Positions 1-64,000 are shown, numbered from the stretch's first letter. The stretch is 64,000 nt of DNA from an uncultured virus (IMG/VR IMGVR_UViG_3300030101_003361) (IMGVR_UViG_3300030101_003361:1-64000); one strand, 5' to 3'. A program made the numbers and translations. Notes: generated from the sequence alone by a model not told the origin.

Positions 1-414
1 AATATAATTATATAATTAAATACTATATTTTATTAATACTAAATTATTAATAATGCAGTAATAAGTTGAAATCATCGATAATGTGACAATATATATTAAA
101 ATAATTAAAATAAATTATAAAATTAGTTATAAAATTAGCAATAATATATAAATAATGCAATCTATTGATTATCAATGCATTGAAATTGCAATATTATTGG
201 AAATATATGACATTTATTATAAAATATGCAATAAAACTTATAATTTATTGCAATATATGGGGCTATTTATTATTTTATTTTCCTAAGTACTTGTATATCA
301 AATACATATGTGTAATATAAATACCCTATTTTTATAATATAACCGTTAATACCAGTAGGCCCCGGGGTAAAATATAAAGAGGGGCAACCTTTTAACCAAT
401 TAAAACCTATTATT

Positions 415-708
415 ATGACACTATATTATAAGTATCAGACCTGGAATACCGGCATGCAGATGCAGCCACAAATACCAGAAGAAACAATTCAGCTTTGGAA
501 GAACATCGTAAAGAAAAGCAACTGGCGTATCGTTGAATTGCCAAACGGCTTTTATCAAACCGAGTGCCAGAGCTCAGATAAATGGGAGGATGTGACCCGT
601 AGAGAAACAGTTGAGGGTGCAGAAAGAGCAATCGATTCTTCCATTGAACATTATAAAAAGAAACTAAAGGCTTTAGAAGGACCTAAAGTCGTTAAAACAT
701 TTAAATAA
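415..708 (+). CDS. hypothetical protein
   Basis: 97-aa ORF, first gene of the + block, TAATG-coupled to the next ORF. Confidence 0.7.
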   Translation: MTLYYKYQTWNTGMQMQPQIPEETIQLWKNIVKKSNWRIVELPNGFYQTECQSSDKWEDVTRRETVEGAERAIDSSIEHYKKKLKALEGPKVVKTFK

Positions 709-875
709 TGCCATTAGCAAAAAGAAGAACAAAGAAAAAAAAGAAAACAGGATCAAAAAAAGATGCATGTTATTATAGCGTGAAGGCGAGGTATGATGTA
801 TTTCCATCTGCCTACGCCTCTGGCGCAATTGCAAAGTGCCGTAAACGAGGTGGCCCTAGAAAAAAGAAAAGGTAA
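708..875 (+). CDS. small basic protein, 55 aa (MPLAKRRTKKKKK...KDACYYSVKARYDVFPSAYASGAIAKCRK)
   Basis: Read manually, below the ORF-track cutoff. TAATG overlaps at both ends; 21/55 residues K/R. Confidence 0.75.
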   Translation: MPLAKRRTKKKKKTGSKKDACYYSVKARYDVFPSAYASGAIAKCRKRGGPRKKKR

Positions 876-1174
876 TGCCTCGTAAGAAGAAGGACCCCAA
901 AGTGGGTACGGGTAAAAAGCCTAAAGGATCTGGCCGGCGTCTTTATACTGATGAAAATCCAAAGGACACAGTTGGTATAAAATTTAAAACGCCCGCAGAT
1001 GCAAGAGCTACTGTTGCTAAAGTAAAGCGCATTAGCAAACCCTACGCTCGTAAGATCCAAATATTAACAGTTGGAGAGCAAAGAGCAAGGGTTATGGGTA
1101 AAGCCCAAGTCGCTTCTATATTTAAAAAAGGTAAAGAAGCAATAAGAAGAGCTAACAAAAAGAAAAAGAAATAA
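875..1174 (+). CDS. small basic hypothetical protein
   Basis: 99 aa, very K/R-rich, TAATG-coupled at both ends. Confidence 0.75.
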   Translation: MPRKKKDPKVGTGKKPKGSGRRLYTDENPKDTVGIKFKTPADARATVAKVKRISKPYARKIQILTVGEQRARVMGKAQVASIFKKGKEAIRRANKKKKK

Positions 1175-1278
1175 TGCCTTATGTAAGTGCTGCGCAGCGT
1201 AAAGCCGTATGGGCGAGTCGAAACGAACAAGCTGCAAAAAAGAAACGTAAAAAGAAACGTAAAAAGAAAAAGAAATAA
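1174..1278 (+). CDS. 34-aa protamine-like peptide MPYVSAAQRKAVWASRNEQAAKKKRKKKRKKKKK
   Basis: Read manually. ATG overlaps the upstream TAA and the ORF ends 2 nt before the next ATG; 16/34 K/R. Confidence 0.65.
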   Translation: MPYVSAAQRKAVWASRNEQAAKKKRKKKRKKKKK

Positions 1279-1280
1279 TT

Positions 1281-2009
1281 ATGGGACACAAACACGGAAT
1301 TGGACCTCAAAGTTTAGGAGCATCGGGAATGAACCCCAAGTCTACACCATGTGGACATTCAAGAACTATGGGTAACTATGGTACACCATTAGATGCATCA
1401 GCAGCTCAAAATGCTGCTTTTGGCCCAGGTTCAAAATTAGCAGATGAAGATCCACAAAGAGCTGCAAAAATACTTGAAGGTATAAATGCAGAAGATTCAG
1501 GAACGAACTACGGTACGGAAAAAAAAACTCCGCTAGAATTTAACGTATTTGAAAACGCAGATCCTAGAGCTGCTGCAAATATGATGAGTGATATGGCTCC
1601 AACCGGTGGCGGTGCACCAGCTGCCCCAACCCCAGCCCCAGCTCCAGCTGCACCTAATACAGGTGGTCCTTTTGGAGGCATTACTGGCGGAGTTGCTGGG
1701 ATGCTTAGAGAAAGACTCGGCAGTACACGAGGTAGAAGCTCATTTGGTTCTAAATATGGAGATCGGAAAGGTAGAGGTGCCGCAGCAGAAGCAGCTATAG
1801 CAAATATAAAACAAAAAACAGGTTCATTACCTGGATTTGGAAGTGCTGGACCTACGGTTAATAGCCCAGGTGGAGGTTCAGGAGGTGCAATAGCAGCAGC
1901 CGAAGCAGCGCAAGCATCAGCGGATGCAGCAAATAGTCAAATGGATGCACTTAAAGAAAAACTATCAGGTATAAGAAGTCAATTAGACAGCTTATCTGGA
2001 ATGATTTAA
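1281..2009 (+). CDS. Gly/Ala/Pro-rich low-complexity protein, possibly an internal virion protein
   Basis: 242-aa ORF with PAPA linker and C-terminal coiled-coil-like segment. Confidence 0.7.
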   Translation: MGHKHGIGPQSLGASGMNPKSTPCGHSRTMGNYGTPLDASAAQNAAFGPGSKLADEDPQRAAKILEGINAEDSGTNYGTEKKTPLEFNVFENADPRAAANMMSDMAPTGGGAPAAPTPAPAPAAPNTGGPFGGITGGVAGMLRERLGSTRGRSSFGSKYGDRKGRGAAAEAAIANIKQKTGSLPGFGSAGPTVNSPGGGSGGAIAAAEAAQASADAANSQMDALKEKLSGIRSQLDSLSGMI

Positions 2010-2019
2010 AATAATAATT

Positions 2020-2187
2020 ATGGCAGGAAAAAAAGTAAAAGCCCCAGCTGGTTTCCACTGGATGAAAAAGGGCTCAGGTTACAATCTTATGAAGCACACA
2101 GGTAAATTTAAAGCTCATAAAGGTGCGTCTCTGTACGCAACATTCAATATACAGAAAGTACACAAAGGTGGCAGTAAGAAAAACTAA
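2020..2187 (+). CDS. small basic protein, 55 aa (MAGKKVKAPAGFHWMKKG...)
   Basis: Read manually; fills the gap between neighbours, A-rich leader. Confidence 0.7.
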   Translation: MAGKKVKAPAGFHWMKKGSGYNLMKHTGKFKAHKGASLYATFNIQKVHKGGSKKN

Positions 2188-2464
2188 AAAAGGTTTAGCC
2201 TTAAAACGTTGGTTTAAAGAAAAATGGACCGACGAAAAAGGCAATGTTTGCGGTTCTCGTAAAAATAAAAACACCAAAAAGTGTAGACCCTCAAGAAGAG
2301 TATCCAGTAAAACAGTAAAAACTTGGGGAGAAATGTCATCCTCTGAAAAAAGCAGAGCTGTTGCTGAAAAAAAGAGGGTTGGTATGGGTAGAAAAACATC
2401 ACAAATAAGAAGAAAAACCACAAAAGCAAAAAAGAATGTCACTTCCAAAAAACGGCGTCGCTAA
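2168..2464 (+). CDS. small basic protein (LKRWFKEKW, CG...CRP motifs)
   Basis: Track ORF 2123..2464; GTG at 2168 (MAVRKTKKG) is the more plausible start. Confidence 0.7.
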   Translation: MAVRKTKKGLALKRWFKEKWTDEKGNVCGSRKNKNTKKCRPSRRVSSKTVKTWGEMSSSEKSRAVAEKKRVGMGRKTSQIRRKTTKAKKNVTSKKRRR

Positions 2465-2846
2465 AGAAATCCGCTCATATGCGGGTAGTCTATTTATATT
2501 TTTGTTCGTAGTAGGTATTATAGTAACACTACTGCAGTTTCCAGTATTAGAATCTAATAAAGAAGTTGTAATGATGCTAATTGGTACCATTGCAGCATCA
2601 ATACCTATAATAATAAGTAGTATCACTGGTACAAAACCAGATGATGTAACTTCACTTAAAAGCACTATTGAGAAAAAAGAAAATCAAATTGATATTCTTG
2701 TAAGTGAAAAAGATAGATTAGAAAAAATGGTTATAGACTTGCAAAAGCAAATGCTTGAAAACCAAGATAATATAATGGATAGGATAATCCTTAAGGCAGC
2801 AATGGATTTTGACGATAGGAATTCTAACTGCACATGTAAGAAATAA
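2436..2846 (+). CDS. membrane protein, 2 TM plus coiled coil
   Basis: Two hydrophobic stretches followed by a heptad-like charged region. Confidence 0.7.
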   Translation: MSLPKNGVAKEIRSYAGSLFIFLFVVGIIVTLLQFPVLESNKEVVMMLIGTIAASIPIIISSITGTKPDDVTSLKSTIEKKENQIDILVSEKDRLEKMVIDLQKQMLENQDNIMDRIILKAAMDFDDRNSNCTCKK

Positions 2847-2852
2847 TACGGT

Positions 2853-3089
2853 ATGAAACGAAAATTATCCCGTAAGGCTAAAACAGCTAAAAAGAAAAGA
2901 GATCTAAAATACGCAAATTCTAGATCAAGAGAGATTAAAAGAGCTGATAGTCAAAAGAAAAGAAGAGCCGCTAAGAAAAGAGGCAAGAATATTAAAGGTA
3001 AAGACTACGATCATAAAGATCAAAAATTTAAATCAATTAAGAAAAACCGCGGTAACGACGGTAAAGGAACTAAAAAAGAAAAAAAATGA
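2853..3089 (+). CDS. small basic protein (GKDYDH...NRG, degenerate HNH-like)
   Basis: 78 aa, extremely K/R-rich; the DxDH..N pattern is only suggestive of HNH. Confidence 0.6.
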   Translation: MKRKLSRKAKTAKKKRDLKYANSRSREIKRADSQKKRRAAKKRGKNIKGKDYDHKDQKFKSIKKNRGNDGKGTKKEKK

Positions 3090-3715
3090 GTAAACATACT
3101 AAAAGACCCCAGGTTAAAACTATTGGGGAAAAGAATTTTGACGATGAAAAAAGACTTCCCGGCTTTGCTGAAGACATAACTAAAACTAATATTCAAAAAG
3201 ATGCGCAACAAAGAGATTTCAAAAGCGTTCAACGTAAAGCTTTAAAAGAATCTACATCAAATAACTATGGAACTATGAAAGCACCAAATAATATGGGAGC
3301 TCCAAATTTTTATGTAATGAATCCTGGGAGCCCTAATAAAAAAATGGATACACCGGGAGGTTTTTCATATAAAGCATCAAGTACAATGAATAAGCTTGGA
3401 TTTGTAGATTCAGGAATGAATGAGGGTCATGAAGCTGTAGCTAATTATGGTCATTCTCCTATGCCTTTTGATGATACGAAAAAAAAGAAGGAGACCAAGC
3501 CTACTGAATTAGATAACGTAACTGTTAAAGCTCCTAAAAATATAACTATTACAGAGGCTTTTTATACTGATCCATCTGGAAGACCATCTAAAACAACTAA
3601 AGAAGGTCATAAAATTATAACTAAAACTGATCCAAACAAATACACACTTATAGATGGCAAACGTAAAAAGGGAAAAATAATATCTCAATCTTTTCCAATT
3701 TACGATAGATCATAA
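3086..3715 (+). CDS. hypothetical protein
   Basis: 209-aa ORF, ATGA overlap with the upstream gene. Confidence 0.7.
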   Translation: MSKHTKRPQVKTIGEKNFDDEKRLPGFAEDITKTNIQKDAQQRDFKSVQRKALKESTSNNYGTMKAPNNMGAPNFYVMNPGSPNKKMDTPGGFSYKASSTMNKLGFVDSGMNEGHEAVANYGHSPMPFDDTKKKKETKPTELDNVTVKAPKNITITEAFYTDPSGRPSKTTKEGHKIITKTDPNKYTLIDGKRKKGKIISQSFPIYDRS

Positions 3716-3731
3716 AATATTTAAAAAATAA

Positions 3732-4043
3732 ATGCCCTTAGCTAAACGCAAAACAAGAAGAAAGCCACCGGCTCCTTCAAAGAAAAAATCGCTAGGTTAC
3801 TATGCTAAAGTTAAAAAAGGTGGAGGTACTGGAAAAAAAGCAGGCGGTGGTATGACCGCTAAAGGGGTTGCTAAATATAGAAAAGATAACCCCGGCAGTA
3901 AATTAAAGACTGCAGTTACCACACCTCCTTCTAAATTGAAAAAAGGTAGTAAAGCAGCAAAAAGAAGAAAATCTTTTTGTGCACGTTCTAAAAGTTGGAC
4001 CTCAGAAAGAGGTAGAGCTGCTAGACGTAAGTGGAACTGCTAA
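3732..4043 (+). CDS. basic protein, DUF6321-like
   Basis: GGMTAKGVAKYR.NPGSKLK...RRKSFCARS...RRKWNC resembles a recurrent phage family; the family name is from recall. Confidence 0.65.
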   Translation: MPLAKRKTRRKPPAPSKKKSLGYYAKVKKGGGTGKKAGGGMTAKGVAKYRKDNPGSKLKTAVTTPPSKLKKGSKAAKRRKSFCARSKSWTSERGRAARRKWNC

Positions 4044-4071
4044 AATAAAAAATTAAATCAAATTAAATTAA

Positions 4072-5652
4072 ATGTCACAATTCGGTAAAACAAAGCTAGT
4101 TAAAAAGATGCATTTTGATAAAAGTGCACAAGAAAAGCTTTTAACAGGTATAGATAAAATAGCAGAAGCTGTTGGATCAACACTTGGTGCAAGCGGTAGA
4201 AATGTAATTATAGAAAATGATTATGGAGATCCGCATGTAACTAAAGATGGTGTAACAGTAGCAAACAATATATTATTACAAGATCCGGTTGAAAATATTG
4301 CTGTGTCTATGATGAAACAAGCAGCACAAAAAACCGCATCGATTGCTGGAGATGGTACTACAACTTCAATAGTACTAACAAAAGCAATAATAGATTCATT
4401 TTATAAATTAAAAGGTCAAGACTTTTCATTTAGAGATATTAAGTCTGGTATAAATAAATTTGCTAAAGATGTTATAAAATATATAACAGATAAAGCAATA
4501 CCTGTAGATCTTAACAAGTTGCTAGATGTATCTATTATATCTACAAATAATGATGTTGATTTAGGTACCACTATTGCTCATGCTTTTGAAGCAGCGGGTG
4601 ATAATGGTATTGTAACTATGGAAACATCTCCGAATAACAATACATATATTGAAAATGTAAACGGTACTAAAGTTGGTAGTACCTGTAAAGTTCCTCATTT
4701 TTATACTAATAAAGAAAAAGAACTTTGCGAACTTGAAAACCCTCTCATCTTTATGAGTGTTTCTGACATACCTAATGTTAGAAAAATTCAAGAAATCCTG
4801 GAGTATGCAATCAAGTCCAATAGAAGCATGCTCCTTATTGCGCCTTTGGAATCACAGCCACTTACGGCACTTGCAATGAATAAAGCAAAGGGCAATATTA
4901 AGGTCAATGTTATAGACCCTCCTAGTTTTGGGCTTAAACGAAAAGATATACTGGAGGACCTTGCATTGCTTGTCGGGGCTACTGTTTTTGATGAGAGCCT
5001 GGGGGATTCGATTGATGCGATTACCCCTGACATGTTAGGATCAGCTGACCGTGCTGTTTCCGATAAAGACGGTACTGTACTTGTTGTTTCTGAAAAAAGC
5101 AAAGAAGTACAAGATCGAATTGAGTATTTAAAAACTACTCTTGTTAAAGAAGATCATGCTGTTATGACTAAACATTTAACAGATAGAATTGCACTTTTAA
5201 GCGGAGGCGTTTCTGTTATAATGGTTGGAGCAGCAACTGAGGTCGAATTAAAAGAAAAGCAAGATAGAGTAGACGATGCAATACATGCGGTTAGAGCTGC
5301 AAAAAAAGAAGGTATATTACCAGGTGGAGGTTCAGCATTAGCAAATGCTGCCACAATGAATTGGGAGCATACACTAAACCAAGGTGAATTAAAAGGAGTA
5401 AATATACTTCAAGAAGCTCTTATTGCACCATTTACAAAAATACTTACAAATGCTGGGCTTAACCCTAAAGACTATAAATTAGACAAATGGGGTAAAGGCG
5501 TAGATGTAACATGTGGATGTCCTAAGAATATGATTAATAAAGGAATAATTGATCCACTTCTGGTTACAAAAACAGCACTTGAAAATGCAATATCTGTTGC
5601 CACAACAATATTATCTACAGATTGTGTAATATCAAATGTTAGAGAAGTATGA
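4072..5652 (+). CDS. groEL: chaperonin GroEL (Cpn60)
   Basis: TLG..GRNV, VTKDGVTVA, AGDGTTT, R.DDA..A.RAA.EG..PGGG and GIIDP..VTK.AL.NA motifs; no GGM tail. Confidence 0.97.
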   Translation: MSQFGKTKLVKKMHFDKSAQEKLLTGIDKIAEAVGSTLGASGRNVIIENDYGDPHVTKDGVTVANNILLQDPVENIAVSMMKQAAQKTASIAGDGTTTSIVLTKAIIDSFYKLKGQDFSFRDIKSGINKFAKDVIKYITDKAIPVDLNKLLDVSIISTNNDVDLGTTIAHAFEAAGDNGIVTMETSPNNNTYIENVNGTKVGSTCKVPHFYTNKEKELCELENPLIFMSVSDIPNVRKIQEILEYAIKSNRSMLLIAPLESQPLTALAMNKAKGNIKVNVIDPPSFGLKRKDILEDLALLVGATVFDESLGDSIDAITPDMLGSADRAVSDKDGTVLVVSEKSKEVQDRIEYLKTTLVKEDHAVMTKHLTDRIALLSGGVSVIMVGAATEVELKEKQDRVDDAIHAVRAAKKEGILPGGGSALANAATMNWEHTLNQGELKGVNILQEALIAPFTKILTNAGLNPKDYKLDKWGKGVDVTCGCPKNMINKGIIDPLLVTKTALENAISVATTILSTDCVISNVREV

Positions 5653-5903
5653 GAGCAATAGGTAATTATATAATACTTGAAGAAGTATTAGAAAAAATTG
5701 TAAAAACTAAAGGTGGTTTAGAATTAGGAGAAAAACATAGAGAAGATATAAGATATAGAAAAGGTATAGTTATGTCTTCTGGCTCTGAAATTATTAAACA
5801 AAACGACCAAATATTATTTGATAAAGTTGCAGGTCACGACGTTGAGCATAATAAAAAAATATATAAAGTAATTATGCTAAGAGACGTAATAGCAGTTTTA
5901 TAA
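5649..5903 (+). CDS. groES: co-chaperonin GroES-like
   Basis: 84 aa, TKGGL mobile-loop-like segment, G.V, D.ILF and DVIAVL end; overlaps the groEL stop. Confidence 0.85.
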   Translation: MRAIGNYIILEEVLEKIVKTKGGLELGEKHREDIRYRKGIVMSSGSEIIKQNDQILFDKVAGHDVEHNKKIYKVIMLRDVIAVL

Positions 5904-6349
5904 TGGATAGATCAGATTTTATTCAAAGAGGTGAGCTTAAAGTAGATTTTTTAAAAAACTATAGGCTTATATCTAGATGGGCATGTAAAAACAATGAACT
6001 AAGTATTTCTGATTTAGAATTATTATTTTATTTAGATCCTATTACTTATTTTACTATAAATGATTTTAAAGAAGGCACAATATATTATTCTTGGGATAAA
6101 GAAAGGTTTTACAGACTTCAAAGAAACGGTTGGATTGATAAAATTCATATTGGGAAAGGAAGATTTGGAGATCACAATAAATATAGAGTAAGTTATAAAG
6201 GTAAATATCTTATAAATAGAATATACAAAATGCTTATAGGTGAAGAATCTATACCAGAGTCTGCTAAAAGAAATAAAATATTAAAAAGAAAAACTTATAT
6301 AGACAAAGTATATAGTCAAGCTATAAAAAAATTTAACAAAAAAAAATAA
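5903..6349 (+). CDS. possible winged-helix DNA-binding protein
   Basis: LS.SDLELLFYL, L...GWI and Y.VS.KG pattern, MarR-like. Confidence 0.5.
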   Translation: MDRSDFIQRGELKVDFLKNYRLISRWACKNNELSISDLELLFYLDPITYFTINDFKEGTIYYSWDKERFYRLQRNGWIDKIHIGKGRFGDHNKYRVSYKGKYLINRIYKMLIGEESIPESAKRNKILKRKTYIDKVYSQAIKKFNKKK

Positions 6350-6355
6350 AAGAAA

Positions 6356-6712
6356 ATGGCAATTTTAACGATTACACCAACAGTAAATGCTACAACAGGA
6401 GAAGTAACTTATACTTCATCTAATCCAGGTAATGGCGACATTATAACAGGTGTTGTACTTAGAGATTTTATGTCTAATGGTCCTGAAAAAAAAGCTGATG
6501 GTACATATGAAACGGATGTTGCTAAATTAGTTTTTGACACTAAAATAAGGCCCAATAGCTTTACAGCTGTAATGACAATAACTAAATCAGGAACTGATTA
6601 TCCTATAATTATGTTAAAAGCTCCGGAAGGATTACAAAATGAATATAAATGGGCTACAGGCGATGTTATTACAGTTAATCCTGTAATTGCTGCACTTATA
6701 ACTAACGGATAA
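6356..6712 (+). CDS. hypothetical, probably structural
   Basis: 118 aa, Thr/Val-rich beta-type composition, precedes the tail cluster. Confidence 0.6.
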   Translation: MAILTITPTVNATTGEVTYTSSNPGNGDIITGVVLRDFMSNGPEKKADGTYETDVAKLVFDTKIRPNSFTAVMTITKSGTDYPIIMLKAPEGLQNEYKWATGDVITVNPVIAALITNG

Positions 6713-6722
6713 AAATAAAAAA

Positions 6723-6866
6723 ATGAAAAAACTAAAAGTACATCTTCACGACAATTTACCTGGTATGATGGTTAATTTATCTTCAGGTGATGAAAAAAAA
6801 TTAATGAAGCCTATTACAAAAAGAGCTAAAGAAGCAGCAAACGGAACTTTATTAAAAAATAAATAA
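6723..6866 (+). CDS. hypothetical 47-aa protein
   Basis: Read manually (MKKLKVHLHDNLPG...); TAATG-coupled to 6866. Confidence 0.5.
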   Translation: MKKLKVHLHDNLPGMMVNLSSGDEKKLMKPITKRAKEAANGTLLKNK

Positions 6867-8989
6867 TGGCAAGAATCAGTACATATACAATCGATTCCTT
6901 AATTGAGGGATCTGATAAGCTTTTGGGTACTGATGCAAATTCTAGTTCCGCATTAGCAACCAAAAATTATACTATAGATAGTCTAAAGGCATATATAACT
7001 GGCGACCAAACAACGGCTGTCATACCTGATGTAGTGCCTTTAGGTTTCTTTCTTTCTGTAAACAGAGAAGGTACAGCATTTGAAAAAGCACAAGTTAGAA
7101 CTTTAGCAGGTTCTGTGTTAACAAATGTTGTTTTAAAAAGCAGCACTGTAAATACAGGTGCTGATATATATTTAAATACACTTGGCACAGGCCAAGTTTT
7201 TTTAATTATACGTGATTACAACGATGGCCAGTTTGGTGTAGATTTTGATTTTCAAGCATTTGCAGATAATTCAGCTACATTTACAGGAGTATTAGGTGGT
7301 GTTACATATACAGGTACAGTAACATCTTTTAATCCAGGAACACTTACAAGTGATAGCCCTGCTGCAAATGATAGTAAATATGTAACATCTGGTGGTAATA
7401 AATTTACTGAATTTTGTTTTAATGTAACTTTAGATTCTGGACAAACATATACAGGAGGTCAAGTTGCTTTTACATCATTTACATTTTTAACAGGAGCACA
7501 ACAAGTTGAAACACAAATTGTAGGAGGGTTAAAAATTACAAGGGGATTAAATATTGAAGGTGATGTTGTAATAGGTACAGATACACCAGATACTGATCCT
7601 CAGTCACTTACGGTACACGGGCCTATAAAAATTAAAGATACTGAAGGAAGTATTGAATTTGGTGATACAGCACCAAATGTTACTTTAACTACAGATGGTA
7701 CTAATTTAAATATAGGTGGTAACGGTACAAATGTAATATCAAATAGTACTAGATTTACGCAAGACATTGTAAAAGACACAGATACAACTGCTAATAATGG
7801 TAGAACTATAATGGGTCAAAACTCATTCACTGCTATTAATACAGATGGTACACGTTCTGTATTATCATCAACAGGTATTTCATTACAAAATTCTTCAGGT
7901 GTTCCAACAGGTGCACAAATTGTGCCTGTAGCAGGTAATCCTTCTAGTCTATCAGGACTTACTGATCAAGGCACATTATCACAATTACAAGTCGGCACAG
8001 ATTATTATGATCTACCAGAATTAACATCAGGAGTTGCAGTAGCACTTCCTGGCCTTTCAGAAGCTTTAGCAGGTCCATCTGGTAATATTACTATGGGAAG
8101 ATTATTTTATGGTATAAGACAAAGTAACGGTGCTTTATTTCAAGCGGCTACATCACCTGCTAGTTTTTCAGGAATAACAATATCTTCTGGTGCAACAAGT
8201 GTTGTATTATCTTCATCAAATCATACAGCTATAAAAACTCTACTTGATGCAACACCTGCAAATCAAGCTTTATATTTTGTAGAAAGTACATATACCACTG
8301 CATTTCCATCTGTTGGCGCATTAATTAATGATACTTCAGTTAATATTTATCAAATAGTATCTGAGGTACAAAGTAATTTATCTATAACATTTGGTAAGCA
8401 AGGTAATGGTATAATTACAATTAATACAAGTCAGTTTAATGTAAATTCAGAAGTATTTAAATTAAATGATATACCTAATGCTGCTAAGACAAATTTCTTG
8501 CAATATGATACATCTACTAAAGCTGTATCTCATTCTGCAATAAATATTACAGCTGCGGCAAATGGTGTTACATATGATTTTGGTGGCAATAATGATGTAC
8601 CTGTAGCTTCTATAAATTTTGATAATTTACAAATTACAGCTCCCGCAAATGGTCAGGTTGTTTTAAAACAAGGTTATGCTTATGGAGGTGCGTTAACTGC
8701 AAATACAACTGTAGAAAACTTTAAGCATTACATATTAGATGCAATATCTGCAGATAAAACAGTAAGCCTACCGGCAGGTACAGCGGGAAGCAGCATAAGA
8801 TTTACAAACATGTCATCACTTAATTCAGCAGGTGGTTATGTGGCTTCATCTTATTGCTGGACAATAAACCCAAATGGGTCAGAAAAAATAATGAGATCTA
8901 CATCACTTGTACTAGATGAATCAACAGCTTCATTTGAACTGTTTTATTCAGATGCTACAAATGGTTGGATAGTAAATGGATTAAGCTAA
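6866..8989 (+). CDS. tail fibre / virion structural protein
   Basis: 707 aa, T/S/G-rich; C-terminal fibre-type domain (TVSLPAGTAG...ELFYSDATNGW); N-terminus paralogous to 10506. Confidence 0.75.
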   Translation: MARISTYTIDSLIEGSDKLLGTDANSSSALATKNYTIDSLKAYITGDQTTAVIPDVVPLGFFLSVNREGTAFEKAQVRTLAGSVLTNVVLKSSTVNTGADIYLNTLGTGQVFLIIRDYNDGQFGVDFDFQAFADNSATFTGVLGGVTYTGTVTSFNPGTLTSDSPAANDSKYVTSGGNKFTEFCFNVTLDSGQTYTGGQVAFTSFTFLTGAQQVETQIVGGLKITRGLNIEGDVVIGTDTPDTDPQSLTVHGPIKIKDTEGSIEFGDTAPNVTLTTDGTNLNIGGNGTNVISNSTRFTQDIVKDTDTTANNGRTIMGQNSFTAINTDGTRSVLSSTGISLQNSSGVPTGAQIVPVAGNPSSLSGLTDQGTLSQLQVGTDYYDLPELTSGVAVALPGLSEALAGPSGNITMGRLFYGIRQSNGALFQAATSPASFSGITISSGATSVVLSSSNHTAIKTLLDATPANQALYFVESTYTTAFPSVGALINDTSVNIYQIVSEVQSNLSITFGKQGNGIITINTSQFNVNSEVFKLNDIPNAAKTNFLQYDTSTKAVSHSAINITAAANGVTYDFGGNNDVPVASINFDNLQITAPANGQVVLKQGYAYGGALTANTTVENFKHYILDAISADKTVSLPAGTAGSSIRFTNMSSLNSAGGYVASSYCWTINPNGSEKIMRSTSLVLDESTASFELFYSDATNGWIVNGLS

Positions 8990-9306
8990 TGGGACTAACA
9001 ATAGATATGCCGGTTGCCGGACTTTTAAGTCCCGCTGGCGCACAAGGTTTTATAATAACCGGAAACACTACTGCTGTAGAAAATGGAATTTATATAATAC
9101 AAGGGTCAAGTACTTTAACACTTACACTTCCTACAACACCAAGTCAAGGAAGTACAATACTTGTTAAAAATACAGGAACTGGTACTGTAACTGTAAGTTC
9201 TGCCGCAAATATAGAAGGTGCTAGTGGTAATGTAACTATGAATACACAACATCAATTTATAAGATTTGTATACATATCTGCATCTTATGGATATTTAAAA
9301 GCATAG
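8989..9306 (+). CDS. small tail-fibre-type domain protein
   Basis: TLTLPTTPSQG.TILVKN motif; start moved to the TAATG overlap at 8989. Confidence 0.65.
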   Translation: MGLTIDMPVAGLLSPAGAQGFIITGNTTAVENGIYIIQGSSTLTLTLPTTPSQGSTILVKNTGTGTVTVSSAANIEGASGNVTMNTQHQFIRFVYISASYGYLKA

Positions 9307-9310
9307 ATAA

Positions 9311-9697
9311 ATGGCAAATTTAACAGAAATAATAGGTGGTCAACCCTTTGAATCAGGTGCGACTGGAAATAAAAAAAATAACCTACTAGATTTTTGGAAA
9401 GGAACACAAGCACAATACGATGCACTTAAACAAACAAGTGCAACAACAAGTGGAAACCCATCGAGTGCTGCAACTGTAGATTTTACAGTAACTTCTTCTT
9501 CTATATTTAGTGTTGGCCAAACAGTATATGTAACAGGTAGTGGCTCTGGTAATACAACAAGAACAACAGGCACTGTAAACAGTGTACCTGATGCAACAAG
9601 TGTTATTGTAGCATTTACTCCTGCTTATACATCAGGAGCTGCTACAGGGTATCAATTAGATCTTTATGATCCTAATACATTTTATATAATTATATAA
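9311..9697 (+). CDS. virion structural protein
   Basis: W.GTQAQYDAL...DPNTFYII motif typical of phage fibre-associated proteins. Confidence 0.65.
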   Translation: MANLTEIIGGQPFESGATGNKKNNLLDFWKGTQAQYDALKQTSATTSGNPSSAATVDFTVTSSSIFSVGQTVYVTGSGSGNTTRTTGTVNSVPDATSVIVAFTPAYTSGAATGYQLDLYDPNTFYIII

Positions 9698-10506
9698 TGC
9701 CAATAAACATACAACATGACGCTGCTTCCGCTTTAAAAGTAGGCCATGAAAATGTTTCGGCTGGTTATGTAGGACATGAGCAGGTATATCCTAATACCGT
9801 TGAAATAAGTAACTTTAGATTTCCAACTACAAATGCTGGTGTGTTAAGAACAGGAAACGTTCCTGTTGGAGGGGCTGCACTTTCGGATGATTATAATGTA
9901 GAAATAACTGGTCCTATAGGAGCAACATTTACATTAGCAGGTATAAATACTGTAAATTCAGGTCAATTTAGTAATCCTTATACCCTAACATCTTCACCAT
10001 TTCGTTTTGATGTTGTTATAGGTAGTAATAATGTTTGTGATTCCTCCTTTACATCACCGGGTGTAGTTATAACTCCTACAGGAAGCACACAATTAGCTTC
10101 AGGTATAAATGCTACACAAGCTATAGGTCAAACTGCAGGTACGGTTTCATCTTCATTTACCCCTTCTGTATCTTTTTCTGTTACAGAAAATAGTAGAGTT
10201 TTAACTTACGTAGGTGGATCACCTTTTTTTACAGGAGGATCATCCTGGACAGTTACAGCTACAGTGGGTGTAGATACTACAAAAGTTAGTTACTATACTC
10301 TTGGATGGTATAGAGGAAATGGAACTACCAGTACATATGGAACGACTATAGCTAATAATGCTGGCTCTGGTACTTATACTTTTAGTTTAACAGGTGGCAC
10401 AGCGGGATATGTTAGGTTTCATGTTAATACATATGCTATTTCATCCCCTCCTAATTGTTATACTGCTAGTCCTTTTAAAACATCTACATCAAATTATTAT
10501 CCATAA
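9697..10506 (+). CDS. virion structural / fibre protein
   Basis: 269 aa, T/S/G-rich; LKVG..NV..GYVG..QVYP N-terminal motif. Confidence 0.65.
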   Translation: MPINIQHDAASALKVGHENVSAGYVGHEQVYPNTVEISNFRFPTTNAGVLRTGNVPVGGAALSDDYNVEITGPIGATFTLAGINTVNSGQFSNPYTLTSSPFRFDVVIGSNNVCDSSFTSPGVVITPTGSTQLASGINATQAIGQTAGTVSSSFTPSVSFSVTENSRVLTYVGGSPFFTGGSSWTVTATVGVDTTKVSYYTLGWYRGNGTTSTYGTTIANNAGSGTYTFSLTGGTAGYVRFHVNTYAISSPPNCYTASPFKTSTSNYYP

Positions 10507-11216
10507 TGTCTAGAATACAACAGTTGCCTTTAGATACCACTATCACTGGTGGCGATAAACTAGTAGGAACAGATGTTGGTAATAACAATGCTACTAAAGC
10601 ATACCAAATTGAAACTATTGCTGCATTTTTTGCACAAACAGGAGCGGCTGATCCTCTTAGATCAGGATTACAATATAATTATGCTGGTAAATATACAAAT
10701 AATACAATTGCTTCAGGTGAATTTAGGTATCAAGTAGACCCTACCGCACCCTCGGCCTTTGGTTGGGCTAATATAACCGGTATAGCTGTTAGCAGATACA
10801 ATAGAAATTTAGTTGATATAAATCCTATAATAGATTTATTTACAAATCAACTAATAAGACTTACAGATGTTGATACATCTAGTAATAAAAGTTATGCAAT
10901 ATATGAGGTTGGTATTAAAACAGATTTAACAGGTGCATATTTATTAGCATTAACACATAGAGGTAGTGCTGGAACACCGGTTGGTGGAGTAACTTCAATA
11001 GCACCATCTGGTTTTACAAATGAAACAACATTTACATTTACGCAAGGTACATTGAGTGACACATGGACAATAAATCATAATTTAGATAGATTCCCAAGTG
11101 TTACCGTAGTAGATAATTCCAACAATATAGTAGTTGGCGCCGTAACATATAACAATTCAAACCAAATAGTTATTTCCTTTTCAGAAACAGTAATAGGAAA
11201 AGCATATTTAAACTAA
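10506..11216 (+). CDS. virion structural protein
   Basis: C-terminal WTINHNL.RFPSVTVVD...G.AYLN domain. Confidence 0.7.
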   Translation: MSRIQQLPLDTTITGGDKLVGTDVGNNNATKAYQIETIAAFFAQTGAADPLRSGLQYNYAGKYTNNTIASGEFRYQVDPTAPSAFGWANITGIAVSRYNRNLVDINPIIDLFTNQLIRLTDVDTSSNKSYAIYEVGIKTDLTGAYLLALTHRGSAGTPVGGVTSIAPSGFTNETTFTFTQGTLSDTWTINHNLDRFPSVTVVDNSNNIVVGAVTYNNSNQIVISFSETVIGKAYLN

Positions 11217-11222
11217 AAAAAA

Positions 11223-12176
11223 ATGGCAATAAAATATTTAAACAGTTTAGATTTAAACAAAAATCAGTTACAAAATGCTGTTATACAAACTGCATCTTCT
11301 GATCCGTCTTCACCTGTTGCAGGGCAAATATATTATAACACTACAGATAATGTTATAAAGTTTTACAATGGATCAGCTTTTGTAAGTGCTGGTGGTGATT
11401 TAACTGCTGTAACAAGTGCAACAACAAATCAACTTACTGTAGCAAATGAAACAGGTCCAGCACCTGCATTAACTGTTGTAACGGGAGCTGTTGCAAATAA
11501 TGGCACTGCACTTGCCACAGGAGATCAAATATATGATTTTGTAACAACAGGTATTAATGCAAGAATACAAAATGTTACAAACCCAACAGGTGCACAGGAT
11601 GCAGCAACTAAAGCATATGTTGATAGTGTTGCTACAGGATTATTAGAATATAAAGGAGGATATAATGCTTCAACTAATTCACCCGCATTAACAGGTGGGT
11701 CTAACATTGCAAGTGATGCAGGAGATACATATACTGTAACTGCAGATGGTACTTTTATAAGTGAGCAGGTTAGAATTGGTGATTTAATTATAGTTGAAGA
11801 AGCAATATCAGCTAGCTCAACTCCTGCACTTTCAAAATTTACAATTGTACAATCTAATGTAGATTTAGCAACTGCTGCCGCTACAGCGGGCGCTGCTGTA
11901 AAAGGTATTTCAGGTTATGACTCAAATAACTTTTCTGTATCTAGCGGTTTTGTATCACTCAAAAAGTTTTCAGCTAATATAGGTGATGGTTCTAATACGT
12001 CATATACAGTAAATCATGCACTTGGTTCAAGAGATGTAATTGTACAACTATATGACAATTCGTCTTATGATACAGTTATTGCAGATGTGGTAAGAACAGA
12101 TACAAATAATGTAACAGTCTCATTTACCGCAGCACCATCTACAAATGATATAAGAGTGCTTATACAAAAAATTTAA
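11223..12176 (+). CDS. tail fibre protein
   Basis: PSSPVAGQIYYNTT and DAATKAYVD fibre motifs; C-terminal VNHALGSRDVIVQ domain. Confidence 0.8.
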   Translation: MAIKYLNSLDLNKNQLQNAVIQTASSDPSSPVAGQIYYNTTDNVIKFYNGSAFVSAGGDLTAVTSATTNQLTVANETGPAPALTVVTGAVANNGTALATGDQIYDFVTTGINARIQNVTNPTGAQDAATKAYVDSVATGLLEYKGGYNASTNSPALTGGSNIASDAGDTYTVTADGTFISEQVRIGDLIIVEEAISASSTPALSKFTIVQSNVDLATAAATAGAAVKGISGYDSNNFSVSSGFVSLKKFSANIGDGSNTSYTVNHALGSRDVIVQLYDNSSYDTVIADVVRTDTNNVTVSFTAAPSTNDIRVLIQKI

Positions 12177-12179
12177 TAC

Positions 12180-14567
12180 ATGGGTCTAAAATTTAAGTCA
12201 CCATTAGAAATTTCCGGGCATAGAGCTATAGAACATAGTGATAATCCTCAGATTCTTATAGTAAAAGTAGTTACAAAAACCGCTGCACATCCTTATTTTG
12301 GTGTTGGTAGTACTTTAGGCTACACTATAAATGGTGTTGAAAGTCCTTATCTTGAATTTACTCCAGGTAATACTTATAGATTTGATCAATCTCATAGTTC
12401 AAACAGTGGGCATCCTCTTAGATTTTATGAAGATGCTGCTAAAACAACATCATATACAACAGGTGTAACTAATAATGATGCTTCGGCTGTACCAGGAAAT
12501 TCAGGTGCATATACACAAATTATACCAACATATTCTATACCTCCTGTATTACACTATCAATGTTCCAACCATGGGTATATGGGTAGCTGTACTAAATATG
12601 GTACTGGCACTGTAGGTGACACATATTCTATAAATGCTACACAAGATGGTAGTAATGTAGATTTAAATTTAGATGCTGCAAGTGGCACAGATTCAACTGT
12701 ACAACTAAATGCTGGTAGTAATATAACTCTTACTAGAGATAATGCTAATCAAGTTACAATAGCATCTACGGCATCTGGTGGTATAAGTGGAATTACAATA
12801 AAAGAAGAAGGTAGTGCTTTATCTACAGCTGCAACAACTTTAGATTTTGTTGGATCAGGTGTAACTGCTTCAGGCACAGGAGCTACTAAAACAATTACTA
12901 TAAGCGGAGGTGGTGGAAGCGGAGGCCAAGTAACTACACAAAAAAATATATCAGGAGACGGTACTACACAGGCTACAGATGGATCAAGAACTCAATTTAC
13001 AATATCATCTACACCTGCTAGTGAAAACAATTTACAAATATATATAGACGGTGTTTACCAATCAAAAAGTGATTTTTCTGTAAGTGGAACAACTGTAACA
13101 CTAGATGCTGCTCCTGCAACAGGAGCTGTATTAGAAATAATACATTTTACTGTTATAGATGCTAATATATTTTTGCAATCACATACTACAGCAAATAACA
13201 GTACAACTTCTTTTTCAGCGGGTGGTGTTATAGCAAATGAAAATGATACACAGGTTTATATAGATGGTGTTTATCAAAGCAAAAGTAATTATTCTGTTTC
13301 TGGAAGTAATGTAGTTTTGAGTACTGCTCCTGCAACAGGTGCAATTGTTGAAATAGTAAATATAAAAGCTAGTGCATCAACTTCTGGTTCTGTAACTTGG
13401 GAAACAGCAATTAAAACAGCTAATTTTACCGCAGCTGCAGGTAAAGGTTATTTTGTAAATACAACATCAAACACTGTAACAGTTAGTTTACCTGCCGGGA
13501 GTTCCGGCGATGAAATACATTTTACAGATTATGCAAGTAATTTTGATACTAATGAACTTATACTTTCTGCTAATGGTAGTCAAAAAATATTAGGAGAAAC
13601 AGATGATCATAAATGTATTACAGAAAATGCTACTGTAAGATTAATATATCAAGATGATATCAAAGGCTGGACTGCTGATAATATTGAAACAACAGTAGTT
13701 GCTGTAACTGTTCATTATTTAGTTGTAGCAGGAGGAGCTGGTGGTGGTCACGTTGGTGGTGGCGGTGGTGGTGGTTACAGAACAAATAATGGAGGTACTG
13801 CTTTAACTTTACAACCCTCTACAAATTATACAGTAACAGTTGGTGCAGGTGGAAATGCTTCAACTTCAACCTCAAGTCCTGCAAATGCTACATCAGGAAG
13901 TAATAGTGTATTTGCAACTATAACATCAGCTGGTGGTGGTTTTGGTGGTGCTAATACAGCTGCTCATACAAACGGAATAGCCGCAGACGGTGGTTCAGGT
14001 GGTGGCGGTGGCTGGGATGGTACAGCAACTCAGAATGCAGGTGGTGATGGTAATGTTCCTAATACTACTCCTTCTCAAGGAAACGATGGTGGGGATGGTG
14101 GTCTTTCTCATCCTTATTATGCTGGCGGCGGCGGTGGTGGAGCCGGTACTGCAGGATCAAATGCAATATATAGCGGTCAAGCTCAAGGCGGTGCTGGAGG
14201 TAATGGAGCGGCTAACTCAATTTCAGGAACTTCTGTTACATATGCAGGAGGAGGAGGCGGCCAAGGTATGCAATGGACAGGCGGTGCAAGTGGGCGTACC
14301 GGTGGTGCTGGAGGCTCCGGAGGCGGCGGCCAAGGCGGTGGATCTACTACGCCTACAGACGGAGGAACTAATTTAGGAGGTGGTGGTGGATCTCCAGGTT
14401 ATGTAACATCAGGTGTTGGAGCAGGTGGATCAGGTGTAGTAATATTAAGTTATCCTAGTGCTTTAACATTAACTGTACCGGGTGGTTTAACAAGTTCTAC
14501 TGCTACGGTTGGATCAAATAAAGTAACAACATTTACGGCAGGAACCGGAAACGTACAATTTAGTTAA
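12180..14567 (+). CDS. glycine-rich tail fibre/spike protein with N-terminal cupredoxin-like domain
   Basis: YIDGVYQSKS tandem repeat; YLVVAGGAGGG...GSGVVILSYP glycine-rich domain. Confidence 0.8.
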   Translation: MGLKFKSPLEISGHRAIEHSDNPQILIVKVVTKTAAHPYFGVGSTLGYTINGVESPYLEFTPGNTYRFDQSHSSNSGHPLRFYEDAAKTTSYTTGVTNNDASAVPGNSGAYTQIIPTYSIPPVLHYQCSNHGYMGSCTKYGTGTVGDTYSINATQDGSNVDLNLDAASGTDSTVQLNAGSNITLTRDNANQVTIASTASGGISGITIKEEGSALSTAATTLDFVGSGVTASGTGATKTITISGGGGSGGQVTTQKNISGDGTTQATDGSRTQFTISSTPASENNLQIYIDGVYQSKSDFSVSGTTVTLDAAPATGAVLEIIHFTVIDANIFLQSHTTANNSTTSFSAGGVIANENDTQVYIDGVYQSKSNYSVSGSNVVLSTAPATGAIVEIVNIKASASTSGSVTWETAIKTANFTAAAGKGYFVNTTSNTVTVSLPAGSSGDEIHFTDYASNFDTNELILSANGSQKILGETDDHKCITENATVRLIYQDDIKGWTADNIETTVVAVTVHYLVVAGGAGGGHVGGGGGGGYRTNNGGTALTLQPSTNYTVTVGAGGNASTSTSSPANATSGSNSVFATITSAGGGFGGANTAAHTNGIAADGGSGGGGGWDGTATQNAGGDGNVPNTTPSQGNDGGDGGLSHPYYAGGGGGGAGTAGSNAIYSGQAQGGAGGNGAANSISGTSVTYAGGGGGQGMQWTGGASGRTGGAGGSGGGGQGGGSTTPTDGGTNLGGGGGSPGYVTSGVGAGGSGVVILSYPSALTLTVPGGLTSSTATVGSNKVTTFTAGTGNVQFS

Positions 14568-14569
14568 AT

Positions 14570-14941
14570 ATGGCACATTACGCTTTTTTAAATATGCAAA
14601 ATATCGTTACTGAAGTTATAGTAGGTAAAGATGAAACAGAAGGCCCTACAAATTGGGAGATGCATTACGGTAATATTCGTGAGCAGGTTTGTAAAAGAAC
14701 ATCTTATAATACTTCAGGGGGAAAACATAGAAATGAGGGTACACCTTTTAGAAAAAATTTTGCAGGTATTGGATTTACATATGATTACGCAAGAGATGCA
14801 TTTATACCACCTAAACCTTTTGATAGTTGGGTATTAAACGAAAATACATGTCAGTGGGATCCTCCTATAGAAGAACCTTCTAAGGATAAATTATATAGAT
14901 GGGATGAAGAAAATAAAGCATGGTTAGAACTTAAAAGATAA
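14570..14941 (+). CDS. fibre-associated protein
   Basis: MAHYA, TSYN, FRKNFAGIG..YD..RDAFIPPKP..SW and Y.WDE motifs; commonly follows glycine-rich fibre genes. Confidence 0.7.
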   Translation: MAHYAFLNMQNIVTEVIVGKDETEGPTNWEMHYGNIREQVCKRTSYNTSGGKHRNEGTPFRKNFAGIGFTYDYARDAFIPPKPFDSWVLNENTCQWDPPIEEPSKDKLYRWDEENKAWLELKR

Positions 14942-14944
14942 AAA

Positions 14945-15304
14945 ATGGCATTAACAAAAGTAACACATAACGTTTTAGAAAGCAGATATACAGGGTCTAG
15001 CGCTTTATCATCAGCAGCAGCAGTAACTGTAGATAGTTCTGCAGCTAATGTATTTACGATAACAGCAGGCCATAGTATAACATTTAATTTTACTAATGTA
15101 AAAATAGGTGATGTTAAAACAATTATAGTAACTGGAGGTGGTGGTTCTTATACATTGACACTTGGAACAATAAATGGATCTTCTGGTACTTATAATAATT
15201 TAGGGGGTACCTATGACGACACAGGTAGTACTAAAAATATAGTAGAAATAAAGTTTGTGTCAACCTCGGAAGCATGGTATCAAATTTCAAAAGCGGCAAG
15301 TTAA
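14945..15304 (+). CDS. virion structural protein
   Basis: MALTKV start, beta-rich composition. Confidence 0.65.
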   Translation: MALTKVTHNVLESRYTGSSALSSAAAVTVDSSAANVFTITAGHSITFNFTNVKIGDVKTIIVTGGGGSYTLTLGTINGSSGTYNNLGGTYDDTGSTKNIVEIKFVSTSEAWYQISKAAS

Positions 15305-15305
15305 T

Positions 15306-15701
15306 ATGGCAAGAGTAAAAGTTATAAATGGTAAGCCGGTGGTATTTAATAAACTACCAGAAGTTTGGCAAGGTATAAATGGCCATTATTTAAATTTTGA
15401 TAAAATGAGCGAAGATATATGGCTTGAAAATGAATTTTTTGAACTCAAACTTCCTGAATATAATCCAGAAAATCAAAAGCTATTTAATTTACATTTTAAT
15501 AGTGGAACAAACGTATACACATATAATGTTAAAGATTTGGAACAAATATCTGAGCTTGATAAAGAAAAAAATAAAAAAATAGCTTCTTTAAGAAAAAATA
15601 GTAAAATTGATACTATATCAAACTCTGTATTTGAAAAAGAAACAAACATAAGAGAATTAGATACAATAGACAAAGTAAAAAACTTTGATATAACAATTTA
15701 A
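15306..15701 (+). CDS. hypothetical, possible tail fibre assembly protein
   Basis: ATG at 15306 directly after the upstream stop; PEYNPENQKL motif. Confidence 0.55.
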   Translation: MARVKVINGKPVVFNKLPEVWQGINGHYLNFDKMSEDIWLENEFFELKLPEYNPENQKLFNLHFNSGTNVYTYNVKDLEQISELDKEKNKKIASLRKNSKIDTISNSVFEKETNIRELDTIDKVKNFDITI

Positions 15702-15702
15702 T

Positions 15703-18543
15703 ATGGCCCTTGACCAAAAATTTTTTAAAAAATCTACATCCGCTAGTTCTGGATTAGCAGACCAAGAGCAAGGACTTGTTTTACATTTAGATGCTAATGA
15801 TGTAGATTCGTATGACGGTGATGGGTCTGTTTGGTATGATATTACAAAACATGAAGTAAATATACCTCTTATAGATAAAGCAGATAATTTACAACTTCAT
15901 TTAAATGCAAGTGATACGACTTCTTATGGTGGTAGTGGTTCAACTTGGACAGATATAAGTCAAAATACAAATAATGCTACAAAAGTAAATGGTCCAACTT
16001 ATGGCTCTGACTTAAGAGGATATTTTGACATGGATGGTTCTGATGATATATTTGAAATTAGCTATGACGCTAGTTTATATATGACAGCTAATACAGGTTT
16101 TGCAATAGAAACTTGGGTTAACAGAGATAGTGATGCTGAAGGATATATAATAGCAAGTAGAGATAGCACTAATTTTCCTTATGCTCTACAGTGGAATAGT
16201 TCCACTCATGGTTACTATGGTTGGATTTGTGGAAGTACTGCAACGGCTTCTGCAAATGTTGGACTAAGTGAAAATACAACTAATGGAGTAGGAAATTGGG
16301 ACCACGTTGTAATCACTCAATCAAGTAGTGATAGAAAAAACAGATTATATGTAAATGGTACATTAACAGCTACCTCATCTGCAGTAACAGGAGTGCATTC
16401 TACATCTAGTAATGTTTATATAGGTGCTTATCATCAAGGAGCTGTTAAATTTAACGGTAAAATAGGTGTAGTTAGAATTTATAATTTAGAGCTAACAGCA
16501 GATCAAGTAGGACAAAACTTTAGAGCAGGTAATTTTATAAATTACTCATCTATAATTACATCTAAACACGAAGCAACTTTAGGAGATATATATACAAGTA
16601 ATTTACAATTTGACCTGGACGCAAATAATTATACAAGTGGGTCTACTTTAACAGATGCCCAGGGAAATCATAATGGTACAATTACTAATGCAACTCATAC
16701 TAATGATAATAACTCTGATTATTTTGTACTAGATGGAAATGATGACTATATAACAATAGCACACAATAATCTTTTTCATATGACAGCTGATTGTTCTTGG
16801 GAGTTTTTAATTAAAAGAAACTCAACAACTAATGAACAACAAATAGCATATTATGGTAGCGGTATAACTTGGCCCAATGCAGGGTCTAATACTAGATGGT
16901 TTTTTAATTATGCTAATCAAGGTGGGTATGGTTTTTATTTTTATAATTATGATACTGCAAGCTATGTTACTAGTGGTAATATAAATTCTAATAATTTAAC
17001 AGGTGAATATGAACATCTTATTATTACTTGGGATGTAAGCGCGAAAAAATATCAACTTTATTATAACGGCGTTTTAACTGAAAATTTAAATGTAGTAGGG
17101 TCTGGAACAGTTGGAGATCATTCTGTTACAAATGAACCTTTATATTTAGGTAGAGCAAATGGGTATACAGGACAACCAGCTCTTAATGGAAATTTTGCTA
17201 TTGCAAGATTTTATACATCAACATTAAATGCAACTCAAGTATTACAAAATTACAATGCTATTAAACCTCTATATAAAAATGTAACAGCTCTTATTGACTA
17301 TAGACCAGATCAATATTCTGGATCAGGCACTAGTATAACTAATTTAGGTAGCTTATCAAATAATGCTGTATTAACAGGTGGGCTTGAATCTACATATGAT
17401 AAAGAGTTAGGTGACTCTTTCTTTTGTGATGGCACTAGCAATAAAGCTGTTGAAACAGCATCGAATGTAGTGTTAAATCAACTTACAGATGGATATAGCT
17501 GGGAGTTTTGGGCAACGTTTACATCAAATACTCAAGGCTATGTAGCTTCTTTTAATTATTCTACTACTTATTATAATATATCTTTTAGAGGAAATTCTAA
17601 TGGTGGATTAGCTATTTTGACAGTACCTAGTACACCTTCTGGTAATAATACTATAGAAATTGGTAAGTGGGTTCATGTAGCTGCTACAGTAGATTCTAAT
17701 GGATATAAAATTTATTTAAATGGTATACTAAAGGGTTCGCTATCTCAAGCACCACCAAATGCTAATTTAAATAGTAAACTTTATTTTGGGCGTTATCATT
17801 CCTCAAGTAATGCGGATGCTAGGCATGTAGGAAATTTAGGCGACATGCGTTTTTACAAAGGAGCGCTAACAGCAGATCAAGTAGCACAAAATTATTTAGC
17901 TACAAAAAGTAAATATACTAATGGTAATAATGCCACTATTACTGGAGCTAGTTGGAATACAAATAGCAGTCCTGCTTATAATTATTTTACTTTTGATGGC
18001 TCTAATGATAAAATGGAGATAGTACATAGTAGTGATGTTCAAATAGACGGGCCATATACTTGGATGTTTTGGTTTAGGCCACATAGTACAAATTCAGGTA
18101 AATATTTAATGAGTAAAGTTCAGGCATCACAATACGGGCAAAATATTCTTTTACAATCTAGTAATGTTATAAGATTTACAGGATATTCATCTGGCGGTTA
18201 TGGCTCAAGACACGAAACCGCTACAAGTGCTTTTACAGATAATGCTTGGCAACATTTAGCTATTACAATTGAAGGAAATAGCAGTGGGGATGATGTTGAT
18301 TTTTTTATAAACGGAAGTCAGGTTAGTCATTCAACTGGTACATATTCATCAGCAACGTTAACACAAGATCAAGCGTCTAATACAAGTAATTCAAATTTAT
18401 TTTTAGGTGCATATCAATTTGGTAGTTCTCCAAATCATTTTTTTGATGGTGATATTGGTTATTTTAAATGTTTTAAAAAACAATTATCTAGTGCAGAAGT
18501 ATTAGCAGAATATAATTCAACTAAAGGAAAATACGGACTTTAA
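15703..18543 (+). CDS. multi-LamG (concanavalin A-like lectin) receptor-binding protein
   Basis: Four repeats with W.HV..T, LY.NG, L.IG and L...QV.QN motifs. Confidence 0.85.
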   Translation: MALDQKFFKKSTSASSGLADQEQGLVLHLDANDVDSYDGDGSVWYDITKHEVNIPLIDKADNLQLHLNASDTTSYGGSGSTWTDISQNTNNATKVNGPTYGSDLRGYFDMDGSDDIFEISYDASLYMTANTGFAIETWVNRDSDAEGYIIASRDSTNFPYALQWNSSTHGYYGWICGSTATASANVGLSENTTNGVGNWDHVVITQSSSDRKNRLYVNGTLTATSSAVTGVHSTSSNVYIGAYHQGAVKFNGKIGVVRIYNLELTADQVGQNFRAGNFINYSSIITSKHEATLGDIYTSNLQFDLDANNYTSGSTLTDAQGNHNGTITNATHTNDNNSDYFVLDGNDDYITIAHNNLFHMTADCSWEFLIKRNSTTNEQQIAYYGSGITWPNAGSNTRWFFNYANQGGYGFYFYNYDTASYVTSGNINSNNLTGEYEHLIITWDVSAKKYQLYYNGVLTENLNVVGSGTVGDHSVTNEPLYLGRANGYTGQPALNGNFAIARFYTSTLNATQVLQNYNAIKPLYKNVTALIDYRPDQYSGSGTSITNLGSLSNNAVLTGGLESTYDKELGDSFFCDGTSNKAVETASNVVLNQLTDGYSWEFWATFTSNTQGYVASFNYSTTYYNISFRGNSNGGLAILTVPSTPSGNNTIEIGKWVHVAATVDSNGYKIYLNGILKGSLSQAPPNANLNSKLYFGRYHSSSNADARHVGNLGDMRFYKGALTADQVAQNYLATKSKYTNGNNATITGASWNTNSSPAYNYFTFDGSNDKMEIVHSSDVQIDGPYTWMFWFRPHSTNSGKYLMSKVQASQYGQNILLQSSNVIRFTGYSSGGYGSRHETATSAFTDNAWQHLAITIEGNSSGDDVDFFINGSQVSHSTGTYSSATLTQDQASNTSNSNLFLGAYQFGSSPNHFFDGDIGYFKCFKKQLSSAEVLAEYNSTKGKYGL

Positions 18544-18552
18544 TTAAATAAT

Positions 18553-18963
18553 ATGAAAAAAAAATTTAAAGATACTGCAGTTGGAAAGTTTTTATTAAAC
18601 AAAATTCCAACTGTAGTCGGATCAATTGCTAGTGGCACACCAGCTGGTGGTATTATAGAAGCTATAATAGGTAGTAGTGAAATGTCTGATGGTGATAAAG
18701 AAATTGCTTTAGAAAAACTAAAACTTGAAAGAGCTGAAATAGATGGGACAACAGAAAGATGGGTGGCAGATGCTGGCTCAGGCGCATGGCTTGCGGCCAA
18801 TGTACGTCCCTTAGTATTAATATTTTTAACAGTGAGCTATGTAATTGGGTGGTACTTAGGTTATCCACTTGATTCAATAACCGGTTTATTAACAATAGTA
18901 ATCGGAGGCTATTTCGGATCGCGAGGCGTGGAGAAAGTCTTTGGAAATAAAATGCACAAATAA
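18553..18963 (+). CDS. holin-like membrane protein (3TM-holin type)
   Basis: RW..D..S..WL..NVRP, TM segments and YFGSRG.EK; in the lysis cluster. Confidence 0.75.
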   Translation: MKKKFKDTAVGKFLLNKIPTVVGSIASGTPAGGIIEAIIGSSEMSDGDKEIALEKLKLERAEIDGTTERWVADAGSGAWLAANVRPLVLIFLTVSYVIGWYLGYPLDSITGLLTIVIGGYFGSRGVEKVFGNKMHK

Positions 18964-18964
18964 A

Positions 18965-19114
18965 ATGCAAGACTTAAGAATTTATGGTATAAGTTTAGGT
19001 GGTATAACTTTTTCTATAATGCCAGATATAAATCCGCTGCTACAAACAGTAGTATTATTATTAACAATAGTATATACCGTAATAGGTATAAAAAATAAAT
19101 TAAATAGTAAATAA
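18965..19114 (+). CDS. small holin-like membrane protein, 49 aa
   Basis: Read manually: MQDLRIYGISLGGITFSIMPDINPLLQTVVLLLTIVYTVIGIKNKLNSK; directly upstream of the endolysin. Confidence 0.65.
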   Translation: MQDLRIYGISLGGITFSIMPDINPLLQTVVLLLTIVYTVIGIKNKLNSK

Positions 19115-19115
19115 A

Positions 19116-19466
19116 ATGCCTTTAAAATATTTTAATGAATCTGAATTTAACGATTTCAAAATGATGAATAAAAAACTTCTTAATATGTTAGATAACTTAC
19201 GAGAAGTATATGGTTCACCAATAAAAATAACATCAAGTTATAGAAGTCCTGATCATCCAATAGAAGCAAAGAAAAAAGCACCAGGTGAACATGCATATGG
19301 TAATGCTGTTGATATTGCAAGTGTTGGAGGTGAGGCAACATTTAAATTAGTTAAAGCAGCTATGGAAGTTGGCTTTACAAGGATAGGAGTAAGTAGAAAA
19401 AATAATTTTGTCCATGTTGGTATCGGTTATCCCGGTGCGCCTGATATAACTCTTTGGACATATTAA
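19116..19466 (+). CDS. peptidase M15A-family endolysin
   Basis: ITSSYR, H..G.AVDI and FVHV Zn-ligand motifs. Confidence 0.85.
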   Translation: MPLKYFNESEFNDFKMMNKKLLNMLDNLREVYGSPIKITSSYRSPDHPIEAKKKAPGEHAYGNAVDIASVGGEATFKLVKAAMEVGFTRIGVSRKNNFVHVGIGYPGAPDITLWTY

Positions 19467-19476
19467 ATTAAATTAA

Positions 19477-19695
19477 ATGAAATTAATAAGAAAAATATCA
19501 ATTGGCCAAGATTATAAAAATGAAGCTATGCATTATTCTGTAGGGCAAGAAGTTTATGGTGGTCATAAAATATGTGATATATTTGAAAAAGAAAACGGGT
19601 ATCATATATATATAGAAAAAGATAATAATCAAATACCGTGGAAACACTTTAATACAAATATGGCTGTTTCAGTAGAATATAATTTAGATTATTAA
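19477..19695 (+). CDS. hypothetical protein
   Basis: 72-aa ORF, TAATG-coupled downstream. Confidence 0.65.
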   Translation: MKLIRKISIGQDYKNEAMHYSVGQEVYGGHKICDIFEKENGYHIYIEKDNNQIPWKHFNTNMAVSVEYNLDY

Positions 19696-20267
19696 TGAAT
19701 GCAATTTACAATTATATTATATTATGTAAAAATAGATATAATAATTCTAAAAAAATAAAAGATAAAGAATTAGTTCTTAATACAGAAATAACAGAAAGAG
19801 ATTATCATTTTGTAAATAGAATAGGTAAAATTATATCATTACCTTTATTTATAGATACTCCTGCTAAGATTGGTGATGAAGTAATATTACATCACAATGT
19901 ATTTAGAAGATGGTATGATATAAGAGGTAATGAAAAAAACTCTGCTGCTTTTATAAATGAAAATGAATATATAGTATCTCCAGATGAAATCTTCGCATAT
20001 AAAAGAAATAATAAATGGTATTGTTTTGATAAATTTTGTTTTGTTAAGCCATTAAAAAGCAATTCTAAATGGAGTGTTTTAAAAGAAAAAAAATTATTAG
20101 GGAAGCTTGTGTATAGCAATAATTATTTAAAGTCATTAGGTGTGTCCTGTGGAGATATAGTGGGCTTTAAACCTAACTCTGAATATGAGTTTAATATAGA
20201 AAATAAAAAATTATATAGAATATTATCAAATTATATAACACATGTCGAGAAAACAAAGAGTAATTGA
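19695..20267 (+). CDS. tandem GroES-like (double co-chaperonin domain) protein
   Basis: N-terminus MNAIYNYIIL vs GroES MRAIGNYIIL; two copies of G.(I/L)(I/V)...GD.V pattern. Confidence 0.6.
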   Translation: MNAIYNYIILCKNRYNNSKKIKDKELVLNTEITERDYHFVNRIGKIISLPLFIDTPAKIGDEVILHHNVFRRWYDIRGNEKNSAAFINENEYIVSPDEIFAYKRNNKWYCFDKFCFVKPLKSNSKWSVLKEKKLLGKLVYSNNYLKSLGVSCGDIVGFKPNSEYEFNIENKKLYRILSNYITHVEKTKSN

Positions 20268-20484
20268 TGCTGCAGAAAAAGCTTTAATTGAACTTGAAAA
20301 AGTTATTATACAAACAATAGATTTACAAGAATTAGATCCTGAAAAAGCTAAAATAGCTGCACAAGCAAAATGGGTTGCAATAGATGATTCATTAAAAATT
20401 ATAGAAAAGATAGAAGAATTATCTGAAGATAAAAAAGAAACAAAGTCTGCTAAATTTTTAAGTGTAGAAGAAAGAATTAAATAA
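20242..20484 (+). CDS. putative terminase small subunit
   Basis: 80-aa helical protein TAATG-coupled to terL; positional inference. Confidence 0.45.
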   Translation: MSRKQRVIDAAEKALIELEKVIIQTIDLQELDPEKAKIAAQAKWVAIDDSLKIIEKIEELSEDKKETKSAKFLSVEERIK

Positions 20485-22718
20485 TGTATAAACAAAATTT
20501 ATATTCAATTTATAAAAGCCATTTAACTGATAAAAAAGTAAAGCATAAAAATAAACATAAAAAATTTAGTTACGGTTATAATGAAGATCTTGATTGCGTT
20601 GTTATAAGTAAAGATGGTACAATAGGTGATATATATGAGATACAGGGTCTAAAGGTAGCAATACCTAAAACTCCTAGTATTATAAATGGTTCTGATTTAA
20701 AAAAAGAAGATCAGGTATTTATAAGAAAAGAAAGACCTCAATCATTAAATAGAATAAAAACTATATATGATTTTAAAGCACAAAGAGAAGATACAAAAGA
20801 AAAATATTATAAATATATTGATGACGAGTTTAATCATCGTGTTGATGGCTATTGGTTCATGTGCAACGGTACCCCGTGTTACCTTACAGGATCGCACTAT
20901 GTATATCTCAACTGGACTAAGATCGACGTGGGTGCACCCGACTTTCGACATGCAAACAGGATATTTTTCTACTTTTGGGAGGCATGCAAGGCTGATTACA
21001 GATGCTATGGGATGTGCTACCTTAAGAATAGACGGTCTGGTTTCTCCTTTATGGCGTCTTCAGAAATTGTCAACATTGCAACAACAACTAAGGATTCAAG
21101 ATTTGGGATTCTTTCTAAAAGTGGAGCCGACGCTAAGAAGATGTTCACGGATAAGGTGGTCCCAATCTCAACTAATTACCCGTTCTTTTTTAAACCAATA
21201 CAGGACGGTATGGAACGTCCAAAGACGGAACTCTCGTACAAGGTACCGTCAAGGAGACTCACTCGTAATACGATCCGTGCCACAGCCACCTCCTCCGATG
21301 AGATACCAACCGGCTTGGATACCACAATTGACTGGAAGAACACAGGGGATAATTCATATGACGGGGAGAAATTACAACTCCTCATCCACGACGAATCGGG
21401 CAAATGGGAAAGGCCGGACAACATCCTCAATAACTGGAGGGTTACAAAAACGTGTCTCCGTCTCGGGTCGAAAATAGTTGGTAAATGTATGATGGGATCA
21501 ACATCTAATTCATTAGATAAAGGTGGAAGTAATTTTAAAAAACTTTATTATGACTCAGACGTTACAAAACGAAATAAGAATGGCCAGACTTCAAGTGGAT
21601 TATATGCTTTGTTCTTACCTATGGAATGGGGTTACGAAGGATTTATCAATAAGTATGGGTATCCTGTATTCGACACTCCATCAAAAACGATTGAAGGAAT
21701 TGATGGTGAACAAATACGGACGGGCGTTATCGAACACTGGGAAAATGAAGTAGAAGGTTTAAAAGGGGATGCTGATAGTTTAAACGAATATTACAGACAA
21801 TTTCCAAGGTCTGAAAAACATGCTTTTAGAGATGAAACAATAAATTCTTTATTTAATCTAACAAAAATATATGAACAAATAGATTTTAATGAAGAAATGG
21901 CTTCTAAGGGCTACGTTGTTAGAGGAACATTTTCTTGGAGTAAAGGAATAAAAGATACAGAAGTAATATGGACACCTACACAAAACGGTAGATTTTTACT
22001 TTCTTGGATTCCTAATAAAAATTTAAGAAATAATATAATAGAAAAAAATAGTGTAAGGTATCCAGGTAATGAAGGTCTTGGTGCTTTTGGGTGTGATTCA
22101 TATGATATATCAGGGACTGTAGGCGGACAAGGGTCAAATGGAGCATTACACGGGTTAACGACATTTTCTATGGTTGATGATGTACCTAATACTAAATTTT
22201 TTTTAGAATATATAGCTAGACCACAGACTGCAGAAATATTTTTTGAAGATGTATTAATGGCTTGTGTATTTTATGGTATGCCTATTCTTGCAGAAAATAA
22301 TAAACCAAGATTATTATATCATTTTAAAAGAAGAGGTTATAGAGGATTTTCAATGAATCGACCTGATAAATTAAAAGGTACTTTATCAAAAACAGAATTA
22401 GAGTTAGGTGGTATACCTAATACATCTGAAGATATAAGGCAAGCACATGCCGCCGCTATTGAATCATACATAGAAGAGCATGTGGGTAAGTTAAATGAAG
22501 ATTACGGTAATATGTATTTTCAAAAAACTTTAGAAGATTGGTCTAAGTTTGATATATCAAAAAGAACAGCTTTTGACGCTTCTATTAGTAGTGGATTAGC
22601 AATAATGGCCTGTAGAAAACATTTATACAGACCAGCACAAGAAAAAAGAAAAATAAGTATTGGCTTTGGGTTTTCTAGATATAAAAACCATGGCGCTCAA
22701 AGTGAACTAATTAAATAA
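20484..22718 (+). CDS. terL: terminase large subunit
   Basis: Deviant Walker A LKNRRSGFS, Walker B LLIHDESGK, motif C GSTSN, nuclease GCDSYD; upstream of the portal. Confidence 0.92.
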   Translation: MYKQNLYSIYKSHLTDKKVKHKNKHKKFSYGYNEDLDCVVISKDGTIGDIYEIQGLKVAIPKTPSIINGSDLKKEDQVFIRKERPQSLNRIKTIYDFKAQREDTKEKYYKYIDDEFNHRVDGYWFMCNGTPCYLTGSHYVYLNWTKIDVGAPDFRHANRIFFYFWEACKADYRCYGMCYLKNRRSGFSFMASSEIVNIATTTKDSRFGILSKSGADAKKMFTDKVVPISTNYPFFFKPIQDGMERPKTELSYKVPSRRLTRNTIRATATSSDEIPTGLDTTIDWKNTGDNSYDGEKLQLLIHDESGKWERPDNILNNWRVTKTCLRLGSKIVGKCMMGSTSNSLDKGGSNFKKLYYDSDVTKRNKNGQTSSGLYALFLPMEWGYEGFINKYGYPVFDTPSKTIEGIDGEQIRTGVIEHWENEVEGLKGDADSLNEYYRQFPRSEKHAFRDETINSLFNLTKIYEQIDFNEEMASKGYVVRGTFSWSKGIKDTEVIWTPTQNGRFLLSWIPNKNLRNNIIEKNSVRYPGNEGLGAFGCDSYDISGTVGGQGSNGALHGLTTFSMVDDVPNTKFFLEYIARPQTAEIFFEDVLMACVFYGMPILAENNKPRLLYHFKRRGYRGFSMNRPDKLKGTLSKTELELGGIPNTSEDIRQAHAAAIESYIEEHVGKLNEDYGNMYFQKTLEDWSKFDISKRTAFDASISSGLAIMACRKHLYRPAQEKRKISIGFGFSRYKNHGAQSELIK
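20767..21477 (+). CDS. candidate overprinted lipoprotein (+1 frame inside terL)
   Basis: 236 codons; basic n-region, hydrophobic h-region, IGS-C32 lipobox; coincides with a local GC rise. Confidence 0.5.
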   Translation: MILKHKEKIQKKNIINILMTSLIIVLMAIGSCATVPRVTLQDRTMYISTGLRSTWVHPTFDMQTGYFSTFGRHARLITDAMGCATLRIDGLVSPLWRLQKLSTLQQQLRIQDLGFFLKVEPTLRRCSRIRWSQSQLITRSFLNQYRTVWNVQRRNSRTRYRQGDSLVIRSVPQPPPPMRYQPAWIPQLTGRTQGIIHMTGRNYNSSSTTNRANGKGRTTSSITGGLQKRVSVSGRK

Positions 22719-22720
22719 AT

Positions 22721-25096
22721 ATGGCAAAACACAAGTCAACAGGATATGACTTTCCTAGTCAGGCAGTGCCGGACGCAGAGAAAAAATCTATGCAATATGG
22801 AGATAAAGTTGCAAAAGCTATAGAACAAGAATGGTTTAATAGAGGCAATGGCTCCGAGGGAAGATATTATTCAACAAGAGATGAGTTTCATCGGTTAAGA
22901 TTATATGCTAGAGGTGATCAATCAATTAGAAAATATAAAGATGAATTTGCTATAAATGGTGATTTATCTTATTTAAATCTTGATTGGAAGCCAGTACCTA
23001 TTATACCTAAATTTATAGATCTTGTTGTAAACGGAATGCAAGATAGATTATATTCTATTAGAGCTATTGGTGAAGATCAGTTATCAACTGATAGAAGAAC
23101 TGAATATGTTCAAGGTATACAACAAGATATGAAAAATGCTGCTTTGTTAGATGCTATTGAAAATCAATTAGGCGTTAATCAAAGAAATATTGAAAAACAA
23201 AAATTACCTGCAACAGAAGAAGAATTAAATTTATATATGCAATTAAATTACAAACAAAGTATTGAAATTGCAGAAGAACAAGCTATTCAAAACATATTAG
23301 ATAGAAATTATTATGATGATTTAAAATCTAGATTTGATTATGATTTAGCTGTTTTAGGTATTGGAGCTGTAAAACATTCTTTTAATAATACAGATGGTAT
23401 AAAATTAGATTATGTTGATCCAGCTAATTTAGTGTGGTCATATTCAGAAGATCCTTATTTTAAAGATTGTTATTATTTTGGAGAGGTTAAAACTATAAAA
23501 ATAAATCAACTTAAAAAAGAATTTCCTGATTTATCTGATGAAGATATAGAAGATATAACAAAAAAGAGTGGTAGTTGGTCAACTTATAATATGAACTACT
23601 CTAACCAAAATGAATATAAGGATAATAATGTTGCAAATGTATTATATTTTAATTGGAAAACATGGGGTAATAATGTTTATAAAATAAAAGAAATTTCTTC
23701 TGGTGCTGAAAAAGCAATTAAAAAAGATGATTCATTTGATCCACCAAAAGATAAAAGAACTAGATTTAAAAGAGTAGCACAAGCACAAGAAGTTTTATAT
23801 GAAGGTGTATATTTATTAGGAGCTTCTAAATTATTAAAATGGCAAAAAGCTACTAATATGATTCGTCCTAATTCTAATACAAATAAAGTATTAATGAATT
23901 ATGTTGTTGCTGCTCCTAGAATGTATAAAGGCAAAATAGATTCATTAGTTTCTAAAATGACACCTTACGCTGATTTAATACAGCTTACACATTTAAAATT
24001 ACAACAATCAATACAAAAATTAACACCTTCAGGAGTTTATGTGGATGCTGATGGCCTTGCTGAAATAGATTTAGGTAATGGAACAAGTTATAATCCACAA
24101 GAAGCTTTAAATATGTACTTTCAAACAGGTTCTATTATTGGTAGATCTTTAACCGTTGAAGGTGATCCAAATCCAGGTAAAATACCTATTCAAGAATTAC
24201 CAGGAGGTGGTGGTAATCAAATACAACTTCTAATAGGTGCATACAATCAATATTTACAAATGATGCGTGATATAACTGGATTAAATGAAGCAAGAGATGC
24301 TGCTGATCCAGATCCTAAAGCGTTAGTTGGTGTACAAAAATTAGCAGCGGCTAATAGTAATGTTGCTACAAGACATATATTAGATTCAAGTATATTTATT
24401 ACTAAAACTTTAGCTGAATGTATTGCTTTAAGATTTAAAGATGTGTTAGCATATCATCCTCAAAGAGATGCGTTTGTTTCTGCTATAGGTCATTATTCTG
24501 TAGGAGCATTACAAGAAATGAATAGCTTGCACTTACATGATTTTGGTATCATATTAGATTTAGAGCCTGACGAATTAGAAAAAGAAAAATTAGAAGCTAA
24601 TATTCAAATGGCTCTTTCACAACAAAGTATATATTTAGAAGATGCTATAGATATTAGACAAGTACGTAATATTAAACTTGCTAATCAATTATTAAAGTTT
24701 AGACGTATTAAAAAACAACAAGCTGATCAAGCACAAGCACAATCAGCATCTGTTGCACAAGCTGAAGCACAAGGCCAAGCTCAAATACAAATTGAACAAG
24801 CAAAAGCTCAAGCAGCTCAAGTTGCAGCTGAATCTACAATACAAATAGAAAATTCAAAAAATGAATTAAATATTAAAAAATTAGAAATTGAAGCAAAAAC
24901 TAAAAAAGAATTAATGCAGTTTGAATTTGATCTTAATGTACAATTAAAAGAAATGGAAATTCAAGCGCAAAGAGAAATGGCAGATAAAAAAGATATATCA
25001 GGACCTCCTAAAATTAATAAACCTAAAAAATCTTTTGAATCTAAAGGCAATGATGTACTAGGAGGTATTGAATTATCAAGGTTTGAACCAAGATAA
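22721..25096 (+). CDS. portal protein
   Basis: 791 aa after terL; PIIPKF.D.V.NG, GLNEARD and Q/A-rich C-terminal coiled coil. Confidence 0.88.
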   Translation: MAKHKSTGYDFPSQAVPDAEKKSMQYGDKVAKAIEQEWFNRGNGSEGRYYSTRDEFHRLRLYARGDQSIRKYKDEFAINGDLSYLNLDWKPVPIIPKFIDLVVNGMQDRLYSIRAIGEDQLSTDRRTEYVQGIQQDMKNAALLDAIENQLGVNQRNIEKQKLPATEEELNLYMQLNYKQSIEIAEEQAIQNILDRNYYDDLKSRFDYDLAVLGIGAVKHSFNNTDGIKLDYVDPANLVWSYSEDPYFKDCYYFGEVKTIKINQLKKEFPDLSDEDIEDITKKSGSWSTYNMNYSNQNEYKDNNVANVLYFNWKTWGNNVYKIKEISSGAEKAIKKDDSFDPPKDKRTRFKRVAQAQEVLYEGVYLLGASKLLKWQKATNMIRPNSNTNKVLMNYVVAAPRMYKGKIDSLVSKMTPYADLIQLTHLKLQQSIQKLTPSGVYVDADGLAEIDLGNGTSYNPQEALNMYFQTGSIIGRSLTVEGDPNPGKIPIQELPGGGGNQIQLLIGAYNQYLQMMRDITGLNEARDAADPDPKALVGVQKLAAANSNVATRHILDSSIFITKTLAECIALRFKDVLAYHPQRDAFVSAIGHYSVGALQEMNSLHLHDFGIILDLEPDELEKEKLEANIQMALSQQSIYLEDAIDIRQVRNIKLANQLLKFRRIKKQQADQAQAQSASVAQAEAQGQAQIQIEQAKAQAAQVAAESTIQIENSKNELNIKKLEIEAKTKKELMQFEFDLNVQLKEMEIQAQREMADKKDISGPPKINKPKKSFESKGNDVLGGIELSRFEPR

Positions 25097-25122
25097 ATTA
25101 TTAAATTATTTTATTAAATATT

Positions 25123-26412
25123 ATGAAAGAAGAACAAGTAACAGTTAAAGCGGTTGAAGATACAAAAGAAACTTCTCCGCAAGAAAAAGAAGCAGCTGTA
25201 TTAGATGCAGCTATAAAAGAAGGAGATGTAAATCCTGAATATGGACTTCAAGAAGATGGAGTTTATAAAGTTAATTTAGATAAACCACCTAAACAAAAAG
25301 AAGATGCCGTTCAAAAGCAAAGCACAAATGAGGTATCTGTACGCGACGGATCCGAAGCTAGCAAAGAAGTTCAAGAAGAAAACAAAGAAGAGCCTAAAGA
25401 AGTTACCGGAGAAAATAAACAAGAAGAAAAAAATAAAGGTAACGAAGAAGAACAAGGGCAAGAAATAGAATCACCTATAGAACTTGTTACAGATGAAAAA
25501 GATAGTACTGACGAGACAGGAGTGGATACAGGCGCTGAAGATGCCGACACCCCAGAAGAACAAGAAGAAGTATTACAGGAAAATAAAACACAAGAATTAC
25601 CAGAAAACATTCAAAAATTAGTACAATTTATGGATGAAACCGGAGGTTCCTTAGAAGATTATGTTAATTTAAATAAAGATTATTCTTCTATGGATGCAAC
25701 CTCTATGGTCTATGAATATTATAGATCTACAAAACCTCATTTAAATAATGAGGATTTATCGTTCCTTATGCAAAAAGAATTTAATTATTCTGAGGATGAG
25801 GACGAACCTCAAGATATTAAAGCTAAGCAATTAGCTTTTAAAGAAGAATTATATAAAGCTCAAAAGCATTTTTCAGATTCTAAGCAAAAATACTATGCTG
25901 ATCTTAAGTTAAGAAAGCAAGAATTGCCTGAAGAATATAAAAAAGCTTATGACTTTTATAATGAAAGCAAAAAGATTGAAGAATTAACTGAAAAAAATAA
26001 AAAAAGTTTTATATCTAAAACAAATAAGCTTTTTGATGACGAGTTCAAAGGTTTTGATTTCAAAGTCGGGGATAAAAAATATAGATATAAAGTTGAGAAT
26101 AAACAAAAAATTAAAGATACTCAGTCTGATTTAACAAATGTAATAGGACAATATTTAGATAAAAATGGAGATATGAGAAACCCTTTAGGTTATCATAGAG
26201 CTTTATTTGCAGCACAAAATGTTGACAAAATAGCAAATCATTTTTATGAGCAAGGCCGTGCCGATGCTTTACAACAATCCATTAAAGAATCTAAAAATAT
26301 TGATATGTCACCAAGAGCAGATGCTTCTGCAACAGGTAATATATCAAATAATCCTGTTAGAGTTGTTCCATCAAATTCTTCAAATAAATTGCGCATAAAA
26401 TGGAATAAATAA
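25123..26412 (+). CDS. scaffolding-like protein
   Basis: Highly acidic N-half; located between portal and capsid genes. Confidence 0.7.
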   Translation: MKEEQVTVKAVEDTKETSPQEKEAAVLDAAIKEGDVNPEYGLQEDGVYKVNLDKPPKQKEDAVQKQSTNEVSVRDGSEASKEVQEENKEEPKEVTGENKQEEKNKGNEEEQGQEIESPIELVTDEKDSTDETGVDTGAEDADTPEEQEEVLQENKTQELPENIQKLVQFMDETGGSLEDYVNLNKDYSSMDATSMVYEYYRSTKPHLNNEDLSFLMQKEFNYSEDEDEPQDIKAKQLAFKEELYKAQKHFSDSKQKYYADLKLRKQELPEEYKKAYDFYNESKKIEELTEKNKKSFISKTNKLFDDEFKGFDFKVGDKKYRYKVENKQKIKDTQSDLTNVIGQYLDKNGDMRNPLGYHRALFAAQNVDKIANHFYEQGRADALQQSIKESKNIDMSPRADASATGNISNNPVRVVPSNSSNKLRIKWNK

Positions 26413-26429
26413 CTTTAAATTTTTAAAAA

Positions 26430-27965
26430 ATGGCTTTTACAAGTGGAATTCCTGCGGCTTTACAACCGACTCAAACAAAAGCATTATATGCAGGAAATTA
26501 TATTGATTTTACTGACAGCTCATTTAATATGTGGGCTCAACAGTTTTTACCAGATGTATACGAGCAAGAAGTTGAAAGATATGGAAACAGATCTATCGGT
26601 TCTTTCTTACGTATGGTATCTGCGGAAATGCCATCTACTTCAGACCAAATTATTTGGACTGAGCAAGGTAGATTGCATACAAGATATGCGAATATCGTTT
26701 ACTTAAGTAACTCTGGCACAATGCCAACATCAGGTACAACTCCTGGTACTGCATCTGCTGCCACTACAGGCGGTAACGTTGGAAACTTTTTTGTTCCAAC
26801 AGCACAGCCAACTAGTTTAGGTGTTACTACTCAAGGTACAACAGCTGTTAACTTTAAGAAAGGTCAAACAGTTATGATTCAAGCTCAAACAAGTGCTACC
26901 TCTGCAATTGGTGGTACAGGTGCTGTAATAAAAGGTGTAGTTACTAATGTTAGTGGACAATACTTCCAAATTAAATCTTATGGAGGTGTTCCTGCAATCA
27001 CAAATGCACAAAGATTTACCGCACTTGCTTATGGCTCTGAATTTGCAAAAGGATCTGGAAACTTTAGTGAAAAACTAGATCCTAGTTATGCAACATTTAC
27101 CAACAGTCCTGTAATTTTAAAAGAACATTATTCTATTAATGGTTCTGATACTGCACAGATTGGCTGGATTGAAGTTACTTCTGAAAATGGAGCTAGTGGA
27201 TATTTATGGTATTTAAAATCAGAACATGAAAATAGATTAAGATTTGAAGATTATCTTGAAATGTCAATGGTTGAAGGTGTCAAACAATTAAACACTGGAG
27301 CTACTTTAAATTTTTATGATTCTGCACTTACGGCTACTGCTAAAGGTACTGAAGGTTTCTTTGAAGCTATTGAAGCAAGAGGAAATGTATATTCAGGATT
27401 TGGAGCACAAGCTGGTGGTGGTGGAGGTGCGTTAACTGATTTTGACGCAGTTCTAGTACAATTAGATAAGCAAGGAGCTATTGAAGAAAACATGCTTTTC
27501 TTAGATAGAAACTTATCTTTAGAAATTGATGACATTCTTGCTCAGCAAAATGGCGGATATTCTGGAGGTACTTCTTTTGGAGTGTTTAACAATAGTGAAG
27601 ATATGGCACTAAACTTAGGTTTTACAGGTTATAGAAGAGGTTCTTATGACTTCTACAAAACAGACTGGAAATACTTAAATGACTTCTCTACAAGAGGAGG
27701 TTTTGGTGACATCGAAGGTGTATTAGTACCTGCTGGTACTTCTACAGTTTACGATCAAGTCCTTGGTCAAAACATCAAGAGACCATTCTTACACATCAGA
27801 TATAGAGCTTCTGAGACTGAAAATAGAAAAATGAAGTCTTGGGTTACAGGTTCTGTTGGTGGACCATCTAGTTCTCCAATTGATGAAATGAGAATGCACT
27901 ATTTATCTGAAAGATGCTTAATCGTTCAGGGTGCAAATAATTTCGTATTATTTAAAGACGCTTAA
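26430..27965 (+). CDS. major capsid protein
   Basis: 511 aa, QQFLPD.YE.E.ERYGNR and W.EQGRLH motifs; position; followed by a strong hairpin. Confidence 0.85.
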   Translation: MAFTSGIPAALQPTQTKALYAGNYIDFTDSSFNMWAQQFLPDVYEQEVERYGNRSIGSFLRMVSAEMPSTSDQIIWTEQGRLHTRYANIVYLSNSGTMPTSGTTPGTASAATTGGNVGNFFVPTAQPTSLGVTTQGTTAVNFKKGQTVMIQAQTSATSAIGGTGAVIKGVVTNVSGQYFQIKSYGGVPAITNAQRFTALAYGSEFAKGSGNFSEKLDPSYATFTNSPVILKEHYSINGSDTAQIGWIEVTSENGASGYLWYLKSEHENRLRFEDYLEMSMVEGVKQLNTGATLNFYDSALTATAKGTEGFFEAIEARGNVYSGFGAQAGGGGGALTDFDAVLVQLDKQGAIEENMLFLDRNLSLEIDDILAQQNGGYSGGTSFGVFNNSEDMALNLGFTGYRRGSYDFYKTDWKYLNDFSTRGGFGDIEGVLVPAGTSTVYDQVLGQNIKRPFLHIRYRASETENRKMKSWVTGSVGGPSSSPIDEMRMHYLSERCLIVQGANNFVLFKDA

Positions 27966-27979
27966 TATTTATATAAGTT

Positions 27980-28012
27980 TTACCCCCGTGTTTTATCGGG
28001 GGTAATTCTTAT
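27980..28012 (+). terminator. intrinsic terminator after the capsid gene
   Basis: TTACCCCCG-8 nt-CGGGGGTAA stem, then TTCTTAT. Confidence 0.75.
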
Positions 28013-28035
28013 TAATACTTATATTATATTATATT

Positions 28036-28803
28036 ATGGAAACAAAAACTAAAGCGCCAAAAATTGAAAAAAATTGGCAGATAAAAGATAGAACATATAT
28101 GCTAACTGGAGGTAAAGCACCTCTTAGTTGGACAATACAATCTAAACATACCGCTAGAAAACCTTTATTATGGTTTGATGAAGAATTAGGTGAACAAAGA
28201 GAAATAAGATATGCAAGCAACCAAAAATCATTATTTGTAGATGAACAAAAAGGTAATGCAACTCTAGCACACGTAGTTTTTTTAGATGGTATTTTAGAAG
28301 TTCCTAAACATCAACAATCTTTACAAAAGCTTTTATCTTTATATCACCCTAAATCAGGTGAAATATGGTCTGAAATTGATGAAGAAGCTGAAGCTATGGA
28401 TGAAGTTGATAATATTGAATTTGAGCTAGAAGCTTTAAATTTAGTTAAAAGTTTAGATATAGAACATCTAGAAGCAGTAATGAGAACAGAATTAGGATCT
28501 GCTGTAGCAAACATGAGTACAAAAGAATTAAAAAGAGATGCTTATTTGTTTGCTAGAAAAGACCCTGAACTATTCTTAGAAGTTTCTAAAGATGAAGATA
28601 TTAAATTACGTAATTTAGCAAATAGAGCTGTTGAGCGCGGCATTATAGAATTAACAGATGATAATACTATATTTAGATTTGCTAATGGTAAAAAAATAAT
28701 GCAAGTACCATTTGATCAAAATCCTTATGGTGCATTAGCACAATATTTTAAAACCGATCCAGGCGTTGATTTAATGAAATCTATTACGAAAAAATTATCG
28801 TAA
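28036..28803 (+). CDS. hypothetical protein following the capsid gene
   Basis: 255-aa ORF. Confidence 0.75.
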   Translation: METKTKAPKIEKNWQIKDRTYMLTGGKAPLSWTIQSKHTARKPLLWFDEELGEQREIRYASNQKSLFVDEQKGNATLAHVVFLDGILEVPKHQQSLQKLLSLYHPKSGEIWSEIDEEAEAMDEVDNIEFELEALNLVKSLDIEHLEAVMRTELGSAVANMSTKELKRDAYLFARKDPELFLEVSKDEDIKLRNLANRAVERGIIELTDDNTIFRFANGKKIMQVPFDQNPYGALAQYFKTDPGVDLMKSITKKLS

Positions 28804-28809
28804 TGCAAA

Positions 28810-28840
28810 TGATATAGGGCGAGAAATCAGCCCTATATCA
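28810..28840 (+). other. 11-bp intergenic hairpin
   Basis: TGATATAGGGC-9 nt-GCCCTATATCA with no U-tract; more likely a stability or processing element than a terminator. Confidence 0.6.
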
Positions 28841-28859
28841 ACTAATTAAAATAATATAA

Positions 28860-29606
28860 ATGGCTGTAAATATAAACAATGTATACCAAACAGTTCTTGT
28901 TATAATAAATAAAGATAACAGAGGATATATAACACCTGAAGAATTTAACAGATTAGCTGCACTTGCACAAAATGAAATATTTGAAAGTTACTTTAATAAA
29001 CAAGTTGCTTATGAAAGTCAAATTGAAATAAAAACAGATTTTTCAGATCCAGTATTAACAAATTCTGAAAAAATAAATGTATTTTATGCTAATGCAACTC
29101 TTTCACAATCAGGAACTACATTTACTTTTCCAACTGATTTTTATAAATTAGGTGTTGTAAACGTTGATGATGTTGTAGCAGATTTACTTTCACATGAAGA
29201 TTTAAAATATATAAATTTATCTCCTTTAACTGCTCCTGTAAAAACACAGCCTGTATATACATTAGTAGAAGGTGGCGTAAGATTATATCCCTCTTCAATT
29301 ACATCAGGGGTAACTATAGATTATCTTAAAAAACCTTTAAATCCTAAATGGGGTTATGCAATGCCTACAGCTTCTCAAATAGCAAGCGGCGTTCCAAATG
29401 AACCTATATATGATAGCACAGTTTTTAATCCTGCTACTGATGATTATAATGCTATAGCTAAATCTTATGATTTTAGATTACATTCTTCTGAAGAAAATAA
29501 TTTAATAATTAAAATACTTTCTTATGCGGGTGTTGTAATAAAACAAGCTGATATAGCAGGTTTTGCACAAGGAAAAGATCAACAATTACAAGCAACTGAA
29601 CAATAA
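28860..29606 (+). CDS. tail ring / tubular protein
   Basis: NK..RGYITP.EFN..A..AQ motif; crAss-like position. Confidence 0.65.
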   Translation: MAVNINNVYQTVLVIINKDNRGYITPEEFNRLAALAQNEIFESYFNKQVAYESQIEIKTDFSDPVLTNSEKINVFYANATLSQSGTTFTFPTDFYKLGVVNVDDVVADLLSHEDLKYINLSPLTAPVKTQPVYTLVEGGVRLYPSSITSGVTIDYLKKPLNPKWGYAMPTASQIASGVPNEPIYDSTVFNPATDDYNAIAKSYDFRLHSSEENNLIIKILSYAGVVIKQADIAGFAQGKDQQLQATEQ

Positions 29607-30529
29607 TGGCAATATCAAGAAAACCTTTAGACGTAGATAATTACTCTGCATTAGATGGCGGAACAGGATTAGCAATACCCGGATATTATAGCCGTGTTAA
29701 TTTAAATGACATAATAAATAACTTTATAGTTGGTTATACCGGTGATGGCAAAGTATTACCTAAAATACAAAGATATGATGTTGCTTTTTGGGCCCAGAGA
29801 TCAGTCCAAGAATTTAGTTATGATATATTTCATTCAGAAAAAGCAATAGAAATTGAATTGAACAGTACATTGCAAATATCTTTACCTTCAGATTATGTTA
29901 ACTATGTGGATATCTCATGTGTTGATAATAATGGTGCTTTAAAACCTATACAAAATAATAAAGTTGTAAAGGCTAGTAAAGCTGTTGCACAAGATAATGA
30001 ATATAAATATTTGTATGATCAAGAAGGGAATATTATTTTTAGAGAAACATCGGAAGGCTTAAAAAGATTTAAAGAAAGTACAGAAGCTTTACCTGAAAGA
30101 GATTATGAAAATTACTACGACGGCTACTACGAGGATAATGATTTAACCGCATATGGTAGAAGATATGGATTGGATCCACAAAGGGTAAATATAAACGGTA
30201 CTTATGTATTAGATCTTGAAGCGGGTAAAATATATTTTGATTCATATTTTACACAAGGAGATTTAATAACATTAAGATATATTTCAGATGGTTTAGGAGA
30301 TAACGGTGATTTTAATAATGTCTTAGTGCCTAAATTAGCTGAAGATGCTGTATATGCAAATATATTATATAATTTAGCAAAGTTAAGACCAGCTGCCGCG
30401 GGCGCTGCCGCATTATATAAAAAAGAAGCTGCTGCTAAAATGCGTAATGCAAAAATTAGGCTTTCAAATATGAAACTTAAAGAGATTGGCCAAGTTCTTA
30501 AAGGCAAATCTAAATGGATTAAACACTAA
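29606..30529 (+). CDS. tail ring / adaptor protein
   Basis: LP.DYVNYV and L.YISDG motifs; position. Confidence 0.65.
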   Translation: MAISRKPLDVDNYSALDGGTGLAIPGYYSRVNLNDIINNFIVGYTGDGKVLPKIQRYDVAFWAQRSVQEFSYDIFHSEKAIEIELNSTLQISLPSDYVNYVDISCVDNNGALKPIQNNKVVKASKAVAQDNEYKYLYDQEGNIIFRETSEGLKRFKESTEALPERDYENYYDGYYEDNDLTAYGRRYGLDPQRVNINGTYVLDLEAGKIYFDSYFTQGDLITLRYISDGLGDNGDFNNVLVPKLAEDAVYANILYNLAKLRPAAAGAAALYKKEAAAKMRNAKIRLSNMKLKEIGQVLKGKSKWIKH

Positions 30530-30532
30530 CGT

Positions 30533-33500
30533 ATGCCAGAAATTAAAAGGGTATTTAATGCTAGCCGAATGAATCAAGATTTAGATGATCGGTTAGTAGT
30601 CCCAGGTGAATATCGCGAAGCATTAAATATAAATGTAAGCAAGTCAGAAGGTTCTGATATAGGTGCTATAGAAAATCTTAAAGGAAACAAAGAGATTGTA
30701 AATACCTCTATCTCAGGGGCAAAGACTATTGGTGTATTAAGAGATAACGGTAATGAAAAAATATATTATTTTATTACTAACAATAATAGCTTCGACCATT
30801 CAAACAGTAGCAATAAGCAGCATCAAATAATAGAGTATGATCAAAAAGCAGATAAATCTATTATTTTAGTAAATAGTAATGCTTTAAACTTTCATACGCA
30901 ATTTCCTATAACAGGTATAAATCTTGTAGATACATTGTTATTTTTTACAGATGATAGAAACCCTCCTAGAAAAATAAATGTTGATACTGCAAGAAATGAA
31001 CCTGGTAAGTATAATTTAGCATCAGATATAGATAATCTTATATCTGTAGCTAAGTATGCTCCTTTTACTGCAGCAGAAATATTAGCATTATCAAATACTG
31101 ATGAAACCGGTGCTGTAATCACATCAAACTTTTTAGAAAACAAACTTATAAGATTTTCATATCGTTATCAATATGATGATGGTGAATATAGTACTTTAGC
31201 TCCTTTTACTCCTATATGTTTTTCAAGATTAGGTAATCCTGATGCTATAAGTACTAGTACTATTGCAGATTTTGGTGAAATAGAAACATTTATAAACGCT
31301 GTTAAATCTGTACAATTATCTGTGCCTATACCAACAGGATATGGAATTACAGGTGTAGAACTTATATATAAAGAAACAGGTTCATCTACATTATATATTG
31401 TAGAAGACAAAACAGTTACAACAGAATCTTCTGTAAACTTTTTTTATAAATCTCAAGATCCTTTTAAAACTTTACCTTCAGATCAGCTTACAAGAATATA
31501 TGATGCGGTTCCTATAAAAGCTAAATCACAAGAGCTAGCGGGTGGTAGACTTATATATGGTAATTTTTTACAAAATTTTGATATACCAGATATATCTTTT
31601 AGTGTTGTAAGAACAGGCGAAACTTCTGCCAGGTATTCAACATTAGATACATCAATGTCTGTTAAGTCCAGAAGAACTTATCAAGTTGGTATTGTATTAG
31701 CTGATAGATTTGGCAGACAATCTCCTGTAATATTATCCGCAACGGGTAATGATACTGTATTTATTGATGCTGCATCAGGAAATGTAAATAGTACAAATGT
31801 TTTTAATGCTTTAAGAGTTTCTTTTTCTGCTGCTGCTGTAACTATTTTAAAAAATTTAGGATGGGCTTATTCTTATAGAATAGTTGTAAAGCAAAGAGAG
31901 CAAGAATATCATAATTGGATTTCAATTGTTTCTTCTGCAAATGTAGTGGCTAGATTAGGTGATAGCATAAATAAAATTCCAAGAGATCAAACTGCTGTAA
32001 TACCACCAAGTACAAGTAATACAGTATCACCTTGTGATGTTTCTGTATATCCTAAAGTATTAAATGGTGCCAACCAAACAACATCTAGTTTAACAAAAGT
32101 ACAATCAATTAATAATCCTGCAGGTACAGCTAATGTACCTACTGTAACAGATGCGGGTGCCTCAGTAACATCTGGTGTTTCTGTATATGAAACCGAACCG
32201 GTTGAATCAGATTTAGATATATTTTTTGAAACATCTACGGGTGGAGAAATAGAAGATTTAGCTAATACAGGTGCAACTATTGATGTTAGATTTTTTAATT
32301 GTTATTTATTAAATTTTACATCAGGCACACATATAGAAGTAAATAGATTAAGAGCTGGTTTTAATGAAAAAGCATTTGATGTTGGTGTTAGAGCTTATGT
32401 TGTAAAAGAAAATTTTGCAGAAGAAAGAAGATTTAATACTCTTATACATTCAAGTGGATTATTTAATTCAAGAACTAATATTAATTTTATAAATCAGTTT
32501 AATGAATCAGAAGGTGGATTAACAGTATCATTAGACCCTCAAGATGGATCTGTACAAAAGTTATATGCCGACGACACACAAGTTGTTATTTTTCAAGAAG
32601 ATAAAATATCTAGATCACCTATAGATAAAGATTTTATATTTTCTGCAGAAGGCGGTGCAATACCTGTTACAAGTAATACACAATTTTTAGGTACAATAGC
32701 TCCTTTTGCTGGAGATTTTGGTATATCAAAAGATCCTCAATCTTTTGCTACATATGGGTATGCTAGATATTTTACAGATAAAAACAGAGGTGCTGTATTA
32801 AGATTGTCTCAAAATGGTATTGTTGAAATATCTAATTCAGGTATGGGCGGCTTTTTTAGAGATGCTTTAAAAACATCTACAAACGTTATAGGCTCTTATG
32901 ATGAGTATCATGGGTTATATAATATTACTATAATTGGTGAAGGTTATCAGGGTAACGATGATACAAATTTAGCTACTGCTTCAGATAATTACTTTACAAT
33001 TTCATTTGATGAAAATGCAAAAGGGTGGTGTAGCTTTAAATCTTTTAAACAAGAAAATGGTATTAGTTTAAATAATTTATATTATACATTTAGTAATGGT
33101 AAATTATTTGAGCATAATAGAGAAGACGTAAATAGAAACACATTTTACGGAGTAACAGCAGATTCTTATGTTGAGCCTATATTAAACGATAGCCCTTCTC
33201 TTATAAAAACATTTAATAATATAAGTTACGAAGGAACATCTGGTTGGGAATTAGATTTTCTTGAAACAGATCTTTCTGAAATAGGTATTGTACCTTCCCC
33301 TATAAATGTATTTGATATATCTTTACAAATAACAAGAGCAAATTCAACTGTTGGTGCAAACACTTTAATAACAGGAGAAAGAAAAGCAAAAGCAAAACAA
33401 GGAGAAACTATTACTTGGGCTATATTTGTAGAACCTAAAAATGCAGATTTTAAATTTAATTCTGTAAATGATGTTACATTAACATATTCTGGTTCACAAA

Positions 33501-34963
33501 CTGTTAATATAACTAACCCTACTGCTATAGTTGATGGAAAATTAGTATTTAATATATCTTATACTGTTGGTACATCTAATCAAACTTTAGAATTAGCCGT
33601 TGGTGGAACAGGTGCATCACTTGCATTTACCGTTGCTCTTCTTAGTATTAGCGTAGGAGATTCTGTTTCAGATGCAGCAGTTAGCCCTACACTTGTTGAA
33701 TTAACTACAGGTGCTACATCACAAGATATAGTTGTTGCTCCTACAAGTACACATTTTATAAACCCATATAATATTGCTGTAGGAATAAGTGGATTACCTT
33801 CATTTAATGCATCAGCTATATCAGGTACTGAAACTATAAATATACAGGTTATAAATTATAGTGGTAGTAATAAATATGTATTAGATGGTATAAGACAAGA
33901 TAGTATTGCACTTACTATTGGGAAAACATATAAATTTGATCAATCTGATACTTCTAATGCAGGAGGGGGTGGTCATGGATTAAGATTTAGTATTACTCCT
34001 AATGGTACTCACGGAGGTGGTGTTGCATATACCAATGGAGTAACGGTTGTAGGCACAGCTGGACAAGCTGGTTCTTATACTCAAATAGTTGTAAGCTCAT
34101 CTACACCTAGCCCATTATATTATTATTGTGTAAATCACTCAGGTATGGGTGGTAATATTATAACTACTCCTCTTGCATATACAAGGCAAACTAATCAAAT
34201 AACATATAATGTTCCAGTTACAATGCCTGCCAATCCTACTAATGAAAATATGACTTTTTCAGGAAGTGCTACTCAATTATATACACTTACCTGGGCTAGC
34301 CCTTCAGTTGGTACATTAACACCACCTACTGGAACTTCAGTTGGAAATGCTTATACTATAAGCCCTTATGTTGCCAGTAGTCAAAGAACTGCAACATTGC
34401 GTATAAATGTAACAGGTACAACAAAAGTTATGCTGCCAAGCTCTTATGCTGTTGCATATAATGTAGAAGATACAGCTATAACAGAAACAATAACATTTGC
34501 TACTAGTTATACACAAGATTATTATGAAGCACAAATTGTACTTCCTAAAATATATGAAAATACTACAGCTACTGCAACTATAACAGGTAGCGGTGAAGTT
34601 ACTGCTGCTATGGGTAGTATAGCTAGCTCACATACTTTTAGCGCAAGTGGTAATAGTAATTTAGTAATAGGTGATGTAGCCTCTGAAAAAGCTAATATAG
34701 TTGTACAAGCAACACCTAATCAAGATTGGATATATTTAGCAGCAGCAACAGCTCAAGGCGTAGCTGTAAATCCAACTACATCTCAAGCAGTTATTGTTGA
34801 CCCAGATAATATTAATATATATGGAGGTAATTATCCTTTTACAATTAATGTTGCTGATAATACAACCGGTAGTTCTAGAACAGGTACAGTTGTAATTCAA
34901 AAATTAAATACAAGAGTTACAGGTGTTAGTAATCATACAATAAATATAACACAAAACGGATAA
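30533..34963 (+). CDS. tail stabilisation (muzzle, P22 gp10-like) protein with accessory C-terminal domains
   Basis: MN.DLDDRL...GEYREALN and FGIS.DP.SFA..G..YFTD.NRG.VLRLS motifs; C-terminal cupredoxin-like and BACON-like domains. Confidence 0.75.
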   Translation: MPEIKRVFNASRMNQDLDDRLVVPGEYREALNINVSKSEGSDIGAIENLKGNKEIVNTSISGAKTIGVLRDNGNEKIYYFITNNNSFDHSNSSNKQHQIIEYDQKADKSIILVNSNALNFHTQFPITGINLVDTLLFFTDDRNPPRKINVDTARNEPGKYNLASDIDNLISVAKYAPFTAAEILALSNTDETGAVITSNFLENKLIRFSYRYQYDDGEYSTLAPFTPICFSRLGNPDAISTSTIADFGEIETFINAVKSVQLSVPIPTGYGITGVELIYKETGSSTLYIVEDKTVTTESSVNFFYKSQDPFKTLPSDQLTRIYDAVPIKAKSQELAGGRLIYGNFLQNFDIPDISFSVVRTGETSARYSTLDTSMSVKSRRTYQVGIVLADRFGRQSPVILSATGNDTVFIDAASGNVNSTNVFNALRVSFSAAAVTILKNLGWAYSYRIVVKQREQEYHNWISIVSSANVVARLGDSINKIPRDQTAVIPPSTSNTVSPCDVSVYPKVLNGANQTTSSLTKVQSINNPAGTANVPTVTDAGASVTSGVSVYETEPVESDLDIFFETSTGGEIEDLANTGATIDVRFFNCYLLNFTSGTHIEVNRLRAGFNEKAFDVGVRAYVVKENFAEERRFNTLIHSSGLFNSRTNINFINQFNESEGGLTVSLDPQDGSVQKLYADDTQVVIFQEDKISRSPIDKDFIFSAEGGAIPVTSNTQFLGTIAPFAGDFGISKDPQSFATYGYARYFTDKNRGAVLRLSQNGIVEISNSGMGGFFRDALKTSTNVIGSYDEYHGLYNITIIGEGYQGNDDTNLATASDNYFTISFDENAKGWCSFKSFKQENGISLNNLYYTFSNGKLFEHNREDVNRNTFYGVTADSYVEPILNDSPSLIKTFNNISYEGTSGWELDFLETDLSEIGIVPSPINVFDISLQITRANSTVGANTLITGERKAKAKQGETITWAIFVEPKNADFKFNSVNDVTLTYSGSQTVNITNPTAIVDGKLVFNISYTVGTSNQTLELAVGGTGASLAFTVALLSISVGDSVSDAAVSPTLVELTTGATSQDIVVAPTSTHFINPYNIAVGISGLPSFNASAISGTETINIQVINYSGSNKYVLDGIRQDSIALTIGKTYKFDQSDTSNAGGGGHGLRFSITPNGTHGGGVAYTNGVTVVGTAGQAGSYTQIVVSSSTPSPLYYYCVNHSGMGGNIITTPLAYTRQTNQITYNVPVTMPANPTNENMTFSGSATQLYTLTWASPSVGTLTPPTGTSVGNAYTISPYVASSQRTATLRINVTGTTKVMLPSSYAVAYNVEDTAITETITFATSYTQDYYEAQIVLPKIYENTTATATITGSGEVTAAMGSIASSHTFSASGNSNLVIGDVASEKANIVVQATPNQDWIYLAAATAQGVAVNPTTSQAVIVDPDNINIYGGNYPFTINVADNTTGSSRTGTVVIQKLNTRVTGVSNHTINITQNG

Positions 34964-35202
34964 TGAGTACAATAATAACATTTCCATTTAAGGAAAAAGA
35001 AGGTAAATATTTTGCACCAATAGTTTCACAAGAAACAACATATAAGTTACAAAGTGGTTCTGTTGTTGCCGATGCTACTAAGCTTGTATCCGGTGTAAAA
35101 GGTATTTTCATGAAAGTTAGAATTAAATTACCGGCCGCAAATGCTAATGAAAAAGCTGAACTTTTTGCAATAAATTCTGAAGCAGTAAATTCAAGTAATT
35201 AA
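34963..35202 (+). CDS. probable detached C-terminal segment of the stabilisation protein
   Basis: FKEKEGKYF...SG.KG.F...ELFAINSE..NSS; TAATG-coupled. Confidence 0.55.
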   Translation: MSTIITFPFKEKEGKYFAPIVSQETTYKLQSGSVVADATKLVSGVKGIFMKVRIKLPAANANEKAELFAINSEAVNSSN

Positions 35203-35211
35203 ATAAATAAT

Positions 35212-35715
35212 ATGAATCTAATTAAATTAATTAAAAATAAATTACAATTAAAATCTTTTGACGAAAAAGTATCAGATTTTTTAGATAAAGCTTTTTTAAA
35301 AGAAAATAACGATAACTTAATACACAATAACGGAAACTTAGTAAGAGAGGATAGTAAGTTATGTGTTTTTGAACATAATTTTGCAACAGGTATATATTTA
35401 AGAAGAATGATTTTAGCACAGGGTGCTTATGTAGTAGGGTGTATACATAAAAGGGATCATGTTTGGTTTTTATTAGATGGCTACGTTACTGTAGCAACTC
35501 AAAATGGTAAACAAGATTATGTTGCTCCTTATGTAGGGTTTGCAAAAGCAGGCACTCGTAGAATAGTGTATGCTCATGAAAAAACTATATTTCAAAATGT
35601 TTTTCAAAATCCTTTTGAATATAGAAATTTAGATAAATTAGAAGAATATAATTTTTCATTAACAAAAAAAGATTATGATGATTTTATTAGAAGTAGGGAT
35701 ATTAAAAGTTCCTGA
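35212..35715 (+). CDS. cupin-like protein
   Basis: H.F..G.Y.R...G.IHK..H...L.G pattern, seen before ejection genes in podoviruses. Confidence 0.55.
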   Translation: MNLIKLIKNKLQLKSFDEKVSDFLDKAFLKENNDNLIHNNGNLVREDSKLCVFEHNFATGIYLRRMILAQGAYVVGCIHKRDHVWFLLDGYVTVATQNGKQDYVAPYVGFAKAGTRRIVYAHEKTIFQNVFQNPFEYRNLDKLEEYNFSLTKKDYDDFIRSRDIKSS

Positions 35716-36874
35716 ATTAACTTTTGCTACATCAGCATTATTAATAGGTGCTGTAGCTGGTGCTGCTGGTGGCCTTATAAAAGGTATTGGCTCTCTTTTT
35801 GGAAGAAGAAGAAAAAGAAGGGAAAGAAGAAAAGCAGAAAAAGCAGCTAAAATGATGGAAAAAAAGGTAATGAACTTTAAGTTTAAAAATGCTTATGAGG
35901 GCATGGAAGGTTCAAGTTATAAACCCACTCCTACAGATGCTGCTGATATGGCATCCGCTGCTCAAGTAGGATTACCACAATTAGGTGATCCTAAATCTAT
36001 GACCGCTATTGGTTATGATGCGCAAGGATATACTGCTTCTCAAACAAATGTTGATGGTCTTTTAAGAGGAGAAGATACAGGACTTAGTAATGAATTTTCT
36101 AATTTACAAGTATCTACGGCTGCTGCGGAAATGGCAGCTCAAGAAGCTGATCAATCATTAGCCGCATCACAGGATCTTGCTGCACAAGCAGGAACAGGGG
36201 CTGGTGGTGCTACAGCACTTGCACTGGCTGCCGCTAAATCAAAAGCAGGTATTTCAGCAGATATAGATAAGCAAGTAAAACAAAATGAAATGCTTAGAGC
36301 TCAAGGTGAAATGCAGCTTCAAAGAGAACAATTAGCTCAGCAAAATTTAGCCTCACAGTTTGATTTAGGCCAACAACAATTTAATGTTGCTGCTAAAAAC
36401 ACTGCGGCTCAATTTAGCGCTAATGCTGCTAATCAAGCAGCTGCTTTTAAAGCATCAGCTTTAAATAATGCTTCTCGTTTCAATACACAAGCTGCTAATC
36501 AATTTGCATTACAAAGTTTTGGTACAGAAGCTCAAATGAATCAGTTTAATGCTGCTCAAGCTAATCAATTTGCAAGAGATGAATTTGGAGCTATGAATAG
36601 ACTTAATTTAGCCAATGCACAAGCTGAAAATAGAGCGGCTATGTTTGCAGCCGATACAGATTTTAAAGCAAGACAAATGGCCGCTGGAGGTGATATGGCA
36701 GTACAACAGGCTCAATTTAATAGACTTGCTTCTATATATGGTATGAAAACACAGGCTATGAATAGAGCTCAAGCTGCAGATGAAAAACAAAGAGGAATGC
36801 TTTTAAGCGGGTTATCTCAAGCTGCAACTGGGGCAGGTAATGTTGTTTCAGGCAATATGGATATGATTAAATAA
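35675..36874 (+). CDS. internal virion / ejection protein
   Basis: N-terminal Gly/Ala hydrophobic segment; A/Q/N-rich QFNA..AN repeats. Confidence 0.65.
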   Translation: MMILLEVGILKVPELTFATSALLIGAVAGAAGGLIKGIGSLFGRRRKRRERRKAEKAAKMMEKKVMNFKFKNAYEGMEGSSYKPTPTDAADMASAAQVGLPQLGDPKSMTAIGYDAQGYTASQTNVDGLLRGEDTGLSNEFSNLQVSTAAAEMAAQEADQSLAASQDLAAQAGTGAGGATALALAAAKSKAGISADIDKQVKQNEMLRAQGEMQLQREQLAQQNLASQFDLGQQQFNVAAKNTAAQFSANAANQAAAFKASALNNASRFNTQAANQFALQSFGTEAQMNQFNAAQANQFARDEFGAMNRLNLANAQAENRAAMFAADTDFKARQMAAGGDMAVQQAQFNRLASIYGMKTQAMNRAQAADEKQRGMLLSGLSQAATGAGNVVSGNMDMIK

Positions 36875-36892
36875 TATTAATAAATTTTAATA

Positions 36893-38641
36893 ATGGCAAC
36901 ATATTTTAGTAAAGGTTTTGGAAGTATTCCTATAGTTAAAAATCCTTTTCCTGTATATACAGATGCAGACTTTGTAGATGAAGGTATGAAAGCAGGAGCA
37001 CAAGATGCTGCTCGTATTTTACAAGCTCAACAAAACCAAAGAAGAAATCGAATTAATCAGCAAAGAGAAGATAGATTAGCGGCACAAGAGGCAGAGATAA
37101 GAGCTAATAATCATCGTACAACAATAAATTCTTGGCGAATAACAGATACTACTGAGTACGATAATTTAAATTTAGCTAAAGGTAATTTTTCGGCAAAATT
37201 AATTGAAGTAGCTAATCAAGCTGATGTAATGCGAAATAAACCTATTTCAGAAGGAGGTATAAGTAATTCTACATATCAATCTATTATGTCAGAGTTAGAG
37301 GGACAAATACCACAATTTAAAATAGCGGCAGAAGCTTTTGAACAATTAGGTGAAAAATATTTAGCTGGAGTTGAAGCAGGTAATTTATCTAATGCTAATC
37401 TTCCTGAACAAATGCAACCTCTTGTAGAAATACTTACTAATAATGCTTCTTTAGAATTTCAAAATATGAAAAACGGGCAAGTAAAACTTGTGGGAACTTA
37501 TAATAATGAAGAAGGCAAAAAAGAACAAATAGAAGTTCCTTTATCACAAATAGATAGACTTCCTGGAGTATTATATAAACCTGAAACTGCTATAAAAGAT
37601 TATACAGATACAGAAGTAGGTTCTGTTATTGAAGCAAAAATTAATGATTCTATTAGAAAAGACGGAGATGGCTTAACCTCTTTGAACTATGAAAAAATTG
37701 AAAATGGAAAACTAAATGATGTTGCTAGTACTTCTTTTACTACATATTTAGATGCGCTGGGAGAAGGCGATGAAATTAAAAAATATGCGCAATATGCTTT
37801 AGATACAGATGATTATACTCTTAATACAGTAAATACATTTATAGATGATGTAACTAAAAGTGCTATAGAATCTGGTGATAAAGAATTAGCAGATAGATTA
37901 GATAAGGGTGGTACTTATGAAGATATTGAAGCAATACTTACAAGTAAAAGTTTAATGAATAATGCTGAAGGCAAAAGAGTACCTATTGGTGAAGCTTTTA
38001 AATCTCATTTAAAAACAAAATATGTTAATGATTTTTATAATCAATATAACGATGCTTTAGCAAGGAAGAAAGGAGATACAGGTAAAATTGCCTTTACTGA
38101 TCAAGCAGATGAAATTAAAGCATTTGAAGCAAAAGAAAAGCTTTTAAAATCTAAAGCCGATATAGCTAAATTAACAACTCCTTCACCGTCAGGAAAAGAA
38201 TCTAATATTACAAAGTTTGACGACTCATTAAAAGGATTTACTAATTATTTTATAAAACTCAAAGGGGCTAATAAATTCGAAGATGATTATTCATTTAATG
38301 AAAAAAGTGATAGAGAAAAAATAAAAGAAATTGCTAAAAAATTAAAAAATACTCCCAATTTGGGTAATCTTGTACTTGGACAACAACGAATAGAGGTTGG
38401 TGATGATGGTAAGCTGGAACGGGTTTATTATAATGATATAGGTGATGAAAAAACCGATTTTAAAAATATGGATGAAGCTATAAAAGAAGGCTTTTATCCT
38501 AGATTTGTTCTAAGAGGTCAAAAGTTTGCACCAGTTGATGGTATAACATTAGAAGAAGTATTAGATCCTAAAAAGCTTGATGAATATATACGAAACGGTA
38601 GTAGTTTAGATAATGTAAATAATAATCCGAAGATTAAATAA
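36893..38641 (+). CDS. internal virion / ejection protein
   Basis: 582 aa, helical and charged; position. Confidence 0.6.
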   Translation: MATYFSKGFGSIPIVKNPFPVYTDADFVDEGMKAGAQDAARILQAQQNQRRNRINQQREDRLAAQEAEIRANNHRTTINSWRITDTTEYDNLNLAKGNFSAKLIEVANQADVMRNKPISEGGISNSTYQSIMSELEGQIPQFKIAAEAFEQLGEKYLAGVEAGNLSNANLPEQMQPLVEILTNNASLEFQNMKNGQVKLVGTYNNEEGKKEQIEVPLSQIDRLPGVLYKPETAIKDYTDTEVGSVIEAKINDSIRKDGDGLTSLNYEKIENGKLNDVASTSFTTYLDALGEGDEIKKYAQYALDTDDYTLNTVNTFIDDVTKSAIESGDKELADRLDKGGTYEDIEAILTSKSLMNNAEGKRVPIGEAFKSHLKTKYVNDFYNQYNDALARKKGDTGKIAFTDQADEIKAFEAKEKLLKSKADIAKLTTPSPSGKESNITKFDDSLKGFTNYFIKLKGANKFEDDYSFNEKSDREKIKEIAKKLKNTPNLGNLVLGQQRIEVGDDGKLERVYYNDIGDEKTDFKNMDEAIKEGFYPRFVLRGQKFAPVDGITLEEVLDPKKLDEYIRNGSSLDNVNNNPKIK

Positions 38642-38642
38642 T

Positions 38643-41600
38643 ATGCCAACATTTAGATTAGCAAACGGTGAAATACGTGATATATCAGATGATGAACTTC
38701 AGGCTTTTTTATTAACTGAAGAAGGTAAAAATGCAACACAGATTGAAACTTCAAATCAATCTGAAGAGGAAGTAATAGGCCCTAAAAAAACTGTAGAACC
38801 ACAAAATTTTAATCGTTTTATTATACCTAGTTTTGAGGACAAAAATAATTTAAAAGAAATACCCACAGATGCTAATGCCGTTTATAAATCTTTAGATAAT
38901 AAATTTAAAGATATTAAACCTAGTTCTTTAGGAGATAAAGAATATGAAAAAAAATCTAATGAAATATTTAATAGCTTTTATGAAGACCCTCAGTTTAAAA
39001 ATATGCAAAACGCTATTTTAGAACAAATAAAACCTAAAGTTGATAAAAAAAGAAAAGAACTAGAAGAAAAAATTAGAAAAAATAAAATATTTTATACAGA
39101 AGCCAATAAAGAGCTTAACAATTATAGCAATACTTTATTTGCTCAGGCAGCGGGTAATTCTTCTAGTATGAATAATCTTATTAAAACATATGAAGATGCT
39201 TTCAATAAAAATGTAAATAATCAATATAATGAATTTTTAACACAAGAGGAAAAAGAAAAAAAAGAACAATTAAGAGATAACTATTTAGATAATAGCTCTT
39301 TTTTTGGAAATATTCCTTTACCTAAAAGCTTTAAAGCGGGTATTGCTTCTTCTTTTCTTGAATTAAGATCAACTCCTGAAAATATTGCATTAAAATCTTC
39401 TCAAGATAGAATAAATAAATTACAAACAAGGCTAGATGATATTACATCGGGTAGAAGAGGAGCAAGAATGCTTAAAGAGGCAGAAGAAGCATCTAAAAAA
39501 TATGGAGGTTTTAGTTTTACGCCTTCAAAAGATGAAATTCTTCAAAGAAAATTAAATAATTATATTGATGAAAAAAGCAGACCAATTAAAGGAGATCCTA
39601 TAGAGTATTATACAAAAGAAATACAAAAAGAACAAAATAGATTTGCTGAAAATTATGTTAAGTCTAAAAGATTTGAACCTATTTTAGAAGCATTAGGTAA
39701 TAATGCTTTTTATGATGAAGATGGTATAACTTTTAGAGACGTACAACAAGGTCTTGGCCAGCAAACTGTATATACCGGTATGGCTATGATGTCTGGAGGT
39801 TTAGCAAATTATTTTTTAGAAAAAGGCCAAATTATAAAAGAAACATTAGATACCGCTTTAGCTGAAAAAGCTAAATCTATGGATAAGAATGTAAGTGAAT
39901 TATCAAACTTTGAACAAATTGATTTATTACAAGAAATGTTTGATAATAATGAAATAGATCTTAAAACCTCTGATATAACTGCTGCACTTGTTGCAGCTTC
40001 AGAAAGGGTTGGAGCTGGTTTTTTACTTGGTAAAGGCGCTCAATTTTTAACTAAAGGACTGGTTAAAGCAACACCTAAACCTGTTTTTAAAGCTTTTCAA
40101 AAAGGTTATATAAAACAAGGATTGAAAAATGCTAAAGTTAATGCAACTAATTGGAGAAATTATATTAATCCCACTGTAAGTGTATTAGGGGAGGCAACAA
40201 CAGAAGGGTTTATTCAAGAACCTTTAATAATAGCAGGTGTAAATGAAGCATTAAAAAAAGTTAAAGATGCTGATGGCAACAACTTAAGTATTAATGTTTA
40301 TGACCCTATGCGTTTAAAAGAATCTTTTACCCAAGCTGCTTTTGCGTCTCCTGGTATAAGTGCTGGTGCTAGAGCAATAAGAAAAGCTAGAAAAGAAGCT
40401 TATAGAGGTTTATTTGAGCAAGGTTCTAATACAACAAGAGATCAAATTAATGTAAGAAGGAAAAAAGCTAAAGATAAACTTGATAAAGGAGCAATTACCG
40501 AAGAACAATATATACAAGAAATTGATGAATTAGATACTGTAGAAGATTTAATTTATAGTAGAAGAATTGACAAGTTTGACCCTAAAACAAGAGTTAAATT
40601 TGGTGAGCTAGCATTAGAGCAACAAAAATTATTACAGGAAAGAGAAACATTAAAGAATTCATTGTCTGATAGACCATTTGATGTAAAAAAATCTGAAAAA
40701 AATAAAGAGAACTTAGCTAACGTACAAGAACAAATGCAAATTATTTTAGCTGAGCAACAATATTTAGCTTCAGATAAAACACTTGGTAAATATATAAATG
40801 AACAAGAAGATGGGGTATTTGCTAATACTACATATAAAAATTTTAAAACAAGAAAAGCTTTTGAAAAATGGGCTAAAGAAAATAACTTAGATAAAAAGTC
40901 AGTTGCAGAGGGCCTTATTAATAATGAAAATTTTGCTGGATATTTACCACAAGGCGAAAAAACATTTTTGGTTACAATAGATCAAAATGTCAGGCAAGCT
41001 TTCCGAGGTAAAGGGGGTGTTGTAGGTGCTGGAGTGGCCGCTAATGTGGTACATCATGAGGCTATGCATGTTATCCAACAAAATTTGGATAATGAAACTA
41101 TGTCTGACTTAATAGCAGAATTAGAATCTATAAGTAAAAATGATTCTAAAATAAGTAGAATTTTAATGGCCACTGAGCGTAGATTACTAATTGATGGTCT
41201 TATGCCAGGAACTGAACAATATAATAAAGAATATTTTACATCTATATCTGATTTTTTAAGAGGTGAAAATTTAACAGAAGAAAATGTTACTGTTGAAGAT
41301 GCAGGCATTCTTGCTGAAATTGGTGAAAAATTAACTAAGTTTTTAGGTAATGATACTTTGGATGTTTTAAATTTTGAAAATGTAAAATCTGGTGAAGATG
41401 TTATACCTTTTTTATTAAAATATAATGAATTTAATGGTAAGCCAGTTGAACAATTAAAACTACCTTCATCTGTAAAAACATCTCAATCAACACCAGATGA
41501 AAAAGAGATTGTTGAAGAATTAAGATTAATAGAAGAAAGAGAATCTGAATTTAATATTACACCAGAAACTAGAGCAAGAAGAGAAGAATTACAAAGATCA

Positions 41601-44600
41601 TTAAGAAAAATAAAACGAAATACAAAAAAAGATCTTGCTTCTTCCAAAAGTGTTTTAGAAGAAATAAATAATTTAATTCCTAAAACAGTAAAAACTAAAC
41701 AGGACTTTCAAAATCCTAGAGTATTTAATGACATATATGAATCTTTAACACAAAGAGATAGAGTTATTAATAATTATATTAGGAGCAGAGCTGAAAGTCA
41801 GGAAGAAGCAAATAGAATAATTGATAATGTAACCGACAGGTTAGTTAAATTTGATCCCGAACAAACAAGAGCGGACGGTACTAAAGTTGGAGTGGAAGGC
41901 TTTGGTGAATTTATATTTGCTAATACAAGATTTGGAAAGTTAGACGCTAGAAAAGATTTATTTAAAGAAAGTGAAAAAACTAAAGTTGAAGATAGACTTG
42001 ATAAACCAGAAGCAAAACAAGTAAAAGTTGAAGATACTGGTAATCAAGAAATTAGCATTCAAGAGTCCGCAGCACAAAAATTAGCTACACCTGAATTAAT
42101 TGAAAAGGCTAAAAAACTTATACCTTTAACAGCTATTAAAGTTGGTAAAGCTTTAACAGATAAAAAAGTTGAAGGTAAGAAAAAAGTAAATTTAAGAGAT
42201 AGAGAAAGAAATAAGTTTTTACAAAAACAATTATTTAATCTTGTAAAACCTGTTTTAGGTAAAGGTAAATCATTTGAAAACTTTTTAGATAAAAATGTAA
42301 AAAACTTAAAAAACATTGCATTAGATAATATTAATTTTAACAGGGGAAGTGGTATTTCACAAATCTGGAGTAAAGAAAATCCTCCTAGTGATCAAGAATT
42401 TATTGATTATTATTTAGGTAAAGATATTACACCTGATCAACCTGCTAGTACTAAAAGCGATCGTAAAAAATCATTAAATCAAGCTTTTGGTACACAGCTT
42501 GGTAGGGAACTTATACTTAATAATAAAGAAGTTAACGATGCTTTTAATAATGATTTTGGCATAGATTTAGCAAGTACTAATATTATTAAGTCTTTAGCAA
42601 AAAGCAAAGGCATAGATTTTATTAATGTAAAAGGAAAAATATTACAAGAACTTGATAATAATTTTTTAAGTAATCATAAATATAATTTTAAATCAGCTTT
42701 AGATGCTTTAGATATTCCTAAAGACATAAATCAAAATAGATCTGATAAACTTGCAAATGAGCTTCAAACCGCATATGATAAATTATCTAAAGATATAAAA
42801 GAAGCAGGTACATTTATAATTCCAAGTACCGGAGAAAAATATGAATTAGTTAAATGGCTTACTAATAAAGTATTAGATGAAGCTGAATTAAAAAATTACA
42901 AAACATTAGTTAAAATTATTACAGGTCATGATTTAAATATTGATTATAATGATAAAGAATTTCAAACTAGAGTTAGAAAACAATTAGGTGATGTTTTTAA
43001 AAGAATTAACGACGTTAACTTTATAAATAAATTTTTAGGGCCAGGATTTACTGCACCTTCAAAAATGGGTGATGGTACATTAAAAATGGTAGATGGCACT
43101 GTAATATATGAAGGTAAAAAAGGTAGTCAAAGATATGGACTATTTAATAATGTAAAAGATTTTAATGATTTTGTAAGTAGTTTAAAATTACAAAAAGGTA
43201 AAGAGTATTCAAATTATGATGCTAATTTAACTGTTCCATTACATAAACAAAGTAAGTCATCACTTACAAAAAATGGTATAGAATTTTTAAGAAAAAAATC
43301 TATAGAAAACAATAAAGCTTTATTAGAATTTGTTGATAAAATTAAAGAAGCGGGAGTTGGTATAGATGAGTCTGTAGCACTTATGATTTCTATGAATAAT
43401 AATCCTAAAGGTTTAATTAGATCTGCTGGTATTTATGATTTTTTACCTGATAACATATTAGATAAAGACGGAAATGCAATAATAAAAGGAATATATAGAT
43501 TAGAACATATGACTCCAGCTGTTGGTATAGCTATGGCTGCTGTAGATTATATGCATAATCCACAAGGCAATAAAGCTGATTTTAAAAAGTTGTTACAATC
43601 ATATAGAATAGCACATATACCTATAAAGTATGATGATATGGTAAATAAAGTTTATAAACAACATATGCCATCATATTTTAAAATAGGTGATTCATCTTTA
43701 ATTAGATACTTTAATTTTGAAATACCCGGATTTGATTTAAAATTAAGAGAGTTATCAACAGGTAATGTATATGATAAAAACTTTTATAAAGATAATACAC
43801 AGCAAAAGTTAGCTAAAGAAGGTATAGAAAAAACTTATGATACAGATCTTGCTTCTAAAAAATTAAGTGAAGAGTTCAATATAATATTAGAAGAAACTAC
43901 AGGTAAAGATAGAAATGCAAAATATTCTGAATCTAGAGCTAATATGCTTGGTAAAAAGAACAATCCTTTTAAATTTTTTGTTCCTTATTCAGCAGAAGAT
44001 TATATGGGCCTTGTATATGTAACACTTGGTAAAGGAAAAGTTGGTGAGCAACAGTTGCAATGGTATAAAGATAATATTATAGCACCTTACGCTAGAGGTA
44101 TTTCTGAATATGAAAGCGCTAAACAAGTTACGTTAGATGCATGGAATAATCTTAAAGGTAAAATTAAAAATACACCTGCTAATTTAAGACAAGAAGCAGT
44201 TAGAGGTTTTGATAATCAAAATGCTGTAAGATTATATATATGGAATAAACAAAATATGTTACCCGAAGGTACTGCTAAAAAAGATATTGATGCTATTGTT
44301 AAACATGTTGAAAAAAATAGTGAACTATTAAATTTTGCAAATCAAATCCAACAATTATTAGGTAATGCATATCCTAAACCTTCTTCTGATTGGTTAGCTG
44401 GTACTATAACAACGGATATAATTCAAGATTTAGATAATGTTAAAAGAAAAGATTTTTTAAAAGACTGGAGAGAAGCTGTTGAAACTGTGTATAGCAAAGA
44501 AAATTTAAATAAACTTAAAGCTATATATGGTGATAATTATGTAGAAGCTTTAAAAGATATGCTTTACAGAATGGCAACCGGAAGTAATAGACCTACCGGA

Positions 44601-46223
44601 CAAAATAAAATAGCTAATCAATGGTTAAACTGGCTAAATAATTCTGTGGGTGGTATAATGTTCTTTAATAGTAGATCTGCACTTCTTCAAACATTATCTG
44701 CTGTAAACTATACAAATTTTAGTGATAATAATCCTTTAAGAATTGCACAAGCTTTTGCTAATCAACCACAATTTTGGAAAGACTTTAGTTTTCTTTTTAA
44801 CTCAGATTTTCTAAAACAAAGAAGAGGTGGCTTACAAACAGATGTTAATGCTGATGAAATAGCAAAAGCAGCTGAATTGTCTAATAATAAGTATAGAGCC
44901 GGTATTGCTTATATACTTAAAAAAGGATTTATACCAACTCAATTTGCAGATAGTTTTGCAATATCTTTTGGTGGTGCTACATTTTATAGAAATAGAATTA
45001 GATCTCTTATGAAAGAAGGTATGGATCAAAAGCAAGCTGAAGAACAAGCATATTTAGATTGGAAAGAGCTTTCTGAAGAAGCTCAACAATCCTCTCGACC
45101 AGATAGAGTTTCTATGCAACAAGCAAGCCCTTTAGGACGCGTTGTGCTAGCTTTTGCTAACACACCTATACAATATACTAGATTGATGAAAAAAGCTATT
45201 CTAGACTTAAAAAACAAAAGAGGCGATTGGAAAACAAATGTTTCTAAAATTGTATGGTACGGTGCTGTTCAAAATATTATATTTACAGGTTTACAAAATG
45301 CTTTATTTGCTTTAATGTATGGAGATGATGAAGAAGATGAAAAGGCTAGAGAAATGGCTAAAAAGAATAAGTATCTTAGATCTGCAAATAGTATATTTGA
45401 TACTTTATTAAGAGGTATGGGATTAGCTGGGGCCGTTGCTGTTACAGCAAAAAATGTTATACAGGATATTATTTTACAAACATATGGTAAAGAGTTAGGT
45501 TTGAAAAAAACTAATAGAAAAGATTATCAAAAATCTTTTATGGAAATTACAACTCTTTCTCCACCGTTAGATTCTAAAATAAGTAAACTAATGTCAGTAG
45601 GGCGTGCTTTTCAATATAAACAAGAATTAGAAAAAATGAAAACGTTGCCTTTATATAATATTAATAATCCAGCATTAATGGCAGCAGGACAACTTTCTTC
45701 TGCAATAATTAATTTACCTGCAGATAGAGTATTGCAAAAAGCTAGAAATTTAAAATTAGCTATGGATAAAGATACTGAAGCGTGGCAATCTATAGCTTTA
45801 TCTTTAGGTTTTAATCAGTGGGATTTATTAATGGAAGACCCTATTAAAAGAGATTATCCAGAAATATTTAAAAAGAAAAAGAAAAAGAAAAAGAAAAAGA
45901 GCAGAAAAAGCTCGAGGATAGTAAGCCCTATTAAAAAATTAGAAAATTTACCTAATGGTGTACTTGGAAAAGCACATAAAGACGGCACAATACAAATCAG
46001 GGAAGGATTGCCAAAAGAAAAAAGAAAAAAAGTTATAGCACATGAGAAACAACATGTAAAAGATATGAAGTCTGGTAAATTAAACTATGATAATTCTTTT
46101 GTATATTGGATGGGTTGTAAATACCCTAGAACTAACGATAAAAAAATAATTTATAACGGGAAAGCTTTGCCTGAAGGGCATAGATCATTTCCTTGGGAAA
46201 AATCCGCAAATAAAGCAATATAA
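38643..46223 (+). CDS. giant ejection / polyvalent protein with two HExxH zincin-like motifs
   Basis: 2526 aa; HHEAMH at 41052, HEKQH at 46041. Confidence 0.75.
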   Translation: MPTFRLANGEIRDISDDELQAFLLTEEGKNATQIETSNQSEEEVIGPKKTVEPQNFNRFIIPSFEDKNNLKEIPTDANAVYKSLDNKFKDIKPSSLGDKEYEKKSNEIFNSFYEDPQFKNMQNAILEQIKPKVDKKRKELEEKIRKNKIFYTEANKELNNYSNTLFAQAAGNSSSMNNLIKTYEDAFNKNVNNQYNEFLTQEEKEKKEQLRDNYLDNSSFFGNIPLPKSFKAGIASSFLELRSTPENIALKSSQDRINKLQTRLDDITSGRRGARMLKEAEEASKKYGGFSFTPSKDEILQRKLNNYIDEKSRPIKGDPIEYYTKEIQKEQNRFAENYVKSKRFEPILEALGNNAFYDEDGITFRDVQQGLGQQTVYTGMAMMSGGLANYFLEKGQIIKETLDTALAEKAKSMDKNVSELSNFEQIDLLQEMFDNNEIDLKTSDITAALVAASERVGAGFLLGKGAQFLTKGLVKATPKPVFKAFQKGYIKQGLKNAKVNATNWRNYINPTVSVLGEATTEGFIQEPLIIAGVNEALKKVKDADGNNLSINVYDPMRLKESFTQAAFASPGISAGARAIRKARKEAYRGLFEQGSNTTRDQINVRRKKAKDKLDKGAITEEQYIQEIDELDTVEDLIYSRRIDKFDPKTRVKFGELALEQQKLLQERETLKNSLSDRPFDVKKSEKNKENLANVQEQMQIILAEQQYLASDKTLGKYINEQEDGVFANTTYKNFKTRKAFEKWAKENNLDKKSVAEGLINNENFAGYLPQGEKTFLVTIDQNVRQAFRGKGGVVGAGVAANVVHHEAMHVIQQNLDNETMSDLIAELESISKNDSKISRILMATERRLLIDGLMPGTEQYNKEYFTSISDFLRGENLTEENVTVEDAGILAEIGEKLTKFLGNDTLDVLNFENVKSGEDVIPFLLKYNEFNGKPVEQLKLPSSVKTSQSTPDEKEIVEELRLIEERESEFNITPETRARREELQRSLRKIKRNTKKDLASSKSVLEEINNLIPKTVKTKQDFQNPRVFNDIYESLTQRDRVINNYIRSRAESQEEANRIIDNVTDRLVKFDPEQTRADGTKVGVEGFGEFIFANTRFGKLDARKDLFKESEKTKVEDRLDKPEAKQVKVEDTGNQEISIQESAAQKLATPELIEKAKKLIPLTAIKVGKALTDKKVEGKKKVNLRDRERNKFLQKQLFNLVKPVLGKGKSFENFLDKNVKNLKNIALDNINFNRGSGISQIWSKENPPSDQEFIDYYLGKDITPDQPASTKSDRKKSLNQAFGTQLGRELILNNKEVNDAFNNDFGIDLASTNIIKSLAKSKGIDFINVKGKILQELDNNFLSNHKYNFKSALDALDIPKDINQNRSDKLANELQTAYDKLSKDIKEAGTFIIPSTGEKYELVKWLTNKVLDEAELKNYKTLVKIITGHDLNIDYNDKEFQTRVRKQLGDVFKRINDVNFINKFLGPGFTAPSKMGDGTLKMVDGTVIYEGKKGSQRYGLFNNVKDFNDFVSSLKLQKGKEYSNYDANLTVPLHKQSKSSLTKNGIEFLRKKSIENNKALLEFVDKIKEAGVGIDESVALMISMNNNPKGLIRSAGIYDFLPDNILDKDGNAIIKGIYRLEHMTPAVGIAMAAVDYMHNPQGNKADFKKLLQSYRIAHIPIKYDDMVNKVYKQHMPSYFKIGDSSLIRYFNFEIPGFDLKLRELSTGNVYDKNFYKDNTQQKLAKEGIEKTYDTDLASKKLSEEFNIILEETTGKDRNAKYSESRANMLGKKNNPFKFFVPYSAEDYMGLVYVTLGKGKVGEQQLQWYKDNIIAPYARGISEYESAKQVTLDAWNNLKGKIKNTPANLRQEAVRGFDNQNAVRLYIWNKQNMLPEGTAKKDIDAIVKHVEKNSELLNFANQIQQLLGNAYPKPSSDWLAGTITTDIIQDLDNVKRKDFLKDWREAVETVYSKENLNKLKAIYGDNYVEALKDMLYRMATGSNRPTGQNKIANQWLNWLNNSVGGIMFFNSRSALLQTLSAVNYTNFSDNNPLRIAQAFANQPQFWKDFSFLFNSDFLKQRRGGLQTDVNADEIAKAAELSNNKYRAGIAYILKKGFIPTQFADSFAISFGGATFYRNRIRSLMKEGMDQKQAEEQAYLDWKELSEEAQQSSRPDRVSMQQASPLGRVVLAFANTPIQYTRLMKKAILDLKNKRGDWKTNVSKIVWYGAVQNIIFTGLQNALFALMYGDDEEDEKAREMAKKNKYLRSANSIFDTLLRGMGLAGAVAVTAKNVIQDIILQTYGKELGLKKTNRKDYQKSFMEITTLSPPLDSKISKLMSVGRAFQYKQELEKMKTLPLYNINNPALMAAGQLSSAIINLPADRVLQKARNLKLAMDKDTEAWQSIALSLGFNQWDLLMEDPIKRDYPEIFKKKKKKKKKKSRKSSRIVSPIKKLENLPNGVLGKAHKDGTIQIREGLPKEKRKKVIAHEKQHVKDMKSGKLNYDNSFVYWMGCKYPRTNDKKIIYNGKALPEGHRSFPWEKSANKAI

Positions 46224-46225
46224 TT

Positions 46226-46894
46226 ATGAGAAATACACCATTACCTTCACTAAGCGCCTTTAGTGGTATAGAATCTTTAAGAAAAAAATCTAAGGAAGAA
46301 GAAAAAAAAATGAAAATTTCTTCACCTAATATTGATAATACTGTTGATGCAGAAAGAGAAAGACTTAGTAAAAATTTTGAATCCGCAAGAACTAAAAAAG
46401 AAAAAAGAAAACAAAAATTTGTAGATTCAAAAAAAGATATTAAAAAAGAAATAAGCTACACTCAAAGAGGTTTAATAAATGTAAGAACGTCTGATCTTGA
46501 TAAAGATGGAAAGAAAGAAGCTGCTTTTAGAGATAGAAAAAAAGCTTTAAGAATGAAATTACAAAAAGCTAGATTAGACGAAAGAAAGAAAAGAGCAGAA
46601 GATAGAAAACAACAATGGGCTGAAAAACAGTTTATGAAAGGTAAATATGATAGCGTAGATGCTGCAAAATCTAGATTTCAATCTGTGCAAGATATGACAG
46701 TAAAAGATAAAGAAAATAGAGAAAATTTATTTAAAACAAATAAATTTTACGACGGAGGAGGCGAAGAAGATAGTAATAACCCTGAGGTTGAAGCTTCAGA
46801 AAACGCAGAGGTAAGCTTAACTAATAACGTGCAAGATAATAATTTAACAAAAGAAAAAAAAATAATTGGCACAATGTATAAAGGTGAGTATTAA
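46226..46894 (+). CDS. charged hypothetical protein
   Basis: 222 aa, K/E/R-rich; last gene of the + block. Confidence 0.65.
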   Translation: MRNTPLPSLSAFSGIESLRKKSKEEEKKMKISSPNIDNTVDAERERLSKNFESARTKKEKRKQKFVDSKKDIKKEISYTQRGLINVRTSDLDKDGKKEAAFRDRKKALRMKLQKARLDERKKRAEDRKQQWAEKQFMKGKYDSVDAAKSRFQSVQDMTVKDKENRENLFKTNKFYDGGGEEDSNNPEVEASENAEVSLTNNVQDNNLTKEKKIIGTMYKGEY

Positions 46895-46923
46895 AAAAAG
46901 GGGCTGTTTAGGCCCCTTTATTT
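46893..46923. terminator. bidirectional intrinsic terminator
   Basis: AAAAAAAGGGGC-TGTTTAG-GCCCCTTTATTT between the convergent blocks. Confidence 0.8.
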
Positions 46924-46925
46924 GT

Positions 46926-47117
46926 TTAAAAGAATAATAATCCAACAACAAAACCAAACACCGGGCCTAGTAATGCCCATACTTTATATAGTTTTATTAT
47001 TTTATTTTCTGAAGAAGAATAAATATTATCTCCTGTATCTAAATTTAAAGATTCAATTTTATCTTCTAATTCTTTTATTTTTGCTTTTGCATCAGCAAAT
47101 GTAAATCGCTTTCCCAT
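46926..47117 (-). CDS. small protein with C-terminal TM
   Basis: 63 aa, coiled coil plus hydrophobic tail. Confidence 0.6.
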   Translation of the reverse strand: MGKRFTFADAKAKIKELEDKIESLNLDTGDNIYSSSENKIIKLYKVWALLGPVFGFVVGLLFF

Positions 47118-47131
47118 ATTATTAATTTATA

Positions 47132-48874
47132 TTAACCATCGCAGCTTAAACAATTAGGATCCATAGCTGCTGCGGCTATATCTCCTCTCAGTACAGACTC
47201 AGTACGCATATAATACAAAGTTTTTATGCCATGTTTCCATGCTTCCATATGTACTTGATTTATCCAACGTGGAGTTGCCTCAGAAGGAAAAGCAAGATTA
47301 AGTGATACTGATTGATCAATATAATCTTGTCTTATACCTGCTTGTCTAACTAACTCTAGTTGATTTATTTCTTTAAATGTTTTGAACACGTTTTTAACTG
47401 GCTCTCCATCTTCTTGATTGAGTCTTCCTCTTTCGTCATAATACCATCCTTTAAGTGCGTCGATTGCCTGAACAGATCCACCATCGGCAAGTATCTTATC
47501 CCATGTATCTTTGTTATCAATCCCAATTTTTCTTAATACTTTTTTAAGTTCGTTATTTTTTCTAATAAATGTACCTTTAGCAGATTGCTCTGTAAATACA
47601 TTTGCAGCCCAAGGTTCAATACCCGGTGAAACATTACCTGCTAATTTAGAATTACTTACAGTTGGTGCTATAGCACGAAGATGTGTATTTCTAAATCCTG
47701 TACCTACACACCAAAGAGGTTCACCATATATTTCAGCAAGCGCTCTTGAAGCACGCTCAGTTTCAATTTTTATTTTTGAAAATATTTCACGTGTTTTAAA
47801 CTGTGCTAATAAACTTTCATAAGCAATACCTTTATTTTGTAATAAGCTATGCCACCCAAGTACACCTAACCCAACGGCTCTTCCCTTTTCAGCAGATCTT
47901 ACTGCATTTTCAAAACCTTTCATGTTTTTAGCTTTTTGAATAAATTCTTCAAGAACTCCATCTAAAAACCATGTAGCATCATATATAAGATTTGTATTTT
48001 TCCATTCATCATATTTGTCTAAATTAACAGAAGATAAGCAGCATACAAAGCTATGAGACTCATCTGTATGCAATACTATTTCACTGCATATATTAGTCAT
48101 ATGAACTTTTAAACTATTTTTCTTATATGCTTCTGGATTAGCTTTGTTTGTATTTCCTTTAAATAAGATATATGGTTCTCCAGTGGCTTTACGCTTTTGG
48201 ATAAGCTTTGACCATCTTTGCCTAGCTTCTGGATCTCCTCCTTCAAGCTTTCGCATAAACTTATCACCAACAACAGCACACTGGTGCAAGTTAAGTGATT
48301 GTCTATTGACATCTCCTTTAGGTTCTCTAATTTCAAGCCATTCGAGAAAATCGTTATGTTCAATATTGATATTAACGCTTGCAGCTCCTCTTCTAACGGA
48401 GCCTTGGTTGGTTGCGAGTATAGTTGAGTCGTATATTTTGCAAAAAGGGACAACGCCGTCTGAAGTTCCATTACCTGTAATTTTAGCACCGGCAGGACGA
48501 ATCATATTAACTCCGATACCTACACCCCCGCCGTGTTTTGCAAGTAACATCATTTCTAAATTTTTATTACCTATATCTTGAATGCTATCTGCAACATCAA
48601 TTCCAAAACAACTTATAGGTAAACCTCTGTCTGCACCTGTATTAGAAAGTACAGGAGAAGCTAAACACAACCATCCTTTCCATATATAATCAAAAAATTT
48701 ATCTGCAAGTTCTGGTTTATATAAACGCTTTGCTATAGTTTTAGCAACACGTGTATAAGCATCACGAGGTGATTCACCATTTATAAGATAGCCACCTGAT
48801 ATAGTTTTTTTGTAAACATCATTATCACCCCATGAAGGATAATCTTTACCCTTAACCCAATTGTTATTCCACAT
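47132..48874 (-). CDS. nrdA: class I ribonucleotide reductase alpha subunit, no ATP cone
   Basis: SPVLSN, ISC, GGGVG, TNICSEI, AIAPT.S, KTLYY and C-terminal CLSC. Confidence 0.95.
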   Translation of the reverse strand: MWNNNWVKGKDYPSWGDNDVYKKTISGGYLINGESPRDAYTRVAKTIAKRLYKPELADKFFDYIWKGWLCLASPVLSNTGADRGLPISCFGIDVADSIQDIGNKNLEMMLLAKHGGGVGIGVNMIRPAGAKITGNGTSDGVVPFCKIYDSTILATNQGSVRRGAASVNINIEHNDFLEWLEIREPKGDVNRQSLNLHQCAVVGDKFMRKLEGGDPEARQRWSKLIQKRKATGEPYILFKGNTNKANPEAYKKNSLKVHMTNICSEIVLHTDESHSFVCCLSSVNLDKYDEWKNTNLIYDATWFLDGVLEEFIQKAKNMKGFENAVRSAEKGRAVGLGVLGWHSLLQNKGIAYESLLAQFKTREIFSKIKIETERASRALAEIYGEPLWCVGTGFRNTHLRAIAPTVSNSKLAGNVSPGIEPWAANVFTEQSAKGTFIRKNNELKKVLRKIGIDNKDTWDKILADGGSVQAIDALKGWYYDERGRLNQEDGEPVKNVFKTFKEINQLELVRQAGIRQDYIDQSVSLNLAFPSEATPRWINQVHMEAWKHGIKTLYYMRTESVLRGDIAAAAMDPNCLSCDG

Positions 48875-48895
48875 TATTTTTATTATTTAAATTTT

Positions 48896-49864
48896 TTACC
48901 AGATATCTTCAAAATCTTCTCCTTCGTTAGCTTTTGAGTAATCAGTCGGACGAACAGCAAAGAAATCAGTATGAGTGTGCCCCCCGGTAAGATGGTAGAA
49001 CCAGTCAAGATTGCTCGCTGCAATTTTGTCGTATTCAAAGTAGGTCCCACTGTTTGAGTAACCGAGTTCAACAATTTTTTCGTTGAGACGTTTTCTGATA
49101 AATTGTTTAAGGTCGTATGCACTGAGGTTTTCAATGTCTCCTTGTTCAAACATTTTATCAATGTATCTTTCTTCTGCTTTAAGCATTGTTTTTGCTGCTT
49201 TAATAACGTGTGTATAGCAATCATTTTGTAATCCTTTAATTTCTTGGCACATATGCCTAAATAGTTGACATCCCATTTTAGAATGTAATGACTCATCTCT
49301 TACACTCCATTTCATTTGTTGTCCGATACCCTTAAGTAAATTACGTAACTGAAAAGAATATAAAACAGCAAAGGCAGAATATAAAGAAACCCCTTCCGCA
49401 AAAGCACTAAATACAGCAAGTGACTTGCCAATCCCAATTGGATCAGTGCCACTATAGCTAACAAGATTATCAAACCGTGCAGCTGTTGCAGGTTCGTGTA
49501 AAAACGCTTCAAAATTTTCAAGACCAAGTGTTTCATTTAAATAAGAATATGCTACTGCGTGAATTGTTTCTTGTGAGCCAAACATCATGGCCATTTGTTG
49601 GATTTCATGTTTAGGAAACCACGATACAACTTTTTGGGTCCAATAATCAGAAACCGCACACTCCGTTTGTGCAAATCCCAAAAGTATATTTCCAACCAAG
49701 TTCTTCTCTGCTTTGGTAAGTTTTTCATTCCAATCTTTGACGTCACCTGACATTGGTATCTCTGTGTGAAGCCAAAAAGCTTGCGCTTGTTTAAGCCAAC
49801 CTTCTGTATAATATTCCGGATATTCAAAAGGTTTATAAGGTATTCTTTCATTGAATAGACTCAT
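48896..49864 (-). CDS. nrdB: ribonucleotide reductase beta subunit
   Basis: FW...E, ETIH..AY, EG..LYS.F, RDESLH and DFF..R.TDY motifs. Confidence 0.95.
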   Translation of the reverse strand: MSLFNERIPYKPFEYPEYYTEGWLKQAQAFWLHTEIPMSGDVKDWNEKLTKAEKNLVGNILLGFAQTECAVSDYWTQKVVSWFPKHEIQQMAMMFGSQETIHAVAYSYLNETLGLENFEAFLHEPATAARFDNLVSYSGTDPIGIGKSLAVFSAFAEGVSLYSAFAVLYSFQLRNLLKGIGQQMKWSVRDESLHSKMGCQLFRHMCQEIKGLQNDCYTHVIKAAKTMLKAEERYIDKMFEQGDIENLSAYDLKQFIRKRLNEKIVELGYSNSGTYFEYDKIAASNLDWFYHLTGGHTHTDFFAVRPTDYSKANEGEDFEDIW

Positions 49865-50054
49865 CTTTTTTCTTTTTCTTATATTGTTCTTTTAATTTAT
49901 CTAATGCTTTATCGTAACCAGGAAGCTTTTTAACTAACTCCATTGTACCAACACTTAAATCTTTTAAATGTGTAAGTTCTTGTACAACTCTATTCATTGC
50001 AGCTCCTATAGTTTCAATTTTATTGCGCATTTCTATTAGCTTAGTTTCCTTCAT
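49848..50054 (-). CDS. hypothetical protein
   Basis: 68-aa ORF in the operon. Confidence 0.6.
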   Translation of the reverse strand: MKETKLIEMRNKIETIGAAMNRVVQELTHLKDLSVGTMELVKKLPGYDKALDKLKEQYKKKKKDESIQ

Positions 50055-50256
50055 TAAAATATTTATTTAATGTTTTAATTCTATCGTCAGCATCAACTAA
50101 CATTTGTAATGCTTGCTCTGCATTTTTGTAATAGTCATCAGTTGAGTGATCACCAATACCTGCAGCTTTATTGCTTAATAAATCTAAACTAAGCAATGCT
50201 TTTGTTTTATCTGCTTCAGCAGACTTTAATAACATATTATATAATTGTGAGTACAT
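50041..50256 (-). CDS. hypothetical protein (AGIGDHS motif)
   Basis: 71 aa, helical hairpin with central GIG.H. Confidence 0.65.
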   Translation of the reverse strand: MYSQLYNMLLKSAEADKTKALLSLDLLSNKAAGIGDHSTDDYYKNAEQALQMLVDADDRIKTLNKYFNEGN

Positions 50257-50452
50257 CTTTACTAAGTATTATAGGACTCGCATCCTTATTATTTTTAACT
50301 TCTATATGTGTTTCTTTAATGGTAATAATAGGATCTATTGGTTCCATTATTCTTCTAATAACTTTACCGTATTGATCCCTAATTACTTTCTTTTTAGAAA
50401 ATAATCGTTTGTAATTTTTTAAAACGTATTCTTTTAATTTTTCTTCATTCAT
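50237..50452 (-). CDS. hypothetical protein
   Basis: 71-aa ORF in the operon. Confidence 0.55.
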   Translation of the reverse strand: MNEEKLKEYVLKNYKRLFSKKKVIRDQYGKVIRRIMEPIDPIITIKETHIEVKNNKDASPIILSKDVLTII

Positions 50453-50588
50453 AATGTACGGTTATACATAATTCTATAAGTGGTAAATAAAATACATGCT
50501 CTATAAAATCTTTCTCAGGATAGCTTCTTACTCCTATAACAATACCTGGATATAAACCTAAACTAACTTCCCATCCTGCTATTTTCAT
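50445..50588 (-). CDS. hypothetical 47-aa protein (MKIAGWEVSLGLYPGIVIG...)
   Basis: Read manually; fills an operon gap. Confidence 0.55.
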   Translation of the reverse strand: MKIAGWEVSLGLYPGIVIGVRSYPEKDFIEHVFYLPLIELCITVHYE

Positions 50589-50754
50589 TTAAATAGTAAT
50601 TTAACATTTTCATATGGAAAGATATTCTTTCGCTATAGTGTTCCTGTAGACTGAACTCCATATTTTCTGTGCAATCTAACAATTTCTCCATATTTAATAA
50701 TTTTATTTTTAAGTAATTTTTTAATTTCTTTTTCTAATAATCTTTTAGTATACA

Positions 50755-51207
50755 TTAACCGCGCTTTCTTTTTCTCGATTCTTTGATCAATGCTATTGTC
50801 AAATCCACTTCCTTCTGATTTTGCGGCTTGTAAAGTATCTTTCCAATATTGTTTTTCGTAAGCCATAATTTAAATAATTTCCAGCGTAAAGGAAAAGATT
50901 CGTTTGGTCTTCCTTTACATTCTATTATATAATCTTTACCAATAAAATCAGGTGTATATTTTATACCTAATATTTTTTTAGTACCTCTATTTATATATTC
51001 TCCTTTACCATTAGCTTGCTTTTCATAACTTGTATTAGGAAATTGAAATGAAGTTATTAATTCAAATGTTTCATTTTCATATCCTTCAAACAGTTTACTT
51101 TTTTTTAAAGCTATGTAAGTGTATCTTTCAAGCCCTGATGCAAATTTAATACCATCATAAGATATTTTTTTAGCTTGTACAGGGCCTCTCTTCTTACTTC
51201 TTTTCAT
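50755..51207 (-). CDS. endonuclease I-like PD-(D/E)xK resolvase
   Basis: F.SGLE, YTPDF and IIECKG motifs (T7 gp3-like). Confidence 0.8.
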   Translation of the reverse strand: MKRSKKRGPVQAKKISYDGIKFASGLERYTYIALKKSKLFEGYENETFELITSFQFPNTSYEKQANGKGEYINRGTKKILGIKYTPDFIGKDYIIECKGRPNESFPLRWKLFKLWLTKNNIGKILYKPQNQKEVDLTIALIKESRKRKRG

Positions 51208-51455
51208 GTAGTACTCTGTGTCCAGCTAGATTCAGGATATTTACTTATTTTTTTATCCTCTTCAATTAATACAGCTCTAATCTTTTCAATATAGTTAGCA
51301 GCATCCATAAGCTCTTCTTGTAAATGATTAAGCCAAGTATCAAGTGATTGTTCGTCTTTATCTAAACCAACACCATACTTTTTATAACCTGCTTCAGCAC
51401 GCTTTTGAATTTTATCAATTACTCTATTAATTATTTTATCGTTTACTTTACTCAT
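51204..51455 (-). CDS. all-alpha NTP pyrophosphohydrolase-like small protein
   Basis: G.KKYG...WL.HLQEELMDA..Y. Confidence 0.5.
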   Translation of the reverse strand: MSKVNDKIINRVIDKIQKRAEAGYKKYGVGLDKDEQSLDTWLNHLQEELMDAANYIEKIRAVLIEEDKKISKYPESSWTQSTT

Positions 51456-52209
51456 CTTTTACAAATGTTCCGTTAACCATTTTACCTGTTCTTTTTGATA
51501 TTACATTAAATGATTCATCAATGCAATCTTCAATTCTAAATCCTTCAAGCTCTGAAAGATTAGCAAGTACTATTACCATATCACCAATAGCATCTTTTAT
51601 TTCAGCTTTATCTTGTTTTAATAATGCTTGTGCAAGTTCTCCTGCTTCCTCCATTAATTTAACATACTGAGTCTTACTATCGCCTTTTTGATAAAGGTTA
51701 CGATCTTTAGCCCAGTCTCTTATCTTATTAAATGCTGATGTACTATTAGGCTTAAATGCTTTAGTAAAAGCTTTATTATAAATATAACAAGTACCAGGAC
51801 CAAACTGACTTGCATGTACATTAGTTAATATCCAATCAATATAATCTTGATTATTTAATTCAAATACACCTTCAGGTAACTCTAATGTAATACCTCTTAA
51901 GTATTCAGCATTAATATCGCTAGGTGATATTTTAAATGTTGTTGTTGCTTGTGACGAACTGTGTTTATTCATTTTTTTACGAAATAAGTCTTTATATAAT
52001 TTAATATCTGTTTTATATTTAAGTTCTTTTTGCAGATTTCTTTCAGCTTCAGAAGCTTCTACTATATCATCTGTTTCATATAGTATATCATATTCACCAG
52101 GTTTATAACCTTGTTCTTCTTCAACACGTTTTTTAACATTAGTTGTGCAACCAATCTTAACTCCGGGTATGTGGTATATTTTATATTTACCAGTTTTTAA
52201 TTCTATCAT
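51448..52209 (-). CDS. fusion of GIY-YIG-like N-terminus and MazG-like pyrophosphohydrolase
   Basis: YKIYH...KIG.T....R at the N-terminus; KLMEEAGEL...DAIGD at the C-terminus. Confidence 0.7.
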   Translation of the reverse strand: MIELKTGKYKIYHIPGVKIGCTTNVKKRVEEEQGYKPGEYDILYETDDIVEASEAERNLQKELKYKTDIKLYKDLFRKKMNKHSSSQATTTFKISPSDINAEYLRGITLELPEGVFELNNQDYIDWILTNVHASQFGPGTCYIYNKAFTKAFKPNSTSAFNKIRDWAKDRNLYQKGDSKTQYVKLMEEAGELAQALLKQDKAEIKDAIGDMVIVLANLSELEGFRIEDCIDESFNVISKRTGKMVNGTFVKDE

Positions 52210-53030
52210 GTATTTAATTTTGCTTTAATTGGTGGATGTGGATTATAATTTTTTATTTTAATCATATCAGATGTTGGTATTACTATATACTCTCTTACTC
52301 CTTGTTCAATAGTAAGTCCGAGAGAAATATCAACATTAGGTAATTTCCTGAAATCATTATCCAGTTGTTGTTTAGCTTGTTCGATATGATTATTATACAA
52401 ATGACAATCGCCAAGGGAAGCAATAAGTTGCCCTTCTTTATAGTTATTGCCTTTAGCCAATAGCTTGAGCAATAAACCATACATTGCAATATCATAAGGT
52501 AAGCCAAGAAACACATCAACTGATCTTTGTTGCCACATAAGATTAAGTTTGCCATCATTTATATATACTTGAAAGCAATAGTGGCAAGGTGGCAACACCA
52601 TATCGTCCAAATCATTGGGATTCCATAAGCTTGCCATAATGCGCCGCGAGCTTGGTTCTTCTTTAATTTGGATGAGTATTCTTTTAAGCTGATCAATACC
52701 ATTGAAGTCCCTAAGCTGCTTGCCGTAAACAGGACCAAGCGTGCTATCAGTTCTACCTGATCGATTATAATCATCGTTCCAGTAATTAACACCATTAGAC
52801 TGAAGGTAACGCAAATCAGTGCGGCCTTGTAATATCCATAATAATTCCGTAACTGCATGTTTAAAATATATTTTTTTAGTTGTTAATAGCGGAAAACCTA
52901 AAGCCATATCGTGCTTTATTATTCTACCAAATACTGATTTAGTACCAGTACCTGTTCTATCTTCCTTATCTTTACCGTTATATAATACACCAGCTAATAA
53001 GCTTCTATACTCGTCTTGTATGTTTATCAT
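52206..53030 (-). CDS. thyA: thymidylate synthase
   Basis: DRTGTGT, FPLLTTKK, SRR, LPPCH, QRSVD..LGLPYD and GDCHLY.NH; start placed at MINIQDEY. Confidence 0.95.
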   Translation of the reverse strand: MINIQDEYRSLLAGVLYNGKDKEDRTGTGTKSVFGRIIKHDMALGFPLLTTKKIYFKHAVTELLWILQGRTDLRYLQSNGVNYWNDDYNRSGRTDSTLGPVYGKQLRDFNGIDQLKRILIQIKEEPSSRRIMASLWNPNDLDDMVLPPCHYCFQVYINDGKLNLMWQQRSVDVFLGLPYDIAMYGLLLKLLAKGNNYKEGQLIASLGDCHLYNNHIEQAKQQLDNDFRKLPNVDISLGLTIEQGVREYIVIPTSDMIKIKNYNPHPPIKAKLNT

Positions 53031-53298
53031 AGTAGTATTTACACATTTCATAATATTCAGACCAAATAGAATATTTATCATATACATTTGGTGCATAATA
53101 TATTTTTTCACCTTTTTTATATGGACCTAAAGCAATTGCTATTTTCCATTTACCTGGTTCATTATTAATACCATAAGGTGATATTCTTATATTATTATCT
53201 ATACAATATTTTTGCCATTTCATTTGTTCATAAGATGCATTATGTGGTGGCATTTTATATGCATCTTTCTTTTTAGAACCTGTTAACCCACTTCCCAT
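53005..53298 (-). CDS. hypothetical protein
   Basis: 97-aa ORF in the operon. Confidence 0.6.
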   Translation of the reverse strand: MGSGLTGSKKKDAYKMPPHNASYEQMKWQKYCIDNNIRISPYGINNEPGKWKIAIALGPYKKGEKIYYAPNVYDKYSIWSEYYEMCKYYYDKHTRRV

Positions 53299-54992
53299 GG
53301 CATAATATCATTTGATACATCAAATACAGGTACATAGTTACCGCTAATATGATCCCATTTAAAATGAGCTTCAGCTTGATTTTCACCTAAGTTTTGAAAC
53401 TTTACTTTAAGCACCTTAACTTTAACGGTTTTTTTATTATAATCGCGATGAACAAGTAAGCCATGATATGAAGCATCATACCATTCCCCACCACCTTTAA
53501 TATTATACATATTTGGTTCATCAATTGTACCATCTTCTTTTTTATACATTTTAGTTGGGTGTGCAACTACAATAACAAGTACATCATATTTTTTAGCAAA
53601 AGCTTCTATACGAGTTAAGTATTCCATAGTTGCATCAGGTATACTCATATTAGCAGATCCATTCATTTTAATTTTATTATACGGATCTATAACTAAACAT
53701 TTAATACCTTTTCTTTTAACGAGCTGCGCTCCTTTATTTAATACAGAATCTAAATCATATCTTTCATTTTCAATGAAAAAGAAATTATCATTCACAACAT
53801 TTGCAACTTCATTCCATTTATCTGAACCTATATCATTTTTATTTGGCATCCAATTACCAATCTTACGCATTAGCTTATGTGCATGTAAGAATGTAGGTTT
53901 ATTTTCTGGAGATGCAAATGCTGTTTTCCAACCATACTTTTGTTGATAACCAACAATCATTCTATCTACAAAATCAGATTTACCTGAACTCGGTACACCT
54001 GTTACTGTAATAAATTGGCCTGTATAAGTTGAAAATATATTATCAAAATTATCAAGACCAATTTGGTAGCCTGGTTTAAATCCTTCATGAATAAATTCCT
54101 GCAGCTCATCATCAATATCATTTAACGTTATTACGTTTTCAATAGGAACAGGACTAGCGTTTTTAATAACATCATTGAGCTTAGCGCTGCTGTTGTGTAA
54201 CAAAAAATCATTAGCGTCTTTGTAAATTCCGAAATCACACGTAAAACACGTTTCAGCTCCGAGTCTGCGAATAAGCTCTTGCTTAAGGTTTTCACCCGCC
54301 TCATCTTGATCAACCGCAATAATGATCTTTTCTTTTCCTTCGAGATAATCAATGCAGCTGTCCAAGTAATCAAGGTTATTATTATTAATTGTAGCTCCGT
54401 TTGGTACACTGATGACAGATTTGATACCCACTTCAACAAAAGATAAAGCATCAATCTCTCCTTCCACAATAACCACATAGTCGTGCCCAATAGTAGAGTC
54501 AATATTATAAAAGATTTTTTCGGCTCCTTTAACCAGTTTAAAATTTTTCTTACCATCTCTATACTTTATGTTAATTAATTCATTGTTAATAAAGTAATTG
54601 AATTGTATTGTATTCTCTTCTTTACCAGTTTGAGGCATCCATTCTTTACCTTCAGTAATTTTCATTTTTACTAAAGTGTTATTTGAAATACCTCTGCTCT
54701 CAAACCACTTAATTACTTTGTCACTTAAAAGTGGATTGGCTATTGTTTTAGGCTTAGTATAAACTTTATCGTTACCACCTTTTCTTTTGAACGTATGTAA
54801 TTGAAATACTTCATTACAATTCATACATGTACCAAGACCTCTATCCCAATCGTACATAGCACATTTAGCTTTACGATTTTGTGGTTTACGATTAGCAGAG
54901 CAAAGAGGGCATATACCCTCTCGCTTGCCAACCTCTAATTTATATTGATTGAATGTATCAATCTGAAAACCATTAATCTCGGTTTTGTTCAT
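53283..54992 (-). CDS. primase-helicase (T7 gp4/Twinkle-like)
   Basis: CPLC...CMNC Zn finger, TOPRIM VEGEID and D.DEAG, Walker A GVPSSGKS, LVIDP, VAHP. Confidence 0.92.
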   Translation of the reverse strand: MNKTEINGFQIDTFNQYKLEVGKREGICPLCSANRKPQNRKAKCAMYDWDRGLGTCMNCNEVFQLHTFKRKGGNDKVYTKPKTIANPLLSDKVIKWFESRGISNNTLVKMKITEGKEWMPQTGKEENTIQFNYFINNELINIKYRDGKKNFKLVKGAEKIFYNIDSTIGHDYVVIVEGEIDALSFVEVGIKSVISVPNGATINNNNLDYLDSCIDYLEGKEKIIIAVDQDEAGENLKQELIRRLGAETCFTCDFGIYKDANDFLLHNSSAKLNDVIKNASPVPIENVITLNDIDDELQEFIHEGFKPGYQIGLDNFDNIFSTYTGQFITVTGVPSSGKSDFVDRMIVGYQQKYGWKTAFASPENKPTFLHAHKLMRKIGNWMPNKNDIGSDKWNEVANVVNDNFFFIENERYDLDSVLNKGAQLVKRKGIKCLVIDPYNKIKMNGSANMSIPDATMEYLTRIEAFAKKYDVLVIVVAHPTKMYKKEDGTIDEPNMYNIKGGGEWYDASYHGLLVHRDYNKKTVKVKVLKVKFQNLGENQAEAHFKWDHISGNYVPVFDVSNDIMPWEVG

Positions 54993-55312
54993 TAGAATGG
55001 TAAATCTGGTTCGTTAGACTTAGACTCAAAAGTATTTGTAGCAGGTGCCGGTGATGCAACATTTTTATTAGTTGTATCAACATTTTGGCCGTCTGTCCAT
55101 ATGACTTTAACGTTACCTAAATATTCTTTTGGTATACTTGCATCTCTTTCATCTTTAGTTTGTTCAGTCATTATATAGCCTGAATCACCATATTCACCAA
55201 CCTCGTTATTTATAACGACGGTAACTGGATAGTATTTACCCTTCTTGCCTTCATAAATTTTATCTTTATTTATTTTAGATAAATTTATATTACCAGATAT
55301 AATACTTGCCAT
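54992..55312 (-). CDS. putative single-stranded DNA-binding protein
   Basis: Small OB-like protein with acidic DLPF C-terminus. Confidence 0.65.
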   Translation of the reverse strand: MASIISGNINLSKINKDKIYEGKKGKYYPVTVVINNEVGEYGDSGYIMTEQTKDERDASIPKEYLGNVKVIWTDGQNVDTTNKNVASPAPATNTFESKSNEPDLPF

Positions 55313-55313
55313 A

Positions 55314-55481
55314 TTAATATGTAGATATTTGATTAAACATTCTTCTAAGCTGTGTTTTACTAGCTCCAGTAGTTCTTCTTATATTATCTACAGCTTTTAC
55401 ATGAGATTGATTAGTATAAAAATTATTCATACTAGTCGTGACTCCTGTTACATCACAAGTTCTTTTTCTAGTTCTTGCCAT
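55314..55481 (-). CDS. hypothetical 55-aa protein (MARTRKRTCDVTG...)
   Basis: Read manually; fills an operon gap. Confidence 0.55.
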   Translation of the reverse strand: MARTRKRTCDVTGVTTSMNNFYTNQSHVKAVDNIRRTTGASKTQLRRMFNQISTY

Positions 55482-55490
55482 AAAATTAAA

Positions 55491-56222
55491 TTAAAGTGTT
55501 TTAGTTAAAAAATATTGGTTAAGGTCAACACCACTGTCAACAAAAAATTCGTTGTAAGCTTGTACTGCCTTAGCCACTTTATTCTGCCCTGATTGTAAAA
55601 AATCAGCACTACAATCAAATAGGCCTAATTGATGAGTTGATTTATCTATTACAATAAATACTAACTCATATCCAAACATTTTACTATAAATATATGCTTG
55701 GCTATCATAGTTAAACTTATAAGCTGAACTATGAAAAGAAGATATATTACTTGTAGTTTTTAAATCAACTAATAACTGTTGACTATGATTTACAATATCT
55801 GCTTTACCTTTCCATAGTAAAGATTCTAATTCAACTATTCCGGGTTGTTCATATTCAACCTTTCCTTCTTGTATTAATTCTTTAAACAAATCAATACTTA
55901 AAACTTTATCACGCATTAACGCAATTTCATCTGCTTCTTTTTCTAATAAACAAATATCACCATCAGATAGTTCTTTATATAGTTTTGTATTTCTGCTGGT
56001 TGTTGGTATAATTTTATACTTATCTAATTTATTAGGTTCTAATATACATGTGTGAAAATATCCTCCAATAACTAATGCTGTACTGGGTTTTGTTTCTTTT
56101 TTAAAGTTAATAGGATTATTAATTAAAGCGTTTATATCACTGTTTGATAAAAACTGTTTACCAAAATCGCCATAATAATGCTCGTCATCTTTTAACTTTT
56201 TAAGTATTTCTTTTTTATTCAC
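55491..56222 (-). CDS. RecE/ExoVIII-like PD-(D/E)xK exonuclease
   Basis: LSNS, G..FH..ILEP, KGKAD, VDLKTT and Y..QA..Y. Confidence 0.8.
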   Translation of the reverse strand: MNKKEILKKLKDDEHYYGDFGKQFLSNSDINALINNPINFKKETKPSTALVIGGYFHTCILEPNKLDKYKIIPTTSRNTKLYKELSDGDICLLEKEADEIALMRDKVLSIDLFKELIQEGKVEYEQPGIVELESLLWKGKADIVNHSQQLLVDLKTTSNISSFHSSAYKFNYDSQAYIYSKMFGYELVFIVIDKSTHQLGLFDCSADFLQSGQNKVAKAVQAYNEFFVDSGVDLNQYFLTKTL

Positions 56223-56790
56223 TCAATTGTACTCTAACATCGTCAGAGATTGTATATTTATCTTCAAGTGTTTTCATTAATCCACCATTTGCTAAAAACT
56301 TTTTAGCTTGAGCTAAATTATTAGAATCAATAGAAGGCTTTTCAGAAGCTTTAATTTTATTCTTTAATGTTTGTACCTTATTAGAATAATTATGTTGATT
56401 AGTAGCATCAGAATCAGCTGTATCGTCAATTAACAGAAGATTACCAAGTGCATATTTTTTACCATACGATGATGCACTACCAAATCTTTGTGGCATTTGT
56501 TGGCCTTTTGCGGTTAAATCAACACCTACTATTGCTGTAGCTAAAATTTTATCACCAGATTTATTATCTATAATTCTAGCAGCTGAATGTATTATAGGAA
56601 ATTCACCAGTAGTTAAATTTTCTTCAACTGTAAAATGTACATCATACTTATCATTAAATGGTTTTAATGCTTCAAGTATGTCTTCAGCTGACCTGAAGTT
56701 ATATTTGCCAAAAGAATTATATCTTGATTTTTTGGCTTTAAATTCAAATTGTATTTTACTTAATTTTTCTCTTATATTCATTTGATTCAA
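56215..56790 (-). CDS. ERF-family ssDNA annealing protein
   Basis: N.FGKY.FRSAEDILEA.KP; Q.FGSASSY.KKYAL..L..IDD..D.D. Confidence 0.85.
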   Translation of the reverse strand: MNQMNIREKLSKIQFEFKAKKSRYNSFGKYNFRSAEDILEALKPFNDKYDVHFTVEENLTTGEFPIIHSAARIIDNKSGDKILATAIVGVDLTAKGQQMPQRFGSASSYGKKYALGNLLLIDDTADSDATNQHNYSNKVQTLKNKIKASEKPSIDSNNLAQAKKFLANGGLMKTLEDKYTISDDVRVQLSE

Positions 56791-56870
56791 TTATTTTATA
56801 ACCGGTATATAATCCATTTTTGTAATAAGTTATAATACCATCACCTATTACATAATTAGTTTCGCTATTT

Positions 56871-56905
56871 ATATTATCACGAGCTTTCATAGTTTGTAAC
56901 GTATT
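56871..56905 (-). promoter_or_regulatory. bipartite motif copy 1 (AATACGTTACAAA-N14-GATAATAT on -)
   Basis: One of four copies; upstream of the ERF/replication operon. Confidence 0.6.
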
Positions 56906-57241
56906 TTATGAAATTAAATCATAAATAATATTATTCTTTTTAAATAATCTTTTATGTTTTATATCATCTAATTTACCAAAAACACAAAACGAACTTTTGT
57001 CAACTTCAATGTCTTTGTATATATTCTTTTCTTTATTAACACCTTTACCTGATAAACGGTTAGATTTAATATTTAAATATTTAGACCCTGAAATAGCTTT
57101 TACATGGCTAACTGTATAATTAGGGTTTTTAAAATGTAGGTTCTGGTCGTTATGCATAGACTCAGAATTATCTTGTTTTATATATTGCATCTCGTCTATT
57201 GTAGACGGTAAAAATTGGTATTTAGTTTTAAATTTATTCAT
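56906..57241 (-). CDS. hypothetical protein
   Basis: 111-aa ORF. Confidence 0.6.
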   Translation of the reverse strand: MNKFKTKYQFLPSTIDEMQYIKQDNSESMHNDQNLHFKNPNYTVSHVKAISGSKYLNIKSNRLSGKGVNKEKNIYKDIEVDKSSFCVFGKLDDIKHKRLFKKNNIIYDLIS

Positions 57242-57285
57242 AAGAGTACATAATTAATATAGTACAAAATTTGTATTATGAGACG

Positions 57286-58071
57286 TTAATTTTGATAAAT
57301 CTTTAAATGTTTTTCAGCATATAGATGTACCATTGAAGAACTTTTTATGCCGTGTATAGCAACGAAGTGTGCTAACTCTTTTAAAGCCAGCTCGTTAGAT
57401 TTTAATTTAGCTAATATACGTTGCTTTTGCTTTCTAACATTTTCAACACGTATGCCAAAATAATTAGCAATATCAATCATCTTTTTAGGCTTAGAGTAAA
57501 TATCATCTAATCCAAAAAACATTTTTAACATTAAATGTTGCTTAGGTAAATATTTTTTAGACCATCCATCTAAATACTCACCTAATTTATCATAACTATA
57601 TTCATAAATCTCTTCTTCAACCATATTAATAATAGAACTATCAAACCAATGTGGAAATAGTTTAGTTATATACCCAAAACCACCGGTTATTTTCTTTTGT
57701 TCTTCATTACTCCATATACCTTTAATAGGTCTTTTAGTACCATCTGCATTAACTTTTATTCTATCTTTAAGAATACCAGTAATACTTTTTTTAAGATATT
57801 TAGAAATAGTTTTTTGCTTTTCAACTTTATCTTTAATATCATTAACTATATTCCATTTTATATTACGCCATGATATAAGTAAAGCTAAATAACCTTCTTG
57901 AGTTAAATCATTTAAATCAACAACGCCTACAGCTCCATAATCTTTAGAAAAACTATTAGCTATATTTATTGCCATTTTATAATATTCAAATGGAATATCA
58001 GTATTAGATTTTTTAACTTTTTCAAGTGTTGCAATATTTAACGAATATATTTTTTTATTAAAATTTTTCAT
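57286..58071 (-). CDS. sigma-70-like RNA polymerase sigma factor
   Basis: Region 2-like DLTQEGYLALL; region 4-like FGL...DIANYFGIRVENVRKQKQRILAKLK. Confidence 0.75.
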   Translation of the reverse strand: MKNFNKKIYSLNIATLEKVKKSNTDIPFEYYKMAINIANSFSKDYGAVGVVDLNDLTQEGYLALLISWRNIKWNIVNDIKDKVEKQKTISKYLKKSITGILKDRIKVNADGTKRPIKGIWSNEEQKKITGGFGYITKLFPHWFDSSIINMVEEEIYEYSYDKLGEYLDGWSKKYLPKQHLMLKMFFGLDDIYSKPKKMIDIANYFGIRVENVRKQKQRILAKLKSNELALKELAHFVAIHGIKSSSMVHLYAEKHLKIYQN

Positions 58072-58470
58072 CTACGTTTTTTCTTATTGCTTTTTCTTTC
58101 AGCTTTAATTTTATCTGCTATTTTAAAAGCATTAGTTTTTATAAAATGTGTATATATTTTTTTACTCATATCAATCAATTTTATATATCCAAGTTAATCC
58201 TTTATCATTAAACCATACCCAATCTCGGTTATGTTTATCAAATCCTTTTGGTATCTCACCGATTTTGTAAGGTTTAAATTTAATTTTTATACCTATTTTA
58301 GGTTTTATTAATGTTCTTGTTTTTTTCATATTACGTCTTTAAAATTTATTTCATCGTACCATTCCCATTCACAATTAGGATAACTATCAATAATAGAATT
58401 AATAGTTGCTTCCTGTACTTTATGAGAAACGTCAGTATTAATTATATAAGTTTTATTATTTATTATTAGC

Positions 58471-58722
58471 TTACCTAGACTCATCTCTAAAATGTTTTTG
58501 ATATAACAAAAATATAATTATTTTTAATACTGTACCAAATAAAATGCCAACTGCAATTGGTAATTTTATTTGTACTATAAATGCAATCGTACCGACCGCA
58601 AGTCCATCAAACATAAACATAATACCCATGAGTATCAGCACGTTACGTTTAAATGTATCACCAAGAATGCATACTAAATATGCAGTTAGTGCAAAGAAAG
58701 ATGCTATAGATATACTACTCAT
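58471..58722 (-). CDS. membrane protein, 3 TM
   Basis: Hydrophobic 83 aa from MSSISIASFF; overlaps the ligase stop. Confidence 0.6.
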   Translation of the reverse strand: MSSISIASFFALTAYLVCILGDTFKRNVLILMGIMFMFDGLAVGTIAFIVQIKLPIAVGILFGTVLKIIIFLLYQKHFRDESR

Positions 58723-59587
58723 AGTTTCTAATTGTTTTAGCTCTTGGAAATCTGTAAGCTCCAGCTGGAGTTCTTTCAAAGAATTCAAATGTTAATAGCT
58801 TACCAATATATTTTTTTCTAGCTTGCCACATTTGTTTTCTGTTTTCAATAGTTAGTGTAGGCCAAGGTATTTCAACTTCTCTACCGTCTTTATCAACAGC
58901 TAGCCATTTACCAAGACCATTAGCAAACTTACCTTTACCTTCAACATAACCTGTAATAGTTGCTTCAGTATCCGACCAGTCTTTTATTTTCATTAGATTA
59001 TTACTTCGTTTAGTTTCATAAGGAGTATTGTATCTAAGTATTGAACCTTCAAAACCTAAATCTTTAAACTCATTGTGGTAGTCTTTTATTTCTGTATCTG
59101 AAGTAACTTCATACGTAGGAACTGTTTTAATTGAACGCCACTTGTAATATTCTTTATATCCTGTAATTCTTTCACTTCTTTTTTGAAATAAAATAGTATT
59201 ACTTAAACTTTGATGTGTATTAATATTTGAATCAGGAATAAACTGGTCATAGCAATGAAACTGTAAATACATTGCAGATTCAAATTTATCAGCTTGCGTT
59301 GGCTTTTGCTTTTTAACAAGTGATATAATTTTGTTAAAATCATTTTTAAATTTATGATTGTACAACTCGCCGTCAAGTATTCTATCAGGATAATCTTTAA
59401 AGAAAGATTGTAATGTAGTTGTAATATGTTTACAATTTTTAAATGGTTTATGGTTTCTGCTAAATGCACCGTCTTTAGTTATATAGCATCTAACACCATC
59501 TAGTTTTGGCTGTATAAAGTTTTTAATGTCTAACCGTCTATTCATAGGGTCGAACTCTTTAGCCAGCATTACGTTAAAGTTTGTCAT
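58715..59587 (-). CDS. ATP-dependent DNA ligase
   Basis: QPKLDGVR, SRN, LDGELY, GFEG.ILR, Y..KRS..L.K.K and RFP. Confidence 0.92.
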   Translation of the reverse strand: MTNFNVMLAKEFDPMNRRLDIKNFIQPKLDGVRCYITKDGAFSRNHKPFKNCKHITTTLQSFFKDYPDRILDGELYNHKFKNDFNKIISLVKKQKPTQADKFESAMYLQFHCYDQFIPDSNINTHQSLSNTILFQKRSERITGYKEYYKWRSIKTVPTYEVTSDTEIKDYHNEFKDLGFEGSILRYNTPYETKRSNNLMKIKDWSDTEATITGYVEGKGKFANGLGKWLAVDKDGREVEIPWPTLTIENRKQMWQARKKYIGKLLTFEFFERTPAGAYRFPRAKTIRNYE

Positions 59588-59867
59588 ATTCTTTTTTAAT
59601 TCTTTCATATATTTCATTTAATTCTATTACTAATTCATATTTTTCGTCAGCTAATAATTTAGCTCGTTTAGCTTCTAAATCTATTAGTTGAGCTTTTAGC
59701 ATATCTTTTTTAGAAGGATGTCTAATATTTCCAAAACCATCAACCTCTGCTTCAAAGAATTCTTTAGGAGTCATAGGTTTAAAGTCTTGTTGTATTCTAT
59801 TGTCAAACTCTTCTAAAATTTTATCTGCTACTAATTGTGCTAATTTTTCTAAATCTTTACGAGTCAT
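59574..59867 (-). CDS. hypothetical, UVR-like C-terminus
   Basis: ...LLADEKYEL...L pattern. Confidence 0.55.
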   Translation of the reverse strand: MTRKDLEKLAQLVADKILEEFDNRIQQDFKPMTPKEFFEAEVDGFGNIRHPSKKDMLKAQLIDLEAKRAKLLADEKYELVIELNEIYERIKKEYDKL

Positions 59868-60093
59868 GATTTACAATTATAGTATACATATATTTTAATA
59901 ATTTTTGTTTTCTAGTTAAGCATTCAACTTGCTTAGCAATTTCTTCTTTAGTAGGCCCAAAAAATGAATCAGGAGTCATATTCTCCCAGTCTTTTATCTT
60001 TTCATCTAAAGGACCTTGCCTACTCATAATGTATATAAGTGCTTGACCTTTCAAATCGTCGTGGTCAAGCTTTAAGTGTTTTTCTCTTAACAT
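59857..60093 (-). CDS. hypothetical protein
   Basis: 78-aa ORF. Confidence 0.55.
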   Translation of the reverse strand: MLREKHLKLDHDDLKGQALIYIMSRQGPLDEKIKDWENMTPDSFFGPTKEEIAKQVECLTRKQKLLKYMYTIIVNHDS

Positions 60094-60094
60094 A

Positions 60095-60427
60095 TTAATC
60101 TTCTTTTTGTTCTAGCCATTCAATTACTTCTTGTTCAGGCAGATAAGATTCAGCATCTATATATATTCTTACTTCACTGCCATAGCCTAAGTCGTGGCAT
60201 GTTTCTTCTATTCTATCCATAATAGTATCAAATTGAGGTTCATAATAATATACATCATTTTCCCAATCAATATTTCTAGCGTCGTTTGTTAATACATGTA
60301 ATGTATAATCATCAGCAGTATACCATTCAGACATTTCTAAATCTGGGTTACTCAAATCGTCTTTAATTACAACGATGCTATCATACTTATTGCTTAAGTA
60401 TTTTTCTAATTTATTTATATAATCCAT
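60095..60427 (-). CDS. acidic hypothetical protein
   Basis: Start moved to MDYINKL because the track start lies inside tRNA-Gly. Confidence 0.6.
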   Translation of the reverse strand: MDYINKLEKYLSNKYDSIVVIKDDLSNPDLEMSEWYTADDYTLHVLTNDARNIDWENDVYYYEPQFDTIMDRIEETCHDLGYGSEVRIYIDAESYLPEQEVIEWLEQKED

Positions 60428-60447
60428 TTTATTTAATTTAAAGTTAG

Positions 60448-60520
60448 AGCGAAAAGTGGGAATCGAACCCACAACCTTTAGATTGGAAATCTAATGCTCT
60501 GCCAGTTGAGCTATTTTCGC
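60448..60520 (-). tRNA. tRNA-Gly(TCC)
   Basis: GCGAAAA/TTTTCGC acceptor, GCTC/GAGC D stem, TTAGA-TTTCCAA-TCTAA anticodon arm, GTGGG-TTCGATT-CCCAC T arm, U73. Confidence 0.92.
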
Positions 60521-60524
60521 ATAA

Positions 60525-60624
60525 GGAGGCGGATGAAACTAGGAATGACAGAGATGCACTCAGCGCCTTACACTCTTAATCTGTTTATATCATCTTTCTA
60601 CCTTTCGGCTTCCTGACTACCTCC
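60525..60624 (-). ncRNA. candidate structured RNA between the tRNAs
   Basis: GGAGG/CCTCC closing stem, AGGAA/TTCCT, GCC-GAAA-GGT hairpin, ACAGA/TCTGT. Confidence 0.4.
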
Positions 60625-60697
60625 AATATGAAAACGACGGTTTGATTGCATTGGTATTTTAAATTGTACCGCGTTCAGGTATATTCGTTTTCATTAG

Positions 60698-60771
60698 GTG
60701 CGCGGGGTGGATTCGAACCACCGACCTCGAGTTTATGAGACTCGCGAGCTGTCCCGCTGCTCTACCGCGCA
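60698..60771 (-). tRNA. tRNA with CAT anticodon (Met, initiator-like D arm)
   Basis: TGCGCGG/CCGCGCA acceptor, GAGC/GCTC D stem, CGAGT-CTCATAA-ACTCG, GGTGG-TTCGAAT-CCACC. Confidence 0.88.
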
Positions 60772-60861
60772 ATATTATATCGTTTCCAATATTCTATTTC
60801 AAACAATTCAATTTGTTCTTTTGACATTTTTAATAGAACATTTTTTTTATTTCTTCTTTTT

Positions 60862-61098
60862 TTAATCAACGTACTCTTCATCTATTTCATCTTTTAACCA
60901 TTCTTTTTTAGAATCTAATTCCATAATTTTGATTGTCATATAGTCAATTACATTTTGAACTGAAAACTTTTTAGATTTCATAAGTTTAGGATATACTTTT
61001 TCAATAGCATATTCAACTGAGAATGTATCTATATGTTGTTCAACATTATTTTTTAAATCTATTATATCTGCATAATTTTTTAAGTCTATTTTATTCAT
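60862..61098 (-). CDS. hypothetical protein
   Basis: 78-aa ORF downstream of motif copy 2. Confidence 0.6.
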   Translation of the reverse strand: MNKIDLKNYADIIDLKNNVEQHIDTFSVEYAIEKVYPKLMKSKKFSVQNVIDYMTIKIMELDSKKEWLKDEIDEEYVD

Positions 61099-61115
61099 AT
61101 TTATTTAATTTTATT

Positions 61116-61149
61116 ATATTATCGTTTTAATTTTAATTTGTAACGTATT
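61116..61149 (-). promoter_or_regulatory. bipartite motif copy 2 (N13 spacer)
   Basis: ATATTATC-13 nt-TTTGTAACGTATT on +. Confidence 0.6.
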
Positions 61150-61247
61150 ATGTATAGCAAATTATATTATATATAATTTTAGTACACAATAAATATATGT
61201 TATAATGTATATAACAAAAAACATATTACCTATTATTCTATCATCTA

Positions 61248-61442
61248 TCATTTTCTTCTCCAAGATTTATGTACTAAATTACTTAATTCTTGCGATACGA
61301 TTTGAATACTATTTCCAGTTTTATGTTCTATTATAGGTACATAACTAACTTGCTGAACGTCAGAGCATTGCACACATTTATTATAACCTAACTCTATTCT
61401 AACTGGGTGTAGTACTGAACCACATCTACAAAATTTATTCAT
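61248..61442 (-). CDS. C4 zinc-finger protein, TraR/DksA-like
   Basis: CRCG..L...R...G...CVQC. Confidence 0.6.
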   Translation of the reverse strand: MNKFCRCGSVLHPVRIELGYNKCVQCSDVQQVSYVPIIEHKTGNSIQIVSQELSNLVHKSWRRK

Positions 61443-61637
61443 ATTATTTTAAATTTAATTTAAAGTAAATATTTTTTATGACCGGACCATAATTTTTATA
61501 GTCATCACTATTAAGTGCATTTTGCAATATATCGGTCAATAATTCTTTTTCTACTTTATTAAACATTTTTTAATTTATTTATTTCATTTATATCTTCAAC
61601 TTCTAATTCGTTGAACATATCTATTATTTCTTTACTA

Positions 61638-61672
61638 ATATTATCGTTGCTAATATAAGTTTGTAACGTATT
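61638..61672 (-). promoter_or_regulatory. bipartite motif copy 3 (N14 spacer)
   Basis: ATATTATC-14 nt-TTTGTAACGTATT on +. Confidence 0.6.
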
Positions 61673-61774
61673 TTTCATAATTATTTTATTTTTTTTAAAA
61701 CACCACAAACCATACATACATAATGGTTTTCAGATGTTTTTATTAAAACATATTTATTGTTGCATTTATCACAA

Positions 61775-62038
61775 CTATCCACAAATTTCTCTTGTTCCAT
61801 CATTATTTATATCATATCTATCAACTTTCTTCCAACCATAATCAAGTATTTCATTACTAATATCATAAGTTATGACTTTACCATTTGTTTCCATCCACTG
61901 ACAATTTGACGTATCATGGCCTTTATCTTCTAAAAATTGTTCAGCATCCTCACTATTTTTAAACCATTCCACTAATTCATATTGCCAAACATTTCCATGA
62001 TAAGTTTCAAGAACTGTTATATATTTTTTATCTTTCAT
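61775..62038 (-). CDS. hypothetical protein
   Basis: 87-aa ORF, TAATG-coupled. Confidence 0.6.
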   Translation of the reverse strand: MKDKKYITVLETYHGNVWQYELVEWFKNSEDAEQFLEDKGHDTSNCQWMETNGKVITYDISNEILDYGWKKVDRYDINNDGTREICG

Positions 62039-62454
62039 TATTTAAAATTTTTATTAAAGTTATCTTTATTATATGCATCTATAAACAAATCTGAATCAAA
62101 TTTTAATTTAGGTACTTGTTTTAAATGTCTTTTATTATATATTAATTTACCTTGATAATTATCAATAAGAATTGCAATGCAATCTTGTTGTAGTATATCA
62201 CATAAATCTTTTACTTTATCTTTTATTTCTTTTACAGAAGCGATTATTGAAGTTAAACCTACAAAAGTTGGTTCATCATTTCCTAAATACTTACCATTAT
62301 CTACAAAGTAAGCATCGTCATATATTTTAAAACCAGCTTGTCTTAATAAAGTTGCAACACCATTTTCAGTATACATATGACCGTTAAGACCGATGTTAAA
62401 CTCAACTTGAGTAATTTTTACACCACTTCCAATACAATTTTCTATTTTATTCAT
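62038..62454 (-). CDS. hypothetical protein
   Basis: 138 aa, EPT.V...L.QDCIA motif. Confidence 0.6.
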   Translation of the reverse strand: MNKIENCIGSGVKITQVEFNIGLNGHMYTENGVATLLRQAGFKIYDDAYFVDNGKYLGNDEPTFVGLTSIIASVKEIKDKVKDLCDILQQDCIAILIDNYQGKLIYNKRHLKQVPKLKFDSDLFIDAYNKDNFNKNFK

Positions 62455-62628
62455 TTTACTTTATTGTTTAACCATTTATCTAATTCATAACTTTCAATAT
62501 AATCAACTATATCGTCAGTTATATCTATATCATATTTATTAATTAATACTTGACACATTTCGATTGTATTCAAATATTCGTAGTTTTCAACTACATAATT
62601 TACTATATTTTCTATACTATCATTCATA

Positions 62629-62781
62629 TCAACTATTTATAATTAATGTATCTAACACATGAAAACCACCTTTAATTAAACCTTCATACATTACAATTAC
62701 CCATAAAGGTATAAAGATTGCACTTCCAACTATTGTTATTATATTTTCTAATTTTAATGTTTTATTTATTACTTTATTCAT
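62629..62781 (-). CDS. small membrane protein
   Basis: MNKVINK start, one TM. Confidence 0.5.
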   Translation of the reverse strand: MNKVINKTLKLENIITIVGSAIFIPLWVIVMYEGLIKGGFHVLDTLIINS

Positions 62782-62895
62782 TTTATTTAATTTATTTATT
62801 ATTATGTACCTGAATATGTCCAAGGATTATTTGAACAATACTCATCTATTTCTTTTTCTTCTTTATATATTTCATCTAGATTTTCAATTGTTTCA

Positions 62896-63081
62896 TTAAT
62901 TCTTTCNNNNNNNNNNTTCACCCATTGAAGTTTTAATGTAACAAACTTTTGTACCATCAAACTCATTTTCTAATTCCCATACGAATTTACCATTTAGATA
63001 TTTTTTATATCCATTAGGAAAATAACCTGACATAAAGTCATTTATTACTAATCTACTAAAATCATTTCTTTTTACTATCAT
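62896..63081 (-). CDS. hypothetical protein; 3' end uncertain because of an N gap
   Basis: ORF crosses the assembly gap at 62907-62916. Confidence 0.4.
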   Translation of the reverse strand: MIVKRNDFSRLVINDFMSGYFPNGYKKYLNGKFVWELENEFDGTKVCYIKTSMGEXXXXKN

Positions 63082-63257
63082 AATGTATTTTTTACTTTTA
63101 TTAATTCTTTATTAACTTTTTCTATTCTATCATAATCTTCCGCATCTCTTACTTGTTCTAATAAAGTTTCAAGTGCAAGTATTATCATACTTTTATTTAA
63201 TTTTCTTACTTGGACATATTTTTTAAATATTCCATCACAATTTAATATATTACTCAT
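63078..63257 (-). CDS. hypothetical protein
   Basis: Start moved to MSNILNC, downstream of the tRNA-like element. Confidence 0.5.
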   Translation of the reverse strand: MSNILNCDGIFKKYVQVRKLNKSMIILALETLLEQVRDAEDYDRIEKVNKELIKVKNTL

Positions 63258-63271
63258 AATTTTTAATTTAG

Positions 63272-63312
63272 AGAGATAGGTGAGAATCGAACTCACATTA
63301 ACCATTTATCTC
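63272..63312 (-). ncRNA. tRNA-like mini element (acceptor stem plus T arm only)
   Basis: GAGATA-AATGGTTAAT-GTGAG-TTCGATT-CTCAC-C-TATCTC-T. Confidence 0.55.
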
Positions 63313-63374
63313 AAACTTGTTCAACAGTTTTTATAGTGGTATCAGAAAAGAAAGTTATAAACCTCCACTTTTTA

Positions 63375-63575
63375 TTAAAATTTTATTTTATCTAATTCTT
63401 TATCAATTCTTTCTAATTCATTTGAAAAGTATTTTTGAATCGATTTCGGTTGATGTTGTGTATAGCAATTTTTAAAATTATTTAAACTATATTTAATTTT
63501 TTCAATTGCTAACAAATTAATTATTTTTTGTTTCAACTTTTTATCTTTTATATTATTATCGAATGTTGTTTTCAT
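63375..63575 (-). CDS. hypothetical protein
   Basis: 66-aa ORF; start overlaps motif copy 4. Confidence 0.4.
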   Translation of the reverse strand: MKTTFDNNIKDKKLKQKIINLLAIEKIKYSLNNFKNCYTQHQPKSIQKYFSNELERIDKELDKIKF

Positions 63576-63587
63576 TTGTAACGTATT
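63553..63587 (-). promoter_or_regulatory. bipartite motif copy 4 (N14 spacer)
   Basis: TTATTATC-14 nt-TTTGTAACGTATT on +. Confidence 0.55.
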
Positions 63588-64000
63588 TTTATATGATTAT
63601 TATTTTTTGACCAATAATTTGACCACATGTCATCAATTTCCATTGGGTCTTGATTTTGAAAGAATTTAAAATCTTTATCATCACTTTCTTCATATAAGAA
63701 TTTAATTTTATCTATATAATCAGATATTTCGTCATGTGACAAATCGTCATGATTTTGAATCCAATCGTTATATACTTCGTCTCTATCNNNNNNNNNNTTT
63801 TGTCATTACTTTTATTTTTTAATCGGTTATAAAATGTATTAAATCTTTTTTTATCTATTCTAGTGAATTTCATTTATTTTCATTTATTTTAAATTTTACA
63901 TAATTTGTTAGATTTTTAACTAAATATTTAAAATCATCTTCATTATTGAAATGAGATGAAAATTCATCTAAGTTAAAATCATCTAATAAACTTTCTATAT

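Follow-up and report, generated by a model that had tools for sequence, protein, structure and literature searches.

The terL locus and the reading frame nested in it

The DNA analysed here (the window) is a stretch of 64,000 bases from a virus record that is 64,469 bases long and an estimated 98% complete; the main features of the window are collected in Table 1. The terminase large subunit gene, terL, shows 37–46% identity to terL as annotated in Elemovirus and Cellulophaga phages, and among its cultured relatives the values are 45% for Flavobacterium phage elemo, 41% for Maribacter phage Panino and 37% for Cellulophaga phages. Since these cultured relatives infect Flavobacteriia, the host is probably a flavobacterium. 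No sequence match to TerL was found in the PDB.

Table 1. Positions of the genes, nested ORFs and sequence features in the window
Feature	Position	Strand	Remarks
Holin (phrog_3427)	18553–18963	+	Lysis cassette (18553–19466)
49-aa TM protein	about 18965–19114	+	Lysis cassette
M15 endolysin (PF08291)	19116–19466	+	Lysis cassette
terL, terminase large subunit (host gene of the overlap)	20484–22718	+	744 aa; PHROG 6681 (phrog_6681), E 1.7e-172
ORF1, nested +1 ORF, predicted lipoprotein (type A)	20767–21477	+	236 aa; +1 frame of terL
Predicted signal peptide of ORF1	20767–20859	+	31 aa; ATG at terL codon 95; Lys-rich n-region, h-region, lipobox IGS
Cys32 of ORF1, predicted lipidation site	20860–20862	+	
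Mature chain of ORF1	20860–21474	+	205 aa; pI 11.8; net +25; R/T/S/Q-rich; no confident fold
Raised-GC3 block in terL	20844–21473	+	Codons 121–330; most conserved TerL part, mean 80% aa identity
ORF2, second nested +1 ORF in terL	21523–21753	+	Start at GTG 21523 (76 aa) or at ATG 21580 (57 aa)
+1 ORF in nrdA	48109–48501	-	Codons 135–254 open in 51/70 homologues, window included
+1 ORF in nrdB	48883–49299	-	C-terminal hydrophobic segment; codons 222–321 open in 35/89
+1 ORF in thyA	52559–52882	-	Hydrophobic segments; codons 77–183 open in 35/44
+1 ORF in primase-helicase	54131–54565	-	Hydrophobic segments; interval over-long in 5/20 genomes, window included

The stop-to-stop span of ORF1 is 239 codons, counted from 20758. 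In the initial annotation this ORF was described as the longest alternative-frame ORF of the window, with a lipobox Cys encoded by TGT at 20860 and a rise in GC over the overlap. The ORF has the length described and is the longest among the alternative-frame ORFs listed; the position of the TGT is exact, as are the GC counts given for 21241–21300 (34/60), 20701–20760 (13/60) and 21841–21900 (10/60). The effect on the third codon positions of terL is pronounced, with a GC3 of 0.48 in the overlap versus 0.10 upstream and 0.17 downstream; in blocks of 30 codons, GC3 lies between 0.33 and 0.67 across codons 121–330 and is 0.13 after the ORF1 stop. This block is a footprint of dual coding. It coincides with the most conserved part of TerL, which we take to be the N-terminal, ATPase-type half, and judged from the sequences compared here ORF1 is a product of overprinting in that part of the gene.

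Other genes of the window also deserve mention. A groEL gene (PF00118) is carried by the phage at 4072–5903, followed by a small ORF that is presumably GroES-like, and upstream of groEL there is a cluster of small, very Lys/Arg-rich proteins (700–4050); a second GroES-family gene (phrog_13932) is located ahead of terL, at 19695–20267. A scan for sigma-70-type promoters gave 22 sites versus 24.2 expected, with a consensus that is unsuited to this host group, and the assembled contigs of RNA runs indicate presence only, not strand, level or translation. Near codon 304 of one terL relative (L060:2857–6064) there is an in-frame insert, approximately 320 codons long, which may be an intein.

Conservation of the open +1 frame

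Codon shuffling had been proposed in the initial annotation as a null for the length of ORF1, and in this null the length went unmatched: in whole-gene synonymous shuffles of terL the longest +1 frame had a mean of 60 codons and a maximum of 165, and 0/20,000 reached 239. When only the overlap's own codons were shuffled, the probability of obtaining no stop was 0.00065.

The comparison with relatives was based on the best 80 of 601 terL relatives from viral contigs, 69 of which cover terL codons 113–255. No +1 stop is present in this interval in 47 of the 69 (TerL 60–85% identical) and 1–10 stops are present in the other 22. As a control, downstream stretches of terL of equal length contain 5–17 +1 stops in every row (all 76 and all 70), and the per-genome chance of finding zero +1 stops under its own codon usage has a median of 4e-5. 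The 41 open genomes that were analysed fall into 31 clusters at 90% nucleotide identity. The +1 frame is also open in 21 of 30 further records chosen by nrdB or primase, and two of the nine that are not open carry a short ORF1 version of 116–117 aa. A 103-codon open stretch is kept in one closed genome (G028). The cultured Elemovirus terL and MW202828 have a closed +1 frame, with no run longer than 54 codons.

On a tree built by a quick search from terL codons 335–744 (65 rows), the open or closed label requires 7 changes, of which only 2 are forced by the starred branches; the history of the open frame is likely one of gain, followed by losses or recombination. The nulls and the relatives together strongly support that in many of these phages the +1 frame is held open by selection, and they indicate that ORF1 is very probably a genuine, translated gene.

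The leader of ORF1 and selection on its residues

The genomes were divided into those with a leader like that of the window (type A), those in which the leader and the Cys lie approximately 15 codons downstream (type B), and those whose frame contains stops (closed). The ATG at terL codon 95 is present in 17/19 type A rows, and over terL codons 96–112 stop-making codons were found in 1/28 cases in type A versus 14/30 in type B and 13/29 in closed genomes. The start at 20767 is thus supported by a conserved ATG and by an avoidance of stops that is confined to type A. It is this avoidance, and not the start-site score, that picks the start, because the score derived from the genes of the window ranks 20767 low (2.4, near the lower quartile), with a TTG at 20818 scoring 4.3. 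In type B a stop is often found at codon 112, with an ATG or TTG at 109–116. In one genome, L064, a type A leader and lipobox are combined with a stop at terL codon 225, and the ATG at codon 95 is missing; this may be a shortened or decaying copy.

Selection on the residues was evaluated against a null in which terL was recoded at random in each genome, using its own codon usage and with +1 stops forbidden. In type A, the segment encoded at terL codons 110–123 is more hydrophobic than the null in 23/23 genomes (KD 2.45 versus 1.15), and the next segment, the body and the tail are more polar than the null in 24/24; in the window the h-region corresponds to approximately 20812–20853. In type B, the hydrophobic excess is found at terL codons 127–139 in 22/22 genomes, followed by a Cys at 140/142, and the body is more polar than the null, again in 22/22. 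Closed genomes do not differ from the null in hydropathy.

The lipobox was scored with a PROSITE-type pattern, which is present in 23/23 type A genomes (null 0.027), 3/22 type B and 0/19 closed. By this pattern the arrangement of a basic n-region, an h-region and a lipobox with its Cys at position 15–35 is shared by these 23/23 type A genomes, and a six-frame pattern scan of the window gave ORF1 as the sole lipoprotein-like ORF. Conservation of the lipobox Cys, proposed as a check in the initial annotation, holds for type A and not for type B, where the Cys is mostly preceded by Thr or Ile, so a single lipobox is not common to the whole family. The choice of synonymous codons in terL follows the same division. 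Phe125 of TerL is encoded by TTC in 19/19 type A rows, which places a Ser at position -1 of the Cys, and by TTT in 19/19 closed rows, and the other Phe codons of the overlap vary; similarly, Leu142 is TTG or CTG, giving the Cys, in 20/22 type B and in 3/19 closed genomes. In one type A row TerL has Arg in place of Cys at residue 127 and the +1 Cys is still kept.

From these comparisons, selection on the residues of ORF1, namely on the hydrophobic leader, the Ser-Cys lipobox and the polar body, is strongly supported, and so is the lipoprotein-type leader, in agreement with the signal peptidase II signal noted at the outset. With a leader of this kind the product would, with good probability, be exported and anchored in a membrane, and it is probably lipidated at Cys32. 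K-(D/E)2 and Q-A-(D/E)2, described as a lipoprotein surface-export signal (PMC5080379), are both absent after the Cys of ORF1.

The predicted mature chain of ORF1

The predicted mature chain contains 27 Arg and 5 Lys. Compared with the null, Arg is enriched (12.5 vs 4.2%) and Lys is depleted (3.8 vs 10.1%). The pairwise identity of most type A products is 47–58%, and the position of the C-terminus varies from terL codon 259 to 332, with short forms ending near 225–229. Synonymous divergence of terL is lower in the overlap for some close pairs and not for distant ones, a comparison that is confounded by codon bias and recombination. Because the protein diverges fast and synonymous divergence is not clearly lower, the constraint on the sequence of ORF1 appears to be weak. 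AlphaFold2 models from alignments of 43 and 114 sequences had a mean pLDDT of 41.5 and 43.5, and only the leader exceeded 70.

Scans of ORF1 against Pfam and PHROG gave no match at E 0.1, spanin families included. The best score in the ESM Atlas was 0.76, for a 'putative Lipoprotein', which is below the level at which a match was counted, and an exact look-up found 0/9 sequences in the collection searched. A profile search retrieved 166 proteins, apparently the same +1 product as called by gene finders, and Pfam domains are absent from all 120 proteins listed.

Nested ORFs in other enzyme genes

The region of ORF2 (terL codons 345–402) is free of +1 stops in all 19 type A and all 22 type B genomes as well as in 13/19 closed ones, groups that were defined on the ORF1 region and not on ORF2. 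Its stop-making codons amount to 0/38, 0/47 and 12/40, respectively, and stop-prone sites are few. An ATG at codon 366 is present in 19/19 type A and 11/22 type B genomes, and the product has a conserved CSYLWNG motif.

The initial annotation had cautioned that shorter +1 ORFs also occur in other enzyme genes of this genome. This is correct, but those ORFs are themselves conserved (Table 1); counts of nested ORFs drawn from open-only genomes are zero by construction and are not evidence. In 21 genomes, with 578 genes of at least 200 aa, the +1 frame is longer than in all 200 shuffles in 52 genes and the +2 frame in 8. Five genes account for 48 of the 52: terL (12/21), nrdA (14/18), nrdB (10/18), the primase-helicase (6/20) and thyA (6/17), and the count is 0/21 for each of the portal, the putative capsid protein and the putative scaffold. 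The position of the over-long frame in nrdA varies by lineage (codons 124–258 or 285–447), and the states of these nested frames are not tied to that of terL. Many of the nested products have hydrophobic segments, but hydrophobicity is the default for the +1 frame of an AT-rich gene. An over-long +2 frame was also seen in 5/18 nrdA genes, and further over-long or conserved +1 ORFs are located on the minus strand at 49312–49536 and 52295–52558; in this genome three +1 ORFs take up nearly the whole of nrdB.

The slowly evolving cores of these enzymes may serve as a template stable enough for an open +1 frame to persist until it is recruited. A bolder proposal, which we regard as rather unlikely, is that in this clade of Flavobacteriia-type phages small envelope proteins have arisen again and again in the +1 frame of the five best-conserved enzyme genes, at positions that vary with the lineage. 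On this view the lipoprotein nested in terL would be an outer-membrane disruptor that was born de novo and is defined by its composition, it would have replaced free spanin-like lipoproteins, and its leader would have been written twice over one and the same terminase sequence, approximately 15 codons apart.

The lysis cassette and the possible role of ORF1

The holin and endolysin genes were confirmed to lie approximately 1.3 kb upstream of ORF1, and there is no lipoprotein gene beside the cassette. Free-standing lipoproteins were surveyed in 36 genomes, which after setting aside two short ones left 10 closed and 24 open. Lipoproteins of 100–400 aa occur in 6/10 closed versus 1/24 open genomes (p=0.001, with the 100-aa cut-off set after the data had been seen), and a lipoprotein no more than four genes away from the endolysin was seen in 5/7 closed versus 3/21 open (p=0.009); for free lipoproteins of any size the figures are 6/10 and 7/24 (p=0.13). 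This contrast is a hint only, because the cut-off is post hoc and the genomes are related. Within the 55–400 aa range scanned, 4/10 closed genomes have no free lipoprotein, and one open genome (G019) carries both ORF1 and a free lipoprotein.

One family of free lipoproteins, of 135–161 aa and with a Pro- and Lys-rich tail, has five carriers, of which G005, G011 and G018 are closed, G021 has the short form and G019 is open, and in 4/5 it adjoins the M15 endolysin on its downstream side (L340:1501–1908, L341, L343 and L344, from G018, G005, G011 and G019). ORF1 has no similarity to this family (hhalign probability 0.2%). The proteins of these four loci fall in large viral clusters without Pfam assignment in the ESM Atlas, and in three of the four a TM protein of 97–106 aa is encoded a few genes upstream, so that the pair may be a two-part spanin.

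A mechanism can be outlined in which the late terL transcript would be translated by ribosomes from ATG 20767, and the product would be exported by Sec, lipidated at Cys32 and cut by signal peptidase II. The result would be a membrane-anchored, periplasm-facing and largely unstructured polycation of 205 aa, in which composition would outweigh sequence; as a late-phase envelope protein it would help to breach the outer membrane at lysis, which is the weakest step, and would stand in for the free lysis-cassette lipoproteins of many closed-frame relatives. We consider this chain of steps, taken as a whole, somewhat probable. A role in lysis as such is a tentative possibility, and the location of ORF1 does not imply it, because similar nested ORFs sit in replication genes. 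Of the initial proposal of a hidden lysis lipoprotein, the overprinted gene and the lipoprotein leader stood, the Rz1/spanin architecture did not, and the function in lysis gained modest support.

Among the other explanations, the best placed, which we nevertheless think doubtful, is a membrane-anchored protein for superinfection exclusion, receptor blocking or counter-defence at the envelope. Exclusion by phage lipoproteins has precedents in T5 Llp and Cor. The leader evidence is the same as for the lysis reading, fast divergence and a variable C-terminus suit a protein engaged in conflict, and the other nested ORFs are mostly hydrophobic and in replication genes; however, ORF1 lies in a late packaging gene, is partially complementary to the lipoproteins of lysis cassettes and has no family match. 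That ORF1 is an o-spanin pairing with a distant i-spanin is improbable. It has a lipobox and a Pro-rich stretch, and the nearest candidate partner, a TM protein of 136 aa in which hydrophobic segments at the N-terminus precede a coiled-coil-like tail (2436–2846, plus strand), gives a weak Rz-like spanin match (E 0.043) and has homologues in 5/10 open and 0/10 closed or short genomes. On the other hand, this candidate is 18 kb away and looks to have two hydrophobic segments, the remaining 5/10 open genomes are without it, and ORF1 exceeds Rz1 fivefold in size, with a C-terminus that is not conserved.

Still less probable is that the openness serves something other than a product, be it RNA structure, a GC-rich recombinant segment, codon-pair bias or frameshift tolerance. 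The weak synonymous suppression and the lack of a fold for ORF1 would fit this idea, as would five single database proteins that fuse TerL and the +1 frame. However, local RNA folding of the overlap showed no excess (z-scores of -0.7 to +2.0 in 8 open genomes), and wherever no stop would result, the xTA codons (TTA/CTA/ATA/GTA) keep their normal use (112/175 and 137/227 within the overlap versus 0.68 and 0.63 beyond it), so the openness is explained neither by RNA structure nor by a patch rich in GC. The xTA counts of 0/157 and 0/185 come from groups that were chosen for their lack of stops; they could only be zero and are not evidence. Moreover, adjacent segments shift their hydropathy in opposite directions and at positions that move with the lineage, and three of the fusion junctions differ in place, as errors by indels would. 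A programmed frameshift from terL was rejected because every fusion is a singleton, the junctions do not coincide and the ATG of type A is conserved. Finally, a chance ORF, to which the default hydrophobicity of such +1 frames (at the leader the null has a mean KD of about 1.1) and a Cys partly forced by TerL Met126 would lend themselves, is refuted for practical purposes by the shuffle and residue nulls and the open relatives.

The case of ORF1 is of general interest: a 236-codon gene inside terL, a standard phylogenetic marker, recodes its host gene from a GC3 of 0.1–0.17 to about 0.5, and does so over the most conserved part of terL in a phage group that is common in a marine setting. The full, short and closed frames, together with the two leader positions, constitute a natural series for the study of gene birth and loss. 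The pattern in five enzymes implies several unannotated proteins per genome, and if ORF1 did act in lysis, it would offer a testable answer to how spaninless phages of Bacteroidota cross the outer membrane.

Comparison with known systems

Most known cases of gene nesting in phages involve lysis genes or come from tiny genomes, Rz1 and phiX174 E being examples. Short out-of-frame ORFs in a terminase gene are found in T7, where genes 19.2 and 19.3 lie in gene 19; they resemble ORF1 in being out of frame within the gene for the large subunit, and differ in belonging to an unrelated phage. A literature search, with subscription papers largely outside its reach, found no paper on ORF1 or on a +1 pattern over several enzymes.

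The analogy drawn at first was with lambda Rz1, which is likewise an out-of-frame nested lipoprotein gene from a phage of a Gram-negative host, with a lipobox and some Pro-rich character. In architecture this analogy failed, given that ORF1 is nested in terL and not in an i-spanin gene, has no identified partner, fold or C-terminal TM segment, and would give a mature chain of 205 aa and not a small lipoprotein; mature Rz1 has 40 aa and binds Rz through its C-terminus (bioRxiv 515445). Unimolecular spanins of the T1 gp11 type share the N-terminal lipobox with ORF1, whereas ORF1 lacks their C-terminal TM helix (C-terminal hydropathy -0.1). Such spanins are annotated in the flavobacterial phages Ingeline and Nekkels (PMC8776804), and the same architecture occurs as free genes in three closed-frame relatives of the ORF1 phage (L019:735–1214, L041:395–829 and L259:1474–1923). 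These u-spanin-like proteins with a C-terminal TM are found in 3/41 records, all of them closed and two being the queries themselves; the two scanned against Pfam gave no match and the two scanned against PHROG obtained no name.

The disruptin gp28 of phiKT is a further candidate for comparison, as a cationic disruptor of the outer membrane in a phage without a recognisable spanin; it is described as a 56-aa amphipathic helix from a phage without a lipoprotein gene (bioRxiv 515445). ORF1 is also cationic (+25) and differs in its 205 aa, its lipobox and the lack of a confident helix beyond the leader. With phiX174 gene E, nested in gene D, ORF1 shares the de novo birth of a membrane protein in an alternative frame, and the hydrophobicity of E is set by the third positions of the host gene (PMC8227390). 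E itself is a small TM protein that inhibits the synthesis of the wall, whereas the predicted product of ORF1 combines a leader of the cleavable type with a long, polar and basic body.
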